Shown here one piece after another: positions 1 through 45,797 of a stretch of 45,797 nucleotides of DNA. A model generated the notes under the pieces. That model ran no database searches. It was not told the origin of the DNA and saw only the letters and a list, made by a program, of their open reading frames with translations. The DNA lies in assembly GCA_964344235.1 (NCBI GenBank), contig CAYFMJ010000005.1, positions 1-45,797 of the forward strand. Reading direction: 5' to 3'. This DNA comes from an uncultured Methanosarcinales archaeon (lineage in GTDB: Archaea; Nanobdellota; Nanobdellia; Woesearchaeales; GW2011-AR9). The translations under genes were made by a program, and so were the position numbers. How positions within the stretch are numbered: the first letter of the stretch is position 1; each line of letters starts with the position of its first letter.

Positions 1-155
1 TGTCGCAAACAAAAATATCAAGAATATGGCGAATCTGCTGGAATGAATAAAAGTCCGAAAGATTACTTAGACTGAGAATCCTGCGTATGTTCTCAGAGAA
101 TTTGTTTACCAAAAAGATGAATAAACGTCAAATGGACATACAAGCAATTTTACGA

Positions 156-461
156 TTAAGCTGTTTCTTCAGTAGCACTATATACCATTACTATCCTTTC
201 AAGTGCGTTGCCAGTGAGCATAACTTTATTGTCCGCAGTTCTTGTTAAATATCCTGCGCTAACCATCCCAGAAAGATGGTTCCTTAGACGTGGGGTAAAT
301 CTCGTTTCAGGGATTCCAACCCATTCTCCTGCTCTCTGTGATGCCGCAACCAGGGTCGCAGCTGTTTCTTCCCATTCAGATTTTCCTAATGTTCCCCCAT
401 AGGGTGTTTCCCATAAAATAGGATCTCTTGTTGCTTGAATATCATGTGGTTCATAACTCAT
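156..461 (-). CDS. Hypothetical protein (101 aa)
   Basis: Open ORF with a GAGGT SD-like motif and a TTTTTAAAAA box upstream; no family recognised. Confidence 0.6.
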   Translation of the reverse strand: MSYEPHDIQATRDPILWETPYGGTLGKSEWEETAATLVAASQRAGEWVGIPETRFTPRLRNHLSGMVSAGYLTRTADNKVMLTGNALERIVMVYSATEETA

Positions 462-629
462 TTTGTTTTACCTCGCAGATTGTTACACACCAGTACCAGC
501 TCCTATCATAAAAAAGGATGCGTTTTTTAAAAACATTCCCCTGTTTTTCGCTGAGACGATTATTTATGTTCAGCTGAATAAACCGTGATAAATAAGTCGG
601 GGGTTTTTTAATTTGGTCTGTTTCGGAGG

Positions 630-1334
630 TTATTTAGCAATCCCCCAAAGTAATTCAAAATCTTTCTTGTATCCTTCCCATATATCTTTATTTTCAATTC
701 GTATTAAAAATGGTTTCTCACGAAGAACTTGAATGATAACTTTACCTTCAAAGATAAAGGTGGTGGCATAGTTCTCAGCAGATTTTGGCAAATATTTTAT
801 TTTGAGACCTTTATATTTAGGTAAGAGTGTCTTCTTCATTGAAGGAACACCAATTACTTTGCAGTTTGAGAAGCTTTCAATTTCTTTAACGATATGGCCA
901 GCACTATATTTTAAATAATCAAAAATAAGACCTGTAGCATTGAGAACGAGAAGTTCCTTCGCTTTACGTATTTCATTGTGAATTACTTTCATGCCCTCTA
1001 ACCCTTCATATACTTCAACACTTTTGAATATAAGAGGTATTTGCGGAATCTTCTTTATGTCATTAATAAGTTCGCATGCAATAATTTCTTTCTCTTTAAT
1101 TGAAACAATTAACGATTCTGGCCGAGAAGTTCTAAAGATTCTCCGCTTGTCCCTATGAATATAGGTTATTAGCCCTTTCTCGACAAGCTGTTGGAGTATA
1201 TTATACGTGACTGTCCTGTTTGTTGATGTTTCCTTCGCCAATTGGTTTGCAGTAGCTTCACCAAGTCGAGCAAGAACAAGATAGATCGTAGATTCTTTCT
1301 CGGACAGCCCTATCTTTTGAAGTTTTTGTAACAT
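630..1334 (-). CDS. TrmB-family transcriptional regulator (paralog 1)
   Basis: LQKIGLSEKESTIYLVL...A..LAKETSTNRTVTYNILQQLVEKGLI wHTH, plus the VEVYEGLEG C-terminal domain. Start moved to ATG 1334, about 24 nt from a TTTAAAT box. Confidence 0.9.
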   Translation of the reverse strand: MLQKLQKIGLSEKESTIYLVLARLGEATANQLAKETSTNRTVTYNILQQLVEKGLITYIHRDKRRIFRTSRPESLIVSIKEKEIIACELINDIKKIPQIPLIFKSVEVYEGLEGMKVIHNEIRKAKELLVLNATGLIFDYLKYSAGHIVKEIESFSNCKVIGVPSMKKTLLPKYKGLKIKYLPKSAENYATTFIFEGKVIIQVLREKPFLIRIENKDIWEGYKKDFELLWGIAK

Positions 1335-1364
1335 GGAAGTAAAAAAATTCACTCATTTAAAAAT

Positions 1365-1385
1365 GTTGTCGTAGGACATGACAAC
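1365..1385. promoter_or_regulatory. Palindromic operator candidate between divergent genes
   Basis: GTTGTC-N9-GACAAC between the TrmB gene and the divergent ORF. Confidence 0.35.
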
Positions 1386-1421
1386 TAGGAATAATATAGT
1401 AAAACGTTGAACGGAATTGCG

Positions 1422-2114
1422 ATGATAGAAGACATTACTAACTTAATTGAAGTGAATAGAAGAGTCCAAGAAGTTGGTGCTCGGATTGATGAAATTGAAT
1501 GTGATACCTCAGAACTTCAAGTTCAGGTAATGGATATTCTTTTAGGTGAAATTATTTCAAATAGTCTTGTACTGTCTTCATTTTCATGTGGAGAAAATGT
1601 AGTAAGAGAAGATTTACTTCTACTGAAACAGTTGCGTTTTGGTTCATATGGAAATTCATTATCCAATGTTTTTGCATATAGTGAAGGGCCAGATTATAAA
1701 GCTCTAGCATTTGAACCGCCAGAGATACAACCTAGAAACAATTTTCTGGTCGTTCTATCAGATGAAAGTAGTAGAATTCGCGTATATACGTACGCTGGAG
1801 CATTTCAAGAAGAGGAGAACCGTTTTGAAAGAATAGAGGGAAAAATTGAAGGGATAGCGTATGTAGCTTTCGGTTATCAAGATACATTTAATATCAAACG
1901 TGTTCAAAGAGAAGAGTTAAATGGAATACTTTATGATCAGTTTTTACATGGGTTTGAAAAAGCAGTTGAGAAAGCTACAGACCAAATGGAGAAAAGAGCT
2001 AGATCTCTCGACCATTCTTTAAGTGAAAAAGTGAGCAGAAAAAGAAAGACTTCTTCCAAGCTGACTAAACTCCAAAGAAGTATGGGTCTTCTCCAGGCGT
2101 ATATGGTGGACTAA
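1422..2114 (+). CDS. Hypothetical protein
   Basis: Long open ORF divergent from TrmB; the first ATG is at 1422. Confidence 0.7.
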   Translation: MIEDITNLIEVNRRVQEVGARIDEIECDTSELQVQVMDILLGEIISNSLVLSSFSCGENVVREDLLLLKQLRFGSYGNSLSNVFAYSEGPDYKALAFEPPEIQPRNNFLVVLSDESSRIRVYTYAGAFQEEENRFERIEGKIEGIAYVAFGYQDTFNIKRVQREELNGILYDQFLHGFEKAVEKATDQMEKRARSLDHSLSEKVSRKRKTSSKLTKLQRSMGLLQAYMVD

Positions 2115-2119
2115 TTTAG

Positions 2120-2167
2120 TAAACATTCCTCCAGAAGCGGTTGTTCTTAGAAAGACAGGAATGTTTA
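2120..2167. repeat. Perfect 11-bp inverted repeat with 26-nt spacer
   Basis: TAAACATTCCT (2120-2130) and AGGAATGTTTA (2157-2167); intergenic. Confidence 0.7.
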
Positions 2168-2222
2168 AAAAAAATGGAAATAATTTTTCTACGAAGGCAG
2201 TTTCCTGAGTTGATACCATAAA

Positions 2223-2792
2223 ATGACCGTAATTGATTTCCCTAAGAACCCTGAACCAAGCCCTGCCGTAGCTAACTTAGAGACCATAACTTTGGCTCTA
2301 GTTAATCTCAATGAAGAAGAAAGAATTAGACCAAACCTAACTGGTGTACTCGGGAAATTCCCAGGACTTTTAGCAGAGTATCTAACCCTTAGTGAGGAAC
2401 ACAAAAAAGCGTTAGATGGGGTTTGCATAATTACATTAACCGGCGGTTGGTACGGAGATGAAATGAGACAATTGGATAGATACAGAACCCCTCATGGAAG
2501 GATAGCCTCTGACACATCTAGACCACCTGCAATGGTAGCTAGGAAATGTCGATGGGCATATCAGCTTCTAGAAATTTTCGATAGCTACACAGAGGGTGCT
2601 CCTAATAGACCATTTAATCAAAGTTACATCAAAAGCGCTGGAGGGAAAACATTGGTTGCCAACATTAGAAACCACCAAAGTATATCTATGCAAGATATCG
2701 TGAACCTTGTAGGACAAGTAAGACCTGCTATTTTGAAAGAATATCATCCACCTGGAGTAAAAAAAGCAGAAGTTATACGTCTGAGAAAATAA
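2223..2792 (+). CDS. Hypothetical protein (189 aa)
   Basis: Open ORF; no family recognised. Confidence 0.7.
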   Translation: MTVIDFPKNPEPSPAVANLETITLALVNLNEEERIRPNLTGVLGKFPGLLAEYLTLSEEHKKALDGVCIITLTGGWYGDEMRQLDRYRTPHGRIASDTSRPPAMVARKCRWAYQLLEIFDSYTEGAPNRPFNQSYIKSAGGKTLVANIRNHQSISMQDIVNLVGQVRPAILKEYHPPGVKKAEVIRLRK

Positions 2793-2854
2793 AATCTCCA
2801 GAAACCGTTTGTGGGTAGAAAGGCACGATTGTTTGTATGGGTATTATTTACAAT

Positions 2855-3286
2855 CTAGATAAACAAACCGTTACTCTTGTAATAATCTCCTGCTTCTCGG
2901 TAGGAATCAAAATCTTTGAGTAATTGAAAATATATTTGTAATTCATGCATTGACCTCTCGGCAACTAAAACAAAACCTTCTAACTCCCCACTTGGTTCCT
3001 GCAAAACTTTCCCCTCTCTCGCTGATTCCACATTTAATCTAACAGCTTCAACCAAATTTGTCGCGATGTGCCTATAATGACAATCACCTGGCAAACTTCT
3101 AAAAGAGAGACCATATTGTTCTGGAAAAGTAACTACCTCAGCACTGAGCAATCCCATAGACCCTTCTAATAATAATAACTGCCCCTCTAATTTTCCCGCA
3201 TTCATACTTGAAAGAAAATTTGATACATTTATTATAAAGTTTATCAAATAACTCTCCAATTCTGCCAAACTATTACAATTCCCCAT
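2855..3286 (-). CDS. Hypothetical protein (143 aa)
   Basis: Open ORF; no family recognised. Confidence 0.6.
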   Translation of the reverse strand: MGNCNSLAELESYLINFIINVSNFLSSMNAGKLEGQLLLLEGSMGLLSAEVVTFPEQYGLSFRSLPGDCHYRHIATNLVEAVRLNVESAREGKVLQEPSGELEGFVLVAERSMHELQIYFQLLKDFDSYREAGDYYKSNGLFI

Positions 3287-3348
3287 TACTAATCTAAACC
3301 TTATTGCATTTTTCTATCATGAATAACTCTTACCCCCCATTTATTCAT

Positions 3349-3390
3349 AGAGGGGTAATTTATTCACTTTTTGAGGCGGTCTGTTATTCA
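3349..3390. repeat. Left arm of imperfect ~43-bp inverted repeat (recombinase-site-like)
   Basis: AGAGGGGTAATTTATTCACTTTTTGAGGCGGTCTGTTATTCA aligns with the reverse complement of 3734-3777. Confidence 0.8.
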
Positions 3391-3427
3391 TACAATAAGT
3401 TAAATACTTCTTGTCATTCACACCATT

Positions 3428-3736
3428 ATGCGATCAAAAGACCATAGAGAGCTGATTAAGAGGATGACCAAGTATGTCAAGCAGGAACGATGGCAGAAGC
3501 TTCCCAAGAAGAATGGAAACGTCAAATCCATCAGCTTTACTAAAACTGGCAACCTCAAAATAATTCTTGAGGACACAACGTTCTATGTACTCAAGCGAAA
3601 CAAAAATATCTTTCAGGAAGCGCTTACCATTCAAAAAGGTGATACAATCAGCGTAGCACTACGGACTCAACTAGGAAAATATTACTGTGTTAAGCTAACA
3701 AAAAAGAAAGATATGAAACTCAAAAAGTGGCTCTGA
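3428..3736 (+). CDS. Small basic protein, possible OB-fold nucleic-acid-binding protein
   Basis: Beta-rich pattern VKSISF-TGNLKIIL-TFYVL-helix-KGDTISV-KYYCV. The fold call is inference. Confidence 0.6.
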   Translation: MRSKDHRELIKRMTKYVKQERWQKLPKKNGNVKSISFTKTGNLKIILEDTTFYVLKRNKNIFQEALTIQKGDTISVALRTQLGKYYCVKLTKKKDMKLKKWL

Positions 3737-3777
3737 ATAATAGACCCCTCAAAATATGTAAATTAATTACCCCCTCT
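3734..3777. repeat. Right arm of imperfect inverted repeat
   Basis: TGAATAATAGACCCCTCAAAATATGTAAATTAATTACCCCCTCT begins at the ORF stop codon. Confidence 0.8.
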
Positions 3778-3828
3778 GAGAAAAATGAAAAAAGTACCCC
3801 TTAAACAGTTTTCTGAATAGGGGGTAGA

Positions 3829-4404
3829 TTATTTATCAGAAAGAGGGGGGTTTTGTTTAGGAACATTAGAAGCGGCTAATTGTTGCAAACTTCTTCTCTT
3901 TTCCCATGTTGCCAAATAACCAGTTCTACGTCGACGAACTCGATCCTTACTTCCTTTCGGTCTTCCTAACTTCACACCTTGACTTTGCAAGTAACGCAAC
4001 TTCGCAATTGTTCGTTCTCGAATCATAGAGCGCTCAAGTTCAGCAACAGCTCCCATGATTTGTAAAAAGAACCTACCCTGCGCAGATTCTGTGTCAACTT
4101 CAGGACTAATACACATGAACTGCACCTTACGGTTACGAAACTCCTCAATTAACTGCAAAAGGTGCTTGAGACTACGACCAAGTCTATCCAGTTTTAAGAC
4201 CAAGATCATGTCATATTCCCTATTGCGGACCTTTTGCATCATGAGATCTAAGACTGTCCGAGAAGTCTTTGAACCACTCACTTTTTCCTCGTAGACTTCA
4301 TACGCCCAGTTCTCCCGTTTACACTTTTCAACAAGAACAGCTCGTTGGTGTTCTAAACTTTGGTCTTCTGTTGAGACCCTACAATATATTGCTACACGTT
4401 TCAT
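3829..4404 (-). CDS. Small serine recombinase (resolvase/invertase family)
   Basis: YCRVSTEDQS catalytic Ser motif, DRLGRS, ELERSMIRER and a GRPKGS tail. A GGGGTG SD supports ATG 4404. Confidence 0.93.
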   Translation of the reverse strand: MKRVAIYCRVSTEDQSLEHQRAVLVEKCKRENWAYEVYEEKVSGSKTSRTVLDLMMQKVRNREYDMILVLKLDRLGRSLKHLLQLIEEFRNRKVQFMCISPEVDTESAQGRFFLQIMGAVAELERSMIRERTIAKLRYLQSQGVKLGRPKGSKDRVRRRRTGYLATWEKRRSLQQLAASNVPKQNPPLSDK

Positions 4405-4409
4405 ATTTT

Positions 4410-4529
4410 TCACCCCATGTATATCATTGCTTTCACAAAACCACATTTGTAGCAAAGGTAATATCTTCCCTGCTTACTTCTGTGATTTTCATCAATCTCT
4501 TCACTACAATTTTCACATTCAAATTCCAT
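4410..4529 (-). CDS. 39-aa zinc-finger microprotein (CxxC...CxxC)
   Basis: MEFECENCSEEIDENHRSKQGRYYLCYKCGFVKAMIYMG, with a GGAGGTGA SD. It is the 3' part of the listed 98-aa ORF. Confidence 0.7.
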   Translation of the reverse strand: MEFECENCSEEIDENHRSKQGRYYLCYKCGFVKAMIYMG

Positions 4530-4534
4530 TTCAA

Positions 4535-4720
4535 TCACCTCCGTAATTCTTGCCAGAATTTCTTTCCTCCCAAAAGCAGTATTAAGAGACCAATCACAAT
4601 TACCGCTACCCACAATATTTTTTCTAAAGTCTCCATAGAATACATTCCACCAAAGTACATGCCAGCAAGAATTACTGCTAACAAAACAACCCCCATTGCC
4701 AACCATTTATTCGATCCCAT
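4535..4720 (-). CDS. Small two-TM membrane protein (61 aa)
   Basis: Two hydrophobic segments; GGAGGT SD; 2 nt downstream of the virB4 stop. Confidence 0.75.
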   Translation of the reverse strand: MGSNKWLAMGVVLLAVILAGMYFGGMYSMETLEKILWVAVIVIGLLILLLGGKKFWQELRR

Positions 4721-4722
4721 GT

Positions 4723-7700
4723 TTATTTACCTCCCCCTAATTTTGTCGAGTTACTTGTCGAGTTAAATTCGGCACTTTTAAGCTCAGATTTCGCACTTGT
4801 CGAGTTAAATTTCTCTCTGATAGTTGAATTTTTCATACTACTAAATTGCAACTCTACAAACTCAAGAATGTTTAACCGAAATATTATTGGTAACTGATGC
4901 CGTTTGTAACTATTATTCAAATCTTTATTAGTCAAGAAAATGTAGCACCTTTCACCATACTTTTTCTTTAACTCACCAAATTTCTTATTGTGATATGGCT
5001 TAGTACTTTTGAACTTTGCTTTGATTCCAGTTTCAACCTCTATTACTATTTCTTCACCTGCTTTGTTAGTAAATAATATGTCTGGTTTCTCGGTCCTGTA
5101 CCTTTTTACTTTATCCGTATGTTTCTTAATTTCATTATAGATTAGATTAACACAGAATGAATGTAAAGCTCCTTCGGGTGGTCTTCTCTTAACAAAGTAA
5201 CTCATATGCCTTCCTTTGGTTAAACCATGAAAATTACCCAACACATACCCGTTATTTTGTAAGAAATTACTTTGCTCCACTGTAAGACCTTTCGCAGGAT
5301 AAACATCTTGCTCAATATCTAATTCAATGTTTATATTTTCTTTATCCTGAACCTTCCCCTCTTTTTTCTCACCTTTTTTAATCATTTCATCGGGGTTTGT
5401 GGTAATCAGTTCATGTTCTTTTGGAGAGGCAATAACTTTTATCTCTTGATGTTCATTCTCCAAAATGAGAACTCCCTGCCCTCTCTCAGCAGCAACTAAG
5501 TAATCTTTCTCTGCCTGAGATAAATTAAAAGCAGTGGCAACATTACGAATCACTGCTGGCTTTTGCCTAAGTAAGAAAGTGTAGGATGTGTTGGCAAGAA
5601 CAGCATGGCCTGCTTTACTATTTACTAAATCTGCAACATCTTGCGTGATCATTAGCAGACCAAGATTAAATTTTCTGCATGTTTTCACAATTTCAAAGAC
5701 GTACGAACTCTCCTCAGCCGTCTGTAACATCGCCCACGCTTCATCAATCACTAAGATTTTTCGTTTCAACGAACTTTTCATACGCTGATAGACATAATCA
5801 AGCACAAGATACATCACAACTGGTTTCACCTGTTTTGGCATACTGCCGATGTTAAAACAAACAAAATTGTTATTGAAATTAATGTTGGTATGTTTATTCA
5901 AGAAACTAAACACGCCTTTGTCTGTATACATACCTAATCTGTTTAATAGAGCCCGACAAGTGACTTTTTCCTGCTGGACTGCTTTTCGTTCCAAACTCTT
6001 CATGACTCGGAACAAATCCTGCATCTTAGGCGGGGTTTTAGCTTTCCATGAATCTCTGTTGATCCCTTTCCGTGCATACGTTAAATCAATAGCTTTATCC
6101 AAAATAGCTTTCTGTGGTTCAGTAAGATCACCAAACATAATTTTGAACAAATCCATTAATGATAATCTCTTCTCAAGATATTCATGCCCCATTAAATCTA
6201 AAGGATTGATTATTGTTTTGGAATTCTTAGAGATAGTAATCGTTTCTCCTTTGTAATGTTCTGTAATCGCGAGATATTCACCCTGAGGGTCAATAATGAT
6301 AACATCCGCACCGTTCATAAACTGCCGCGAAATCATCAATTTAGTAAAATAGGATTTCCCTGCTCCAGAAGTTGCTAAGATAATACCATTAGCGTTCGTT
6401 AATTTGAATACATCTTTGATGTAAGGAATTTTATTTTTGTTCAAACCTAATAATATCCCGCCTTTTTGAATGTCTAAGAAGGGAGAACTAAAAGGAAAGA
6501 AAGCAGATAACCCTTCTGTGTGAATATTCCGTTTTAATTTCAGTGTATCTTTACCTAACGGCAAGAGAGATTCATACCCCTGCATACATTGGAACAGAGG
6601 AATTTTAGATTGAATCATCAACCCTTCTAAATCTGCTTTTACACGCTTAGAAACTAACTCCACTTCCTCTTTGGTATTGCCTTTACACATGATGTAAAGG
6701 GAAACATTAAACAGCTTCTGCTTCCCTCGCTGCAAATCCTCAAGAACTTTTCTTGTGGAGTTAAATTTTATCTCAAGGGAGGGATTAATTATGCCTCTTT
6801 TACTCTCAGCATAGAGATCAGCTTGCTGTTTTTGCAACTCGCGATTAAGTTGCACCATCGTTTCTTCAATTGGAAACGGCTGGATATGAATGGAGATGTC
6901 ATAGTTATCACCAGAAGAAATGATTTTATCTAAGAAACCCATCTCAACAGTGTGAGGGTAACCTCTCACTGCGATGATTTTACAAAACAAATCATTTACT
7001 TCAAAAAAATCGTGATGGAACATAATTTTCTCTGGAGATAGTAAGAACTGTGTGTAATCTTCAATGACTTGATCATCTTTCAGTTTTTTCTTTTTATTGT
7101 GCGCAACGTATTTGTAGAATAATTCTAATAATGCTTTGTCATCTAGCCGCTTAACTTTTAATCCTACGCTTTTTAATTTGTCTTCACAAACTTTGGTTTG
7201 CATGGCAATATCATCTTTTTCTGTAATAATAATGTAGAACTTTCTGTTCTTAACATTATTATCTTGTATTGATTTTTTAAGGGATCTACAGTAGGAGTCA
7301 AAGAATTTGGGATATTTCTTTGTAGTTTTTTTTAAATGTTTAAAGTGATCTTTTAAGTTGATAGTTGTACTATTTATATGAATTTGAATTGGAAAATCTA
7401 ACGAGTTAAGAAATTTCTGGAATGCAGTAATAATCCCCGCTTGATCATCTTCCGCTTTAATCATGAAATTGAGTGGAATAACTTCCAGAATTACAACTTT
7501 TGTCTTCGAGGTTGTAATAATGTTATTTTTGATTTCTTTAATACTAACCAAATGTTTTAGTTTCTCACTATTGACATTAACTTCTTGATTAGTTAAATGT
7601 TTAACCAAATCTTTTGTTTGCTTCAATCCATCAAAAAACATAAAGAAAAAAGTGATTGCTACAATCACAGTAGCAATAGGTATTAACACTGGAAGTGTTA

Positions 7701-7824
7701 AATTTAATTTTAATAACCCAACAAATAGTAGTAATGCAGGGAAAGCATAGCCTAACTGTTCAAACGTTAACCCAAACACTATCTTTTCCTTATGTTGCAA
7801 TTGTGGAGGTATGTCGTAACTCAT
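4723..7824 (-). CDS. virB4: PrgI/VirB3-like membrane domain fused to VirB4-type ATPase, with C-terminal PD-(D/E)xK-like domain
   Basis: N-terminal HKEKIVFGLTFEQL plus 2 TM (PrgI-like); Walker A ATSGAGKS; IIIDPQGEY; Walker B LVIDEAW; RKFNLGLLMITQ; C-terminal KPDILF...IEVETG. Confidence 0.88.
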   Translation of the reverse strand: MSYDIPPQLQHKEKIVFGLTFEQLGYAFPALLLFVGLLKLNLTLPVLIPIATVIVAITFFFMFFDGLKQTKDLVKHLTNQEVNVNSEKLKHLVSIKEIKNNIITTSKTKVVILEVIPLNFMIKAEDDQAGIITAFQKFLNSLDFPIQIHINSTTINLKDHFKHLKKTTKKYPKFFDSYCRSLKKSIQDNNVKNRKFYIIITEKDDIAMQTKVCEDKLKSVGLKVKRLDDKALLELFYKYVAHNKKKKLKDDQVIEDYTQFLLSPEKIMFHHDFFEVNDLFCKIIAVRGYPHTVEMGFLDKIISSGDNYDISIHIQPFPIEETMVQLNRELQKQQADLYAESKRGIINPSLEIKFNSTRKVLEDLQRGKQKLFNVSLYIMCKGNTKEEVELVSKRVKADLEGLMIQSKIPLFQCMQGYESLLPLGKDTLKLKRNIHTEGLSAFFPFSSPFLDIQKGGILLGLNKNKIPYIKDVFKLTNANGIILATSGAGKSYFTKLMISRQFMNGADVIIIDPQGEYLAITEHYKGETITISKNSKTIINPLDLMGHEYLEKRLSLMDLFKIMFGDLTEPQKAILDKAIDLTYARKGINRDSWKAKTPPKMQDLFRVMKSLERKAVQQEKVTCRALLNRLGMYTDKGVFSFLNKHTNINFNNNFVCFNIGSMPKQVKPVVMYLVLDYVYQRMKSSLKRKILVIDEAWAMLQTAEESSYVFEIVKTCRKFNLGLLMITQDVADLVNSKAGHAVLANTSYTFLLRQKPAVIRNVATAFNLSQAEKDYLVAAERGQGVLILENEHQEIKVIASPKEHELITTNPDEMIKKGEKKEGKVQDKENINIELDIEQDVYPAKGLTVEQSNFLQNNGYVLGNFHGLTKGRHMSYFVKRRPPEGALHSFCVNLIYNEIKKHTDKVKRYRTEKPDILFTNKAGEEIVIEVETGIKAKFKSTKPYHNKKFGELKKKYGERCYIFLTNKDLNNSYKRHQLPIIFRLNILEFVELQFSSMKNSTIREKFNSTSAKSELKSAEFNSTSNSTKLGGGK
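4743..4811. repeat. Three copies of TTGTCGAGTTA within the virB4 3' end
   Basis: Copies at 4743, 4755 and 4797; the 17-mer ACTTGTCGAGTTAAATT occurs at 4753 and 4795. Confidence 0.75.
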
Positions 7825-9824
7825 AATCGTCCCCCTAAATATTTTACTGCTTGCCCGATCCTTTCAGTAACATTACCACCAAATTTCTTGAAACCCATTT
7901 TAATGCCAAGCCATAATGTGTATGATACAATCGCAAAGCAGGCAGTCATCACCAAAATTTTGATGTTGGCAAAGAATGTGATTTCTAAAATCTGTGAACA
8001 AGCTAAGATGATAAGCATATCAAGAAACGTGATAAAAATCATCATGCCAAGTAAATGGAAAATGAATTGGCCGTAACCTCTTAACGGAGGGACAAAGTAG
8101 CAGAATATTCCAATGGGAAAAATGACAACTCCAACTGTAACAATAATATAGCGGATGATAAGAAGTAAAGTTGTGGTTAAAAGTACAAGAACATAGGGGA
8201 TTGTAAAGACAATTTGTAGTAGAATATTTGGGAGGTTATCCATTGTAAGCAAAAAGAATGTAGGATCAATAAATCCCAAAATGGAAGAAGTCATATTATT
8301 ACCTAATGAGATTAATAACTCGTACATGTAAAACGAGCCCTGAATCAAAACTATCATAATAAACGCATCTCTAAGTACGTTCTTTGCCTGTACCCTTTTG
8401 ATAGGATTGCCTGAGGATGTCAAAAACGTGAATCCAGCGTACAAAAAGAAAAATATGTAGAAGAAGCTTAGGATGTATCTCACGATTGACCACAGTCCAT
8501 GAAACAGCTGTATGGCTGTATCAGCAGTAAAGAGTTCTTTGATCCATAATAGTAATGGGATGAGAGGAGCGTTAAGGATGCCAAGAATGATGTTGTAAAT
8601 AAGATTTGGTAAGCAACTCCCAAGATTTGAAATGCCACAGTCATCATCTTCTTCTGGTTCTGCTAAGGCCATTGGTAATAGAAGTAAGATAAAAAGTAAA
8701 AGCAAGAATTTTTTACCTTGCGATTTAATGATTTTGAAGATTACGTACATTAGAAAGAGAACGAGTAGAATGTAAATGAAAATGCTCAGATCAATTGTTT
8801 TTTCTTCTAACTCTAGTGGTTTGTGTTCTTGTGTTTGTTCTATCAAAGAACAATCATCTTCTATTGAATAGAAATAGTTAGATGCTTTGTATGTACATTC
8901 TGTTCCATTTTTTACATAGAATTCATTATCATCAACAACAATGTTATGTATTGTAGTAAAGTTATTATTGTTTGTTTTGAGAGTTGCAACATGAAACTCA
9001 TCGAACATTACTGAATAGGTTTGCTGCTGCTTAGTGATTGATGAATTAGGAAATTCAATATGCAGCTTAGTAAAATAATTAGCAGTGAACTTCCCTTTTG
9101 TAGTAGAATCATACATATCAAGAATTTCAACTTCTATACTTGGTTGCGTATCATACAAAACAACATCTTTACTTTCTTGTAATGTAATAGAATCACTATC
9201 ATAACTATTGTAAGAAAAATCGCACGTATATTTCCATTTACCCCACTGCTTATATTTCTTCCAGTGGTAATGTTTCTGCTTAACATTTACGCTAATATCT
9301 AATTGTGAAATAATGGTTCCAGAAGATTCAATGTAGAGTAGATCGCTGTTGATTATATTACCATTAACAATATAATTTAGCACTGCGTTATTGCTTTGTA
9401 ATGAGTATGTTCTTTTACAATCGCCGTTACTGTTCTGCGGATACGAGCTAGCGTAGTAATTTGAAGGTAGCTGCACATCATAATCATAATGACTTAATGC
9501 TTGCACGGCTGGAGGAACTAAGAGGCCAGTATCATACACAGATGGTGAAAGTTCTGAAAACAATAGCCACGCGTTCTTGATGTACTTACTGTTGCTGCTT
9601 TCAGGTGTAGGAGAAATGTCTACATCCTTATTATATTCTTCGATGACATCATGTTTAGGTATGGAAGATTCAGGATAAAATAATGCTGAGTAAATCTCAT
9701 TTTTATTTTCTATATCTGAATTTTGAATTTCAAGACAATATTCTGTATTTTTTACATTACTACAATCAAACGCAGTAGCTAGTGGGATTAAGAAAAGAAA
9801 AAAAAGAAAAATTGCCCATTTCAT
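7821..9824 (-). CDS. Secreted ectodomain fused to VirB6/TrbL-like polytopic membrane protein
   Basis: N-terminal signal peptide, Asn/Ser/Tyr-rich ectodomain, then multiple TM helices including YAGFTFLTSSGNPIKRVQAK. Lies between the pilin and virB4. Confidence 0.7.
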   Translation of the reverse strand: MKWAIFLFFLFLIPLATAFDCSNVKNTEYCLEIQNSDIENKNEIYSALFYPESSIPKHDVIEEYNKDVDISPTPESSNSKYIKNAWLLFSELSPSVYDTGLLVPPAVQALSHYDYDVQLPSNYYASSYPQNSNGDCKRTYSLQSNNAVLNYIVNGNIINSDLLYIESSGTIISQLDISVNVKQKHYHWKKYKQWGKWKYTCDFSYNSYDSDSITLQESKDVVLYDTQPSIEVEILDMYDSTTKGKFTANYFTKLHIEFPNSSITKQQQTYSVMFDEFHVATLKTNNNNFTTIHNIVVDDNEFYVKNGTECTYKASNYFYSIEDDCSLIEQTQEHKPLELEEKTIDLSIFIYILLVLFLMYVIFKIIKSQGKKFLLLLFILLLLPMALAEPEEDDDCGISNLGSCLPNLIYNIILGILNAPLIPLLLWIKELFTADTAIQLFHGLWSIVRYILSFFYIFFFLYAGFTFLTSSGNPIKRVQAKNVLRDAFIMIVLIQGSFYMYELLISLGNNMTSSILGFIDPTFFLLTMDNLPNILLQIVFTIPYVLVLLTTTLLLIIRYIIVTVGVVIFPIGIFCYFVPPLRGYGQFIFHLLGMMIFITFLDMLIILACSQILEITFFANIKILVMTACFAIVSYTLWLGIKMGFKKFGGNVTERIGQAVKYLGGRL

Positions 9825-10144
9825 GAGAACACCAACTGGACAATCAACGGAGCTACCCAGATGACGATAAGTCCAATCACGACCCCAACACCCATATTCT
9901 TGGCTTTATCTTTCTTGAACTTATCTCCACCAGATGTCAAAAAAGTCACACCAGCAAACACTAACACCAATACGCCAATAACAGTCGCGGAATATTTGAT
10001 GACATTATAGATTTTCAATACTGGTGTAAGGATGTCATCCACTTGATCCTTTTCTTCAGCTGTTAATTCCTGATCAAAATCTATTTCCGCTATTGCGAGC
10101 GGAAGTAGAAGAAACAGCATAACTAACCCAAATAGTTCCTTCAT
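9821..10144 (-). CDS. VirB2/TrbC-like T4SS pilin
   Basis: Signal peptide, then two hydrophobic helices flanking FAGVTFLTSGGDKFKKDKAK; GGAGGTGA SD. Confidence 0.75.
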   Translation of the reverse strand: MKELFGLVMLFLLLPLAIAEIDFDQELTAEEKDQVDDILTPVLKIYNVIKYSATVIGVLVLVFAGVTFLTSGGDKFKKDKAKNMGVGVVIGLIVIWVAPLIVQLVFS

Positions 10145-10347
10145 TTACGTTCACCTCCAAAGTTTTCTCGAAAAACAGATGTAAGAAGAGAAGGCCCTTC
10201 CTTTTGATTTTCATGCTTAGAAGGAGCAATCCTTCGTTTTCTCTCTGTAACTAATCTATAAATCAAAATAACAACAAGAATGATTTCCGTGAGAAATATT
10301 GAGATTATCACACCCGAAAATAAACCGAAGAGAAAATCTTCAATCAT
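10141..10347 (-). CDS. Small single-TM protein (68 aa)
   Basis: Hydrophobic N-terminus; ATGA-coupled on both sides. Confidence 0.7.
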   Translation of the reverse strand: MIEDFLFGLFSGVIISIFLTEIILVVILIYRLVTERKRRIAPSKHENQKEGPSLLTSVFRENFGGERK

Positions 10348-10481
10348 TGTGAAGCCTCCTGCTCAGCATAAGATTCAGCCAGAGCATCTGGATTAACTCC
10401 TGGATGTTTCCATCGCAAAAAGTCTCGACAGGTTCTACAGAGTGTCCTCTTTAGTTCAATATTACATAATATACACTTCAT
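10344..10481 (-). CDS. 45-aa zinc-finger microprotein (not in ORF track)
   Basis: Hand translation MKCILCNIELKRTLCRTCRDFLRWKHPGVNPDALAESYAEQEASQ; GGAGGG SD; its TGA overlaps the next ATG. Confidence 0.7.
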   Translation of the reverse strand: MKCILCNIELKRTLCRTCRDFLRWKHPGVNPDALAESYAEQEASQ

Positions 10482-10545
10482 TACAATCCCTCCATGTGGT
10501 TGAATGAAGCGGCCACTTCACAACAATAATAGTGGTAAAAAGAGT

Positions 10546-10577
10546 TTATATAGTTTGTATGGCACTTGTCATGACAC
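10546..10577 (-). promoter_or_regulatory. 32-bp direct repeat copy 1 (TGTCATGACA palindrome plus TATA box)
   Basis: TTATATAGTTTGTATGGCACTTGTCATGACAC; 2 mismatches to 11866-11897; heads the T4SS-like operon. Confidence 0.75.
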
Positions 10578-11380
10578 TATCTAGAAACCTCAATTTGCAT
10601 CGGCATTTGTAACATTTTCATTTTTTCCAATTCTAATTTAGTCCTCTCCACTTCAAGTCTCAACCTTTCCAAGTTCTCATTTAACGGGGGTTGAGGTGTA
10701 ATCTTTTGCTGAAAGTTTGGTTTAAATTCCATCAATGGCCCATCAAAAGCATTTTCAACCGCTTTAACTTGTTGTGTACCATTAATCCGAGCATAGATTT
10801 GTGTTGTCGTAACTTGATTGTGTCCCAATAAATTCGAAATAGTATAAATGTCAACACCTTTACCATGCAAATAGGTTGCATAGGAATGTCTTAATGTATG
10901 AAAGTAATACTTGTATTTTGTTTTCACGATTCCCTTGCGTGGGCCTTTCTTTTCAGTGAATGTATACAAAGGGATTAACAAGTTAGCTCGCTTAAGAGAT
11001 TCTCTAAATTGTTCATACAAGCTTTTCTTTCTCATGTGGTTGTCGGGAGAATTCATTGAAGGAACAAACCATTTACTATCACTTCCAATTATTTCAATCC
11101 ACTTTTTAATTGGATTAATTGCCTTCTGTGGGATCGGAACGTATCGATCTTTACCATAGCCATCTCGTTCACGGCATCTCCACTTAGAATCAACAACTTT
11201 AATTCTCCGACTCACTAAATCAACATCTTCAACCTTCAATCGGCAAACTTCGTTAATTCTTAAACCACAAAAAAAACCAACAAATGCTGCAATTCCAGCT
11301 TTTGGTCTTTCTATTGTATCAAACAGAGTTACTAACTGACTTGTGCTAAAAGCACTTGGTAATTTATTTTTCGAACCCAT
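10577..11380 (-). CDS. Tyrosine recombinase / integrase
   Basis: GLRINE (catalytic R), HTLRHSYAT (HxxR) and LLGHNQVTTTQIY (H/W and Tyr). Confidence 0.95.
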   Translation of the reverse strand: MGSKNKLPSAFSTSQLVTLFDTIERPKAGIAAFVGFFCGLRINEVCRLKVEDVDLVSRRIKVVDSKWRCRERDGYGKDRYVPIPQKAINPIKKWIEIIGSDSKWFVPSMNSPDNHMRKKSLYEQFRESLKRANLLIPLYTFTEKKGPRKGIVKTKYKYYFHTLRHSYATYLHGKGVDIYTISNLLGHNQVTTTQIYARINGTQQVKAVENAFDGPLMEFKPNFQQKITPQPPLNENLERLRLEVERTKLELEKMKMLQMPMQIEVSR

Positions 11381-11383
11381 TAT

Positions 11384-11830
11384 CTATAACCCCCTCATTA
11401 TTGTTCTTATCTCTTCCATCATCAACAAGCCTATGTTACTTTGCTTTACCCGTTTACGATTCGCGCTAATCTCAAGAGCTTTCTTTTGACTAATCTGCCC
11501 TTTCTCTAATTTTTCTTTAATATCAGAAGGGACACGTGTAGCCAAAAACCAGCGATAAGTAGTTGATGGGTTTAAGTCTAGTTTTAACAGTAAATCATAC
11601 AGAATTCGTTCTGCTTCTGTCAAATCCTTTACCCTTGTTAGATTTGTTTTAACACTCCTTCTCCCATAATGTAGTTTGCCCTCATAATATCTACGGCAAT
11701 GAGAGAGCATTCTTATTATCCTATCACCTTCGACCTCTGGTAAAATCACTTTGATGTGCTGTTTTATCTCATATACCCTATCAAAGATACTACGTTTCTT
11801 ACCATTGTGCCTTATTTTCCGATTAATCAT
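11384..11830 (-). CDS. Putative DNA-binding protein with ParB/KorB-like helical C-terminal segment
   Basis: VPSDIKEKLEKGQISQKKALEI resembles the post-HTH helices of ParB. ATG 11830 fits the TATA spacing better than 11851. Confidence 0.65.
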   Translation of the reverse strand: MINRKIRHNGKKRSIFDRVYEIKQHIKVILPEVEGDRIIRMLSHCRRYYEGKLHYGRRSVKTNLTRVKDLTEAERILYDLLLKLDLNPSTTYRWFLATRVPSDIKEKLEKGQISQKKALEISANRKRVKQSNIGLLMMEEIRTIMRGL

Positions 11831-11865
11831 GTCACGTGTCCCATATACCATATAGATTTCACCCG

Positions 11866-11897
11866 TTATATACTTTGTATGGCATTTGTCATGACAC
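11866..11897 (-). promoter_or_regulatory. 32-bp direct repeat copy 2 (palindrome plus TATA box)
   Basis: TTATATACTTTGTATGGCATTTGTCATGACAC; heads the DNA-binding protein/integrase operon. Confidence 0.75.
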
Positions 11898-12088
11898 GGA
11901 CAAATTTAGAATTAGCTTCAATGATTGACGTGCAAGAGCCCCGTAACAATACCACTCAAAACCCCCAAAACGAGTGCAACTACATAAACTACAAACATAC
12001 CACTTTGAGCCGAACCTCATTGAAAAACATAATGGCGATATAAACCGATAGCTAGAATCGTCCCTGAAGAGTGAAGAAAACAGAAAGC

Positions 12089-12096
12089 TTTATAAA
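12089..12096 (+). promoter_or_regulatory. Archaeal TATA box of the GGDEF gene (leaderless)
   Basis: AGAAAGC-TTTATAAA, 23 nt before ATG 12120. Confidence 0.6.
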
Positions 12097-12119
12097 CCGC
12101 CCCAAAGATTAGTCCCATT

Positions 12120-13028
12120 ATGACTTGGACCCCAGAAGATTTAGAGCAGTTTCACGCAAGGCTCGCTAAAGTCCTTCCCAACAGAGGATATGACAGAACC
12201 AAAGAGGCACTAGATGTAGTTCTTGGTGCACATTTCTCCTACAACTACGGAGACATTCTTGATCCAAGAGCAGTGAGGATGTACATGGAAGGTAGCTCTG
12301 TTGAAGCACGCCAAAGTTTGCAAATGGGGAAGCCATTTGAACACGCAGGATCGTTACATTACCCCCTAGGAACAAGCGAAAACCCAAGCCTTGGTCTACT
12401 AATAATTAGAGAAGAAGCTGCAAGAGAAGTTTCTGAAACAACCTTAGGCACAATTAGGGACATTATGACAGAGCGATTATACTCTGCAACACGCATTGAA
12501 GTAGCCCGTTACGATCCATTAACGAAATTGTTCAATAGAAGTGAGTTTCAAGAAAGAACACAAGCACATTTAACGAAAGCCTTAAGGAGAGGTGAATACC
12601 TAACAATCCTCCTAGCAGACTTAGATCACTTTAAAAGAATTAATGATTGCGAAGGCCACGAGGCAGGCGATGCAGTATTAAGAGAGGTCTCTAGAAGGAT
12701 TCTAGGTTTATCGAGTACAGAGGTCACAGCTGGCCGTCATGGGGGAGAGGAATTAGTGGTCTCCATAAGGCACAAAGCCGCAAATGAAGGCGTGGAAAAA
12801 GCCATAGAGATATATCAAGCGATTAGGAGCCAGCCAGTGACATATGATAGAGGCGAGAACAAAGAACCCAAGCCAATTAAAGTTACTGCGAGCATAGGGT
12901 TAGCTTCGGCACCAAAAGATGCAAGGAAAGTTGCAGATCTATTAAGATTAGCTGATGAAGCAATGTACCGAGCAAAGGAAGACGGTAGAGACAGAATATA
13001 TGACCAAATAGGCCTCATTGAGCTATAA
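12120..13028 (+). CDS. GGDEF-domain (diguanylate cyclase-like) protein
   Basis: YDPLTKLFNR, LADLDHFKRIND..GHEAGD, RHGGEEL, VTASIG and ADEAMYRAKEDGRDR. Confidence 0.92.
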   Translation: MTWTPEDLEQFHARLAKVLPNRGYDRTKEALDVVLGAHFSYNYGDILDPRAVRMYMEGSSVEARQSLQMGKPFEHAGSLHYPLGTSENPSLGLLIIREEAAREVSETTLGTIRDIMTERLYSATRIEVARYDPLTKLFNRSEFQERTQAHLTKALRRGEYLTILLADLDHFKRINDCEGHEAGDAVLREVSRRILGLSSTEVTAGRHGGEELVVSIRHKAANEGVEKAIEIYQAIRSQPVTYDRGENKEPKPIKVTASIGLASAPKDARKVADLLRLADEAMYRAKEDGRDRIYDQIGLIEL

Positions 13029-13079
13029 GATAAATAAACAATTAATTTTATATACGGTAATTCTATCCCTAGCACTGAG

Positions 13080-14789
13080 ATGGCAGGTGTTACAGGAAAC
13101 TTATTTTTAGAGATAGGTATTGTTTTTATCATCGCTGCAGTCGCCGCATACGTTCTACGCCTCATCCGACAACCACAAATTCTCGCGTATGTTATCGTCG
13201 GTGTTCTCATCACGCCGGTATTTCAACTTGTAACAGACACGAGCGTTATCGAATCAATGTCAGTTGTTGGAATCGCTTTCTTATTATTCATCGTTGGGTT
13301 GGAGATGGACTTAAAATCACTGAGAAGCGTTACACTGGTTTCATCATTAGGTGGAGCTATCCAAATTATTGTCCTCTTCGTGACAGGTTATTTTGTTGCA
13401 CTCCTGCTTGGCTTCCTCAGTTTGGAAGCCGCCTATATTGGGTTAATATTGGCGTTCTCATCAACAATGGTTGTCATGAAACTTCTCTCCGACAAACGAG
13501 AGCTACAAACATTACATGGGAGAATCGCACTTGGTATATTATTAGTACAAGACATCGTTGCTATTCTTGCCCTCTCTATCCTCACATCAATTAACGGCTT
13601 TGGTTGGGAACTCCTTGGGATTGCTTTGTTAAAATTCCTTGGCCTCTTTGCACTGGCATACCTAACAAGTAGATTTATTTTTCCCCGAATCTTCAAGTTC
13701 GCTGCACGAAACCAAGAGCTTCTTCTTGTTACATCATTAGCAGTATGTTTCATCTTCTCATTAGCATTCCACTATTTAGAATTCTCTGTTGCAATTGGCG
13801 CGTTCGTTGCAGGGGTTGCCTTAGGTAACTTGGAATACAACATTGAAATCATCGGCAAGATGAAAAGTCTTAAAGACTTCTTCGCACTGCTGTTTTTCGT
13901 CTCTCTAGGGATGGGCTTGTCCATAGGGGTTGTCAAAGACATGTGGCTCCCCCTGTTAATCCTCTTTGGCATTGTAATGATTTTCAAACCTCTCATCATC
14001 ATGACAATTTGTTCACTACTCAAATACACAAAGAAACCATCATTCATGACCGCAAACGCCCTCGCACAAGTAGGGGAGTTTTCATTGATTCTTGCTGCAC
14101 AAGGGCTAGTGTTGGGACACATTTCACAAGAACTCTTTTCATTAACAGTTATTTTAACACTTAGTAGTATAACATTAACATCGTACTACATAGAATATAA
14201 TGGTTTTCTCTTCAAGCTCTTAAAGAAACCACTAAAAGTATTTGACATTTTCACAACTGAAGGTCTAGAATTTTTACCAACAGAAACAAAACCAAAAATT
14301 GTTCTGTGTGGCCACAATCGAATTGGTTATAGTATCCTGCGAGACTTAACACAAATCAAAAAGAAAGTCCTCGTTGTTGATTACAACCCAGAGATTATCA
14401 CTAAAGTTGTTAAAGAGGGGTACCACTCAATTTATGGAGAAGTAACAGATGAAGAAATTATTGAACACATGAATCTCCCAAATATCTCCATGTTAATCTC
14501 TACTGTTCCTGAAAAGCGCGATAACATTTTCTTAATCAGAAAGACCCGGGAGAGGAACAGTAAAGCAAAAATCATCGTAACCGCAAATGACATCGAAGAA
14601 GCACTCGATCTGTATGATCAGGGAGCTGATTACGTCGTGCTACCTCATTTCTTGGGCGGGGAGCACGTTTCCCACCTCATCACTAAAGTCAGAAAACGAA
14701 AAGTAAATCTACGTGAAGAGAAAAAACACCACATATTCCATCTTAAAAAACGGAAAGAACACGGCCATAAACACCCAGTACATGCTTGA
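13080..14789 (+). CDS. CPA2 cation:proton antiporter with C-terminal TrkA-N/RCK domain (Kef-like)
   Basis: About 13 TM helices, GILLVQD, LGQ/VGEFS-type motif, and Rossmann IVLCGHNRIG. Confidence 0.9.
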   Translation: MAGVTGNLFLEIGIVFIIAAVAAYVLRLIRQPQILAYVIVGVLITPVFQLVTDTSVIESMSVVGIAFLLFIVGLEMDLKSLRSVTLVSSLGGAIQIIVLFVTGYFVALLLGFLSLEAAYIGLILAFSSTMVVMKLLSDKRELQTLHGRIALGILLVQDIVAILALSILTSINGFGWELLGIALLKFLGLFALAYLTSRFIFPRIFKFAARNQELLLVTSLAVCFIFSLAFHYLEFSVAIGAFVAGVALGNLEYNIEIIGKMKSLKDFFALLFFVSLGMGLSIGVVKDMWLPLLILFGIVMIFKPLIIMTICSLLKYTKKPSFMTANALAQVGEFSLILAAQGLVLGHISQELFSLTVILTLSSITLTSYYIEYNGFLFKLLKKPLKVFDIFTTEGLEFLPTETKPKIVLCGHNRIGYSILRDLTQIKKKVLVVDYNPEIITKVVKEGYHSIYGEVTDEEIIEHMNLPNISMLISTVPEKRDNIFLIRKTRERNSKAKIIVTANDIEEALDLYDQGADYVVLPHFLGGEHVSHLITKVRKRKVNLREEKKHHIFHLKKRKEHGHKHPVHA

Positions 14790-14855
14790 TTCTCCACAAC
14801 TCAAAACCATAACGCCAAGAAACATTAATAAAACAACCCCTCTATTCTTATTTCC

Positions 14856-15863
14856 ATGAATTTTCAAAAGATTCCACCCGTTGAACTTAGTAAACACACC
14901 TTAGAAGTAGCGTTTCGTAAAGCGAGGGAGAAAAGTAATGCTAAAAAGATTCGTGGGGACCCAATTCACGTTGCTAAAAAAAAAGCAAGCATCAAAGTTG
15001 ATGTTGTAAAAGATTCTATTAACCAACGGTTAGACAAAATTCTGAAAGCTTTTCCCGAAACAATGAAACTTTCTTTATTCTACGTACAGCTCATCAAATT
15101 AACAATTGACTTCAAAGAATTCAAGCAAGCATTTGGTGCCATTAATTGGGCAATTAAAAAAAACATTACACTCCAAAAAGAATATGCTCGTAAAATCATG
15201 CGAGCAAAAGATGTCCCACAGATTAAGCTTTTTACAAAACAATACTACGGGAGGATCTCCTCTGTTGTAAAACAAATTGATGGTAAACTCAAATTTCTAG
15301 AAAAATCACGAAGAATCCTTCGAACATACCCAGACATAAAAGATCTTTTCACCATTTGCATCTACGGCTTTCCAAATGTTGGTAAGTCAACTCTCCTAAA
15401 CAAAATCACCGGAACCAAAGCTAAAACAGCTGCGTATGCATTCACCACAAAATCAATCAACGCCGGGTACGCCACAATCAACAAACATAAAGTACAATTT
15501 CTTGACGTTCCTGGAACTCTCGCGAGAGTCGAGAAAATGAACAACATCGAATTGCAGGCAGAACTAGTGATGAAAGAACTTGCAGATGTAATTATTTACG
15601 TCTTCGATCTCAGTGGATATTGTGGTTATTCCGTAAAAAAACAGGAACAATTGCTCCAGAAAATTGGAAAAAAGAAAAAAACATTCATCGTGCTTAGTAA
15701 ACAAGACATTCTCACATCCGAACAAATCAAAGAATTCCCACACAAACACCATTCTTTCAAAGAAATCAAAGAACAGATCTCTCCATTATTAGAAGCATTC
15801 GCGAAAGACAAAGCAGAAAGAGACGCCGCGAGAGAAGCAGAGCGAAGATCCAAGCAACCCTAA
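14856..15863 (+). CDS. NOG1-family GTP-binding protein
   Basis: GFPNVGKST, AFTTKS, DVPG and SKQD motifs after a helical N-terminal domain. Confidence 0.9.
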   Translation: MNFQKIPPVELSKHTLEVAFRKAREKSNAKKIRGDPIHVAKKKASIKVDVVKDSINQRLDKILKAFPETMKLSLFYVQLIKLTIDFKEFKQAFGAINWAIKKNITLQKEYARKIMRAKDVPQIKLFTKQYYGRISSVVKQIDGKLKFLEKSRRILRTYPDIKDLFTICIYGFPNVGKSTLLNKITGTKAKTAAYAFTTKSINAGYATINKHKVQFLDVPGTLARVEKMNNIELQAELVMKELADVIIYVFDLSGYCGYSVKKQEQLLQKIGKKKKTFIVLSKQDILTSEQIKEFPHKHHSFKEIKEQISPLLEAFAKDKAERDAAREAERRSKQP

Positions 15864-15938
15864 TTTTTTACAAAACAGAGTTTCACAATTGTTCAACTCA
15901 GAAACTTTATAAACCCCAAAGCTATTCCCATCACATCC

Positions 15939-16211
15939 ATGGAACTACAAGAGGAGAAGCTATCCAGAGCAATCAGTGCATACTCTAGACGGCAGATTCT
16001 TCGACTTCTCGCAAACCAAGAGTTAACCGTAAATGAGATTGCAAAACAGACAAATATGTCCAAATCGCTTGCTTCTCGCCATTTAAAACTTCTTTACGAT
16101 TTAGGTTTTCTCTCAGCACGCAAAGAATTTCCTCACAAATACTACACACTCAAGATCAAAGAATTGAGTGCGTTGTTAGAATTATACGACAAGGTGATCA
16201 CGAAACTATGA
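15939..16211 (+). CDS. ArsR-family HTH regulator
   Basis: SRRQILRLL...ELTVNEIAKQTNMSKSLASRHLKLL; TTTATAAA box 25 nt upstream. Confidence 0.85.
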   Translation: MELQEEKLSRAISAYSRRQILRLLANQELTVNEIAKQTNMSKSLASRHLKLLYDLGFLSARKEFPHKYYTLKIKELSALLELYDKVITKL

Positions 16212-19200
16212 GACAACAACGAGAGGTGTGGGAACGGCACCGGGGCACCACCTCCGCCCGGATCAAGCTAGTTCTCACACTCTTGCTTGTTTGCAGTTTA
16301 TTCATCACAGCAGTTATTCACAATGAAAGCCTTGGCCCAGCACTACCCCAAGACACCTCCGCTTTGGGCCAAGGTTTCACACCTTTCTCTGATGTTTCAG
16401 GCATGCTCACAGGAGCTACGATAGGTTTAGCACTGGAAGAAGAGGAATTAGTAGAAGAACCTGATTCAAACAATGAAGAAACTGCAGATAACCCAACTGA
16501 AGAAAAGATTACTGAACCTGACATCGAAGAAGAAGAAGCAATAAAACCAGTATTAGAATTTGCATTTGAAAATGAGTTTTCAACCACGGGTGTTGTACGC
16601 CCCACAGACCCAGAAGGGATGGTTGCATATGCGGAATTGAATGTCCAAACACCACGTTACAGGATTTGGAATGGCAGCAATTTCGGTTCAGAATTAACTG
16701 ACACCATTGACGCCGGTTGGACCATTAATTGGGTTATTCTTAAAGCTAGTCACGAACGTGACGAATTTATCATGGGAACAATTGGCGAAGGAACAAACAA
16801 GTTTGCAAATTTACAGATCTATAGTAACGGAACTGGATGGCACTCCCAATCCAACACTAGCACCGCTTTAGCGAATACCGCATGGCATAGTCACGACATT
16901 GCTTATGAAGACGTTTCAGGAGATGCAATTGTGTTCTATGAGTTTAACTCTACTAACATAGCTCCAGACTACCTAAACTACAAAATATGGAACGGAACCG
17001 CCATGGATGAGAGTGATTCCTACTTTTTCAACTTAACAGGATATGCAGGACACCCACAAGTCATCAGAGCTCAAGAAAGAATAAGCACCGATGAGATTAT
17101 GGTACTCACTCTTGATGAAAGTTCAGACCTCTCGGCAATCCTTTGGAATGGAACTAACCTAACCAACGCTAGCACCGAAAGCATAGTGGTGACTGACAAC
17201 GCATCAACTGCTAAAGAACAAGCATTCGACTTTGGTTGGGGAAAAGACGGAGATGGGTTAGTGGTCTATGGGAACGGCAAGGATATTGCATTTAGAGAGT
17301 ATAACAGAACAAATAAAAGTTTCGATCACGAGTTCACTGAATTCTTTGGCGAAAAGCTGGACGCAGTTGAAGTTTGTGAAGACCCAACCTCTAACTATAT
17401 GGGAATAATTGTGCAAGGAGATCCATTCCTAAACGCTGATGTGGGTGTAAGGATGTGGAATGGAACCGGCATCTTGCCAAATCCCCCCTCCAATGACGGT
17501 AGCACTGTTAGGCACAATGGGTTTAATCTCGTTGTAGATTGTGTTTGGTTAAACCAATCGACCGCAATGTTTGGCTTTATTGATGGAGGAGCAAAATCAG
17601 TTGATTACTTTACATTCACCAAGCCAGATACCTGGAGTACTTCTGACTTAACAAGCACAGACAATACGGGGGATTTCGCTGCAGATGATATTGAGAGTCT
17701 GGACTTTATCAAGCACCCTACAGCAGAAGAAGTAATGGTAATAACAACCGATGAGGATAGAAACCTCTCAGCAATAAGGTGGGATGGAGAAAGCTTTGTA
17801 ACCGTTCCAGAATCCTCACTAGAGCCAACGCTGGATGCTGCAGACCCACAAACACCAGCAATGTTCGACTGGTTTAGATACGATCCCAACCCCAACGTTA
17901 CTCTTGTCAATCCACAAGATGAAGAATATAGTGTTGGAGCAACGGTCCACATTAACGCCACAGTAAGAGACAACGTAAATGTTTCACAAGTATTCGCAAA
18001 CATTACTTTGCCTGATGGAACAGAAGATAACATTGAACTTACAGACGACGATGGCAATGAAATTTTTAATGGAACATACTCAACAACAACGCAAACCGGC
18101 CAATACAACTTTACCATTTGGGCTAACGATACAAGTACTCACCTTAACGTAAATGACACAGAAAGGGGAAATTTCACAATCGCAGCAGTAGTTTCTGATG
18201 AGATAAATGTAACCGAGCTCATTCCGCCAGTAAATACGGAGTATAACACAAGTAACATTATTGAGGTTGCCGCAAACGTAAGTGGTTCTAATAAGATCTC
18301 GTTAGTTATTGCAAACATTAGTTATCCAAATGGTACAACGAACCAAGTGACTCTTTCCAACGACACAACCCATGTTTTTAAATTTAACAACTCATTCACT
18401 ACTCCAACAGTACTCGGAGACTATAACCTTACTTTCTTCGCGAATGATACGAGCGATAACGTAAATCAGACAGAGGTCACTAATTTCACCGTAGTCGATG
18501 TGCGAAAGCCAGAATACGCTAACGTCGTGTGTAATCCTAATCCTGGCAACATCAGCAATGCTATAGAATGTAACGCCACCGTTACCGATAACGTTGCGCT
18601 AGAAAGCGTCACTGCAAACGTTACACTTCCAAATGGAACAATAGAAGTTCAGACCGTTGAGAACCTTTCCTCAAACTTCAATTTCACATTTACAACAACA
18701 ACCATCCCAGGATTTTTTAACGTGACTTGGAGAGCGAACGATAGTTCAGGTAACATCAAAAATAGTACCACGAACTTCACAATAAACGATGTTGTAAACC
18801 CAAGCGTGTTCAACCTAACTCCGACAGAGAACTCTATCTTTAACTTCAGTGACATCATTGAAATTGGAGCTAATATCACTGATGACGTGGCAGTACATGC
18901 AACAACAGCGGATGTATCATTCCCTAATGGTACAATAGAAACGCTCACTCTTACAAATGGAACAGACCACGAGTTTATATTTAACGTATCATTCACAATT
19001 CCAACACTTGCTGGAACCTACAACGTAACATTCTTTGCAAATGATACCTCAAACAACATAAATAATACAGAATCAACAAACTTTACCATCGTTGAAACGC
19101 CAGCAGAAGAAACAACAAGCCCCAGCCCTAGCGGAGGTGGAGGAGGAGGCGGGGGTGGCGGCAGCTATCCAGTATACCAATGTGTGGAACAAAGTGATTG

Positions 19201-20152
19201 CCCTGAGGGAACGTATTGTGTTGATAACAAATGTCTTAAGATCTTTGACTTAGTAATTCTTCACGCAGACTCTCCTGTTGAGCCAGAAGAATACCTTGAC
19301 TTCAGCTACTTCATTAAAGCAATGTCCGATATTGAGGGAGACGTTACCTTAGACTTCTGGATTGAAGGCCAGAATAAAATTATCGCAACTGGTTCAGACA
19401 TCATCTTCGTTGGTAGTTATGAAGAAAAAATAGAAGAAGCGAAATTGTACATCCCTTCCGATGCGCCAGAAGGCCCCTACATCATTTATGTAAAGTTAAC
19501 ATTCGCTCCATATACAATCACTGCTCATAGAAATATTGAAGTGAAAAAAGATGCACCGCTGTTCTTCACAATCGATCTCATTGATTTTCCAACAGTCAAC
19601 CCCGATGAAGCGTGGAGTTTCAAATCAATTGTTGCCTCAAACAAAGATGAAACTCTTCCTGTAACCTATACTCGATCAATAACACAGAGAGGAACAAATT
19701 ACTGGGCAAAAGAAAGCGGTATTGTTCTTGACCCTTCAGAGATTGTATCTGATAGTGTTCCAGGCTTAGCAGAAGGAAGATACGACCTCGTCCTTACTGC
19801 AACATCAGGAGAAGATTCCTCTGAATTAACACAATCATTCACTGTGGGGGACGGTAGAGATTTACGGTGGTTACTAGACTTATTACGGTTAATACTTGCA
19901 ATTCTCGCGGTAGCTGGTGTCATCCCCTTACTAATTATGTACTATAGAAAGAAGAAAAAAGAAGAGAAAGTCGATCCAAACGTGCGAAGGTTAGAGAAGT
20001 GGTTACGAACAGTCCTTAAGATGGGCTTATCGAGAGAAAAAATTGAAACTCTCGTAACAGAAAGTGGTTGGACACATGCACAACTAAACCAAGCACTTGA
20101 CAGAATCAGAGCAAAAAAAATAAAAGGGAAACTCCCTTCACTCAAACGATAA
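16208..20152 (+). CDS. Large surface glycoprotein (N-terminal TM, beta-rich WNG-repeat domain, four Ig-like repeats, poly-Gly linker, Cys module, C-terminal TM)
   Basis: Very dense N-x-S/T sequons; four ~100-aa repeats at about 17880-19095; Gly10 at 19133-19162; C-terminal TM and basic tail. Confidence 0.85.
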   Translation: MRQQREVWERHRGTTSARIKLVLTLLLVCSLFITAVIHNESLGPALPQDTSALGQGFTPFSDVSGMLTGATIGLALEEEELVEEPDSNNEETADNPTEEKITEPDIEEEEAIKPVLEFAFENEFSTTGVVRPTDPEGMVAYAELNVQTPRYRIWNGSNFGSELTDTIDAGWTINWVILKASHERDEFIMGTIGEGTNKFANLQIYSNGTGWHSQSNTSTALANTAWHSHDIAYEDVSGDAIVFYEFNSTNIAPDYLNYKIWNGTAMDESDSYFFNLTGYAGHPQVIRAQERISTDEIMVLTLDESSDLSAILWNGTNLTNASTESIVVTDNASTAKEQAFDFGWGKDGDGLVVYGNGKDIAFREYNRTNKSFDHEFTEFFGEKLDAVEVCEDPTSNYMGIIVQGDPFLNADVGVRMWNGTGILPNPPSNDGSTVRHNGFNLVVDCVWLNQSTAMFGFIDGGAKSVDYFTFTKPDTWSTSDLTSTDNTGDFAADDIESLDFIKHPTAEEVMVITTDEDRNLSAIRWDGESFVTVPESSLEPTLDAADPQTPAMFDWFRYDPNPNVTLVNPQDEEYSVGATVHINATVRDNVNVSQVFANITLPDGTEDNIELTDDDGNEIFNGTYSTTTQTGQYNFTIWANDTSTHLNVNDTERGNFTIAAVVSDEINVTELIPPVNTEYNTSNIIEVAANVSGSNKISLVIANISYPNGTTNQVTLSNDTTHVFKFNNSFTTPTVLGDYNLTFFANDTSDNVNQTEVTNFTVVDVRKPEYANVVCNPNPGNISNAIECNATVTDNVALESVTANVTLPNGTIEVQTVENLSSNFNFTFTTTTIPGFFNVTWRANDSSGNIKNSTTNFTINDVVNPSVFNLTPTENSIFNFSDIIEIGANITDDVAVHATTADVSFPNGTIETLTLTNGTDHEFIFNVSFTIPTLAGTYNVTFFANDTSNNINNTESTNFTIVETPAEETTSPSPSGGGGGGGGGGSYPVYQCVEQSDCPEGTYCVDNKCLKIFDLVILHADSPVEPEEYLDFSYFIKAMSDIEGDVTLDFWIEGQNKIIATGSDIIFVGSYEEKIEEAKLYIPSDAPEGPYIIYVKLTFAPYTITAHRNIEVKKDAPLFFTIDLIDFPTVNPDEAWSFKSIVASNKDETLPVTYTRSITQRGTNYWAKESGIVLDPSEIVSDSVPGLAEGRYDLVLTATSGEDSSELTQSFTVGDGRDLRWLLDLLRLILAILAVAGVIPLLIMYYRKKKKEEKVDPNVRRLEKWLRTVLKMGLSREKIETLVTESGWTHAQLNQALDRIRAKKIKGKLPSLKR

Positions 20153-20162
20153 AGAGGTATAA

Positions 20163-20918
20163 ATGAAACAACATAATAACATAACAACCATACTTGCAAT
20201 AGCAGGGTTCCTATTTTTCTCAAGAAAAAGCGCAAAGCAGCCAAAACACGGCCCGGTGCTAGAATTCGAAAATGAACAACACATTGCACAATGGCGCGGC
20301 AAGAGGGATGTGAACCTAGAGCACGAAATTACAACATTAACAAAACGTCTCCATTCCATAAAAGAAACATCTGAGGACAAGAATATAGAAGTGAAAGTTA
20401 AACAAAAAAAGCAACTTGTTAAGCAAACAAAGAAGAAAGTAAAAGCTGCAAAGAAGCAGCAAAAGAAAGCAAAGAAAACGCAAAGAAAACTCCTAGTTCT
20501 GACGCCACCAACCGAACTTCAGACACTGCAATCGGAGCTTACAGACATCGAGGAACAATTACAAAACATCGGCGATTTTCTTCCTAGAAAACTCCAGATG
20601 AAAACAACAATTCCAGTTACAAGTGGTTTTTCCAAAGACAGACATCATAAAGAAAAACTCAAAGAGTCCCTCAGTTTCATCACAAAAACCCTCAAAAAAA
20701 GCAAACGCAAAGAATTCATCTCTAAGCCAAAAGAAAAGCGAAAAACTGAGGCTGAGTTACAAGCTGAACACGCAGCAATTGAAGAAGTACAGAGAATCTC
20801 AGCAAGGTTAGCAAAAAAATATCCCAACCCACCAAATGAACTCATTCAGATCGATACAACATTACAAAAAATCAAACAACAATTACAACAAGAGAAAGAA
20901 GAGTTAAATCAGAGCTAA
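20163..20918 (+). CDS. Lys/Gln-rich coiled-coil protein with N-terminal membrane anchor
   Basis: Short hydrophobic N-terminus followed by a highly charged helical sequence. Confidence 0.65.
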   Translation: MKQHNNITTILAIAGFLFFSRKSAKQPKHGPVLEFENEQHIAQWRGKRDVNLEHEITTLTKRLHSIKETSEDKNIEVKVKQKKQLVKQTKKKVKAAKKQQKKAKKTQRKLLVLTPPTELQTLQSELTDIEEQLQNIGDFLPRKLQMKTTIPVTSGFSKDRHHKEKLKESLSFITKTLKKSKRKEFISKPKEKRKTEAELQAEHAAIEEVQRISARLAKKYPNPPNELIQIDTTLQKIKQQLQQEKEELNQS

Positions 20919-20924
20919 GAAAAC

Positions 20925-21446
20925 CTAATCATCAACTACAACTACTTTACATGAACAAGGGAACTTCTTCGCTGCTTTTGAAAGTGCTTCCTTTCCTACT
21001 TTAATATTCTCTTTATTCAAACGCACTTCCATTAACGTCTGGCCTTCCTTAACCCGAGCAGCTGAACCAATAGACTTCCCATAGGACTTCTTCATCCCCG
21101 TACTCAAACGATCAGCACCAGCACCACTTGCCAATGCATTTTCTCGCAGAACATGGAACGGATATACTTTAATCCGGAGATGATAATCTTTTGCAAGCGC
21201 TTTCTCTAACGTCCTGTTAGAAGTCATTCTCGCCGATTCCAAAGCATTATGACGGATATTCATACTTCTACAAGCAATTAAACGAATAGTTCCAGAGAAA
21301 TCCTTTGAAGGAGTTCCCATGTCAAACTTGATTACTTTCATATGTGGGAATCCACCACGGACGAAATTCTTCTTAGTATACTTACTAATACGAGTATACG
21401 GCCTTTCAAGTCCCTGATATGCCACAAATTTACGTAATCGAGCCAT
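20925..21446 (-). CDS. rpl10e: 50S ribosomal protein uL16 (L10e)
   Basis: RPYTR, IRHNALESARMTSNR, YPFHVLRENALASGAGADRLSTGMKKSYGK. Confidence 0.97.
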   Translation of the reverse strand: MARLRKFVAYQGLERPYTRISKYTKKNFVRGGFPHMKVIKFDMGTPSKDFSGTIRLIACRSMNIRHNALESARMTSNRTLEKALAKDYHLRIKVYPFHVLRENALASGAGADRLSTGMKKSYGKSIGSAARVKEGQTLMEVRLNKENIKVGKEALSKAAKKFPCSCKVVVVDD

Positions 21447-21636
21447 TTTATGTTATAGTCATACACTTCTCACGCTCTGAAACTCAAAAATCTGTTATTT
21501 TCAGTTATGAGTAGTCTTTCATGTCTTATTTTACTACTTTGGACACTCACTCATTTATAAATCTTGCTGCGTTTTTCAAGTACAGCTGAGAAAAGCCATA
21601 CGATTATTTCATCTTTAGAGCAAAGTCATACACTTG

Positions 21637-21936
21637 CTACTTACGCACGAGAAAAGAGGTTCCTTTTAGTTTTATGGTGTTGCCATTAGGTCTTTGTTCT
21701 CCATCTAAGAAAACAAGGATGGCCTTCCGCTTATTGTCAAGTTCCACCAAGTAATAGAATATTTTGTCCCCTTTTCGTAAAGCGTTTCCTATAGCAATCT
21801 CCCGTACTAAGGAAAAGAAATACTGGTGCCTTCTTTGTTGTAATCTAACGTTCCAGCCCAGACCCTCAAATGTCGCTTTGATTTTAACCCCCTCATGTAC
21901 TCCTACCACCTCTTTTATAGCTCTCGCTATGTTCAC
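21637..21936 (-). CDS. Hypothetical protein, possibly AbrB/SpoVT-like swapped hairpin
   Basis: RLQQRRHQYFFSLVREIAIGNALRKGDKIFYYL pattern; GTG start. Confidence 0.5.
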   Translation of the reverse strand: MNIARAIKEVVGVHEGVKIKATFEGLGWNVRLQQRRHQYFFSLVREIAIGNALRKGDKIFYYLVELDNKRKAILVFLDGEQRPNGNTIKLKGTSFLVRK

Positions 21937-21958
21937 TTACAAAAGGAAAAATAATAAT

Positions 21959-22477
21959 TTACGTAGCTCGTGTAAGCAACTCTGGCTTTTTCTCAAACAG
22001 CCACTTATAACAATAACCAAGCTGTGGATGAATCTTTTCGTCCTTGCACACTAAGTTATACGCATCCTGAACATCAACAAAGTGTCCACTCGCAACCTCT
22101 CCATCAGCAAAATCAAAACCATCCTCAGCAAATGTAACGAACAATTTAATGAATCTCTTGTGGTCATCTGCTTCAAAGAGCATTGAGCCAACTTCTTGCA
22201 ACTCTGTGTTTAACCCAATTTCTTCCCGCAGTTCCCTCTTAGCTGCTTCCTCATACGATTCTCCTGCTTGCACATGACCTCCTGCTGACGTGCAATAATA
22301 TCCTGGCAGGAATGATTTTGTTTCTGCTCGCTTTTGGAAATAGACTTTATTCTCTTTTGGGTGTATCACAAACACGTGCACAATTCTGTGTGAGTGCTTT
22401 TGTGCGTAAATCTCATCCTGTGTTGTTTGTCCCACTATTTCGTTGTTGTCGTTAACAATATCCATTACTTCTGACAT
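21959..22477 (-). CDS. NUDIX hydrolase (IDI type-1-like subfamily)
   Basis: HRIVHVFV, and Nudix box GGHVQAGESYEEAAKRELREEIG. Confidence 0.9.
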   Translation of the reverse strand: MSEVMDIVNDNNEIVGQTTQDEIYAQKHSHRIVHVFVIHPKENKVYFQKRAETKSFLPGYYCTSAGGHVQAGESYEEAAKRELREEIGLNTELQEVGSMLFEADDHKRFIKLFVTFAEDGFDFADGEVASGHFVDVQDAYNLVCKDEKIHPQLGYCYKWLFEKKPELLTRAT

Positions 22478-22480
22478 AAT

Positions 22481-23023
22481 TCATTCACCTCGTAGTATTT
22501 GTTGTATCACTTCATCAAGTTGTAATCGTGTTTGTGCAATGTCTCCTGAATTATCTACTTGATAACGGGGAGAGAGTTGCGGTTCTAATGCTCGCATGTG
22601 ACCCTCGTATTCTTGTTTTCTTTTTAGTAATTGTGCTACTTCACTATCGTATCTATCTGTTCGTTCTTGTGCGGCAGCGTATGCTCTCTCTTCCCACACA
22701 ATATCGTCAACTGTAATAATAACATATCCTTTCATGTCAAACATCCTATGAAGCATTGGCAGTTGTTCTGTATCACGCGGTGTACCATCCAGCATTACCC
22801 AATCGACTTCAGGAAGTGGATAGGATACAAATAAGTCTTCAACGAGTTTTTTACAAAATATCGTCCCGGCTTCCCAATGTTCGTGACAATGTTTTTTTAG
22901 TGGATCGGTTTCTGGCAGGGTTTTTGTATATTCTCCCAACTGGATAGATCTGTCTTGATATGGTTCTATTAACGTACTCTTGCCGCTTGCAGGTGCTCCA
23001 ATTAAGGATATTGCTGGCATCAT
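22481..23023 (-). CDS. Adenylate/NMP-kinase-family protein
   Basis: P-loop GAPASGKST; LDGTPRDTEQ (cf. DGFPR..Q); R.DR.D lid-like motif. Confidence 0.85.
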   Translation of the reverse strand: MMPAISLIGAPASGKSTLIEPYQDRSIQLGEYTKTLPETDPLKKHCHEHWEAGTIFCKKLVEDLFVSYPLPEVDWVMLDGTPRDTEQLPMLHRMFDMKGYVIITVDDIVWEERAYAAAQERTDRYDSEVAQLLKRKQEYEGHMRALEPQLSPRYQVDNSGDIAQTRLQLDEVIQQILRGE

Positions 23024-23553
23024 TGTGAATCTCGTAAAGCTGAGTATGATGTATTAATATGTTGTGTCACATCAAGACCCAACTGTTCAGTTAGTTGTGT
23101 TATCGCCTCATCTTCCCCCTCAATTTCAATGAAATGTCCTAGACCATCAACGTAATCAATTCCAACGTGCATGTTGTCTAAAGCATAGTATCTGCGCGTC
23201 TTAGTAATTTGATCGCTAACACAAAATCCTAACACGTCACCTAAAAAGCGCTTTAGTATTTCTGGGTTATCTACCCTTGTTTCGTCTTCATGCCGTTGCA
23301 GGAATCTCGTATCTTCGTTAAGCGGGCCTTTGTAGGTAAAATACCCATACTGCTCTTGTGTATCTGTGGTTACTTTTCGCACACGGATATTTTCCCCACC
23401 AACACCATTCGGCCGTCTATAATACGTGTCATTTTGGGTCTCTGTCCTCTGATAGACTGCACCAAGCTCTTCTAATTTAGTGCATAGTTGGCTGGGCGAG
23501 TCTATGCGAAGCTTGACCTCGTTCTCTAGGTTGTTTTCGTGTGTAGTGGGCAT
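23020..23553 (-). CDS. CYTH-domain protein (class IV adenylyl cyclase/triphosphatase, CyaB-like)
   Basis: ENEVK (ExExK), QNDTYY, IRVR, FTYKGP, KTRRYY and LGHFIEIE. Confidence 0.9.
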   Translation of the reverse strand: MPTTHENNLENEVKLRIDSPSQLCTKLEELGAVYQRTETQNDTYYRRPNGVGGENIRVRKVTTDTQEQYGYFTYKGPLNEDTRFLQRHEDETRVDNPEILKRFLGDVLGFCVSDQITKTRRYYALDNMHVGIDYVDGLGHFIEIEGEDEAITQLTEQLGLDVTQHINTSYSALRDSQ

Positions 23554-24394
23554 GATTTTGAGCGTAGTTATGTGGCTGGACGTATTGTTGCCATTCCTTT
23601 ACTACTTCTTCTAGTGGATCGGTACGGATGTTTTTTAACGGCAGTTCATACGTTCTGCCGCTTATGTCTGTAGGAATAACAACCAGTCCTTGTGGGTTGA
23701 CCATGAAATATGCCTTATCTCTTCGCTTATTTCTGGCAATATCTAGTTTAGGCCCTAATGATGTGCTCGTCAAAAGCATACTCATCTCTGCATCAAATGT
23801 GTCCTCGTCGGGCATGAGCGGTGCTCTAATTTCGGGTTGAAATTCATAATCCATCAACTCATAGATTTTCCATGTGTCGAGGACAGAGCTGTATGGTTCA
23901 AGCAATCTTGCGATGTTAATGAAATCACCTTGAGTTGCTGCCGAATACACAGTACCAGCTCGAAGTAGTTCTGGTTTCAATTCTGGTTGCAATAGGTAAT
24001 GGTTAAGCACGTCGAAAAACGTGTGATAGGATGCTTCATCAAGACGAGAGAGGGCATGCACTTCAGGGGTGGAGCCATCAAGTGGAATGTTAAGGGAAGA
24101 TACATGCCTCTCAATCGTGTCTTGGTGATCTCGAAAGAACATGGAGTTAGTTGAAAGTGCTATTTTCATGCCGTGGCTGGTTAATCGTTCCATGACGTTG
24201 TCAATTCCTTTAACTAGGAGCGGTTCGCCTCCCGTGAGAACTACCCATTGTGCCCCAAGCTCTGCGAATGTATCCGCCATCTCTAAAAGGTCTTCTTCTG
24301 GCAGTGCTCCTTCCGATTTATCCGGCCCATAACAATGTAAGCACCTAAGGTTGCATTTGCCGACGAGCTTCCAGTCTATAACATCAACTTCCAT
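23477..24394 (-). CDS. Radical SAM enzyme without SPASM domain, viperin-like
   Basis: CNLRCLHC are the only Cys residues; LTGGEP, LSTNS, IPLDGS, TWKIYE and AYFMVNPQG. Confidence 0.85.
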   Translation of the reverse strand: MEVDVIDWKLVGKCNLRCLHCYGPDKSEGALPEEDLLEMADTFAELGAQWVVLTGGEPLLVKGIDNVMERLTSHGMKIALSTNSMFFRDHQDTIERHVSSLNIPLDGSTPEVHALSRLDEASYHTFFDVLNHYLLQPELKPELLRAGTVYSAATQGDFINIARLLEPYSSVLDTWKIYELMDYEFQPEIRAPLMPDEDTFDAEMSMLLTSTSLGPKLDIARNKRRDKAYFMVNPQGLVVIPTDISGRTYELPLKNIRTDPLEEVVKEWQQYVQPHNYAQNHAHYTRKQPRERGQASHRLAQPTMH

Positions 24395-24490
24395 GAAATA
24401 GTTGTGGCTTGTATATATTATAAAAGTATGTGGCTAGAAATTGGCTAAAATAGGAATGTTTTTATATATTAATTGTTAATTTAGCATAAA

Positions 24491-25453
24491 ATGGCGTACA
24501 GATTAGATAAAAAGGACGTTGCAATTCTTTGGGAGTTGTACCAAAATGCCCGTATTCCAGTCGTAAAAGTAGCCAAAAATGTGGGAATTCCAAAGGAAAC
24601 TGTTAAGTATAGAATTGAGCAACTTGAGAAAGGAGGTATACTCAAAAAATATTTTGCCATTGTTAACGCTCCAATTTTAGGTTTACGGTTCTATGAAACG
24701 TTCATTAAATTGCATGGGATTCCAGAAGAGTATTTGAAGGGGTGTATTCACAAATTAACTGATTATAAGCATACTGCGTGGTTGATTAGCACTTCTGGTG
24801 CGTTTACGCTTTGTTGTACATTTTTGGTAAAAAATCCTGCACAATTTTACGAAGCATGTTATTATGTGCGCAAGATGTTCGGGAAGTACTTAAAGCGATT
24901 TAATACTAACCACAGTGTAGATGCGCAGCAGTTTAATTATCCTTATTTTAAGGAATTTGAAGAACTTCCTCCGTTAAAGATTACCAAGCATGAGCAAGAG
25001 CCAGTTGAGTTGGATAAGATCAATCGAGGTTTGTTGATGTTATTAACAGAGAATTGCCGGATGAAGCGTAAAGAGATGGCCTTCCGGTTAAAGATAGCAG
25101 AGCATACAGTAAGTTCACGTATCAAATGGTTAGAACAAAAGAGGTTTATCCAACGCTATAGTATTTTATTACATCCGGGGCGAGCAGGGTATTTCTTTTA
25201 CATATTGTTTGTGCGTGTTACCCTGCCATCAGATGAGTTGGCAGCACATATTAAGAATTTGCCCGAGATATTTTACTTGAAGAAAAAAGGCGTTGGCTTT
25301 TATGATTATAAAGTTGAGTTGTACGCTGAATCTGAATCAAGAGTGCATGAAATCGAGGAAGAGTTGTACAGAAAATTTCCCAATATTGTTGTGGAGGTTG
25401 AAATACTGCACGTAAAGAAGGAGCATGCAATCAGGTATTTTGTGGATGTGTAG
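24491..25453 (+). CDS. Tandem double Lrp/AsnC-type regulator
   Basis: Two repeats, LDKKDVAILWELYQNAR and LDKINRGLLMLLTENCR, each with an HTH and a RAM-like domain. Confidence 0.88.
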   Translation: MAYRLDKKDVAILWELYQNARIPVVKVAKNVGIPKETVKYRIEQLEKGGILKKYFAIVNAPILGLRFYETFIKLHGIPEEYLKGCIHKLTDYKHTAWLISTSGAFTLCCTFLVKNPAQFYEACYYVRKMFGKYLKRFNTNHSVDAQQFNYPYFKEFEELPPLKITKHEQEPVELDKINRGLLMLLTENCRMKRKEMAFRLKIAEHTVSSRIKWLEQKRFIQRYSILLHPGRAGYFFYILFVRVTLPSDELAAHIKNLPEIFYLKKKGVGFYDYKVELYAESESRVHEIEEELYRKFPNIVVEVEILHVKKEHAIRYFVDV

Positions 25454-25488
25454 AATTATTTAAATAGAAGCGTTGTTCTTAGTTTAGA

Positions 25489-26034
25489 ATGAAAGTATTT
25501 ATGATTCACGGAGCATACGGCGATCCTAACGAAAACTGGTTTCCATGGCTGCGAGATAAGCTAAGAGCGGAGGGGCATGAAGTGATTGTGCCAGAATTTC
25601 CCACGCCAGAAAATCAAACATTGGAAGCTTGGCTGAACGTCTTTGAACAATATCAAGTTAATGAAGATACGGTGTTTGTTGGGCATAGCTTAGGGGTTGC
25701 GTTTATCTTGTCTCTTGTAGAGAAGTATAAGGTTAAAGCATGTTTCTTTGTGGCTGGCTTTCTAGGAGAGATTGGCATTCAGGCGTTTGATGAAATTAAC
25801 GAGAGTTTCGTGAACAAACAATTTGATTGGGAGAAGATTAGAAATAACTGTAGCAAATTTTATGTGTATCACTCTGACAATGACCCGTATGTTCCATTAT
25901 CTAAAGGGCATGAACTTGCTGCTAAATTGTCCGCAGAATTTAGAAGCGTAGAAGGGGCTGGCCATTTTAATGAAAAAGCAGGTTATGTGAAGTTTGAGGA
26001 GTTGTATGGGGATATTCGTGGATTACTTTGCTAA
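25489..26034 (+). CDS. RBBP9/YdeN-family alpha/beta hydrolase
   Basis: HGAYGDPNENWFPWL, GHSLG nucleophile elbow, SDNDPYVP and GAGHFN. Confidence 0.92.
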   Translation: MKVFMIHGAYGDPNENWFPWLRDKLRAEGHEVIVPEFPTPENQTLEAWLNVFEQYQVNEDTVFVGHSLGVAFILSLVEKYKVKACFFVAGFLGEIGIQAFDEINESFVNKQFDWEKIRNNCSKFYVYHSDNDPYVPLSKGHELAAKLSAEFRSVEGAGHFNEKAGYVKFEELYGDIRGLLC

Positions 26035-26766
26035 CTTCCACAACTGCGTAAAGAATTGTCTAAATGATTGAGCAGTGTTTTTATCATAAATTAATATGCA
26101 AGAAGGAGAATCACCATAGTTAAGAATCAATGTCTTATCTTCCCCAAAAATATCAACAGTTACAGGAGTTATGCCAGTTAATACTCTTGCTTGAGTATAT
26201 TTGCTTCTGATGAATTTTTTGTAATATTTGCTTTTCTCTGAGAAGATCATTTTCTGAGATATTTTTTGATTGATTCTTTGCGTCTGCCACCTTTCCCAGA
26301 ATTTATTGAATTTTTCATCTTTGGATTCTGTTACGCCCATCGCAAGAATGTCCTCTTTTGGTTTCATGGCAGCTAACGCCTCGTCCGCTGCGGTTTTAAT
26401 TCCTCGTAAACCAGTGTACGTAACAGACTTTGTTTCTTTTGTCGTAAGATTCCTTAACTTCTCTAATTCTGGAAGGGCGGACTTTACAATGGATTCTTCT
26501 TTTTCCAGTTCTTCTTTCTTGTCTTTAATATATTCTAGGATTTGCGATGGAGGGGCAGCTGTAAAGTACTTGACATTATTAATGAGAGATTCGCTTAGAA
26601 GTCCCTTGACTTTAAGGCTTTCAAGAATTTCATATATTTTTCCTGAATTTAATCTTGATTTCTTGAGAATCTCTCCAGTTTTAGACGTCCCTAACTGTAA
26701 TAATGTTTGATAAACTACGCTCTCGTTCTTAGTTAATCCTATTTTTTCAAGTACTTTCAACTCCAT
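26023..26766 (-). CDS. TrmB-family regulator (paralog 2)
   Basis: LEKIGLTKNESVVYQTLL...SGKIYEILESL..KGL. Confidence 0.9.
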   Translation of the reverse strand: MELKVLEKIGLTKNESVVYQTLLQLGTSKTGEILKKSRLNSGKIYEILESLKVKGLLSESLINNVKYFTAAPPSQILEYIKDKKEELEKEESIVKSALPELEKLRNLTTKETKSVTYTGLRGIKTAADEALAAMKPKEDILAMGVTESKDEKFNKFWERWQTQRINQKISQKMIFSEKSKYYKKFIRSKYTQARVLTGITPVTVDIFGEDKTLILNYGDSPSCILIYDKNTAQSFRQFFTQLWKLAK

Positions 26767-26941
26767 TTTGATTTATTTGATGGGGGTTTATTTAAATCTT
26801 CCTGTTGCTCTACACTTGGTGGGGGGAATTGTTTAAATAAACGCCGGTTGCTATTTGTTAGTAGAAATAAAGAATGAAATTGAAGATGAAAATGGATATC
26901 ATGGAAAGCGACGTGGAATATAAGGATCAGGAAGAACGATT

Positions 26942-27208
26942 AGATTAAAATGGAGCCACATGGAAGATCGCCAAAAATATGATTTACTTAAAGAAGTCGC
27001 TAAGGTAACTATGCCTGTTCTCATGATCGTTGGCGATGAAGATGATATAACACCCGCAGAGCATCAACAAATCTTTTATGATAAACTGCAAGGGGAGAAA
27101 GAATTTCATATTATCAAAGGAGTAGATCATAACTTTCGGAAAAAAGAGCACTTAGATGAGATTAAAGAAATAATGAAGAAGTGGATAGAGAGATGGAACC
27201 AAAAATAA
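26942..27208 (+). pseudogene. C-terminal fragment of an alpha/beta hydrolase
   Basis: PVLMIVGDEDDITP and IIKGVDHNF (Asp and His of the triad) are present. There is an in-frame TAA at 26921 and no GxSxG upstream. Confidence 0.6.
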
Positions 27209-27711
27209 TTAATCCAGCTAATAGTATTACATTTGTAAGATTATTACTTGGATTTGGGCTACTCTACTTTCTTTATGCTCAAAATAAGATTGTAAGCATT
27301 GTACTGTATCTAATTTTCCTTTTGTTAGATTATGTTGATGGCTTTGTTGCTAGAAAACTAAATTGTGAAACAACCTTTGGCAAGAACTTCGATTTTATTA
27401 CTGACGGTGGTGTTGGATTTGCAGCAGCGTTGATCCTAATTACACAAGGAATTATACCATTGGACTACGTTCTTTTGATTGCAGGAGCAATTTTTCTTCT
27501 GACAGTGGCCGTTATCTGGGGTTTTCATATTAGGAAGAACACTTTTATACCAGCAAAGTGGGGAAAAATCAATGGTGCGATTTTCTATCTTATTTTGTTA
27601 TTGTTTGTGATTAATGCTCAATGGTCTGTAACTGTTGCATATGTACTATTAGTGTATGTTTATGTTTCCAGAATCAAGCACTTGATGGAGATATATTCTA
27701 TTTCTAAGTAG
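27193..27711 (+). CDS. CDP-alcohol phosphatidyltransferase
   Basis: PANSITFVRL and LDYVDGFVARKLNCETTFGKNFDFITD signature. Confidence 0.9.
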   Translation: MEPKIINPANSITFVRLLLGFGLLYFLYAQNKIVSIVLYLIFLLLDYVDGFVARKLNCETTFGKNFDFITDGGVGFAAALILITQGIIPLDYVLLIAGAIFLLTVAVIWGFHIRKNTFIPAKWGKINGAIFYLILLLFVINAQWSVTVAYVLLVYVYVSRIKHLMEIYSISK

Positions 27712-27719
27712 CCGAATGC

Positions 27720-28133
27720 TCAAATAATCCTGCCCAAATCCCCATGAATAATAATCGGCTTTACCGCTTCAATTTCCGTTTTGCAGTAAGGCATTTCTGG
27801 AATTGGGTTTAGCATAAACACTTTTTGATTAAGTACATGAGCAAAACCAATTTCCATTAACGTATTGCCTCCGACATAATTCTGCACTCCATTCTTATCA
27901 TAATTCAGAACGAGAACTGCATCCGCCCCTTGCATAGCGTTCCAAAATTCACGAATAGCGTCCATGTTATACTTTTGATGCAGTTTAATCTCTTCTATTT
28001 CATCACTGTTTTTGCCCACCATTGCTTTGTGCAAATCCGTAACAAACGCATCATGTCCTAGTGCTCGAAGCTGCTCTTGTACTTCAAGCATTTTGTCTGT
28101 AAATTGCATAGAACCTATGATGCCGATTTTCAT
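27720..28133 (-). CDS. Nucleoside 2-deoxyribosyltransferase-like (NDT fold) protein
   Basis: ADAVLVLN...YVGGNTLMEIGFA...KVFML pattern. Confidence 0.6.
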   Translation of the reverse strand: MKIGIIGSMQFTDKMLEVQEQLRALGHDAFVTDLHKAMVGKNSDEIEEIKLHQKYNMDAIREFWNAMQGADAVLVLNYDKNGVQNYVGGNTLMEIGFAHVLNQKVFMLNPIPEMPYCKTEIEAVKPIIIHGDLGRII

Positions 28134-28213
28134 GACAGGAGAAGCATGGGGTTTATTATAAATGTAACTGTGCCAGCATGGCTACTTTTCATCTTCTGCA
28201 AACAAATCATTTC

Positions 28214-29365
28214 TTACAAAGCACTATACCTAGCAAACCTTTCCTCAGCCTCTCGCTTTTTCTCTTTAATCTGTGCCATTAATTCATCACCTAAATCATA
28301 TGCTTTTACGAGGTCTTCAGCATGCCAATAACGACCCCACATCAGAAAATTATCAAAAGCATCCATAAGTATGGGTCGGAGCTTTCCATCGTTTTGTAGG
28401 CCAAATTTCTCTTGCACGTGGCGAGCTTCATCTATTAAGCCACGTATATAAGCAGTTTTATTATTTAACACGGCAGCAAAGTATCTTCTGGCAGCTTCTT
28501 TTTTGCCTTTCAGATTAAAATCTTTGCCAAGAACAGCTGCATCACGATAATTTCGAAGGGCAACGTATCGATCTAAGCCATGCTTTGCTAACCTCCTTGC
28601 AAGTGCGTACTTTCCTTGCGTACGAAAATTACGGGCTGCCTCTGCCCACTGATCTCCATTAATCTGTGTAGCGTCCTCCATGCTGTCAATGTCGTTGGCT
28701 GCAAGATCAGCATATCCCGCATTCATTAACACTTCGGCACGATAGAATAAAGCTTTGTCCCTATACTCTTCCTGAGAAGCTTGCATAGTTAAATCACACA
28801 ACCGCCCAAGATCAATAGTGCCCTTTTCTTTACAATATACTAATGTAAGCAATTCAGACACATCACGAGCTACGCCACGGTTTCCACTGTATGCACCAAA
28901 GCCATTGGGATGTGTATTCTCAATCGCTATTTCGCTCCCTTCAGCTATAAGTAAACTTTTCACATGATTGCGCTCTGAAATTATTTCTAAATCCAATCCT
29001 GATTTAAGACCGAGAATGGAATATAAAGAAGTCAAACCAACACAATTGCCAACTTCACTATCACCAGCAAGTTGCGCGTCGATAACCTCATCAAGCCTGA
29101 AATTCCCATTATATCGTTGTGGTCTGTCTCTCCAAAGGAATTCGTGCAATAATTTTGCTGTTTGAATCTGTTTCAAAAACGGATCAGAAATTTCCTGCGT
29201 TCTTCCTTCTGTAAACTCTTCAAACTGGCCATGTAACCTATCTCGTTTGTGTTCGTATTCTTCTATTTTGCTATCGGTTAGACCGATTTGGCAAAGCAAG
29301 GCCTGCGTTAATGAGTACGGTTCTCCGTCCACTATTTGCTGCACTACTTGATCTTTGATTGTCAT
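28214..29365 (-). CDS. Transglutaminase-like (SirB1/Transglut_core2-type) domain plus TPR-like helices
   Basis: GNCVGLTSLY...RNHV...IENT Cys-His pattern; helical repeats at the C-terminus. Confidence 0.6.
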   Translation of the reverse strand: MTIKDQVVQQIVDGEPYSLTQALLCQIGLTDSKIEEYEHKRDRLHGQFEEFTEGRTQEISDPFLKQIQTAKLLHEFLWRDRPQRYNGNFRLDEVIDAQLAGDSEVGNCVGLTSLYSILGLKSGLDLEIISERNHVKSLLIAEGSEIAIENTHPNGFGAYSGNRGVARDVSELLTLVYCKEKGTIDLGRLCDLTMQASQEEYRDKALFYRAEVLMNAGYADLAANDIDSMEDATQINGDQWAEAARNFRTQGKYALARRLAKHGLDRYVALRNYRDAAVLGKDFNLKGKKEAARRYFAAVLNNKTAYIRGLIDEARHVQEKFGLQNDGKLRPILMDAFDNFLMWGRYWHAEDLVKAYDLGDELMAQIKEKKREAEERFARYSAL

Positions 29366-29408
29366 CTTGTTATTTACAAGTGACAAAAGAGAAACATTTA
29401 AATACTAC

Positions 29409-29430
29409 CATTAGTAACGTGCTACTAATG
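29409..29430. promoter_or_regulatory. Perfect 8-bp inverted repeat over the TrmB-3 start site
   Basis: CATTAGTA-N6-TACTAATG; the right arm includes the ATG; TATA box at 29397-29403. Confidence 0.6.
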
Positions 29431-30174
29431 TTAGAGAAGTTACGTAAATTAGGATTAAGTCCGTATGAGTCAAAGTGCTACTTAGCTTTGGTTAGATATG
29501 GCAATCTTCTCGGAAAAGACATTGCGAAGAAATCCGGTGTTCCTCCAACATCTGTATACAGGAACTTAGAAACTCTGCAAAAAAGAGGATTTGTACAGAT
29601 TGTCCAGAAAGAACCGCTTGTGTATCAGGCAGTTGATCCAGAGATTGCGATCAAAACGCATGTGAAATCTCAAAAAGAAGAATTGGATGATCTTCAGTCC
29701 TCAACAATTTCTAAATTACAATCAGTAAAGAAGACCGGAGTTGTTGAAAAGCAAGAAGAAGTTTTGGAAGTCTATGCAGGCAGGGAACAATCCTACAAAA
29801 TTGGAAAGAAATTAATTCAGCAGGCCAGAAAAGAATTCTTACTTATTGGAAGAGGAACACAACGATCCATACTTGATTTAATCCATACAATGAAGTCTGC
29901 TGTAAAGAAGGGAGTTGTCTGTAAATTTCTTATCACAACGTACAAAGGAAATGAAAATTTGGTTCATGAACTAAAGAAAACAGGTATAAAGATAAAACAT
30001 CTTCCTCTAACAGGATTTTCGTTATTGGTTAAAGATAGAGACGAATCACAAATTGTGATTAAAAATTCTAAATTAAAAGAAGAGAGAGTTGTTTTGCGAA
30101 TCAAAAACAAAGAATTATCACAAGCACATGCCCATTACTTTGATTCAATGTGGAGAAAGGGAACGCCGGTTTAG
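29428..30174 (+). CDS. TrmB-family regulator (paralog 3)
   Basis: LRKLGLSPYESKCYLAL...SGVPPTSVYRNLETLQKRGFV; C-terminal PLD-like sensor fold. Confidence 0.92.
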   Translation: MLEKLRKLGLSPYESKCYLALVRYGNLLGKDIAKKSGVPPTSVYRNLETLQKRGFVQIVQKEPLVYQAVDPEIAIKTHVKSQKEELDDLQSSTISKLQSVKKTGVVEKQEEVLEVYAGREQSYKIGKKLIQQARKEFLLIGRGTQRSILDLIHTMKSAVKKGVVCKFLITTYKGNENLVHELKKTGIKIKHLPLTGFSLLVKDRDESQIVIKNSKLKEERVVLRIKNKELSQAHAHYFDSMWRKGTPV

Positions 30175-30701
30175 CGTGTTTCTATTACAACTTCTGAAAT
30201 TTCACCAAGGCGCTGCGTTTCTGTTCTGTTGTAATGATCTATTTCTCTTTGGAAGCTGTTAATTAATTCTCGTAAGGTTAGCTTAGGAAATGTTTGCAGC
30301 AGTTCTGCTCCTCCGTGGTATGTTCTTGGTGGATTATCAATCCACCTGCCTCCAGCTTTTAGCACAACAGAACCCGCATCACGAACTACCTTGTAAGGAG
30401 TTGCCTGATTAAAATTGTCGTAGGCAGCTACCGAAAGATCTGGAGTTCTGACGGTAAAATTCTTTGCTGCAAAACCGTCTTTTGTGTACAGAAGCTGTTG
30501 CACACCATTATAGCCACGCAGCCCAGACCGATTATTGAGTGGCCGCAGCCTAAAACTACCAAATCCTGCTGCATTGTGTGGGTCTGCTAACTTACGTAAT
30601 ATCTCACTCACGTGCAAGGCCACAGCGACTTTGTAAAATTGCTGTCTTTTGCGGAAGATGTCCTCTGCTTCCTCTTCCAGTGATTTAACGATTTCTTTCA
30701 T
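30171..30701 (-). CDS. Hypothetical protein (176 aa)
   Basis: Open ORF in an overlapping three-gene run. Confidence 0.6.
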   Translation of the reverse strand: MKEIVKSLEEEAEDIFRKRQQFYKVAVALHVSEILRKLADPHNAAGFGSFRLRPLNNRSGLRGYNGVQQLLYTKDGFAAKNFTVRTPDLSVAAYDNFNQATPYKVVRDAGSVVLKAGGRWIDNPPRTYHGGAELLQTFPKLTLRELINSFQREIDHYNRTETQRLGEISEVVIETR

Positions 30702-31233
30702 TCTCTACCTGTGCAATCAGACTGGCTAATTTTTTCTCATCAGATTCAATCCCTAACTCTTTATGTCTTCTGGGGTTTATCCTGTAATATAAAACAGGTA
30801 AAACTGAATAACCATGTTCTTGATGCATTCCAGCTACGCCTGCGCCAAGAAGATAAGCATTTGCTACTCTCGGCCCTCCTGTTGCAGCTTCAATTACTGC
30901 TCTCAGTTCACCATCCACATAATCAAAAGAATAATCCTTACCCAACGCAAGCTTAGTCTCCATTCTTGTCAATAAACTTCTGAAACTGTAAACATTTCCA
31001 CAAGATAAGGAGAATAATCTATTATCTTGGTTAGGATATAAACCACGGAATGGATTAACATTCCACGCAGCTTCTATGATTCTTGGTTCACAAGTCAAGT
31101 CAGCATTAACTCTATTTCCCTCAGCATCAACTAAAAAACGTTTGCCTCTTCTTCCTTCCTCTATATACAATCTTCTATTTACAATTCTGTTAACCTTAAC
31201 CAGTTCTGCTATCGGCGGAATTTTACGAGTCAT
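30685..31233 (-). CDS. Hypothetical protein (182 aa)
   Basis: Open ORF, ATGA-coupled to the upstream gene. Confidence 0.6.
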   Translation of the reverse strand: MTRKIPPIAELVKVNRIVNRRLYIEEGRRGKRFLVDAEGNRVNADLTCEPRIIEAAWNVNPFRGLYPNQDNRLFSLSCGNVYSFRSLLTRMETKLALGKDYSFDYVDGELRAVIEAATGGPRVANAYLLGAGVAGMHQEHGYSVLPVLYYRINPRRHKELGIESDEKKLASLIAQVENERNR

Positions 31234-31523
31234 TTTTCATCTCTAGTTTCAATTAATTCCTTAGCGTGATCCAAAATCATGTGATAAACAGAAGAACCGT
31301 CTTTGGTCAGTACAACCGAGGGAGTTTCCATCTTTTTGCCATTACCATTATGCGTCTGATACATCAGAATCCCTTTATCCGCTAAATAACATACAACGTC
31401 GTAAGAGATTCCAAGCCTGTCAAATAAAACCCCGCCACCACCTGCATTTGCTAATTCAATTGATTTTTCATTAATCTTAATGAGAGCTTCAAGTACGGGT
31501 TCTATGAATTTTCGTCTGTTCAT
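31230..31523 (-). CDS. Hypothetical protein (97 aa), possible winged helix
   Basis: Open ORF divergent from TrmB-4; YLADKGIL...VVLTKDG pattern. Confidence 0.55.
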   Translation of the reverse strand: MNRRKFIEPVLEALIKINEKSIELANAGGGGVLFDRLGISYDVVCYLADKGILMYQTHNGNGKKMETPSVVLTKDGSSVYHMILDHAKELIETRDEK

Positions 31524-31626
31524 TGTACTACTTTAAAGAAACGACTTCTCCAGAATATAAATTTTCTCTCCCTCTTAGTGAGGTGTAATTAGAAAATTTT
31601 AAATAAAATGCTGTGTTTTTGTCAGT

Positions 31627-32373
31627 ATGAACCAAAAATTGTTAGAGGATATTGGACTTACGAAAGGAGAGATTACAGTTTATCTTACCTTGTTGAAGTT
31701 AGGTGAAACAACCACTGGGAAAATTATAAAACAAGCTCAAATATCAAGCGGTAAAATCTATGAAATTCTGGATAAGCTAATTCAAAAAGGTTTAGTGAGT
31801 TTCATCTTAAAAGACAAGACCAAATATTTCAGTGCTTGCTCTCCGCAACGTATTGTAGATTATGTCGATGAAAAAGAAAGGAAGTTGCATGAGGAAAAAG
31901 AGCAATTACAGAAAGAGTTACCGTACTTGTTGTCTTTACAAAAAGAAGGTATTAAATCATCAGAAACAAGATTGTTCAAAGGGTTTAAGGGTTTCAAAAC
32001 TGCTATTTATGAAGCTCTTGATCAGTTAACGTCAAAAGATGAAGTTATTGGTATGGGCATTCTGTCTACCAAAGGCAAGCAGTATAACAGGATGTGGCAG
32101 CACTGGCATAAAGAGAGAATTAAACGGAAGATTAGATGTCGGGTGCTTTTTTCAGACAGGAAAACCAACTATTATCAACTATTTACCAAAATGAAATTTA
32201 CCCAAGTAAAAGTGTTGCAGGGCATTACGCCGGCAGCTATTGATGTAATGGGCGATAGAGCATTAATTTTAACACACGGCAAAGAGCCTTCTGTGTTGGT
32301 AATTGACAATAAAGAAATAGCTCAATCGTTTACCACGTTTTTTGAGAGTTTGTGGGGGAATGCGAAGGATTAA
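31627..32373 (+). CDS. TrmB-family regulator (paralog 4)
   Basis: LEDIGLTKGEITVYLTLL...SSGKIYEILDKLIQKGLV; closest to paralog 2 (GITP motif). Confidence 0.92.
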   Translation: MNQKLLEDIGLTKGEITVYLTLLKLGETTTGKIIKQAQISSGKIYEILDKLIQKGLVSFILKDKTKYFSACSPQRIVDYVDEKERKLHEEKEQLQKELPYLLSLQKEGIKSSETRLFKGFKGFKTAIYEALDQLTSKDEVIGMGILSTKGKQYNRMWQHWHKERIKRKIRCRVLFSDRKTNYYQLFTKMKFTQVKVLQGITPAAIDVMGDRALILTHGKEPSVLVIDNKEIAQSFTTFFESLWGNAKD

Positions 32374-32393
32374 ACACAGAAATTGACAACTCC

Positions 32394-32678
32394 TTACCTT
32401 TTCACATACACTGCCCTCAATTCAGGAAAGTGTATTCTTTCTAATTCTGTGCCCGGTGCTCCATAGGCATCTTCAATTCTAACATCCACAAAGCCCATAT
32501 CCAAATATTCTTGACGTAATTCTTCATCTGTTCTTTTAGGAACTCTAACATCAACTGTTACTTTTTCTGGTCGTCCTAGGAAGAACGGATCTCTTTCCAC
32601 TTGAATAGTTTTTATGTCAGGTTCTATGTTTGTTATCCATTCCCAACCTTCTGCTTCTAATTGTTTTCTTAAGTTCAT
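32394..32678 (-). CDS. Hypothetical protein (94 aa)
   Basis: Open ORF, coupled to the upstream ORF. Confidence 0.55.
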   Translation of the reverse strand: MNLRKQLEAEGWEWITNIEPDIKTIQVERDPFFLGRPEKVTVDVRVPKRTDEELRQEYLDMGFVDVRIEDAYGAPGTELERIHFPELRAVYVKR

Positions 32679-32947
32679 TCTACATTTCCCTGTGACTTTC
32701 TTTTCCTCTCTTTCCTCTTCCTCCTCTCCATCGTCTTCTTCACCTCTTCAATCGACACCTTACTTACTCTAAGGTTTTGTAAGGAAGCAAGCAAATTAGT
32801 TATATACTCAGAACCTCCAATCCCTTTCAGATTCTCCTGCCAATTGAGAAATGAGTTAACGGCTTCCTGATCTGTTGAACCTTTAAACGAGTCGCCGCCA
32901 TAGGATACAAACATCACTCCAGTAGGCAGTTCTGGGGCTAATTTCAT
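32675..32947 (-). CDS. Hypothetical protein with basic C-terminus
   Basis: Open ORF overlapping the upstream ORF by 65 nt. Confidence 0.45.
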   Translation of the reverse strand: MKLAPELPTGVMFVSYGGDSFKGSTDQEAVNSFLNWQENLKGIGGSEYITNLLASLQNLRVSKVSIEEVKKTMERRKRKERKRKSQGNVE

Positions 32948-33158
32948 TTGCCTTCAAAATTTGGTCTAGAATCAGTTCCTGTTGGGAGTATCTCGATACC
33001 CCATACTTCTTGGCTTTTGTTACACCTTTCCTTCCAATTCTTCGTAGCATTGGACGTAGAATTCTTTCCTCAGATGTGCCTACACTCTCACTAGCGAGCT
33101 TCTTAACAAACTCTACCTTATCAAAAAGGTTCATATTGTTCCGAAGATATTTTTTCAT
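32883..33158 (-). CDS. Diverged, truncated paralog of the element protein at 11384-11830
   Basis: NLFDKVEFVK vs SIFDRVYEIK; QELILDQILKANEISPRTAYW vs AERILYDLLLKLDLNPSTTYRW; GGAGG SD. Confidence 0.55.
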   Translation of the reverse strand: MKKYLRNNMNLFDKVEFVKKLASESVGTSEERILRPMLRRIGRKGVTKAKKYGVSRYSQQELILDQILKANEISPRTAYWSDVCILWRRLV

Positions 33159-33239
33159 TTCCATACCTCCGACATAAAAGAATTCACTATAAGAAAAGTA
33201 ACGGATTTTCGTGCCGACAAATGGAAAGAATAAGAAGTG

Positions 33240-33275
33240 TAAAGTATGGCTCAACTAGAGAGGAGCCATATTTTA
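33240..33275. repeat. 13-bp inverted repeat (1 mismatch, 10-nt spacer)
   Basis: TAAAGTATGGCTC and GAGCCATATTTTA; a third partial copy, GAGCCATTT, at 33286. Confidence 0.6.
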
Positions 33276-33367
33276 CCTGAAAAATGAGCCATTTATAAAT
33301 ATTTCTGAATCCTCAGAGCGTATACTGAAGATAGAATTATAAAGACAAAAACGATACTAAAACGATA

Positions 33368-33778
33368 ATGAAAACAAAAAAAAGAGGTTTCGCGTACTTT
33401 TACTTCGCTCTTGTAGCAGCCTCAGCAATAATGGTACTTCTCAGTACAACATTTCACCTCACTAGCCAGACCTCCATTATCACTAATTTAGCAAGCTCCA
33501 CCAGTGCATTTGCAGTATTTCTCCTAAGCATCGCTATCTTTCCAATTCTCCATCACAATAGCCATAAGATTTTGTATGTCCTGCCGACATATTTTCTCTT
33601 CAAGTATACTATTTTCGTTGCAGTCAGTGTAGCACTCTTATACATTCAGAACATTCCGGGACTTGTTGATACGATTCTCATTATTACAATCATTCTCACG
33701 GCGCTCTTTGAACTTGGTTTTAGTGGAGCATTACTGTTTCGCATCCACACACTTCATTTATTCGAAAAAAAAGAGTAA
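33368..33778 (+). CDS. Four-TM membrane protein
   Basis: Four hydrophobic segments. Confidence 0.65.
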   Translation: MKTKKRGFAYFYFALVAASAIMVLLSTTFHLTSQTSIITNLASSTSAFAVFLLSIAIFPILHHNSHKILYVLPTYFLFKYTIFVAVSVALLYIQNIPGLVDTILIITIILTALFELGFSGALLFRIHTLHLFEKKE

Positions 33779-33780
33779 AG

Positions 33781-35472
33781 TTACATCTCGTGTGGTGCTT
33801 TAATTCCCAACAAATTCAACCCATTCTCAAGAACTTGTCTTGTACAATCTACTAACAGAAGTCGAGCTTTCATCAGATTTCTATCGTCCACCATCACATG
33901 ATGTTTATGATAAAATTCATTGAATAATTGTGATAGTTTTAACAAATACTGAGCAAGAAGATACGGTTTAAACTCTTGTCCTGCAAGCATTATAGTTTCC
34001 GAAAATTTTGAAAGATGTAAAATGAGGTTTTTCTCTGCATCCTCTTGTAACAAGTCAAAACTAACACCGGCAGTAACACTTTGGTTTGCCTTCCGCAGAA
34101 TGCTAGAAGCCCGCGCATGAGCATATTGAACATACGGTCCCGTATCTCCTTCAAAGTCAAGAGCTCTTTCCCAATCAAACGTTAAAGTCTTTTTGTTTTC
34201 CCTTGAAATCATTCCATATTTAATCGCTCCAAACGTAATCATCTCAGCCCGCAACTCCACTTCAGAATCTGAGATCTCTGTGTGTCTTCTACGGATCTCC
34301 TTACGAGCATGATTCATCGATTCTTCATACAGATTATGATACAAAATCATTGTTCCCAACCGAGAGCTCATTTTCCCTTCAGGAAGATTAACTAAGCCAT
34401 AACTAACATGTGTTGACTTATTAGCCATCGGAGATTTCATCAATTCGTAGGTTTTGAAGACTTGTTTGAAAAACAATTCTTGTTCTGACCCAACAACGTG
34501 AATACTTTTGTCAAATTTGTACTTATACTGTTTAAGTTTAGCCAAACCGATTTCCTTTCCTTGATACGTAGGGTTTCCTTTACCAGTAATCCCCACATAC
34601 ACTCCTAAATTAAACTCATTAAGATCAACAACTATGGCTCCCTGGCTAATTTTTGCTACTCCTAGCTCTAGCAATTTCTCAAATTCTTCTTTCCCTACTG
34701 GTGCAGCTTCACTTTCAAAGAAAAGAGAATCAAACTGAACACCAAACTGTTGGTAAAACACATTAAAATCATCTAAGCACCATTCCCTTGTCTTTCGCCA
34801 TACATCTTCTATACTTGGATCATGTTCGTAAATTTTGGTATTAAGTTTTTGTATCTCTAGCTCAAGCTCTGGCTTTTCTTTTAAGAGTGCGCTTACTTTA
34901 GCATAAAGTTTACCAAGCCAAATACCTTTGTGTTCTCCAGGTTCTTCCTCTTTAAGATTAAGGTAACCCCAAACACATTTCGCGACATGCGGCCCAATAT
35001 CTCCTTGATAATTAACACGAATTACGTTTTTACCGATTGCCTCAAGAAGGTTGCAAATGGCTGCCCCCATAGAAATGTTTCTAATATGTCCTATATGAAC
35101 GCCTTTATGAGTATTTGCGTGAAAAAACTCCACCATATATGTTTCTGACTTAGTCTTCGAAGTTCCATAACGCGACGCCCGTTTATAGATCTGATTAAGG
35201 GTTTCTTTTGCAAGCACAACAGGATTCAAAAAGAAATTTACATACGGCCCGGCAACTTTTACTTCTTTCAGAAAATCTGGTCTCCCCGCATCTTCAATAC
35301 TTTTTTGCAACTTCTCTGCTTCTTCTTTAGGATTTTTGCCTAACGTAAAACAGGGAAATGCATAGTCTCCCAACTTCGAGTCTGGTGGAACCGCCAATAA
35401 TTTATCGATCTGTTCTTCAGACTTCCCTGTAACCTCAACTAGAACATTCACTACTTCTTGCCGGAAATCCAT
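33781..35472 (-). CDS. argS: Arginine--tRNA ligase
   Basis: GDYAFPCF, HIGHIRN, GKMSSR, GPYVQYAHARASSI and FNEFYHKH. Confidence 0.97.
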   Translation of the reverse strand: MDFRQEVVNVLVEVTGKSEEQIDKLLAVPPDSKLGDYAFPCFTLGKNPKEEAEKLQKSIEDAGRPDFLKEVKVAGPYVNFFLNPVVLAKETLNQIYKRASRYGTSKTKSETYMVEFFHANTHKGVHIGHIRNISMGAAICNLLEAIGKNVIRVNYQGDIGPHVAKCVWGYLNLKEEEPGEHKGIWLGKLYAKVSALLKEKPELELEIQKLNTKIYEHDPSIEDVWRKTREWCLDDFNVFYQQFGVQFDSLFFESEAAPVGKEEFEKLLELGVAKISQGAIVVDLNEFNLGVYVGITGKGNPTYQGKEIGLAKLKQYKYKFDKSIHVVGSEQELFFKQVFKTYELMKSPMANKSTHVSYGLVNLPEGKMSSRLGTMILYHNLYEESMNHARKEIRRRHTEISDSEVELRAEMITFGAIKYGMISRENKKTLTFDWERALDFEGDTGPYVQYAHARASSILRKANQSVTAGVSFDLLQEDAEKNLILHLSKFSETIMLAGQEFKPYLLAQYLLKLSQLFNEFYHKHHVMVDDRNLMKARLLLVDCTRQVLENGLNLLGIKAPHEM

Positions 35473-35581
35473 AATCAAAGAAAAACGGGAATCACTTTAT
35501 TAAGTTTTATACTAATTTGAATAAACTATAGTTCCCACTGAAGAAATCCTTTTATAGCACAACAGCATTATCTCTTTTTTG

Positions 35582-36289
35582 ATGGCATTACTTGACGTTA
35601 TTTCTATGAGCGATTTTACCAAAGAACAGATTATTGCCGTACTTGATGCTGCGGAAGAAGTAAAGAAAGCAGTCCATGATCAAGAATTCAACCAGCTTGT
35701 GTTCAAACGAAAATATGGAAAAGATGTCCATTCAATTCTTTCTGGAGTAAAAGTTGCAACATTATTCTTAGAAAACAGCACCAGAACCAATTTCTCATTC
35801 AGGGCAGCTGCAGGGACTGCAAGTGGTTTCGTTGATGGCTTCGCCTCAAAAGCATACACCTCTCTCAAAAAGGGAGAAACATGGGCTGACACTGCTGCAA
35901 TGTTCGCAGGGTATGGGTATAATGCGCTGATAATGCGAAGTACTACAGAAGGCTTACCTCGTTGGACAAAAGAGTTCCTCCGAGAAAATGATAAACAAGT
36001 AAAAGAACAACATCAAACACTAAACATCCCTTACTCCTACACTCCACCAATTGTCATCAATGGCGGGGACGGTAAAAATCAACATCCAACTCAATGTTTC
36101 CTCGACCTTTTTACAATCAGAGAAATAGCCCGAGCACATAATAAAACGTTAGATGGCTTACACATCTCTTTACTCAACGATCTTGCACATGGAAGAACTA
36201 ATGCCTCATTAATGTCAATCGCCCATCTATTCAATTTCACGTTACATTTCGCATACCCCCTCGTTTCGGGCCACAACAACACCGGTTAG
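35582..36289 (+). CDS. pyrB: Aspartate carbamoyltransferase, N-terminal part (frameshifted PyrB-PyrI fusion)
   Basis: FLENSTRT and INGGDGKNQHPTQCFLD; the reading frame is lost at the C5 run (36256-36260). Confidence 0.85.
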   Translation: MALLDVISMSDFTKEQIIAVLDAAEEVKKAVHDQEFNQLVFKRKYGKDVHSILSGVKVATLFLENSTRTNFSFRAAAGTASGFVDGFASKAYTSLKKGETWADTAAMFAGYGYNALIMRSTTEGLPRWTKEFLRENDKQVKEQHQTLNIPYSYTPPIVINGGDGKNQHPTQCFLDLFTIREIARAHNKTLDGLHISLLNDLAHGRTNASLMSIAHLFNFTLHFAYPLVSGHNNTG

Positions 36290-36348
36290 AGAACCTCAAA
36301 CGGAACGGCGTAACAATTCATGATCATAAAGAAGATTTCCTTGCAGCA

Positions 36349-37215
36349 ATGCGCGAATCGTTCGTCGCCTACCATTCACGCCCTCAAAAAGAAAGAGTTG
36401 GCGAGGGAGAAGATTTAATCTCAATTAAACAACTGGGTCAAATCAACAAAGCAATGTATGATACATTAGGAGAAAGCGCACTATACCTTATGCATCCACT
36501 CCCTGTTGATGCAGAAACATTTGAAGAGATTGCATCAGACATGCGAAACCATCCAAAGAACGTGACGAAACTCCAATCTTCCAACGGTCTTTATGTGCGT
36601 ATTGCATTACTTGCATTAAGCCTTGGTAAAATGAATGGGAACTTACATAACAATAATGTCCGCAATGGCAGGGCTCATCTTGAAAAGCGAGATGTTGTCA
36701 TTAAAACAAACAAAAAAGAACTGAGCAATCCCCGATCAGGATACATTGAGAACCAGGGTTTAGTCTTTGATCACATTCCAGACGGCATGGGGAGAAGGTT
36801 AGCGGGAATATTGGGACTCGAAGCAGAAAATATTCCCAAAGTTATCTCAACTTCCATGCCAACACGTGATGGAAGAGTGGCGAAGAAAGATATGATCAAA
36901 ATACATACAGCGTACCAATTGTCAGAAGAACAATATGAAGCTGTTGCTTTAATTGCCCCAGAAGCAACCATTAGTGTTGTTGAAAATGGCATTGTCACAA
37001 AGAAAATGCAACTTGCACTAGGAAATTGGATTGAAAACCGAGTCAAGTGTGGTAATCAGAATTGTGTAACTAATATCAAAAAAGAAGGCGTTAAGCCAAA
37101 ACACAACATTAAAAACGTTGGCGAAGAAAAAGTTCTCACCTGTAATTATTGTGAACATACCGACACTTTAGGAAAAGTCTACAAAGAAAACCGTTTCTTA
37201 TACATTGGAGAGTGA
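36349..37215 (+). CDS. pyrI: PyrB C-terminal part fused to PyrI regulatory chain
   Basis: RPQKER, LMHPLP, NGLYVRIALL, then VFDHIP, KKDMIKI, CGNQNC and CNYCE. The frame is open back to the C run. Confidence 0.85.
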   Translation: MRESFVAYHSRPQKERVGEGEDLISIKQLGQINKAMYDTLGESALYLMHPLPVDAETFEEIASDMRNHPKNVTKLQSSNGLYVRIALLALSLGKMNGNLHNNNVRNGRAHLEKRDVVIKTNKKELSNPRSGYIENQGLVFDHIPDGMGRRLAGILGLEAENIPKVISTSMPTRDGRVAKKDMIKIHTAYQLSEEQYEAVALIAPEATISVVENGIVTKKMQLALGNWIENRVKCGNQNCVTNIKKEGVKPKHNIKNVGEEKVLTCNYCEHTDTLGKVYKENRFLYIGE

Positions 37216-37220
37216 AATTG

Positions 37221-37910
37221 TTAAATGCTCACACTCTTCTTTTTCTCACTCAACACAAAAGTCTTAACTTCTCCACCACAGAATGCTTGAATTAGCCCCT
37301 TTGCTTCTCGTAACAATTCATTCCGTTTTTTTGCTGTGATTGGGGGTAAAATATCAAAATGAATCAACACTTTATATGATTCCGCCACGAGGTTTGTTCT
37401 TCTATTATGCCATGCATCTAACTTCGTTCCTAAAACTCCTTTATCATCATGATAATACAACTCTCCGGCCGCTAACCGCTTCAATACACCACGCTTCTCC
37501 TTCCCCGTTGCAACATCAAATGTAACATCGCCGACAATCTCAACACAATCATCCACGCCAAACGGGACGATGTTCTTCAAAGACAAATGCCGCAGCAACG
37601 TTGTCAGCACATCTTTCATAGCAACATTTCGCTTTCGCAATACTTTTTGCAATAACTTCTCTACAGACGTATGATAATGCCTCGCTTTCCCACCAAAATC
37701 TTCTTGCGCCACAGCCCACGGTTCTAATAAGTTATGATTTCTCACAGTTTCTCTATTAAATGTCAACCGCACTAATGTTTCTGCTTCTTTCAACAAATGC
37801 TGCGCTTTCTCCAGATTTGTTTTATTATCAATCCCTTCAATCAATAAACAAGCAATCTGTAATTTAGAATGAAATTTTGTAAATACAGATTTTTTGATGG
37901 TAATATTCAT
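37221..37910 (-). CDS. Stand-alone B3/B4 (PheRS beta-like) domain protein
   Basis: LLEPWAVAQEDFG, TSVEKLLQKV, PFGVDD...GDVTF pattern. Confidence 0.75.
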   Translation of the reverse strand: MNITIKKSVFTKFHSKLQIACLLIEGIDNKTNLEKAQHLLKEAETLVRLTFNRETVRNHNLLEPWAVAQEDFGGKARHYHTSVEKLLQKVLRKRNVAMKDVLTTLLRHLSLKNIVPFGVDDCVEIVGDVTFDVATGKEKRGVLKRLAAGELYYHDDKGVLGTKLDAWHNRRTNLVAESYKVLIHFDILPPITAKKRNELLREAKGLIQAFCGGEVKTFVLSEKKKSVSI

Positions 37911-38209
37911 TTTTTCCGATAATGCTTCCGTACCTTTCGATCATCTAATGTTTCACGTAACGCCACATATAATCGAGTAAAGAATCCTTTCTTATGGCGC
38001 GAGTATGGAATGCCTCTGTCCCTATTTGCTTGATCTAAATTGTAACGAATCTCTTCTAATAATCGTACCTTTTTCCGTTCATAATGAATCCTCACAAACA
38101 ATAAGAGAAAATATAATCCAAAGACTCCTCCAACAGCTATTCCTAACTGCGTAATAAACGGGCGTATTGCTTCCGCAAGAGCCATTAAATCAGCAACAAC
38201 ATCCACCAT
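37907..38209 (-). CDS. Small single-TM protein
   Basis: One hydrophobic helix with a basic tail; coupled to the B3/B4 gene. Confidence 0.65.
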   Translation of the reverse strand: MVDVVADLMALAEAIRPFITQLGIAVGGVFGLYFLLLFVRIHYERKKVRLLEEIRYNLDQANRDRGIPYSRHKKGFFTRLYVALRETLDDRKVRKHYRKK

Positions 38210-38312
38210 CGTACAGAAACTAATGAAGCGTCGTTTTTATAGGTTTCTATGAAGCCACTACCCACTAGACAACCACAAGTAGCAAATATAAATCTTCTAA
38301 ACCCATTTCTAA

Positions 38313-38350
38313 TCACTCATTGTCTCGTTTTTGTGAAGACAATGAGGTGA
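38313..38350 (+). promoter_or_regulatory. RBS-sequestering hairpin upstream of the LAGLIDADG gene
   Basis: TCACTCATTGTCT (38313-38325) pairs with AGACAATGAGGTGA (38337-38350), which contains the GAGGTGA SD. Confidence 0.65.
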
Positions 38351-38356
38351 TATAAA

Positions 38357-39010
38357 ATGAATAAGAAAACAATAAAATTCCCTGAGAGAAGTGAGCAGCT
38401 AGCAGAACTTGTAGGTATCATCCTTGGCGATGGTAATATACAGTATACTGCAGGTTATCAATTGAGAATCGTTGGAGACTCGACGAAAGACCGAGATTAC
38501 TTAATCAATTATGTTAAACCACTTATAGATTCCCTATTCAATGTGGAGGCAAGGATATACAAACATAAAACGTTCAAAGAACTATTTGTAAATGTTGCAA
38601 ACAAAAGGATTGTTGAATTTCTCCTGTCTATTGGCATGGTACATGGAGATAAGATAAAGAACAATGCCTCAATTCCCTCTTGGGTTCTCAACAATGATAC
38701 ATATCTGAAAGCTTGCATTAGAGGCCTGGTTGACACAGATGGTTCAATTTATGAGCTCAAACCGCACTGGCCAGGTCTATGGCAAATTTGTTTTACAAAC
38801 AAAAATGAGGCATTATTATCCGGATTTAAAGAGGGCCTTCAGAAAGTGGGTATCAACTGTTCAAATATTTATCGTTACAAGAACGGTAAGAAAACACCAA
38901 AAATCTATATTACTAAGAAGTCGGAACTAAGTAAATTTTATAAAGAAATAGGCTTCAGCAACTCTAAACACCAAAACAAATTAAAGCCCCATGGTGTAGA
39001 CAAGCAATAA
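38357..39010 (+). CDS. Free-standing two-motif LAGLIDADG (DOD/intein-type) homing endonuclease
   Basis: LAELVGIILGDGNI and CIRGLVDTDGSI; ends FYKEIGFSNSKHQNKL. The last codons overlap the tRNA. Confidence 0.9.
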   Translation: MNKKTIKFPERSEQLAELVGIILGDGNIQYTAGYQLRIVGDSTKDRDYLINYVKPLIDSLFNVEARIYKHKTFKELFVNVANKRIVEFLLSIGMVHGDKIKNNASIPSWVLNNDTYLKACIRGLVDTDGSIYELKPHWPGLWQICFTNKNEALLSGFKEGLQKVGINCSNIYRYKNGKKTPKIYITKKSELSKFYKEIGFSNSKHQNKLKPHGVDKQ

Positions 39011-39100
39011 GCTTGGCACAATGGACTATCATTCGACCCTTTGGTACCACATCATTGGTGAAGTGAGGTCGCGACCGCGGTTCGAATCCGCGTGGGGCTA
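38985..39100 (+). tRNA. tRNA-Gln(UUG) with two introns (D-loop 15/16 at 39000-39021; canonical 37/38 at 39045-39065)
   Basis: Acceptor stem AGCCCCA/TGGGGCT plus A; anticodon stem CGACC/GGTCG with TTG at 39041-39043; T-arm CGCGG-TTCGAAT-CCGCG; BHB motif at 37/38. Confidence 0.9.
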
Positions 39101-39307
39101 CTTTCTTTATCAGAAAAACAACTAAAATAATGCAAGAACTAATCATCACCCTCAAGTCTTACGTGAAATACATAAGCAAATTGACTAAGTTGATTAGAAT
39201 GTTTAGATGAAATTAACAAATTTTTTACCTTTTATGCCTCTTTTTAGAACTCTAAACCAAAGATAATTTAAACTACAAGATAATGGCTTAACCCGGAGGT
39301 AAGATCT

Positions 39308-39490
39308 ATGAAAAAAATCATGACTATAGCACTCATTGTGTTGGCAATTGGATTATTAGTTATGGGATGTACTACTATAACTGATTCTAGCGACACAACA
39401 CAACCGGCTCCTACTGAAAATGCAGAGGAGACTACACAACCAGAAGCAGAGGGTAGTGATTTAGAACCACCTGCTTTACCAGAGGGATAA
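39308..39490 (+). CDS. Small secreted or lipoprotein-like acidic peptide (60 aa)
   Basis: Signal peptide ending VMGC; GGAGGT SD; C-terminal EPPALPEG. Confidence 0.7.
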   Translation: MKKIMTIALIVLAIGLLVMGCTTITDSSDTTQPAPTENAEETTQPEAEGSDLEPPALPEG

Positions 39491-39492
39491 AA

Positions 39493-40173
39493 ATGAAAAG
39501 AACAAGTTTAAGCGTCTTAGTTTTACTGCTTTGTTCCGCATTTGTTATGGCAGCGTTCTCAAATGTAGAAGAATTGCCATCAGGTAACCACGCAGTAGCA
39601 TTTGATAAAACAGTTACAGCCGGATGGAACCTTCTTCCTGCAGACATGGGAGACTGGGAGATTACAGAAGCAGATGCTGATTATCTGAAAAGCTTAAAGG
39701 CCTACTACGTGCATGTACCTTTACAAAACAAGTATGTAAACTCTAAAAGCGGTTTTAGTAGTGAAGACTTCGAATTAGTACAAGCTAATAAAAAATACAT
39801 GCAATCCTCCGCTGGATGGTACTACTTCAGCAATCCAGTAACGGTAGGATACGAAGCAAAAATGGATGGAGAGATGCCAACCCTCTCAAGAGGATGGAAT
39901 CTACTTAGCATCGAACCAAAAATTACCCAATATAATGATGCAGTTTCACACTTCCCGTATGGAGATTGCCAATTTGAAAAATTCTTCATGTGGAACCCTG
40001 GAGCCGCGGCGTGGGGTGCTGAAAACATAGGTATGCCAACAGTTGAGCAAGGACTCAATGAATTAGCTGAACCAGACGGAGTAGGGGCCGGAATTGCCAT
40101 CAAAGTAACAGAAGAATGCCAACTTGGAATTGGCAGCGATAGTACAGACGCTCCACCAACCGTCCCGAGTTAA
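39493..40173 (+). CDS. Secreted protein (226 aa)
   Basis: Signal peptide; two GWNLL repeats; C-terminal APPTVPS. Confidence 0.75.
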   Translation: MKRTSLSVLVLLLCSAFVMAAFSNVEELPSGNHAVAFDKTVTAGWNLLPADMGDWEITEADADYLKSLKAYYVHVPLQNKYVNSKSGFSSEDFELVQANKKYMQSSAGWYYFSNPVTVGYEAKMDGEMPTLSRGWNLLSIEPKITQYNDAVSHFPYGDCQFEKFFMWNPGAAAWGAENIGMPTVEQGLNELAEPDGVGAGIAIKVTEECQLGIGSDSTDAPPTVPS

Positions 40174-40183
40174 TTTTTTTATT

Positions 40184-40774
40184 TTATTCACACACTTCCT
40201 CAACACTCTTCACTTCTAATGTAAATGCAACTTTACTAATCGTTGGGTGGGTAATGACATCACTCGTTTCTGCAACACCAAGCGTGACAACTTGCTCTTC
40301 TAACACTTTCCCAGCATTCTTCTTAATCAACTTAACAGGCACAATAACATCACTTCCGGAACAATAATCAGGGCCGGACAATAACTTCCACTCTAATGCT
40401 CCTGCATACGTGTAACTTCCTTTTCCTCTGTTTAATGTTAACTCTTCTCCATCACTCGTCGAAATCTCAACTCCGTTAAAATTACAGGTAGCAGAACATC
40501 CTTCTGTCTCATACAAATCTGCGATCTTCCCACAACTTTCATCAATGCACTGTTCTCCCTGTGGACAATCCGCTGTTGCAACACATTCCGGTCCTACCGC
40601 TGTTTCTTCTAAAGCCTCTTCAACGGTTTCCGTTTCCACAATAGCACCACTAACATCCTCTGCAGGAGATTCATCTACAACACTACTTCCAGCATCAGAA
40701 GCCCCCTGAAACCAAGAACACCCAAATACAAAAACACTACATAATACAATCATCAAAACAATTACTTTCCTCAT
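40184..40774 (-). CDS. Lipoprotein-like secreted Cys-rich protein
   Basis: VFGC lipobox-like motif; CVATADCPQGEQCIDESC module; GAGGTG SD. Confidence 0.75.
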   Translation of the reverse strand: MRKVIVLMIVLCSVFVFGCSWFQGASDAGSSVVDESPAEDVSGAIVETETVEEALEETAVGPECVATADCPQGEQCIDESCGKIADLYETEGCSATCNFNGVEISTSDGEELTLNRGKGSYTYAGALEWKLLSGPDYCSGSDVIVPVKLIKKNAGKVLEEQVVTLGVAETSDVITHPTISKVAFTLEVKSVEEVCE

Positions 40775-40777
40775 TAT

Positions 40778-41737
40778 TCACACCTCGCTTTTACCTAATC
40801 TTTTCTTAGGTTCAACATATTTAAGACCTAACTTCTTATAAATTTGTTCCTCCGTTTTTCCCGCAACCCACTTCTTTTCCCCGAGCGTAAACAGGCCATA
40901 CTCATTTAGCGTCCATCCTTTCTTCAGCGCAATCTTCCGCAAGGCAATATTATGTTCCTTATTTCCGGTAAAATACAACAATGCAGCACCAAATTCTTTG
41001 TCTTTCACAACTCGCAGGTCTACTTGTAAATTATTCTGCAATCTCACCGAACTTTTCGTCGCCCCTCGTGCCAACACTTTCTTCACTTCTGGCATTTCAG
41101 TAAAAAACTTCATCACAGCAGCCGGTTTTGTAGACACAACAAGTAAATCCAGATCACCTATCGTTGACTTCTTTCTACGAAACGAACCTGCAACTACTAC
41201 TTTCTTTACCACCCTAATCTCAGACAAATCCTGTTTAATCTTCTGCGCTATTGGCAACACTCGTTCATACAAAAAGCGCTGCGGGTTTTCTTTCAATAAC
41301 TTTATTCCTTCTAACAATATTTCTGCTGTTTTCTCTCCAAAACCCGAAAGCTCTTGCAACTTGCCTCGCTTAATAACTTTCTCTAAATCCTTGATATTCT
41401 TCACACCTAACTCTTTATACAACACTTTAATTTTACGAGGGCCCAAAAACGGAATTTTCTGCAATTGTTCCAAATCAATTTTTACTTCCTTCTTCAACTT
41501 CTCGTAATACTTTAGCTTCCCTTTATCCAAGAACTCAGCTATCTTCGCAGCAATATGCACTCCCACTCCAGGAATCTGTTCCAACTCTCCTCGTTGATGA
41601 ATCGCTTCAATCTCTTCATCTAATCCCTCAATCACTTGCGCTGCACGTTTGTATGCTTGCGGCTTCCATCGCACCTCTTGCAACTCTAGAAGATCAGCTA
41701 TCTTGAACAATAACTCCGCCACCTCAAGATTTTTCAT
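40778..41737 (-). CDS. polX: Family X DNA polymerase lacking a PHP domain
   Basis: HhH motifs IPGVG and IPFLGP; GSFRR..IGDLD; QVDLR; YFTGNKEHN; LNEYGLF. Confidence 0.93.
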   Translation of the reverse strand: MKNLEVAELLFKIADLLELQEVRWKPQAYKRAAQVIEGLDEEIEAIHQRGELEQIPGVGVHIAAKIAEFLDKGKLKYYEKLKKEVKIDLEQLQKIPFLGPRKIKVLYKELGVKNIKDLEKVIKRGKLQELSGFGEKTAEILLEGIKLLKENPQRFLYERVLPIAQKIKQDLSEIRVVKKVVVAGSFRRKKSTIGDLDLLVVSTKPAAVMKFFTEMPEVKKVLARGATKSSVRLQNNLQVDLRVVKDKEFGAALLYFTGNKEHNIALRKIALKKGWTLNEYGLFTLGEKKWVAGKTEEQIYKKLGLKYVEPKKRLGKSEV

Positions 41738-41812
41738 GGCATGCAACAAGAAAATCAACTATATAAAACTTCCACCACTACCTTTAAAAAACACTCCGTC
41801 CTTCTCACAACC

Positions 41813-44635
41813 ATGGCTCTTGACTGGAACACAATCCAAGATAAATGGCAAAAAGCCTGGGAAAAAGCTGAACTTGGTAAAGCCACTGCACAAAAAGATA
41901 AACCAAAATATTTCATGATCTTCGCCTATCCTGGGATCTCTGGCTTTCTTCATGTCGGTCACATGAGGGGCTTTTCATACACAGATGCAATCTGCCGTTT
42001 TGAACGATTACAGGGAAAAGAAGTGCTCTTTCCTGTCGGTACACATGCTTCAGGAAATCATGCGATTGCCTTTGCGAACAAAGTAAAAAACAATGATGAA
42101 GGGTGGATTGATTACCTCAAACGGAACGGCTGCTCTGACGAACAATTAGCAAGATTAACAGACCCAGATGAAATTATCGATTACTTCAACAACGTCTACG
42201 TCAACGATTATTGGAAAAAGTTCGGTTTCCTCTGCGATTGGGATCGATTTACCTCCACAACCTACAAAGATTATGAAAAATTTATCCAATGGCAATTCAA
42301 AAAATTACACCAACAAAACTTACTTGTTCAAAAGCCATACTTCGCACCATTCTCGGAAGAATCTGGCCCCGTAGCTATTGATCCATCCGAGACGGATCTT
42401 TCAAAGGGTGGGAATGCAGAAAAAATTGAATTTACGCTTCTCAAATTCAAATTAAACAGCAGCAACACGTTCTTGGTTGCTGCCACAATACGTCCAGAAA
42501 CAATTTACGGGCAAACAAATCTTTGGATTAACCCAGAAAGCAACTACGTTTTAGTCGAAGTTGATAGAGAGGAATGGGTCATCAGTAGAGAAAGTGCGGA
42601 GAAATTAAAGTACCAAAAAGATAACGTTCTTCTGAAAGAAGACATCGACCCTAAAACACTTATCGGCAAATATGCGAAAGCACCGGGAATTGAAAAAGAA
42701 ATTATCGTTCTTCCAGCAAGTTTCGTCAACCCAGACACGGGAACCGGTATCGTAACCTCTGTCCCATCAGACGCACCGTTTGATTACGTCGCCCTAAAAA
42801 CAGTACAAGAAAACACTGAACTCATCAAACAATTCAATTTAGACAAAGAAGAAATTCAAAACATTAAACTTATTCCAATTATCAAATCAAAAGGCTTCGG
42901 CGACTTTCCAGGGCAAGAGATTGTCCAGAAAAAACGTATCACTTCATTAGACGATCCAAAATTAGAAGAAGCGACAAAAGAGATTTACAAAGCTGGTTTC
43001 CACACGGGAGTGATGTTAAAAAATGCCGGCCCGTACGCTGGTAAAAGAACTGAGGAAGCGAAAGAATTAGTGAAAGCAGATCTCCTTGAACAGGGTAAAG
43101 CAGACATTCTCCATGACTTAAGTGAAGAAGTTATTTGCCGGAGCGGTGGCAAAGTGTTCATTAAACGAATTGATGATCAATGGTTCATCAACTATGCAAA
43201 TCAAGAACTAACAGAACAGAGTAAAGCTCATACTCAAGAAATGCGGATCTTCCCGCAGGAATACCACGAAAACATTCCTAAAGTGCTTGATTGGTTCCAA
43301 GATCGAGCCTGCGCACGATTAGGAAACTGGCAGGGAAGTAAATTTCCATTTGACGAACGGTGGGTTATTGAACCAATTAGCGATTCCACACTCTATCCTG
43401 CCTTTTACATAGTATCAAAATTTACAAACAACAATACTCTCAAACTAGCTGAGTTAACAGAAGAATTTTTTGATTACGTTTTCCTTGGTAAAGGAGAACC
43501 AAAACCAGCCTGGGAACAAATCCGAGAAGAATTCGAGTATTTCTACCCTCTTGATATGAACTTAGGTGGGAAAGAACACAAAACAGTTCACTTCCCTGTC
43601 TTTGTCATGAACCATGTTGCTATTCTCCCTCCAGACAAATGGCCAAAAGGCATTATGGTAAATTGGTGGGTAACGGGTAAAGGTTCCAAAATATCTAAAA
43701 GTAAAGGCGGTGCTGAACCAATTCCCAATGCCATTGAGAAATATGGCGTGGATGCAATGCGGCTCTATTACTCCCACATCGGATCTCCACACGTAGACGT
43801 TGTTTGGGATGAAACTGTTGTCCTCAACTACAAGAACGCTTTAGAACGGATTTATTCAATCATTGCACAATTACGAACCCTTGATGGAACGAAGAAAACA
43901 ATTGATGGTTGGTTAGTGTCAAGAGTGCATGAGCATATCCAACATATCAACAATGCCATGCAAGAATATAACTTACGCGAATTAGCTTCAACCGTTTATT
44001 TCACGCTTTACGATGACATGCGCTGGTATCTCCGAAGAGGTGGTTGCCACACAAAAACGATCAACGAAGTTATCAATACCTGGTGCGCATTAATGAACCC
44101 CATCACTCCCCATATAAGTGAGGAACTTCACAACGGCAAAGACCTCGTCTCCGATTCAAGTTGGCCAATGCTGAATAAAGAACTCATCTCAAAAACCGCT
44201 AATGCATCCGAAGAACTAATTAGAGGGACCATCGATGGTATGAGAAATGTTATCAAGTTAGCAAAAGTAGAAAAACCTGCAAAATTCACATTATTCGTTT
44301 CCGAATCATGGAAATATGATTTATTCACAACATTAGCAGCAGAAATTAACGTAACGAGAAATGTTGGAGAAATATTACGGAAAGTTCTAGAGAATCCTGA
44401 ACTAAAACCAAAAGGCAAGGAAATAAGTAAAATCGTCCAATCCGTTCTGAAAGACGTTTCTAAACTCCCATCAATCGTAACATCACAGGAACAAGAGTTA
44501 CAAACATTACAAGAAGCGAAAGACTTTTTAGAGCGAGAGTTTTCCTGTACTATTGAAATTATCAACGGCAATGAGTCAGACGAAGCAAAAGCAAAATCTG
44601 CCATGCCAGGAAAAGTTGGAATAATTGTAGAATGA
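41813..44635 (+). CDS. leuS: Leucine--tRNA ligase (archaeal type)
   Basis: HVGH, ATIRPETIYGQTN, GTGIVTSVPSDAPFDY, KISKSKG and AMPGKVGIIVE. Confidence 0.97.
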   Translation: MALDWNTIQDKWQKAWEKAELGKATAQKDKPKYFMIFAYPGISGFLHVGHMRGFSYTDAICRFERLQGKEVLFPVGTHASGNHAIAFANKVKNNDEGWIDYLKRNGCSDEQLARLTDPDEIIDYFNNVYVNDYWKKFGFLCDWDRFTSTTYKDYEKFIQWQFKKLHQQNLLVQKPYFAPFSEESGPVAIDPSETDLSKGGNAEKIEFTLLKFKLNSSNTFLVAATIRPETIYGQTNLWINPESNYVLVEVDREEWVISRESAEKLKYQKDNVLLKEDIDPKTLIGKYAKAPGIEKEIIVLPASFVNPDTGTGIVTSVPSDAPFDYVALKTVQENTELIKQFNLDKEEIQNIKLIPIIKSKGFGDFPGQEIVQKKRITSLDDPKLEEATKEIYKAGFHTGVMLKNAGPYAGKRTEEAKELVKADLLEQGKADILHDLSEEVICRSGGKVFIKRIDDQWFINYANQELTEQSKAHTQEMRIFPQEYHENIPKVLDWFQDRACARLGNWQGSKFPFDERWVIEPISDSTLYPAFYIVSKFTNNNTLKLAELTEEFFDYVFLGKGEPKPAWEQIREEFEYFYPLDMNLGGKEHKTVHFPVFVMNHVAILPPDKWPKGIMVNWWVTGKGSKISKSKGGAEPIPNAIEKYGVDAMRLYYSHIGSPHVDVVWDETVVLNYKNALERIYSIIAQLRTLDGTKKTIDGWLVSRVHEHIQHINNAMQEYNLRELASTVYFTLYDDMRWYLRRGGCHTKTINEVINTWCALMNPITPHISEELHNGKDLVSDSSWPMLNKELISKTANASEELIRGTIDGMRNVIKLAKVEKPAKFTLFVSESWKYDLFTTLAAEINVTRNVGEILRKVLENPELKPKGKEISKIVQSVLKDVSKLPSIVTSQEQELQTLQEAKDFLEREFSCTIEIINGNESDEAKAKSAMPGKVGIIVE

Positions 44636-44695
44636 TCAAAATGGGACTTCTTCTGAACCATTACAAATTGTTGGTCTATTGAGCGTAAGGTTGGA

Positions 44696-45797
44696 ATGGG
44701 CAAATGGCCAGAATTCTTTGATTCATATTGTAAGTTCCTTAAGCAATCAATACAAGATAATGCTGTTAAGAACAGAAAATTTTACATTATCATCACAGAA
44801 AAGGATGATATTGCTATGCAGACGAAAGTCTGCGAAGAGAAACTCAGAAGTGTTGGTGTAAAAGTAAAAAGGTTAGATAATAAAGCATTGTTAGAATTAT
44901 TCTACAAATATGTTGCCCATAACAAGAAAAAGGAGTTAAAAGAAGATCAAGTCATTGAAGATTACACTCACTTTCTACTTTCACCAGAGAAAATTACGTT
45001 CCATCATGATTTCTTTGAAGTGAATAATCAGTTCTGTAAGGTTATCGCGGTGAAAGGCTATCCTCATACTGTTGAAATGGGATTCCTAGATAAAATTATT
45101 TCTTCTGGTGATAATTATGATATCTCTATACACATTCAACCGTTTCCCATTGAAGAAACTATGGTGCAATTGAATCGGGAATTGCAAAAACAGCAAGCTG
45201 ACCTTTACGCTGAGAGTAAGAAAGGGATTATTAATCCCTCTTTAGAGATTAAGTTCAATTCAACCCGAAAAGTTCTTGAAGATTTACAGCGAGGAAAGCA
45301 GAAACTGTTTAACGTTTCCCTGTATGTCATGTGTAAAGGGAAAACCAAAGAGGAAGCTGAATTAGTTTCCAAGCGTGTAAAATCTGATTTGGAGGGGTTG
45401 ATGATTCAATCTAAAATCCCCCTGTTCCAGTGCATGCAAGGGTATGAATCTCTTTTGCCTCTGGGAAAAGATACAATCAAATTAAAACGAAATATTCACA
45501 CGGAAGGGTTATCGGCGTTCTTTCCGTTTTCTTCTCCCTTCCTAGATATTCAAGACGGTGGCATCTTGTTAGGATTGAACAAAAACAAAATTCCGTATAT
45601 TAAGGATGTGTTCCAGTTAACGAATGCAAACGGCATCATCTTAGCAACGTCTGGAGCAGGTAAGTCATACTTCACCAAACTGATGATTTCACGGCAGTTC
45701 ATGAATGGTGCTGATGTTATCATCATTGACCCACAGGGCGAGTATCTTGCAATTACAGAACATTACAAAGGGGAAACGATTACGATCTCTAAGAACA
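44696..45797 (+). pseudogene. virB4: 5'-truncated second copy of the VirB4-like ATPase gene (runs off window end)
   Basis: Hand translation MGKWPEFFDSYC...ATSGAGKS...IDPQGEY matches residues ~170-534 of the 4723-7824 protein with about 26 differences in about 365 aa. Confidence 0.85.

What the first reader, a model, noticed from the sequence alone, without database searches (positions are those of the whole stretch)
38284..39100. Homing endonuclease ORF reads into tRNA-Gln and borrows its stop codon from the tRNA's D-loop intron
Seen: the LAGLIDADG domain ends (QNKL) exactly where the tRNA begins (38985). The frame continues through the acceptor and D stems (KPHGV) and stops at TAA 39008-39010, in the loop of the intron hairpin CAAGC-AATAA-GCTTG. 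Both catalytic acidic residues are present. The only evident TATA-like box is upstream of the endonuclease (about 38284-38293), so the ORF would be the tRNA's 5' leader. Inference: RNase P cleavage or splicing destroys the stop codon, so endonuclease translation and tRNA maturation compete for one transcript. This would be a selfish element hiding in a pre-tRNA leader rather than in an intron or intein, with the intron possibly required by it or protecting the target site.
Basis: partly seen in the sequence, partly recalled or inferred. Interest (0 to 1): 0.82.

Follow-up and report, generated by a model that had tools for sequence, protein, structure and literature searches.

The report
Homing endonuclease gene fused onto tRNA-Gln
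An intact "selfish" DNA-cutting enzyme gene in a tiny DPANN archaeon runs straight into the start of the only glutamine tRNA gene and ends on a stop codon inside a small tRNA intron; this is one case of a widespread, apparently undescribed way in which such genes lodge in tRNA genes.

Summary
ORF 38357-39010 is an intact two-motif LAGLIDADG endonuclease. It reads 26 nt into a two-intron tRNA-Gln(UUG) gene (38985-39100) and stops at TAA 39008-39010, in the hairpin loop of a 22-nt bulge-helix-bulge intron at tRNA position 15/16.

This is a family trait. In at least 83 of 86 DPANN homologue loci the gene lies flush against the 5' end of a tRNA-Gln or tRNA-Glu gene on the same strand. In 59 of the 69 loci analysed in detail, the stop codon lies inside the tRNA. 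It is usually the exon UAG at positions 13-15 or 8-10, and all three reading frames occur.

Eight syntenic relatives have the same locus without the endonuclease gene. In 14-17 other loci a truncated, intron-less copy of tRNA positions 1 to about 25, with its own promoter, lies upstream of the endonuclease gene. I infer that the cassette enters the tRNA gene and carries a replacement 5' part, usually with a D-loop intron.

The "5' leader" reading is weakened. An exact copy of the lineage's tRNA promoter box (TTTTATAAA) lies inside the ORF, and intron and endonuclease gene each occur without the other. The idea that the intron protects the target remains open.

This scan had already noted tRNA-abutting LAGLIDADG genes on other contigs of this genome.

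The parts
38262..38271 (+). CCACTAGACA, start of the upstream promoter element CCACTnGACAACCACnnGTAG shared by the LAGLIDADG paralogues of this genome
   Evidence: 26 genome hits against about 6 expected. Nine or ten lie in front of LAGLIDADG genes.
38284..38293 (+). TATA-like box AAATATAAAT, the probable promoter of the endonuclease gene
   Evidence: Sequence. It has the same spacing after the CCACT element as in the paralogues.
38312..38351 (+). 5'-UTR hairpin that pairs the Shine-Dalgarno-like GAGGUGAU (38344-38351)
   Evidence: -16.3 kcal/mol, z = -3.8 against shuffles.
38357..39010 (+). Free-standing two-motif LAGLIDADG homing endonuclease ORF (217 aa). The last 8 codons and the stop are tRNA/intron sequence.
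   Evidence: AF2 model pLDDT 90.6 with residues 212-217 below 50. Foldseek top hits are the TliVMA intein endonuclease, I-Tsp061I and I-DmoI.
38936..38944 (+). TTTTATAAA inside the ORF (codons K-F-Y-K of KFYKEIGF): candidate promoter of the tRNA itself, at -49..-41
   Evidence: Identical to the consensus tRNA-Gln promoter of endonuclease-less relatives. This genome's tRNA promoters normally start at -31..-36. The motif shows an excess of A/T-ending codons.
38985..38999 (+). tRNA-Gln(UUG) exon 1, positions 1-15
39000..39021 (+). 22-nt BHB intron at 15/16. Helix GUGU/GCAC, bulges AG|A and AA|U, hairpin CAAGC-AAUAA-GCUUG. Holds the ORF's stop codon TAA 39008-39010.
   Evidence: The homologous 22-nt intron in L015 has two compensatory pair changes in the hairpin.
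39022..39044 (+). tRNA exon 2 (positions 16-37; anticodon TTG at 39041-39043)
39045..39065 (+). 21-nt canonical BHB intron at 37/38 (helix CUUU/GAAG, bulges GG|U and UG|A, hairpin ACCA/UGGU)
39066..39100 (+). tRNA exon 3 (positions 38-73), followed by the T-rich stretch 39102-39110

Best explanation
The ORF is a mobile, free-standing LAGLIDADG homing endonuclease gene. It belongs to a DPANN-wide clade that specialises in tRNA-Gln and tRNA-Glu genes.

Shown:
- The cassette (promoter, hairpin, ORF; about 38260-38984) fills a spacer that is empty in eight syntenic relatives.
- In nearly all homologues the ORF abuts tRNA position +1 on the same strand. It ends at the first in-frame stop inside the tRNA. 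Here that stop is in the 15/16 intron.
- In other loci of the clade, a truncated, intron-less copy of tRNA positions 1 to about 25, with a normal tRNA promoter, lies about 60 nt upstream of the endonuclease start codon.

Inferred:
- The enzyme cuts an intron-less tRNA gene near positions 22-26.
- Repair copies in the cassette together with a replacement tRNA 5' part joined to the 3' end of the ORF. The tRNA gene is thus rebuilt and supplies both homology arms.
- The ORF-into-tRNA overlap and the borrowed stop are by-products of that fusion.
- Because the cassette cuts the tRNA off from its old promoter, a TATA box in the last codons of the ORF drives the tRNA.
- The D-arm intron in the rebuilt copy may split the target and protect it.
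- Transcripts that start at the endonuclease promoter would lose their stop codon when RNase P cuts. That would only lower endonuclease expression.
For: Intact enzyme.

Flush junction: 69 of 86 loci by scan; nearly all the rest by eye.

tRNA identity among the 69: Gln 51, Glu 14. Stop position: UAG at 13-15 in 29, UAG at 8-10 in 17, a 5'-half intron in 8, an own stop before +1 in 10. All three frames are used. L015 has the same synteny and the same 15/16 intron but another frame, and differs by 5 nt at the junction.

Empty syntenic sites: the up2-up1-tRNA-Gln arrangement without the endonuclease gene in G007, G010, G011, G014, G015, G018, G021 and G022.

Filled syntenic sites (L013, L014, L015, L084): endonuclease identity 58-70% against 34-50% for the two flanking genes.

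Relics: 14 loci match at 15/20 or better, above nearly all shuffled controls. Most start 55-64 nt before the start codon; four are 20/20 identical. All stop at tRNA position 24-25, and 8 of 11 have a TATA box at -32..-37.

D-loop intron after GGYCAA is present in the functional copy but not in the relic, in L016, L022, L050, L077, L036, L055 and L047. At least 16 loci share the intron design AUUYY..RGAAG.

Promoter.

The tRNA is the only tRNA-Gln gene found in the assembly.
Against: The window itself has no relic: best match 11/20, below the shuffled control.

About 21 endonuclease-linked tRNAs have no intron at all, so an intron cannot be the general means of immunity. The window's intron is at 15/16, about 9 nt from the inferred insertion point, and may not disrupt a target.

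The embedded TATA box lies at -49. That is 13-16 nt further upstream than in about 20 other tRNA genes of this genome.

The TATA-like DNA coincides with a conserved protein motif that is also present in paralogues facing tRNAs in antisense, so it may be partly a by-product of coding.

Loci are phylogenetically related, so counts and p-values overstate the support.
Confidence: 0.6

Rival explanations
1. First reader's model. The endonuclease ORF is the obligatory 5' leader of the pre-tRNA. One transcript from the promoter at 38284 serves both genes, and RNase P cleavage or splicing, which remove the stop codon, compete with endonuclease translation.
For: There is no stop and no evident terminator between the ORF and the tRNA. 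The stop lies beyond the RNase P site and inside an intron. No TATA box sits at the canonical -31..-36 position of this genome's tRNA genes. The borrowed stop is conserved in the clade.
Against: A perfect copy of the lineage's tRNA promoter box lies at -49..-41 inside the ORF. The other sense-flush pairs in this genome carry canonical-distance TATA boxes inside the ORF. The tRNA is the only tRNA-Gln found and must be abundant, yet the endonuclease message has a masked ribosome-binding site. Paralogues abut tRNAs in antisense, where no leader arrangement is possible. The reading frames differ among relatives.
Confidence: 0.2
2. The endonuclease gene once lay inside a large BHB intron of the tRNA D loop, as in archaeal rRNA introns. 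The present small D-arm intron and the upstream tRNA fragment are what remains after rearrangement.
For: Small D-loop introns sit next to the inferred insertion point in most linked tRNAs. Archaeal intron-encoded enzymes (I-Tsp061I, I-DmoI) are among the closest folds.
Against: A complete tRNA 5' part lies downstream of the ORF, so the ORF is not between exons. Relics run through position 21/22 to 24-25 and lack the intron's pairing sequence. No locus with the ORF inside an intron was seen among 86.
Confidence: 0.1
3. The protein is a domesticated LAGLIDADG protein kept next to the tRNA gene for the host's benefit, for example a WhiA-like DNA-binding regulator of the tRNA gene or a helper of pre-tRNA processing.
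For: The linkage to tRNA-Gln/Glu is conserved across DPANN. There is a weak Pfam match to the WhiA LAGLIDADG domain (E=4e-4), and WhiA is among the Foldseek hits (rank 40).
Against: Both catalytic aspartates are invariant. The gene is absent from eight syntenic relatives and found in only 21 of 41 relatives. There are many divergent paralogues per genome. Relic copies are marks of insertion.
Confidence: 0.07

Closest known systems
Fungal mitochondrial mobile ORF elements that carry a piece of the host gene (Allomyces macrogynus atp6; Glomus atp6, atp9, cox2, nad3; PMC3630166)
   Same: A free-standing endonuclease gene inserts into a host gene and brings a replacement copy of the displaced gene end. 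The gene stays whole, and the native end is left as a diverging relic.
   Different: The host is a tRNA gene and the arrangement is a mirror image: the 5' part is replaced and the relic lies upstream. The ORF reads into RNA-gene sequence rather than being fused in frame to a protein. The carried part often holds a BHB intron. The hosts are archaea. The window itself has lost the relic.
Phage T4 SegB and other Seg/Mob free-standing homing endonucleases ('intronless homing'; PMC2790892, PMC2988022, PMC13096335, seen)
   Same: An endonuclease gene outside any intron or intein, beside tRNA genes, presumably spreading by cutting endonuclease-less alleles and co-converting flanks.
   Different: SegB belongs to the GIY-YIG family and sits in a phage tRNA cluster. 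It does not overlap a tRNA and there is no duplicated tRNA segment. Here the enzyme is LAGLIDADG, the gene is chromosomal and archaeal, and it lies exactly at tRNA +1.
Collaborative homing (F-CphI and the psbA group I intron of cyanophage S-PM2; PMC6083498)
   Same: A free-standing endonuclease next to a gene whose ORF-less intron could interrupt the enzyme's target and so protect the carrier allele.
   Different: The intron here is a protein-spliced BHB micro-intron in a tRNA. Protection is untested, and many linked tRNAs have no intron.
Archaeal intron- and intein-encoded LAGLIDADG enzymes (I-DmoI, I-Tsp061I, PI-PfuI, TliVMA intein)
   Same: Monomeric two-domain fold, TM 0.6-0.7, and the same Pfam family.
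   Different: Not inside an intron or intein. No group I intron was detected.

Membership tests
LAGLIDADG homing endonucleases (Pfam PF14528) | Two LAGLIDADG motifs, each ending in a catalytic acidic residue | tested here: met
   LGDG (D25) and DTDG (D128), invariant in 19 homologues. Pfam E=1.1e-16.
LAGLIDADG homing endonucleases (Pfam PF14528) | Two alpha-beta-beta-alpha-beta-beta-alpha half-domains in one chain | tested here: met
   AF2 pLDDT 90.6, pTM 0.88. Foldseek hits to I-Tsp061I, I-DmoI and the TliVMA intein at E about 1e-11 to 1e-9.
LAGLIDADG homing endonucleases (Pfam PF14528) | Site-specific double-strand cleavage of an allele that lacks the gene | not testable with these tools
   Needs a biochemical assay.
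Free-standing homing endonuclease genes (intronless homing) | Lies outside introns and inteins, with a patchy presence at an otherwise conserved locus | tested here: met
   No Rfam intron match. Eight syntenic empty sites and four filled ones.
Mobile endonuclease ORF with a carried host-gene segment (Allomyces atp6 type) | A duplicated segment of the host gene on either side of the endonuclease gene, one copy being a truncated relic | tested here: inconclusive
   Met in 14-17 of 69 homologue loci. Not met in the window (best match 11/20, below control).
Archaeal bulge-helix-bulge tRNA introns | Two 3-nt bulges separated by a 4-bp helix, and removal restores a cloverleaf | tested here: met
   Both introns fit by hand. 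Removing them gives a clean tRNA-Gln. Fold. Compensatory changes against L015.
Archaeal bulge-helix-bulge tRNA introns | Cleavage by the splicing endonuclease EndA, followed by ligation | not testable with these tools
Collaborative homing (endonuclease plus protective intron) | The intron interrupts the endonuclease recognition site | not testable with these tools
   The target is unknown. Association only: D-arm introns in 44 of 69 linked tRNAs, and none in the relics.
Group I intron-encoded endonuclease | A group I ribozyme surrounds the ORF | tested here: not met
   No Intron_gpI match at E up to 10 in 38000-39400, nor at gathering score anywhere in the window.

The most novel reading that the evidence does not exclude
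These cassettes are a vehicle for tRNA-intron gain in archaea. The endonuclease cuts intron-less tRNA-Gln/Glu genes. Repair installs the endonuclease gene together with a replacement tRNA 5' part that already contains a BHB micro-intron, and that intron makes the rebuilt gene resistant. ORF-less D-arm introns would therefore spread by hitch-hiking, and would remain after the endonuclease gene decays. This would give a DNA-level mechanism for the unexplained spread of non-canonical archaeal tRNA introns.
Probability: 0.3. Interest if true: 0.88.

Novelty: new variant of a known kind. Interest (0 to 1): 0.72.

Why it matters
Archaeal tRNA micro-introns have no known means of spreading, and DPANN genomes are full of them.

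A homing endonuclease family that lodges in tRNA genes would link three things directly: selfish DNA, tRNA gene structure and intron gain. This family rebuilds the tRNA gene from a carried 5' part, places the tRNA promoter inside its own coding sequence, and is usually accompanied by a D-arm intron.

It also explains why tRNA finders miss many DPANN tRNAs. And it offers a set of natural enzymes with about 20-bp targets in conserved tRNA genes. The proposal can be tested with one cleavage assay and one transcript-mapping experiment.

Tried and rejected
- Default ARAGORN and Rfam (both thresholds) found no tRNA and no intron family in the region. The tRNA had to be rebuilt by hand.
- Group I intron: rejected.
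- Relic of the tRNA 5' part upstream of the window's endonuclease gene: not found.
- I considered that the CCACTnGACAACCAC element at 38262 might be a decayed relic. I rejected this because it also precedes about 13 unrelated genes.
- tRNA at C12:15795 as a second case: no endonuclease gene is nearby.
- Relaxed ARAGORN calls near the remaining paralogues were too noisy to use.
- Literature searches for tRNA-abutting LAGLIDADG genes in archaea or DPANN found nothing on this arrangement.
- Chance overlap: rejected by the recurrence in 86 loci.

Full report
**1. What is at the coordinates**

The window is a whole 45.8-kb contig (C5) of a 1.19-Mb, 39% G+C assembly that is 96% complete. Homologues of the protein come almost only from Woese-, Pace-, Nano-, Aenigm- and Micrarchaeota genomes, so the organism is a DPANN archaeon.

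The ORF 38357-39010 (+) encodes 217 aa.
- It matches Pfam LAGLIDADG_3 at E=1.1e-16.
- The acidic residues of both motifs (D25, D128) are invariant in 19 homologues.
- An AlphaFold model (pLDDT 90.6, pTM 0.88) shows two alpha-beta-beta-alpha-beta-beta-alpha halves. Only residues 212-217 fall below pLDDT 50. These are part of the tail encoded by tRNA and intron sequence.
- The nearest solved folds are the TliVMA intein endonuclease, I-Tsp061I and I-DmoI (sequence-level match).

**2. The tRNA**

Default ARAGORN and Rfam find nothing. Relaxed ARAGORN calls tRNA-Gln(ttg) at 38985-39101. I parsed two bulge-helix-bulge introns by hand:
- A 22-nt intron at position 15/16 (39000-39021). Helix GUGU/GCAC, bulges AG|A and AA|U, hairpin CAAGC-AAUAA-GCUUG.
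- A 21-nt canonical intron at 37/38 (39045-39065).

With both removed, default ARAGORN draws a regular cloverleaf tRNA-Gln(UUG). The centroid fold of the precursor has the expected helices.

The homologous 22-nt intron in L015 differs by two compensatory pair changes in the hairpin. This is the only tRNA-Gln gene I could find in the assembly.

**3. The overlap is a family trait**

A protein search gave 459 relatives. The C-termini of the close ones (53-77% identity) read ..NK[LI]-KPRGVVD, -QPRGVVD or -APSSSG... These are translations of the tRNA-Gln 5' end.

I fetched 80 loci from genome contigs, plus loci from relatives. The results:

| Measure | Result |
|---|---|
| Loci where a tRNA starts on the same strand within the last codons of the ORF (scan for T arm plus acceptor stem) | 69 of 86 |
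| The 17 loci the scan missed | almost all flush too; they have T-loop introns or unusual T loops |
| tRNA identity among the 69 | tRNA-Gln 51, tRNA-Glu 14 |
| Stop = UAG at tRNA positions 13-15 | 29 |
| Stop = UAG at positions 8-10 | 17 |
| Stop in a 5'-half intron | 8 |
| Stop elsewhere in the exons | 5 |
| Stop before +1 (the ORF's own) | 10 |

All three reading frames occur. L015 shares synteny and the same 15/16 intron with the window, yet ends ..KYSPVV* at UAG 13-15. The window lacks 5 nt at the junction, is therefore in the third frame, and runs on to the intron's TAA.

In the closest relatives with tails ..PRGV(V/A)D*, the stop is UA|A across the exon/intron junction of a 21/22 intron (L014). 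The tail peptide is therefore not selected, and the intron supplies the stop only in this frame.

**4. It is an insertion**

The two genes upstream of the endonuclease gene (37221-37910 and 37907-38209, both on the minus strand) are next to tRNA-Gln in eight relatives of the same family, with no endonuclease gene between them. Spacers there are about 145-350 nt, against 775 nt here.

Four other genomes (L013, L014, L015, L084) have the filled arrangement. Endonuclease identity to the window is 58-70%, while the two flanking genes are only 34-50% identical. This fits lateral spread into the same site, although strong constraint on the protein cannot be excluded. Only 21 of 41 relatives have any homologue.

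**5. How the cassette sits in the tRNA gene**

In 14 loci a second copy of the tRNA 5' part matches at 15/20 or better, above almost all shuffled controls. Three more loci are borderline.
- The copy usually starts 55-64 nt before the endonuclease start codon.
- Four copies are identical to the functional tRNA over 20/20 positions.
- The copies are uninterrupted and stop at tRNA position 24-25.
- They are followed at once by the endonuclease gene's TATA box.
- In 8 of 11 cases they are preceded by a normal tRNA promoter at -32..-37.

Where the copies are identical or nearly so, the functional tRNA downstream has a small intron right after GGYCAA (position 21/22) that the upstream copy lacks. 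At least 16 loci, in both Gln and Glu tRNAs, share the intron design AUUYY...RGAAG-GNCY.

I infer that the inserted DNA runs from the endonuclease promoter to tRNA position about 24. It carries a replacement tRNA 5' part, and the recipient's own 5' part is left behind as a relic. This explains why the ORF always abuts +1. It also gives the element homology arms inside the conserved tRNA gene.

The documented analogue is the fungal mitochondrial mobile ORF that carries a replacement gene C-terminus and leaves the native one as a relic (PMC3630166).

The window has no relic.

**6. Promoter**

Endonuclease-less tRNA-Gln genes of relatives have aaaaTTTTATAAA starting near -35. In this genome about 20 of 23 tRNA genes have a TATA box starting at -31..-36. 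The window's tRNA-Gln has none there, but it has the identical TTTTATAAA at -49..-41 (38936-38944), in the codons K-F-Y-K of the conserved KFYKEIGF motif.

Further points:
- The two other sense-flush endonuclease/tRNA pairs of this genome (C1:270527 and C6:12973) have TATA boxes at -35/-36 and -31 inside the endonuclease ORF.
- In the tRNA-Glu clade, the KHLK(R/K) codons give CATTTAAAAA at -31..-34.
- Two-fold codons of the motif end in A/T in 91% of cases, against 75% elsewhere in the same ORFs (odds ratio 3.3). The loci are not independent.

An embedded tRNA promoter is therefore likely but unproven, and its distance here is unusual.

The endonuclease gene has its own TATA-like box (38284-38293). 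Upstream of it lies the element CCACTnGACAACCAC, shared with its paralogues. A stable hairpin pairs its Shine-Dalgarno-like sequence.

**7. Introns and protection**

- D-arm introns occur in 44 of 69 linked tRNAs, mostly at 20-25. Seven, including the window's, are at 15/16.
- All five syntenic endonuclease-bearing loci have one. Among nine syntenic loci without a flush endonuclease gene, 3-4 have one, and none of those is at 21/22.
- About 21 linked tRNAs have no intron at all. G011 has a 15/16 intron without the endonuclease gene.

The intron is therefore neither necessary nor sufficient, but it is enriched. An intron at 21/22 sits next to the inferred insertion point and would split a roughly 20-bp target. 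The window's 15/16 intron would touch only the edge of such a target.

**8. Context in this genome**

Other LAGLIDADG paralogues also abut tRNA genes:
- Two read in antisense into tRNA 3' ends (C1:26122-26829 and C2:148091-148891).
- One reads in sense 20 nt into a tRNA at C1:270527.
- Others lie 13-150 nt from tRNAs.

Earlier notes of this scan had already described tRNA-abutting LAGLIDADG genes on other contigs and named T4 SegB as the closest known system. I re-checked the cases I cite.

**9. Verdict**

The "pre-tRNA leader" mechanism is at most a side effect, because the tRNA probably has its own promoter and the overlap arises from the way the cassette is fused to a carried tRNA 5' part.

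No paper in the searchable library describes this arrangement. I rate it a new variant of free-standing endonuclease homing.

No transcript or cleavage data could be obtained.

Noticed in passing
window 38251-38293; also G000 C1:26092, 63452, 65824, 269735, 277619; C2:148884; C6:11129, 12094: A promoter-upstream element CCACTnGACAACCACnnGTAG lies 4-6 nt before the TATA box. It occurs 26 times in the genome against about 6 expected. Nine or ten sites precede LAGLIDADG genes. Others precede integrase-like (C3:19752, C15:158), RadC-like (C13:4595) and helicase (C1:76313) genes. It may be a shared regulon or a mobile promoter module.
   Followed up: partly
window 38312-38351: A 14-15-bp hairpin in the endonuclease 5' UTR pairs the whole GAGGUGAU ribosome-binding-like sequence (-16.3 kcal/mol, z = -3.8). 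This suggests that translation of the endonuclease is held down.
   Followed up: partly
L099, L104, L105, L107 (relatives G014, G013, G012, G018), about 23 nt upstream of tRNA-Gln +1: A near copy of tRNA positions 1-13 (AGCCCYGCTGTGG) precedes the real 5' end. The TATA box is shifted to about -54, and these tRNAs also have a 20-22-nt intron near position 10. This could be another kind of 5' relic or an acceptor-stem intron.
   Followed up: no
L015, L024, L054 (tRNA-Gln T loops): Short insertions inside the T loop (for example GGTTCGAA-CGAAACT-CCGAG) look like introns at about 58/59. They are why a scan based on the T loop missed these tRNAs.
   Followed up: no
G000 whole genome: ARAGORN with introns allowed finds only 16 tRNA genes in a 96%-complete genome. 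Many tRNAs carry two or three micro-introns and escape standard finders and Rfam.
   Followed up: partly
G000 C2:162156-165482; C4:26136-26423; C1:172229-172408: LAGLIDADG_3 domains lie inside very long ORFs (a GyrB-like protein of 1108 aa, and ORFs of 1461 and 1185 aa). These are inteins with endonuclease domains, distinct from the free-standing tRNA-linked genes.
   Followed up: no
L027, L039, L065: In some genomes the endonuclease-linked tRNA-Gln is followed within about 65-105 nt by a tRNA beginning GCYSC, as tRNA-Glu genes do (anticodon not determined). Such a tandem could ease switching of the endonuclease clade between the two similar tRNA genes.
   Followed up: no
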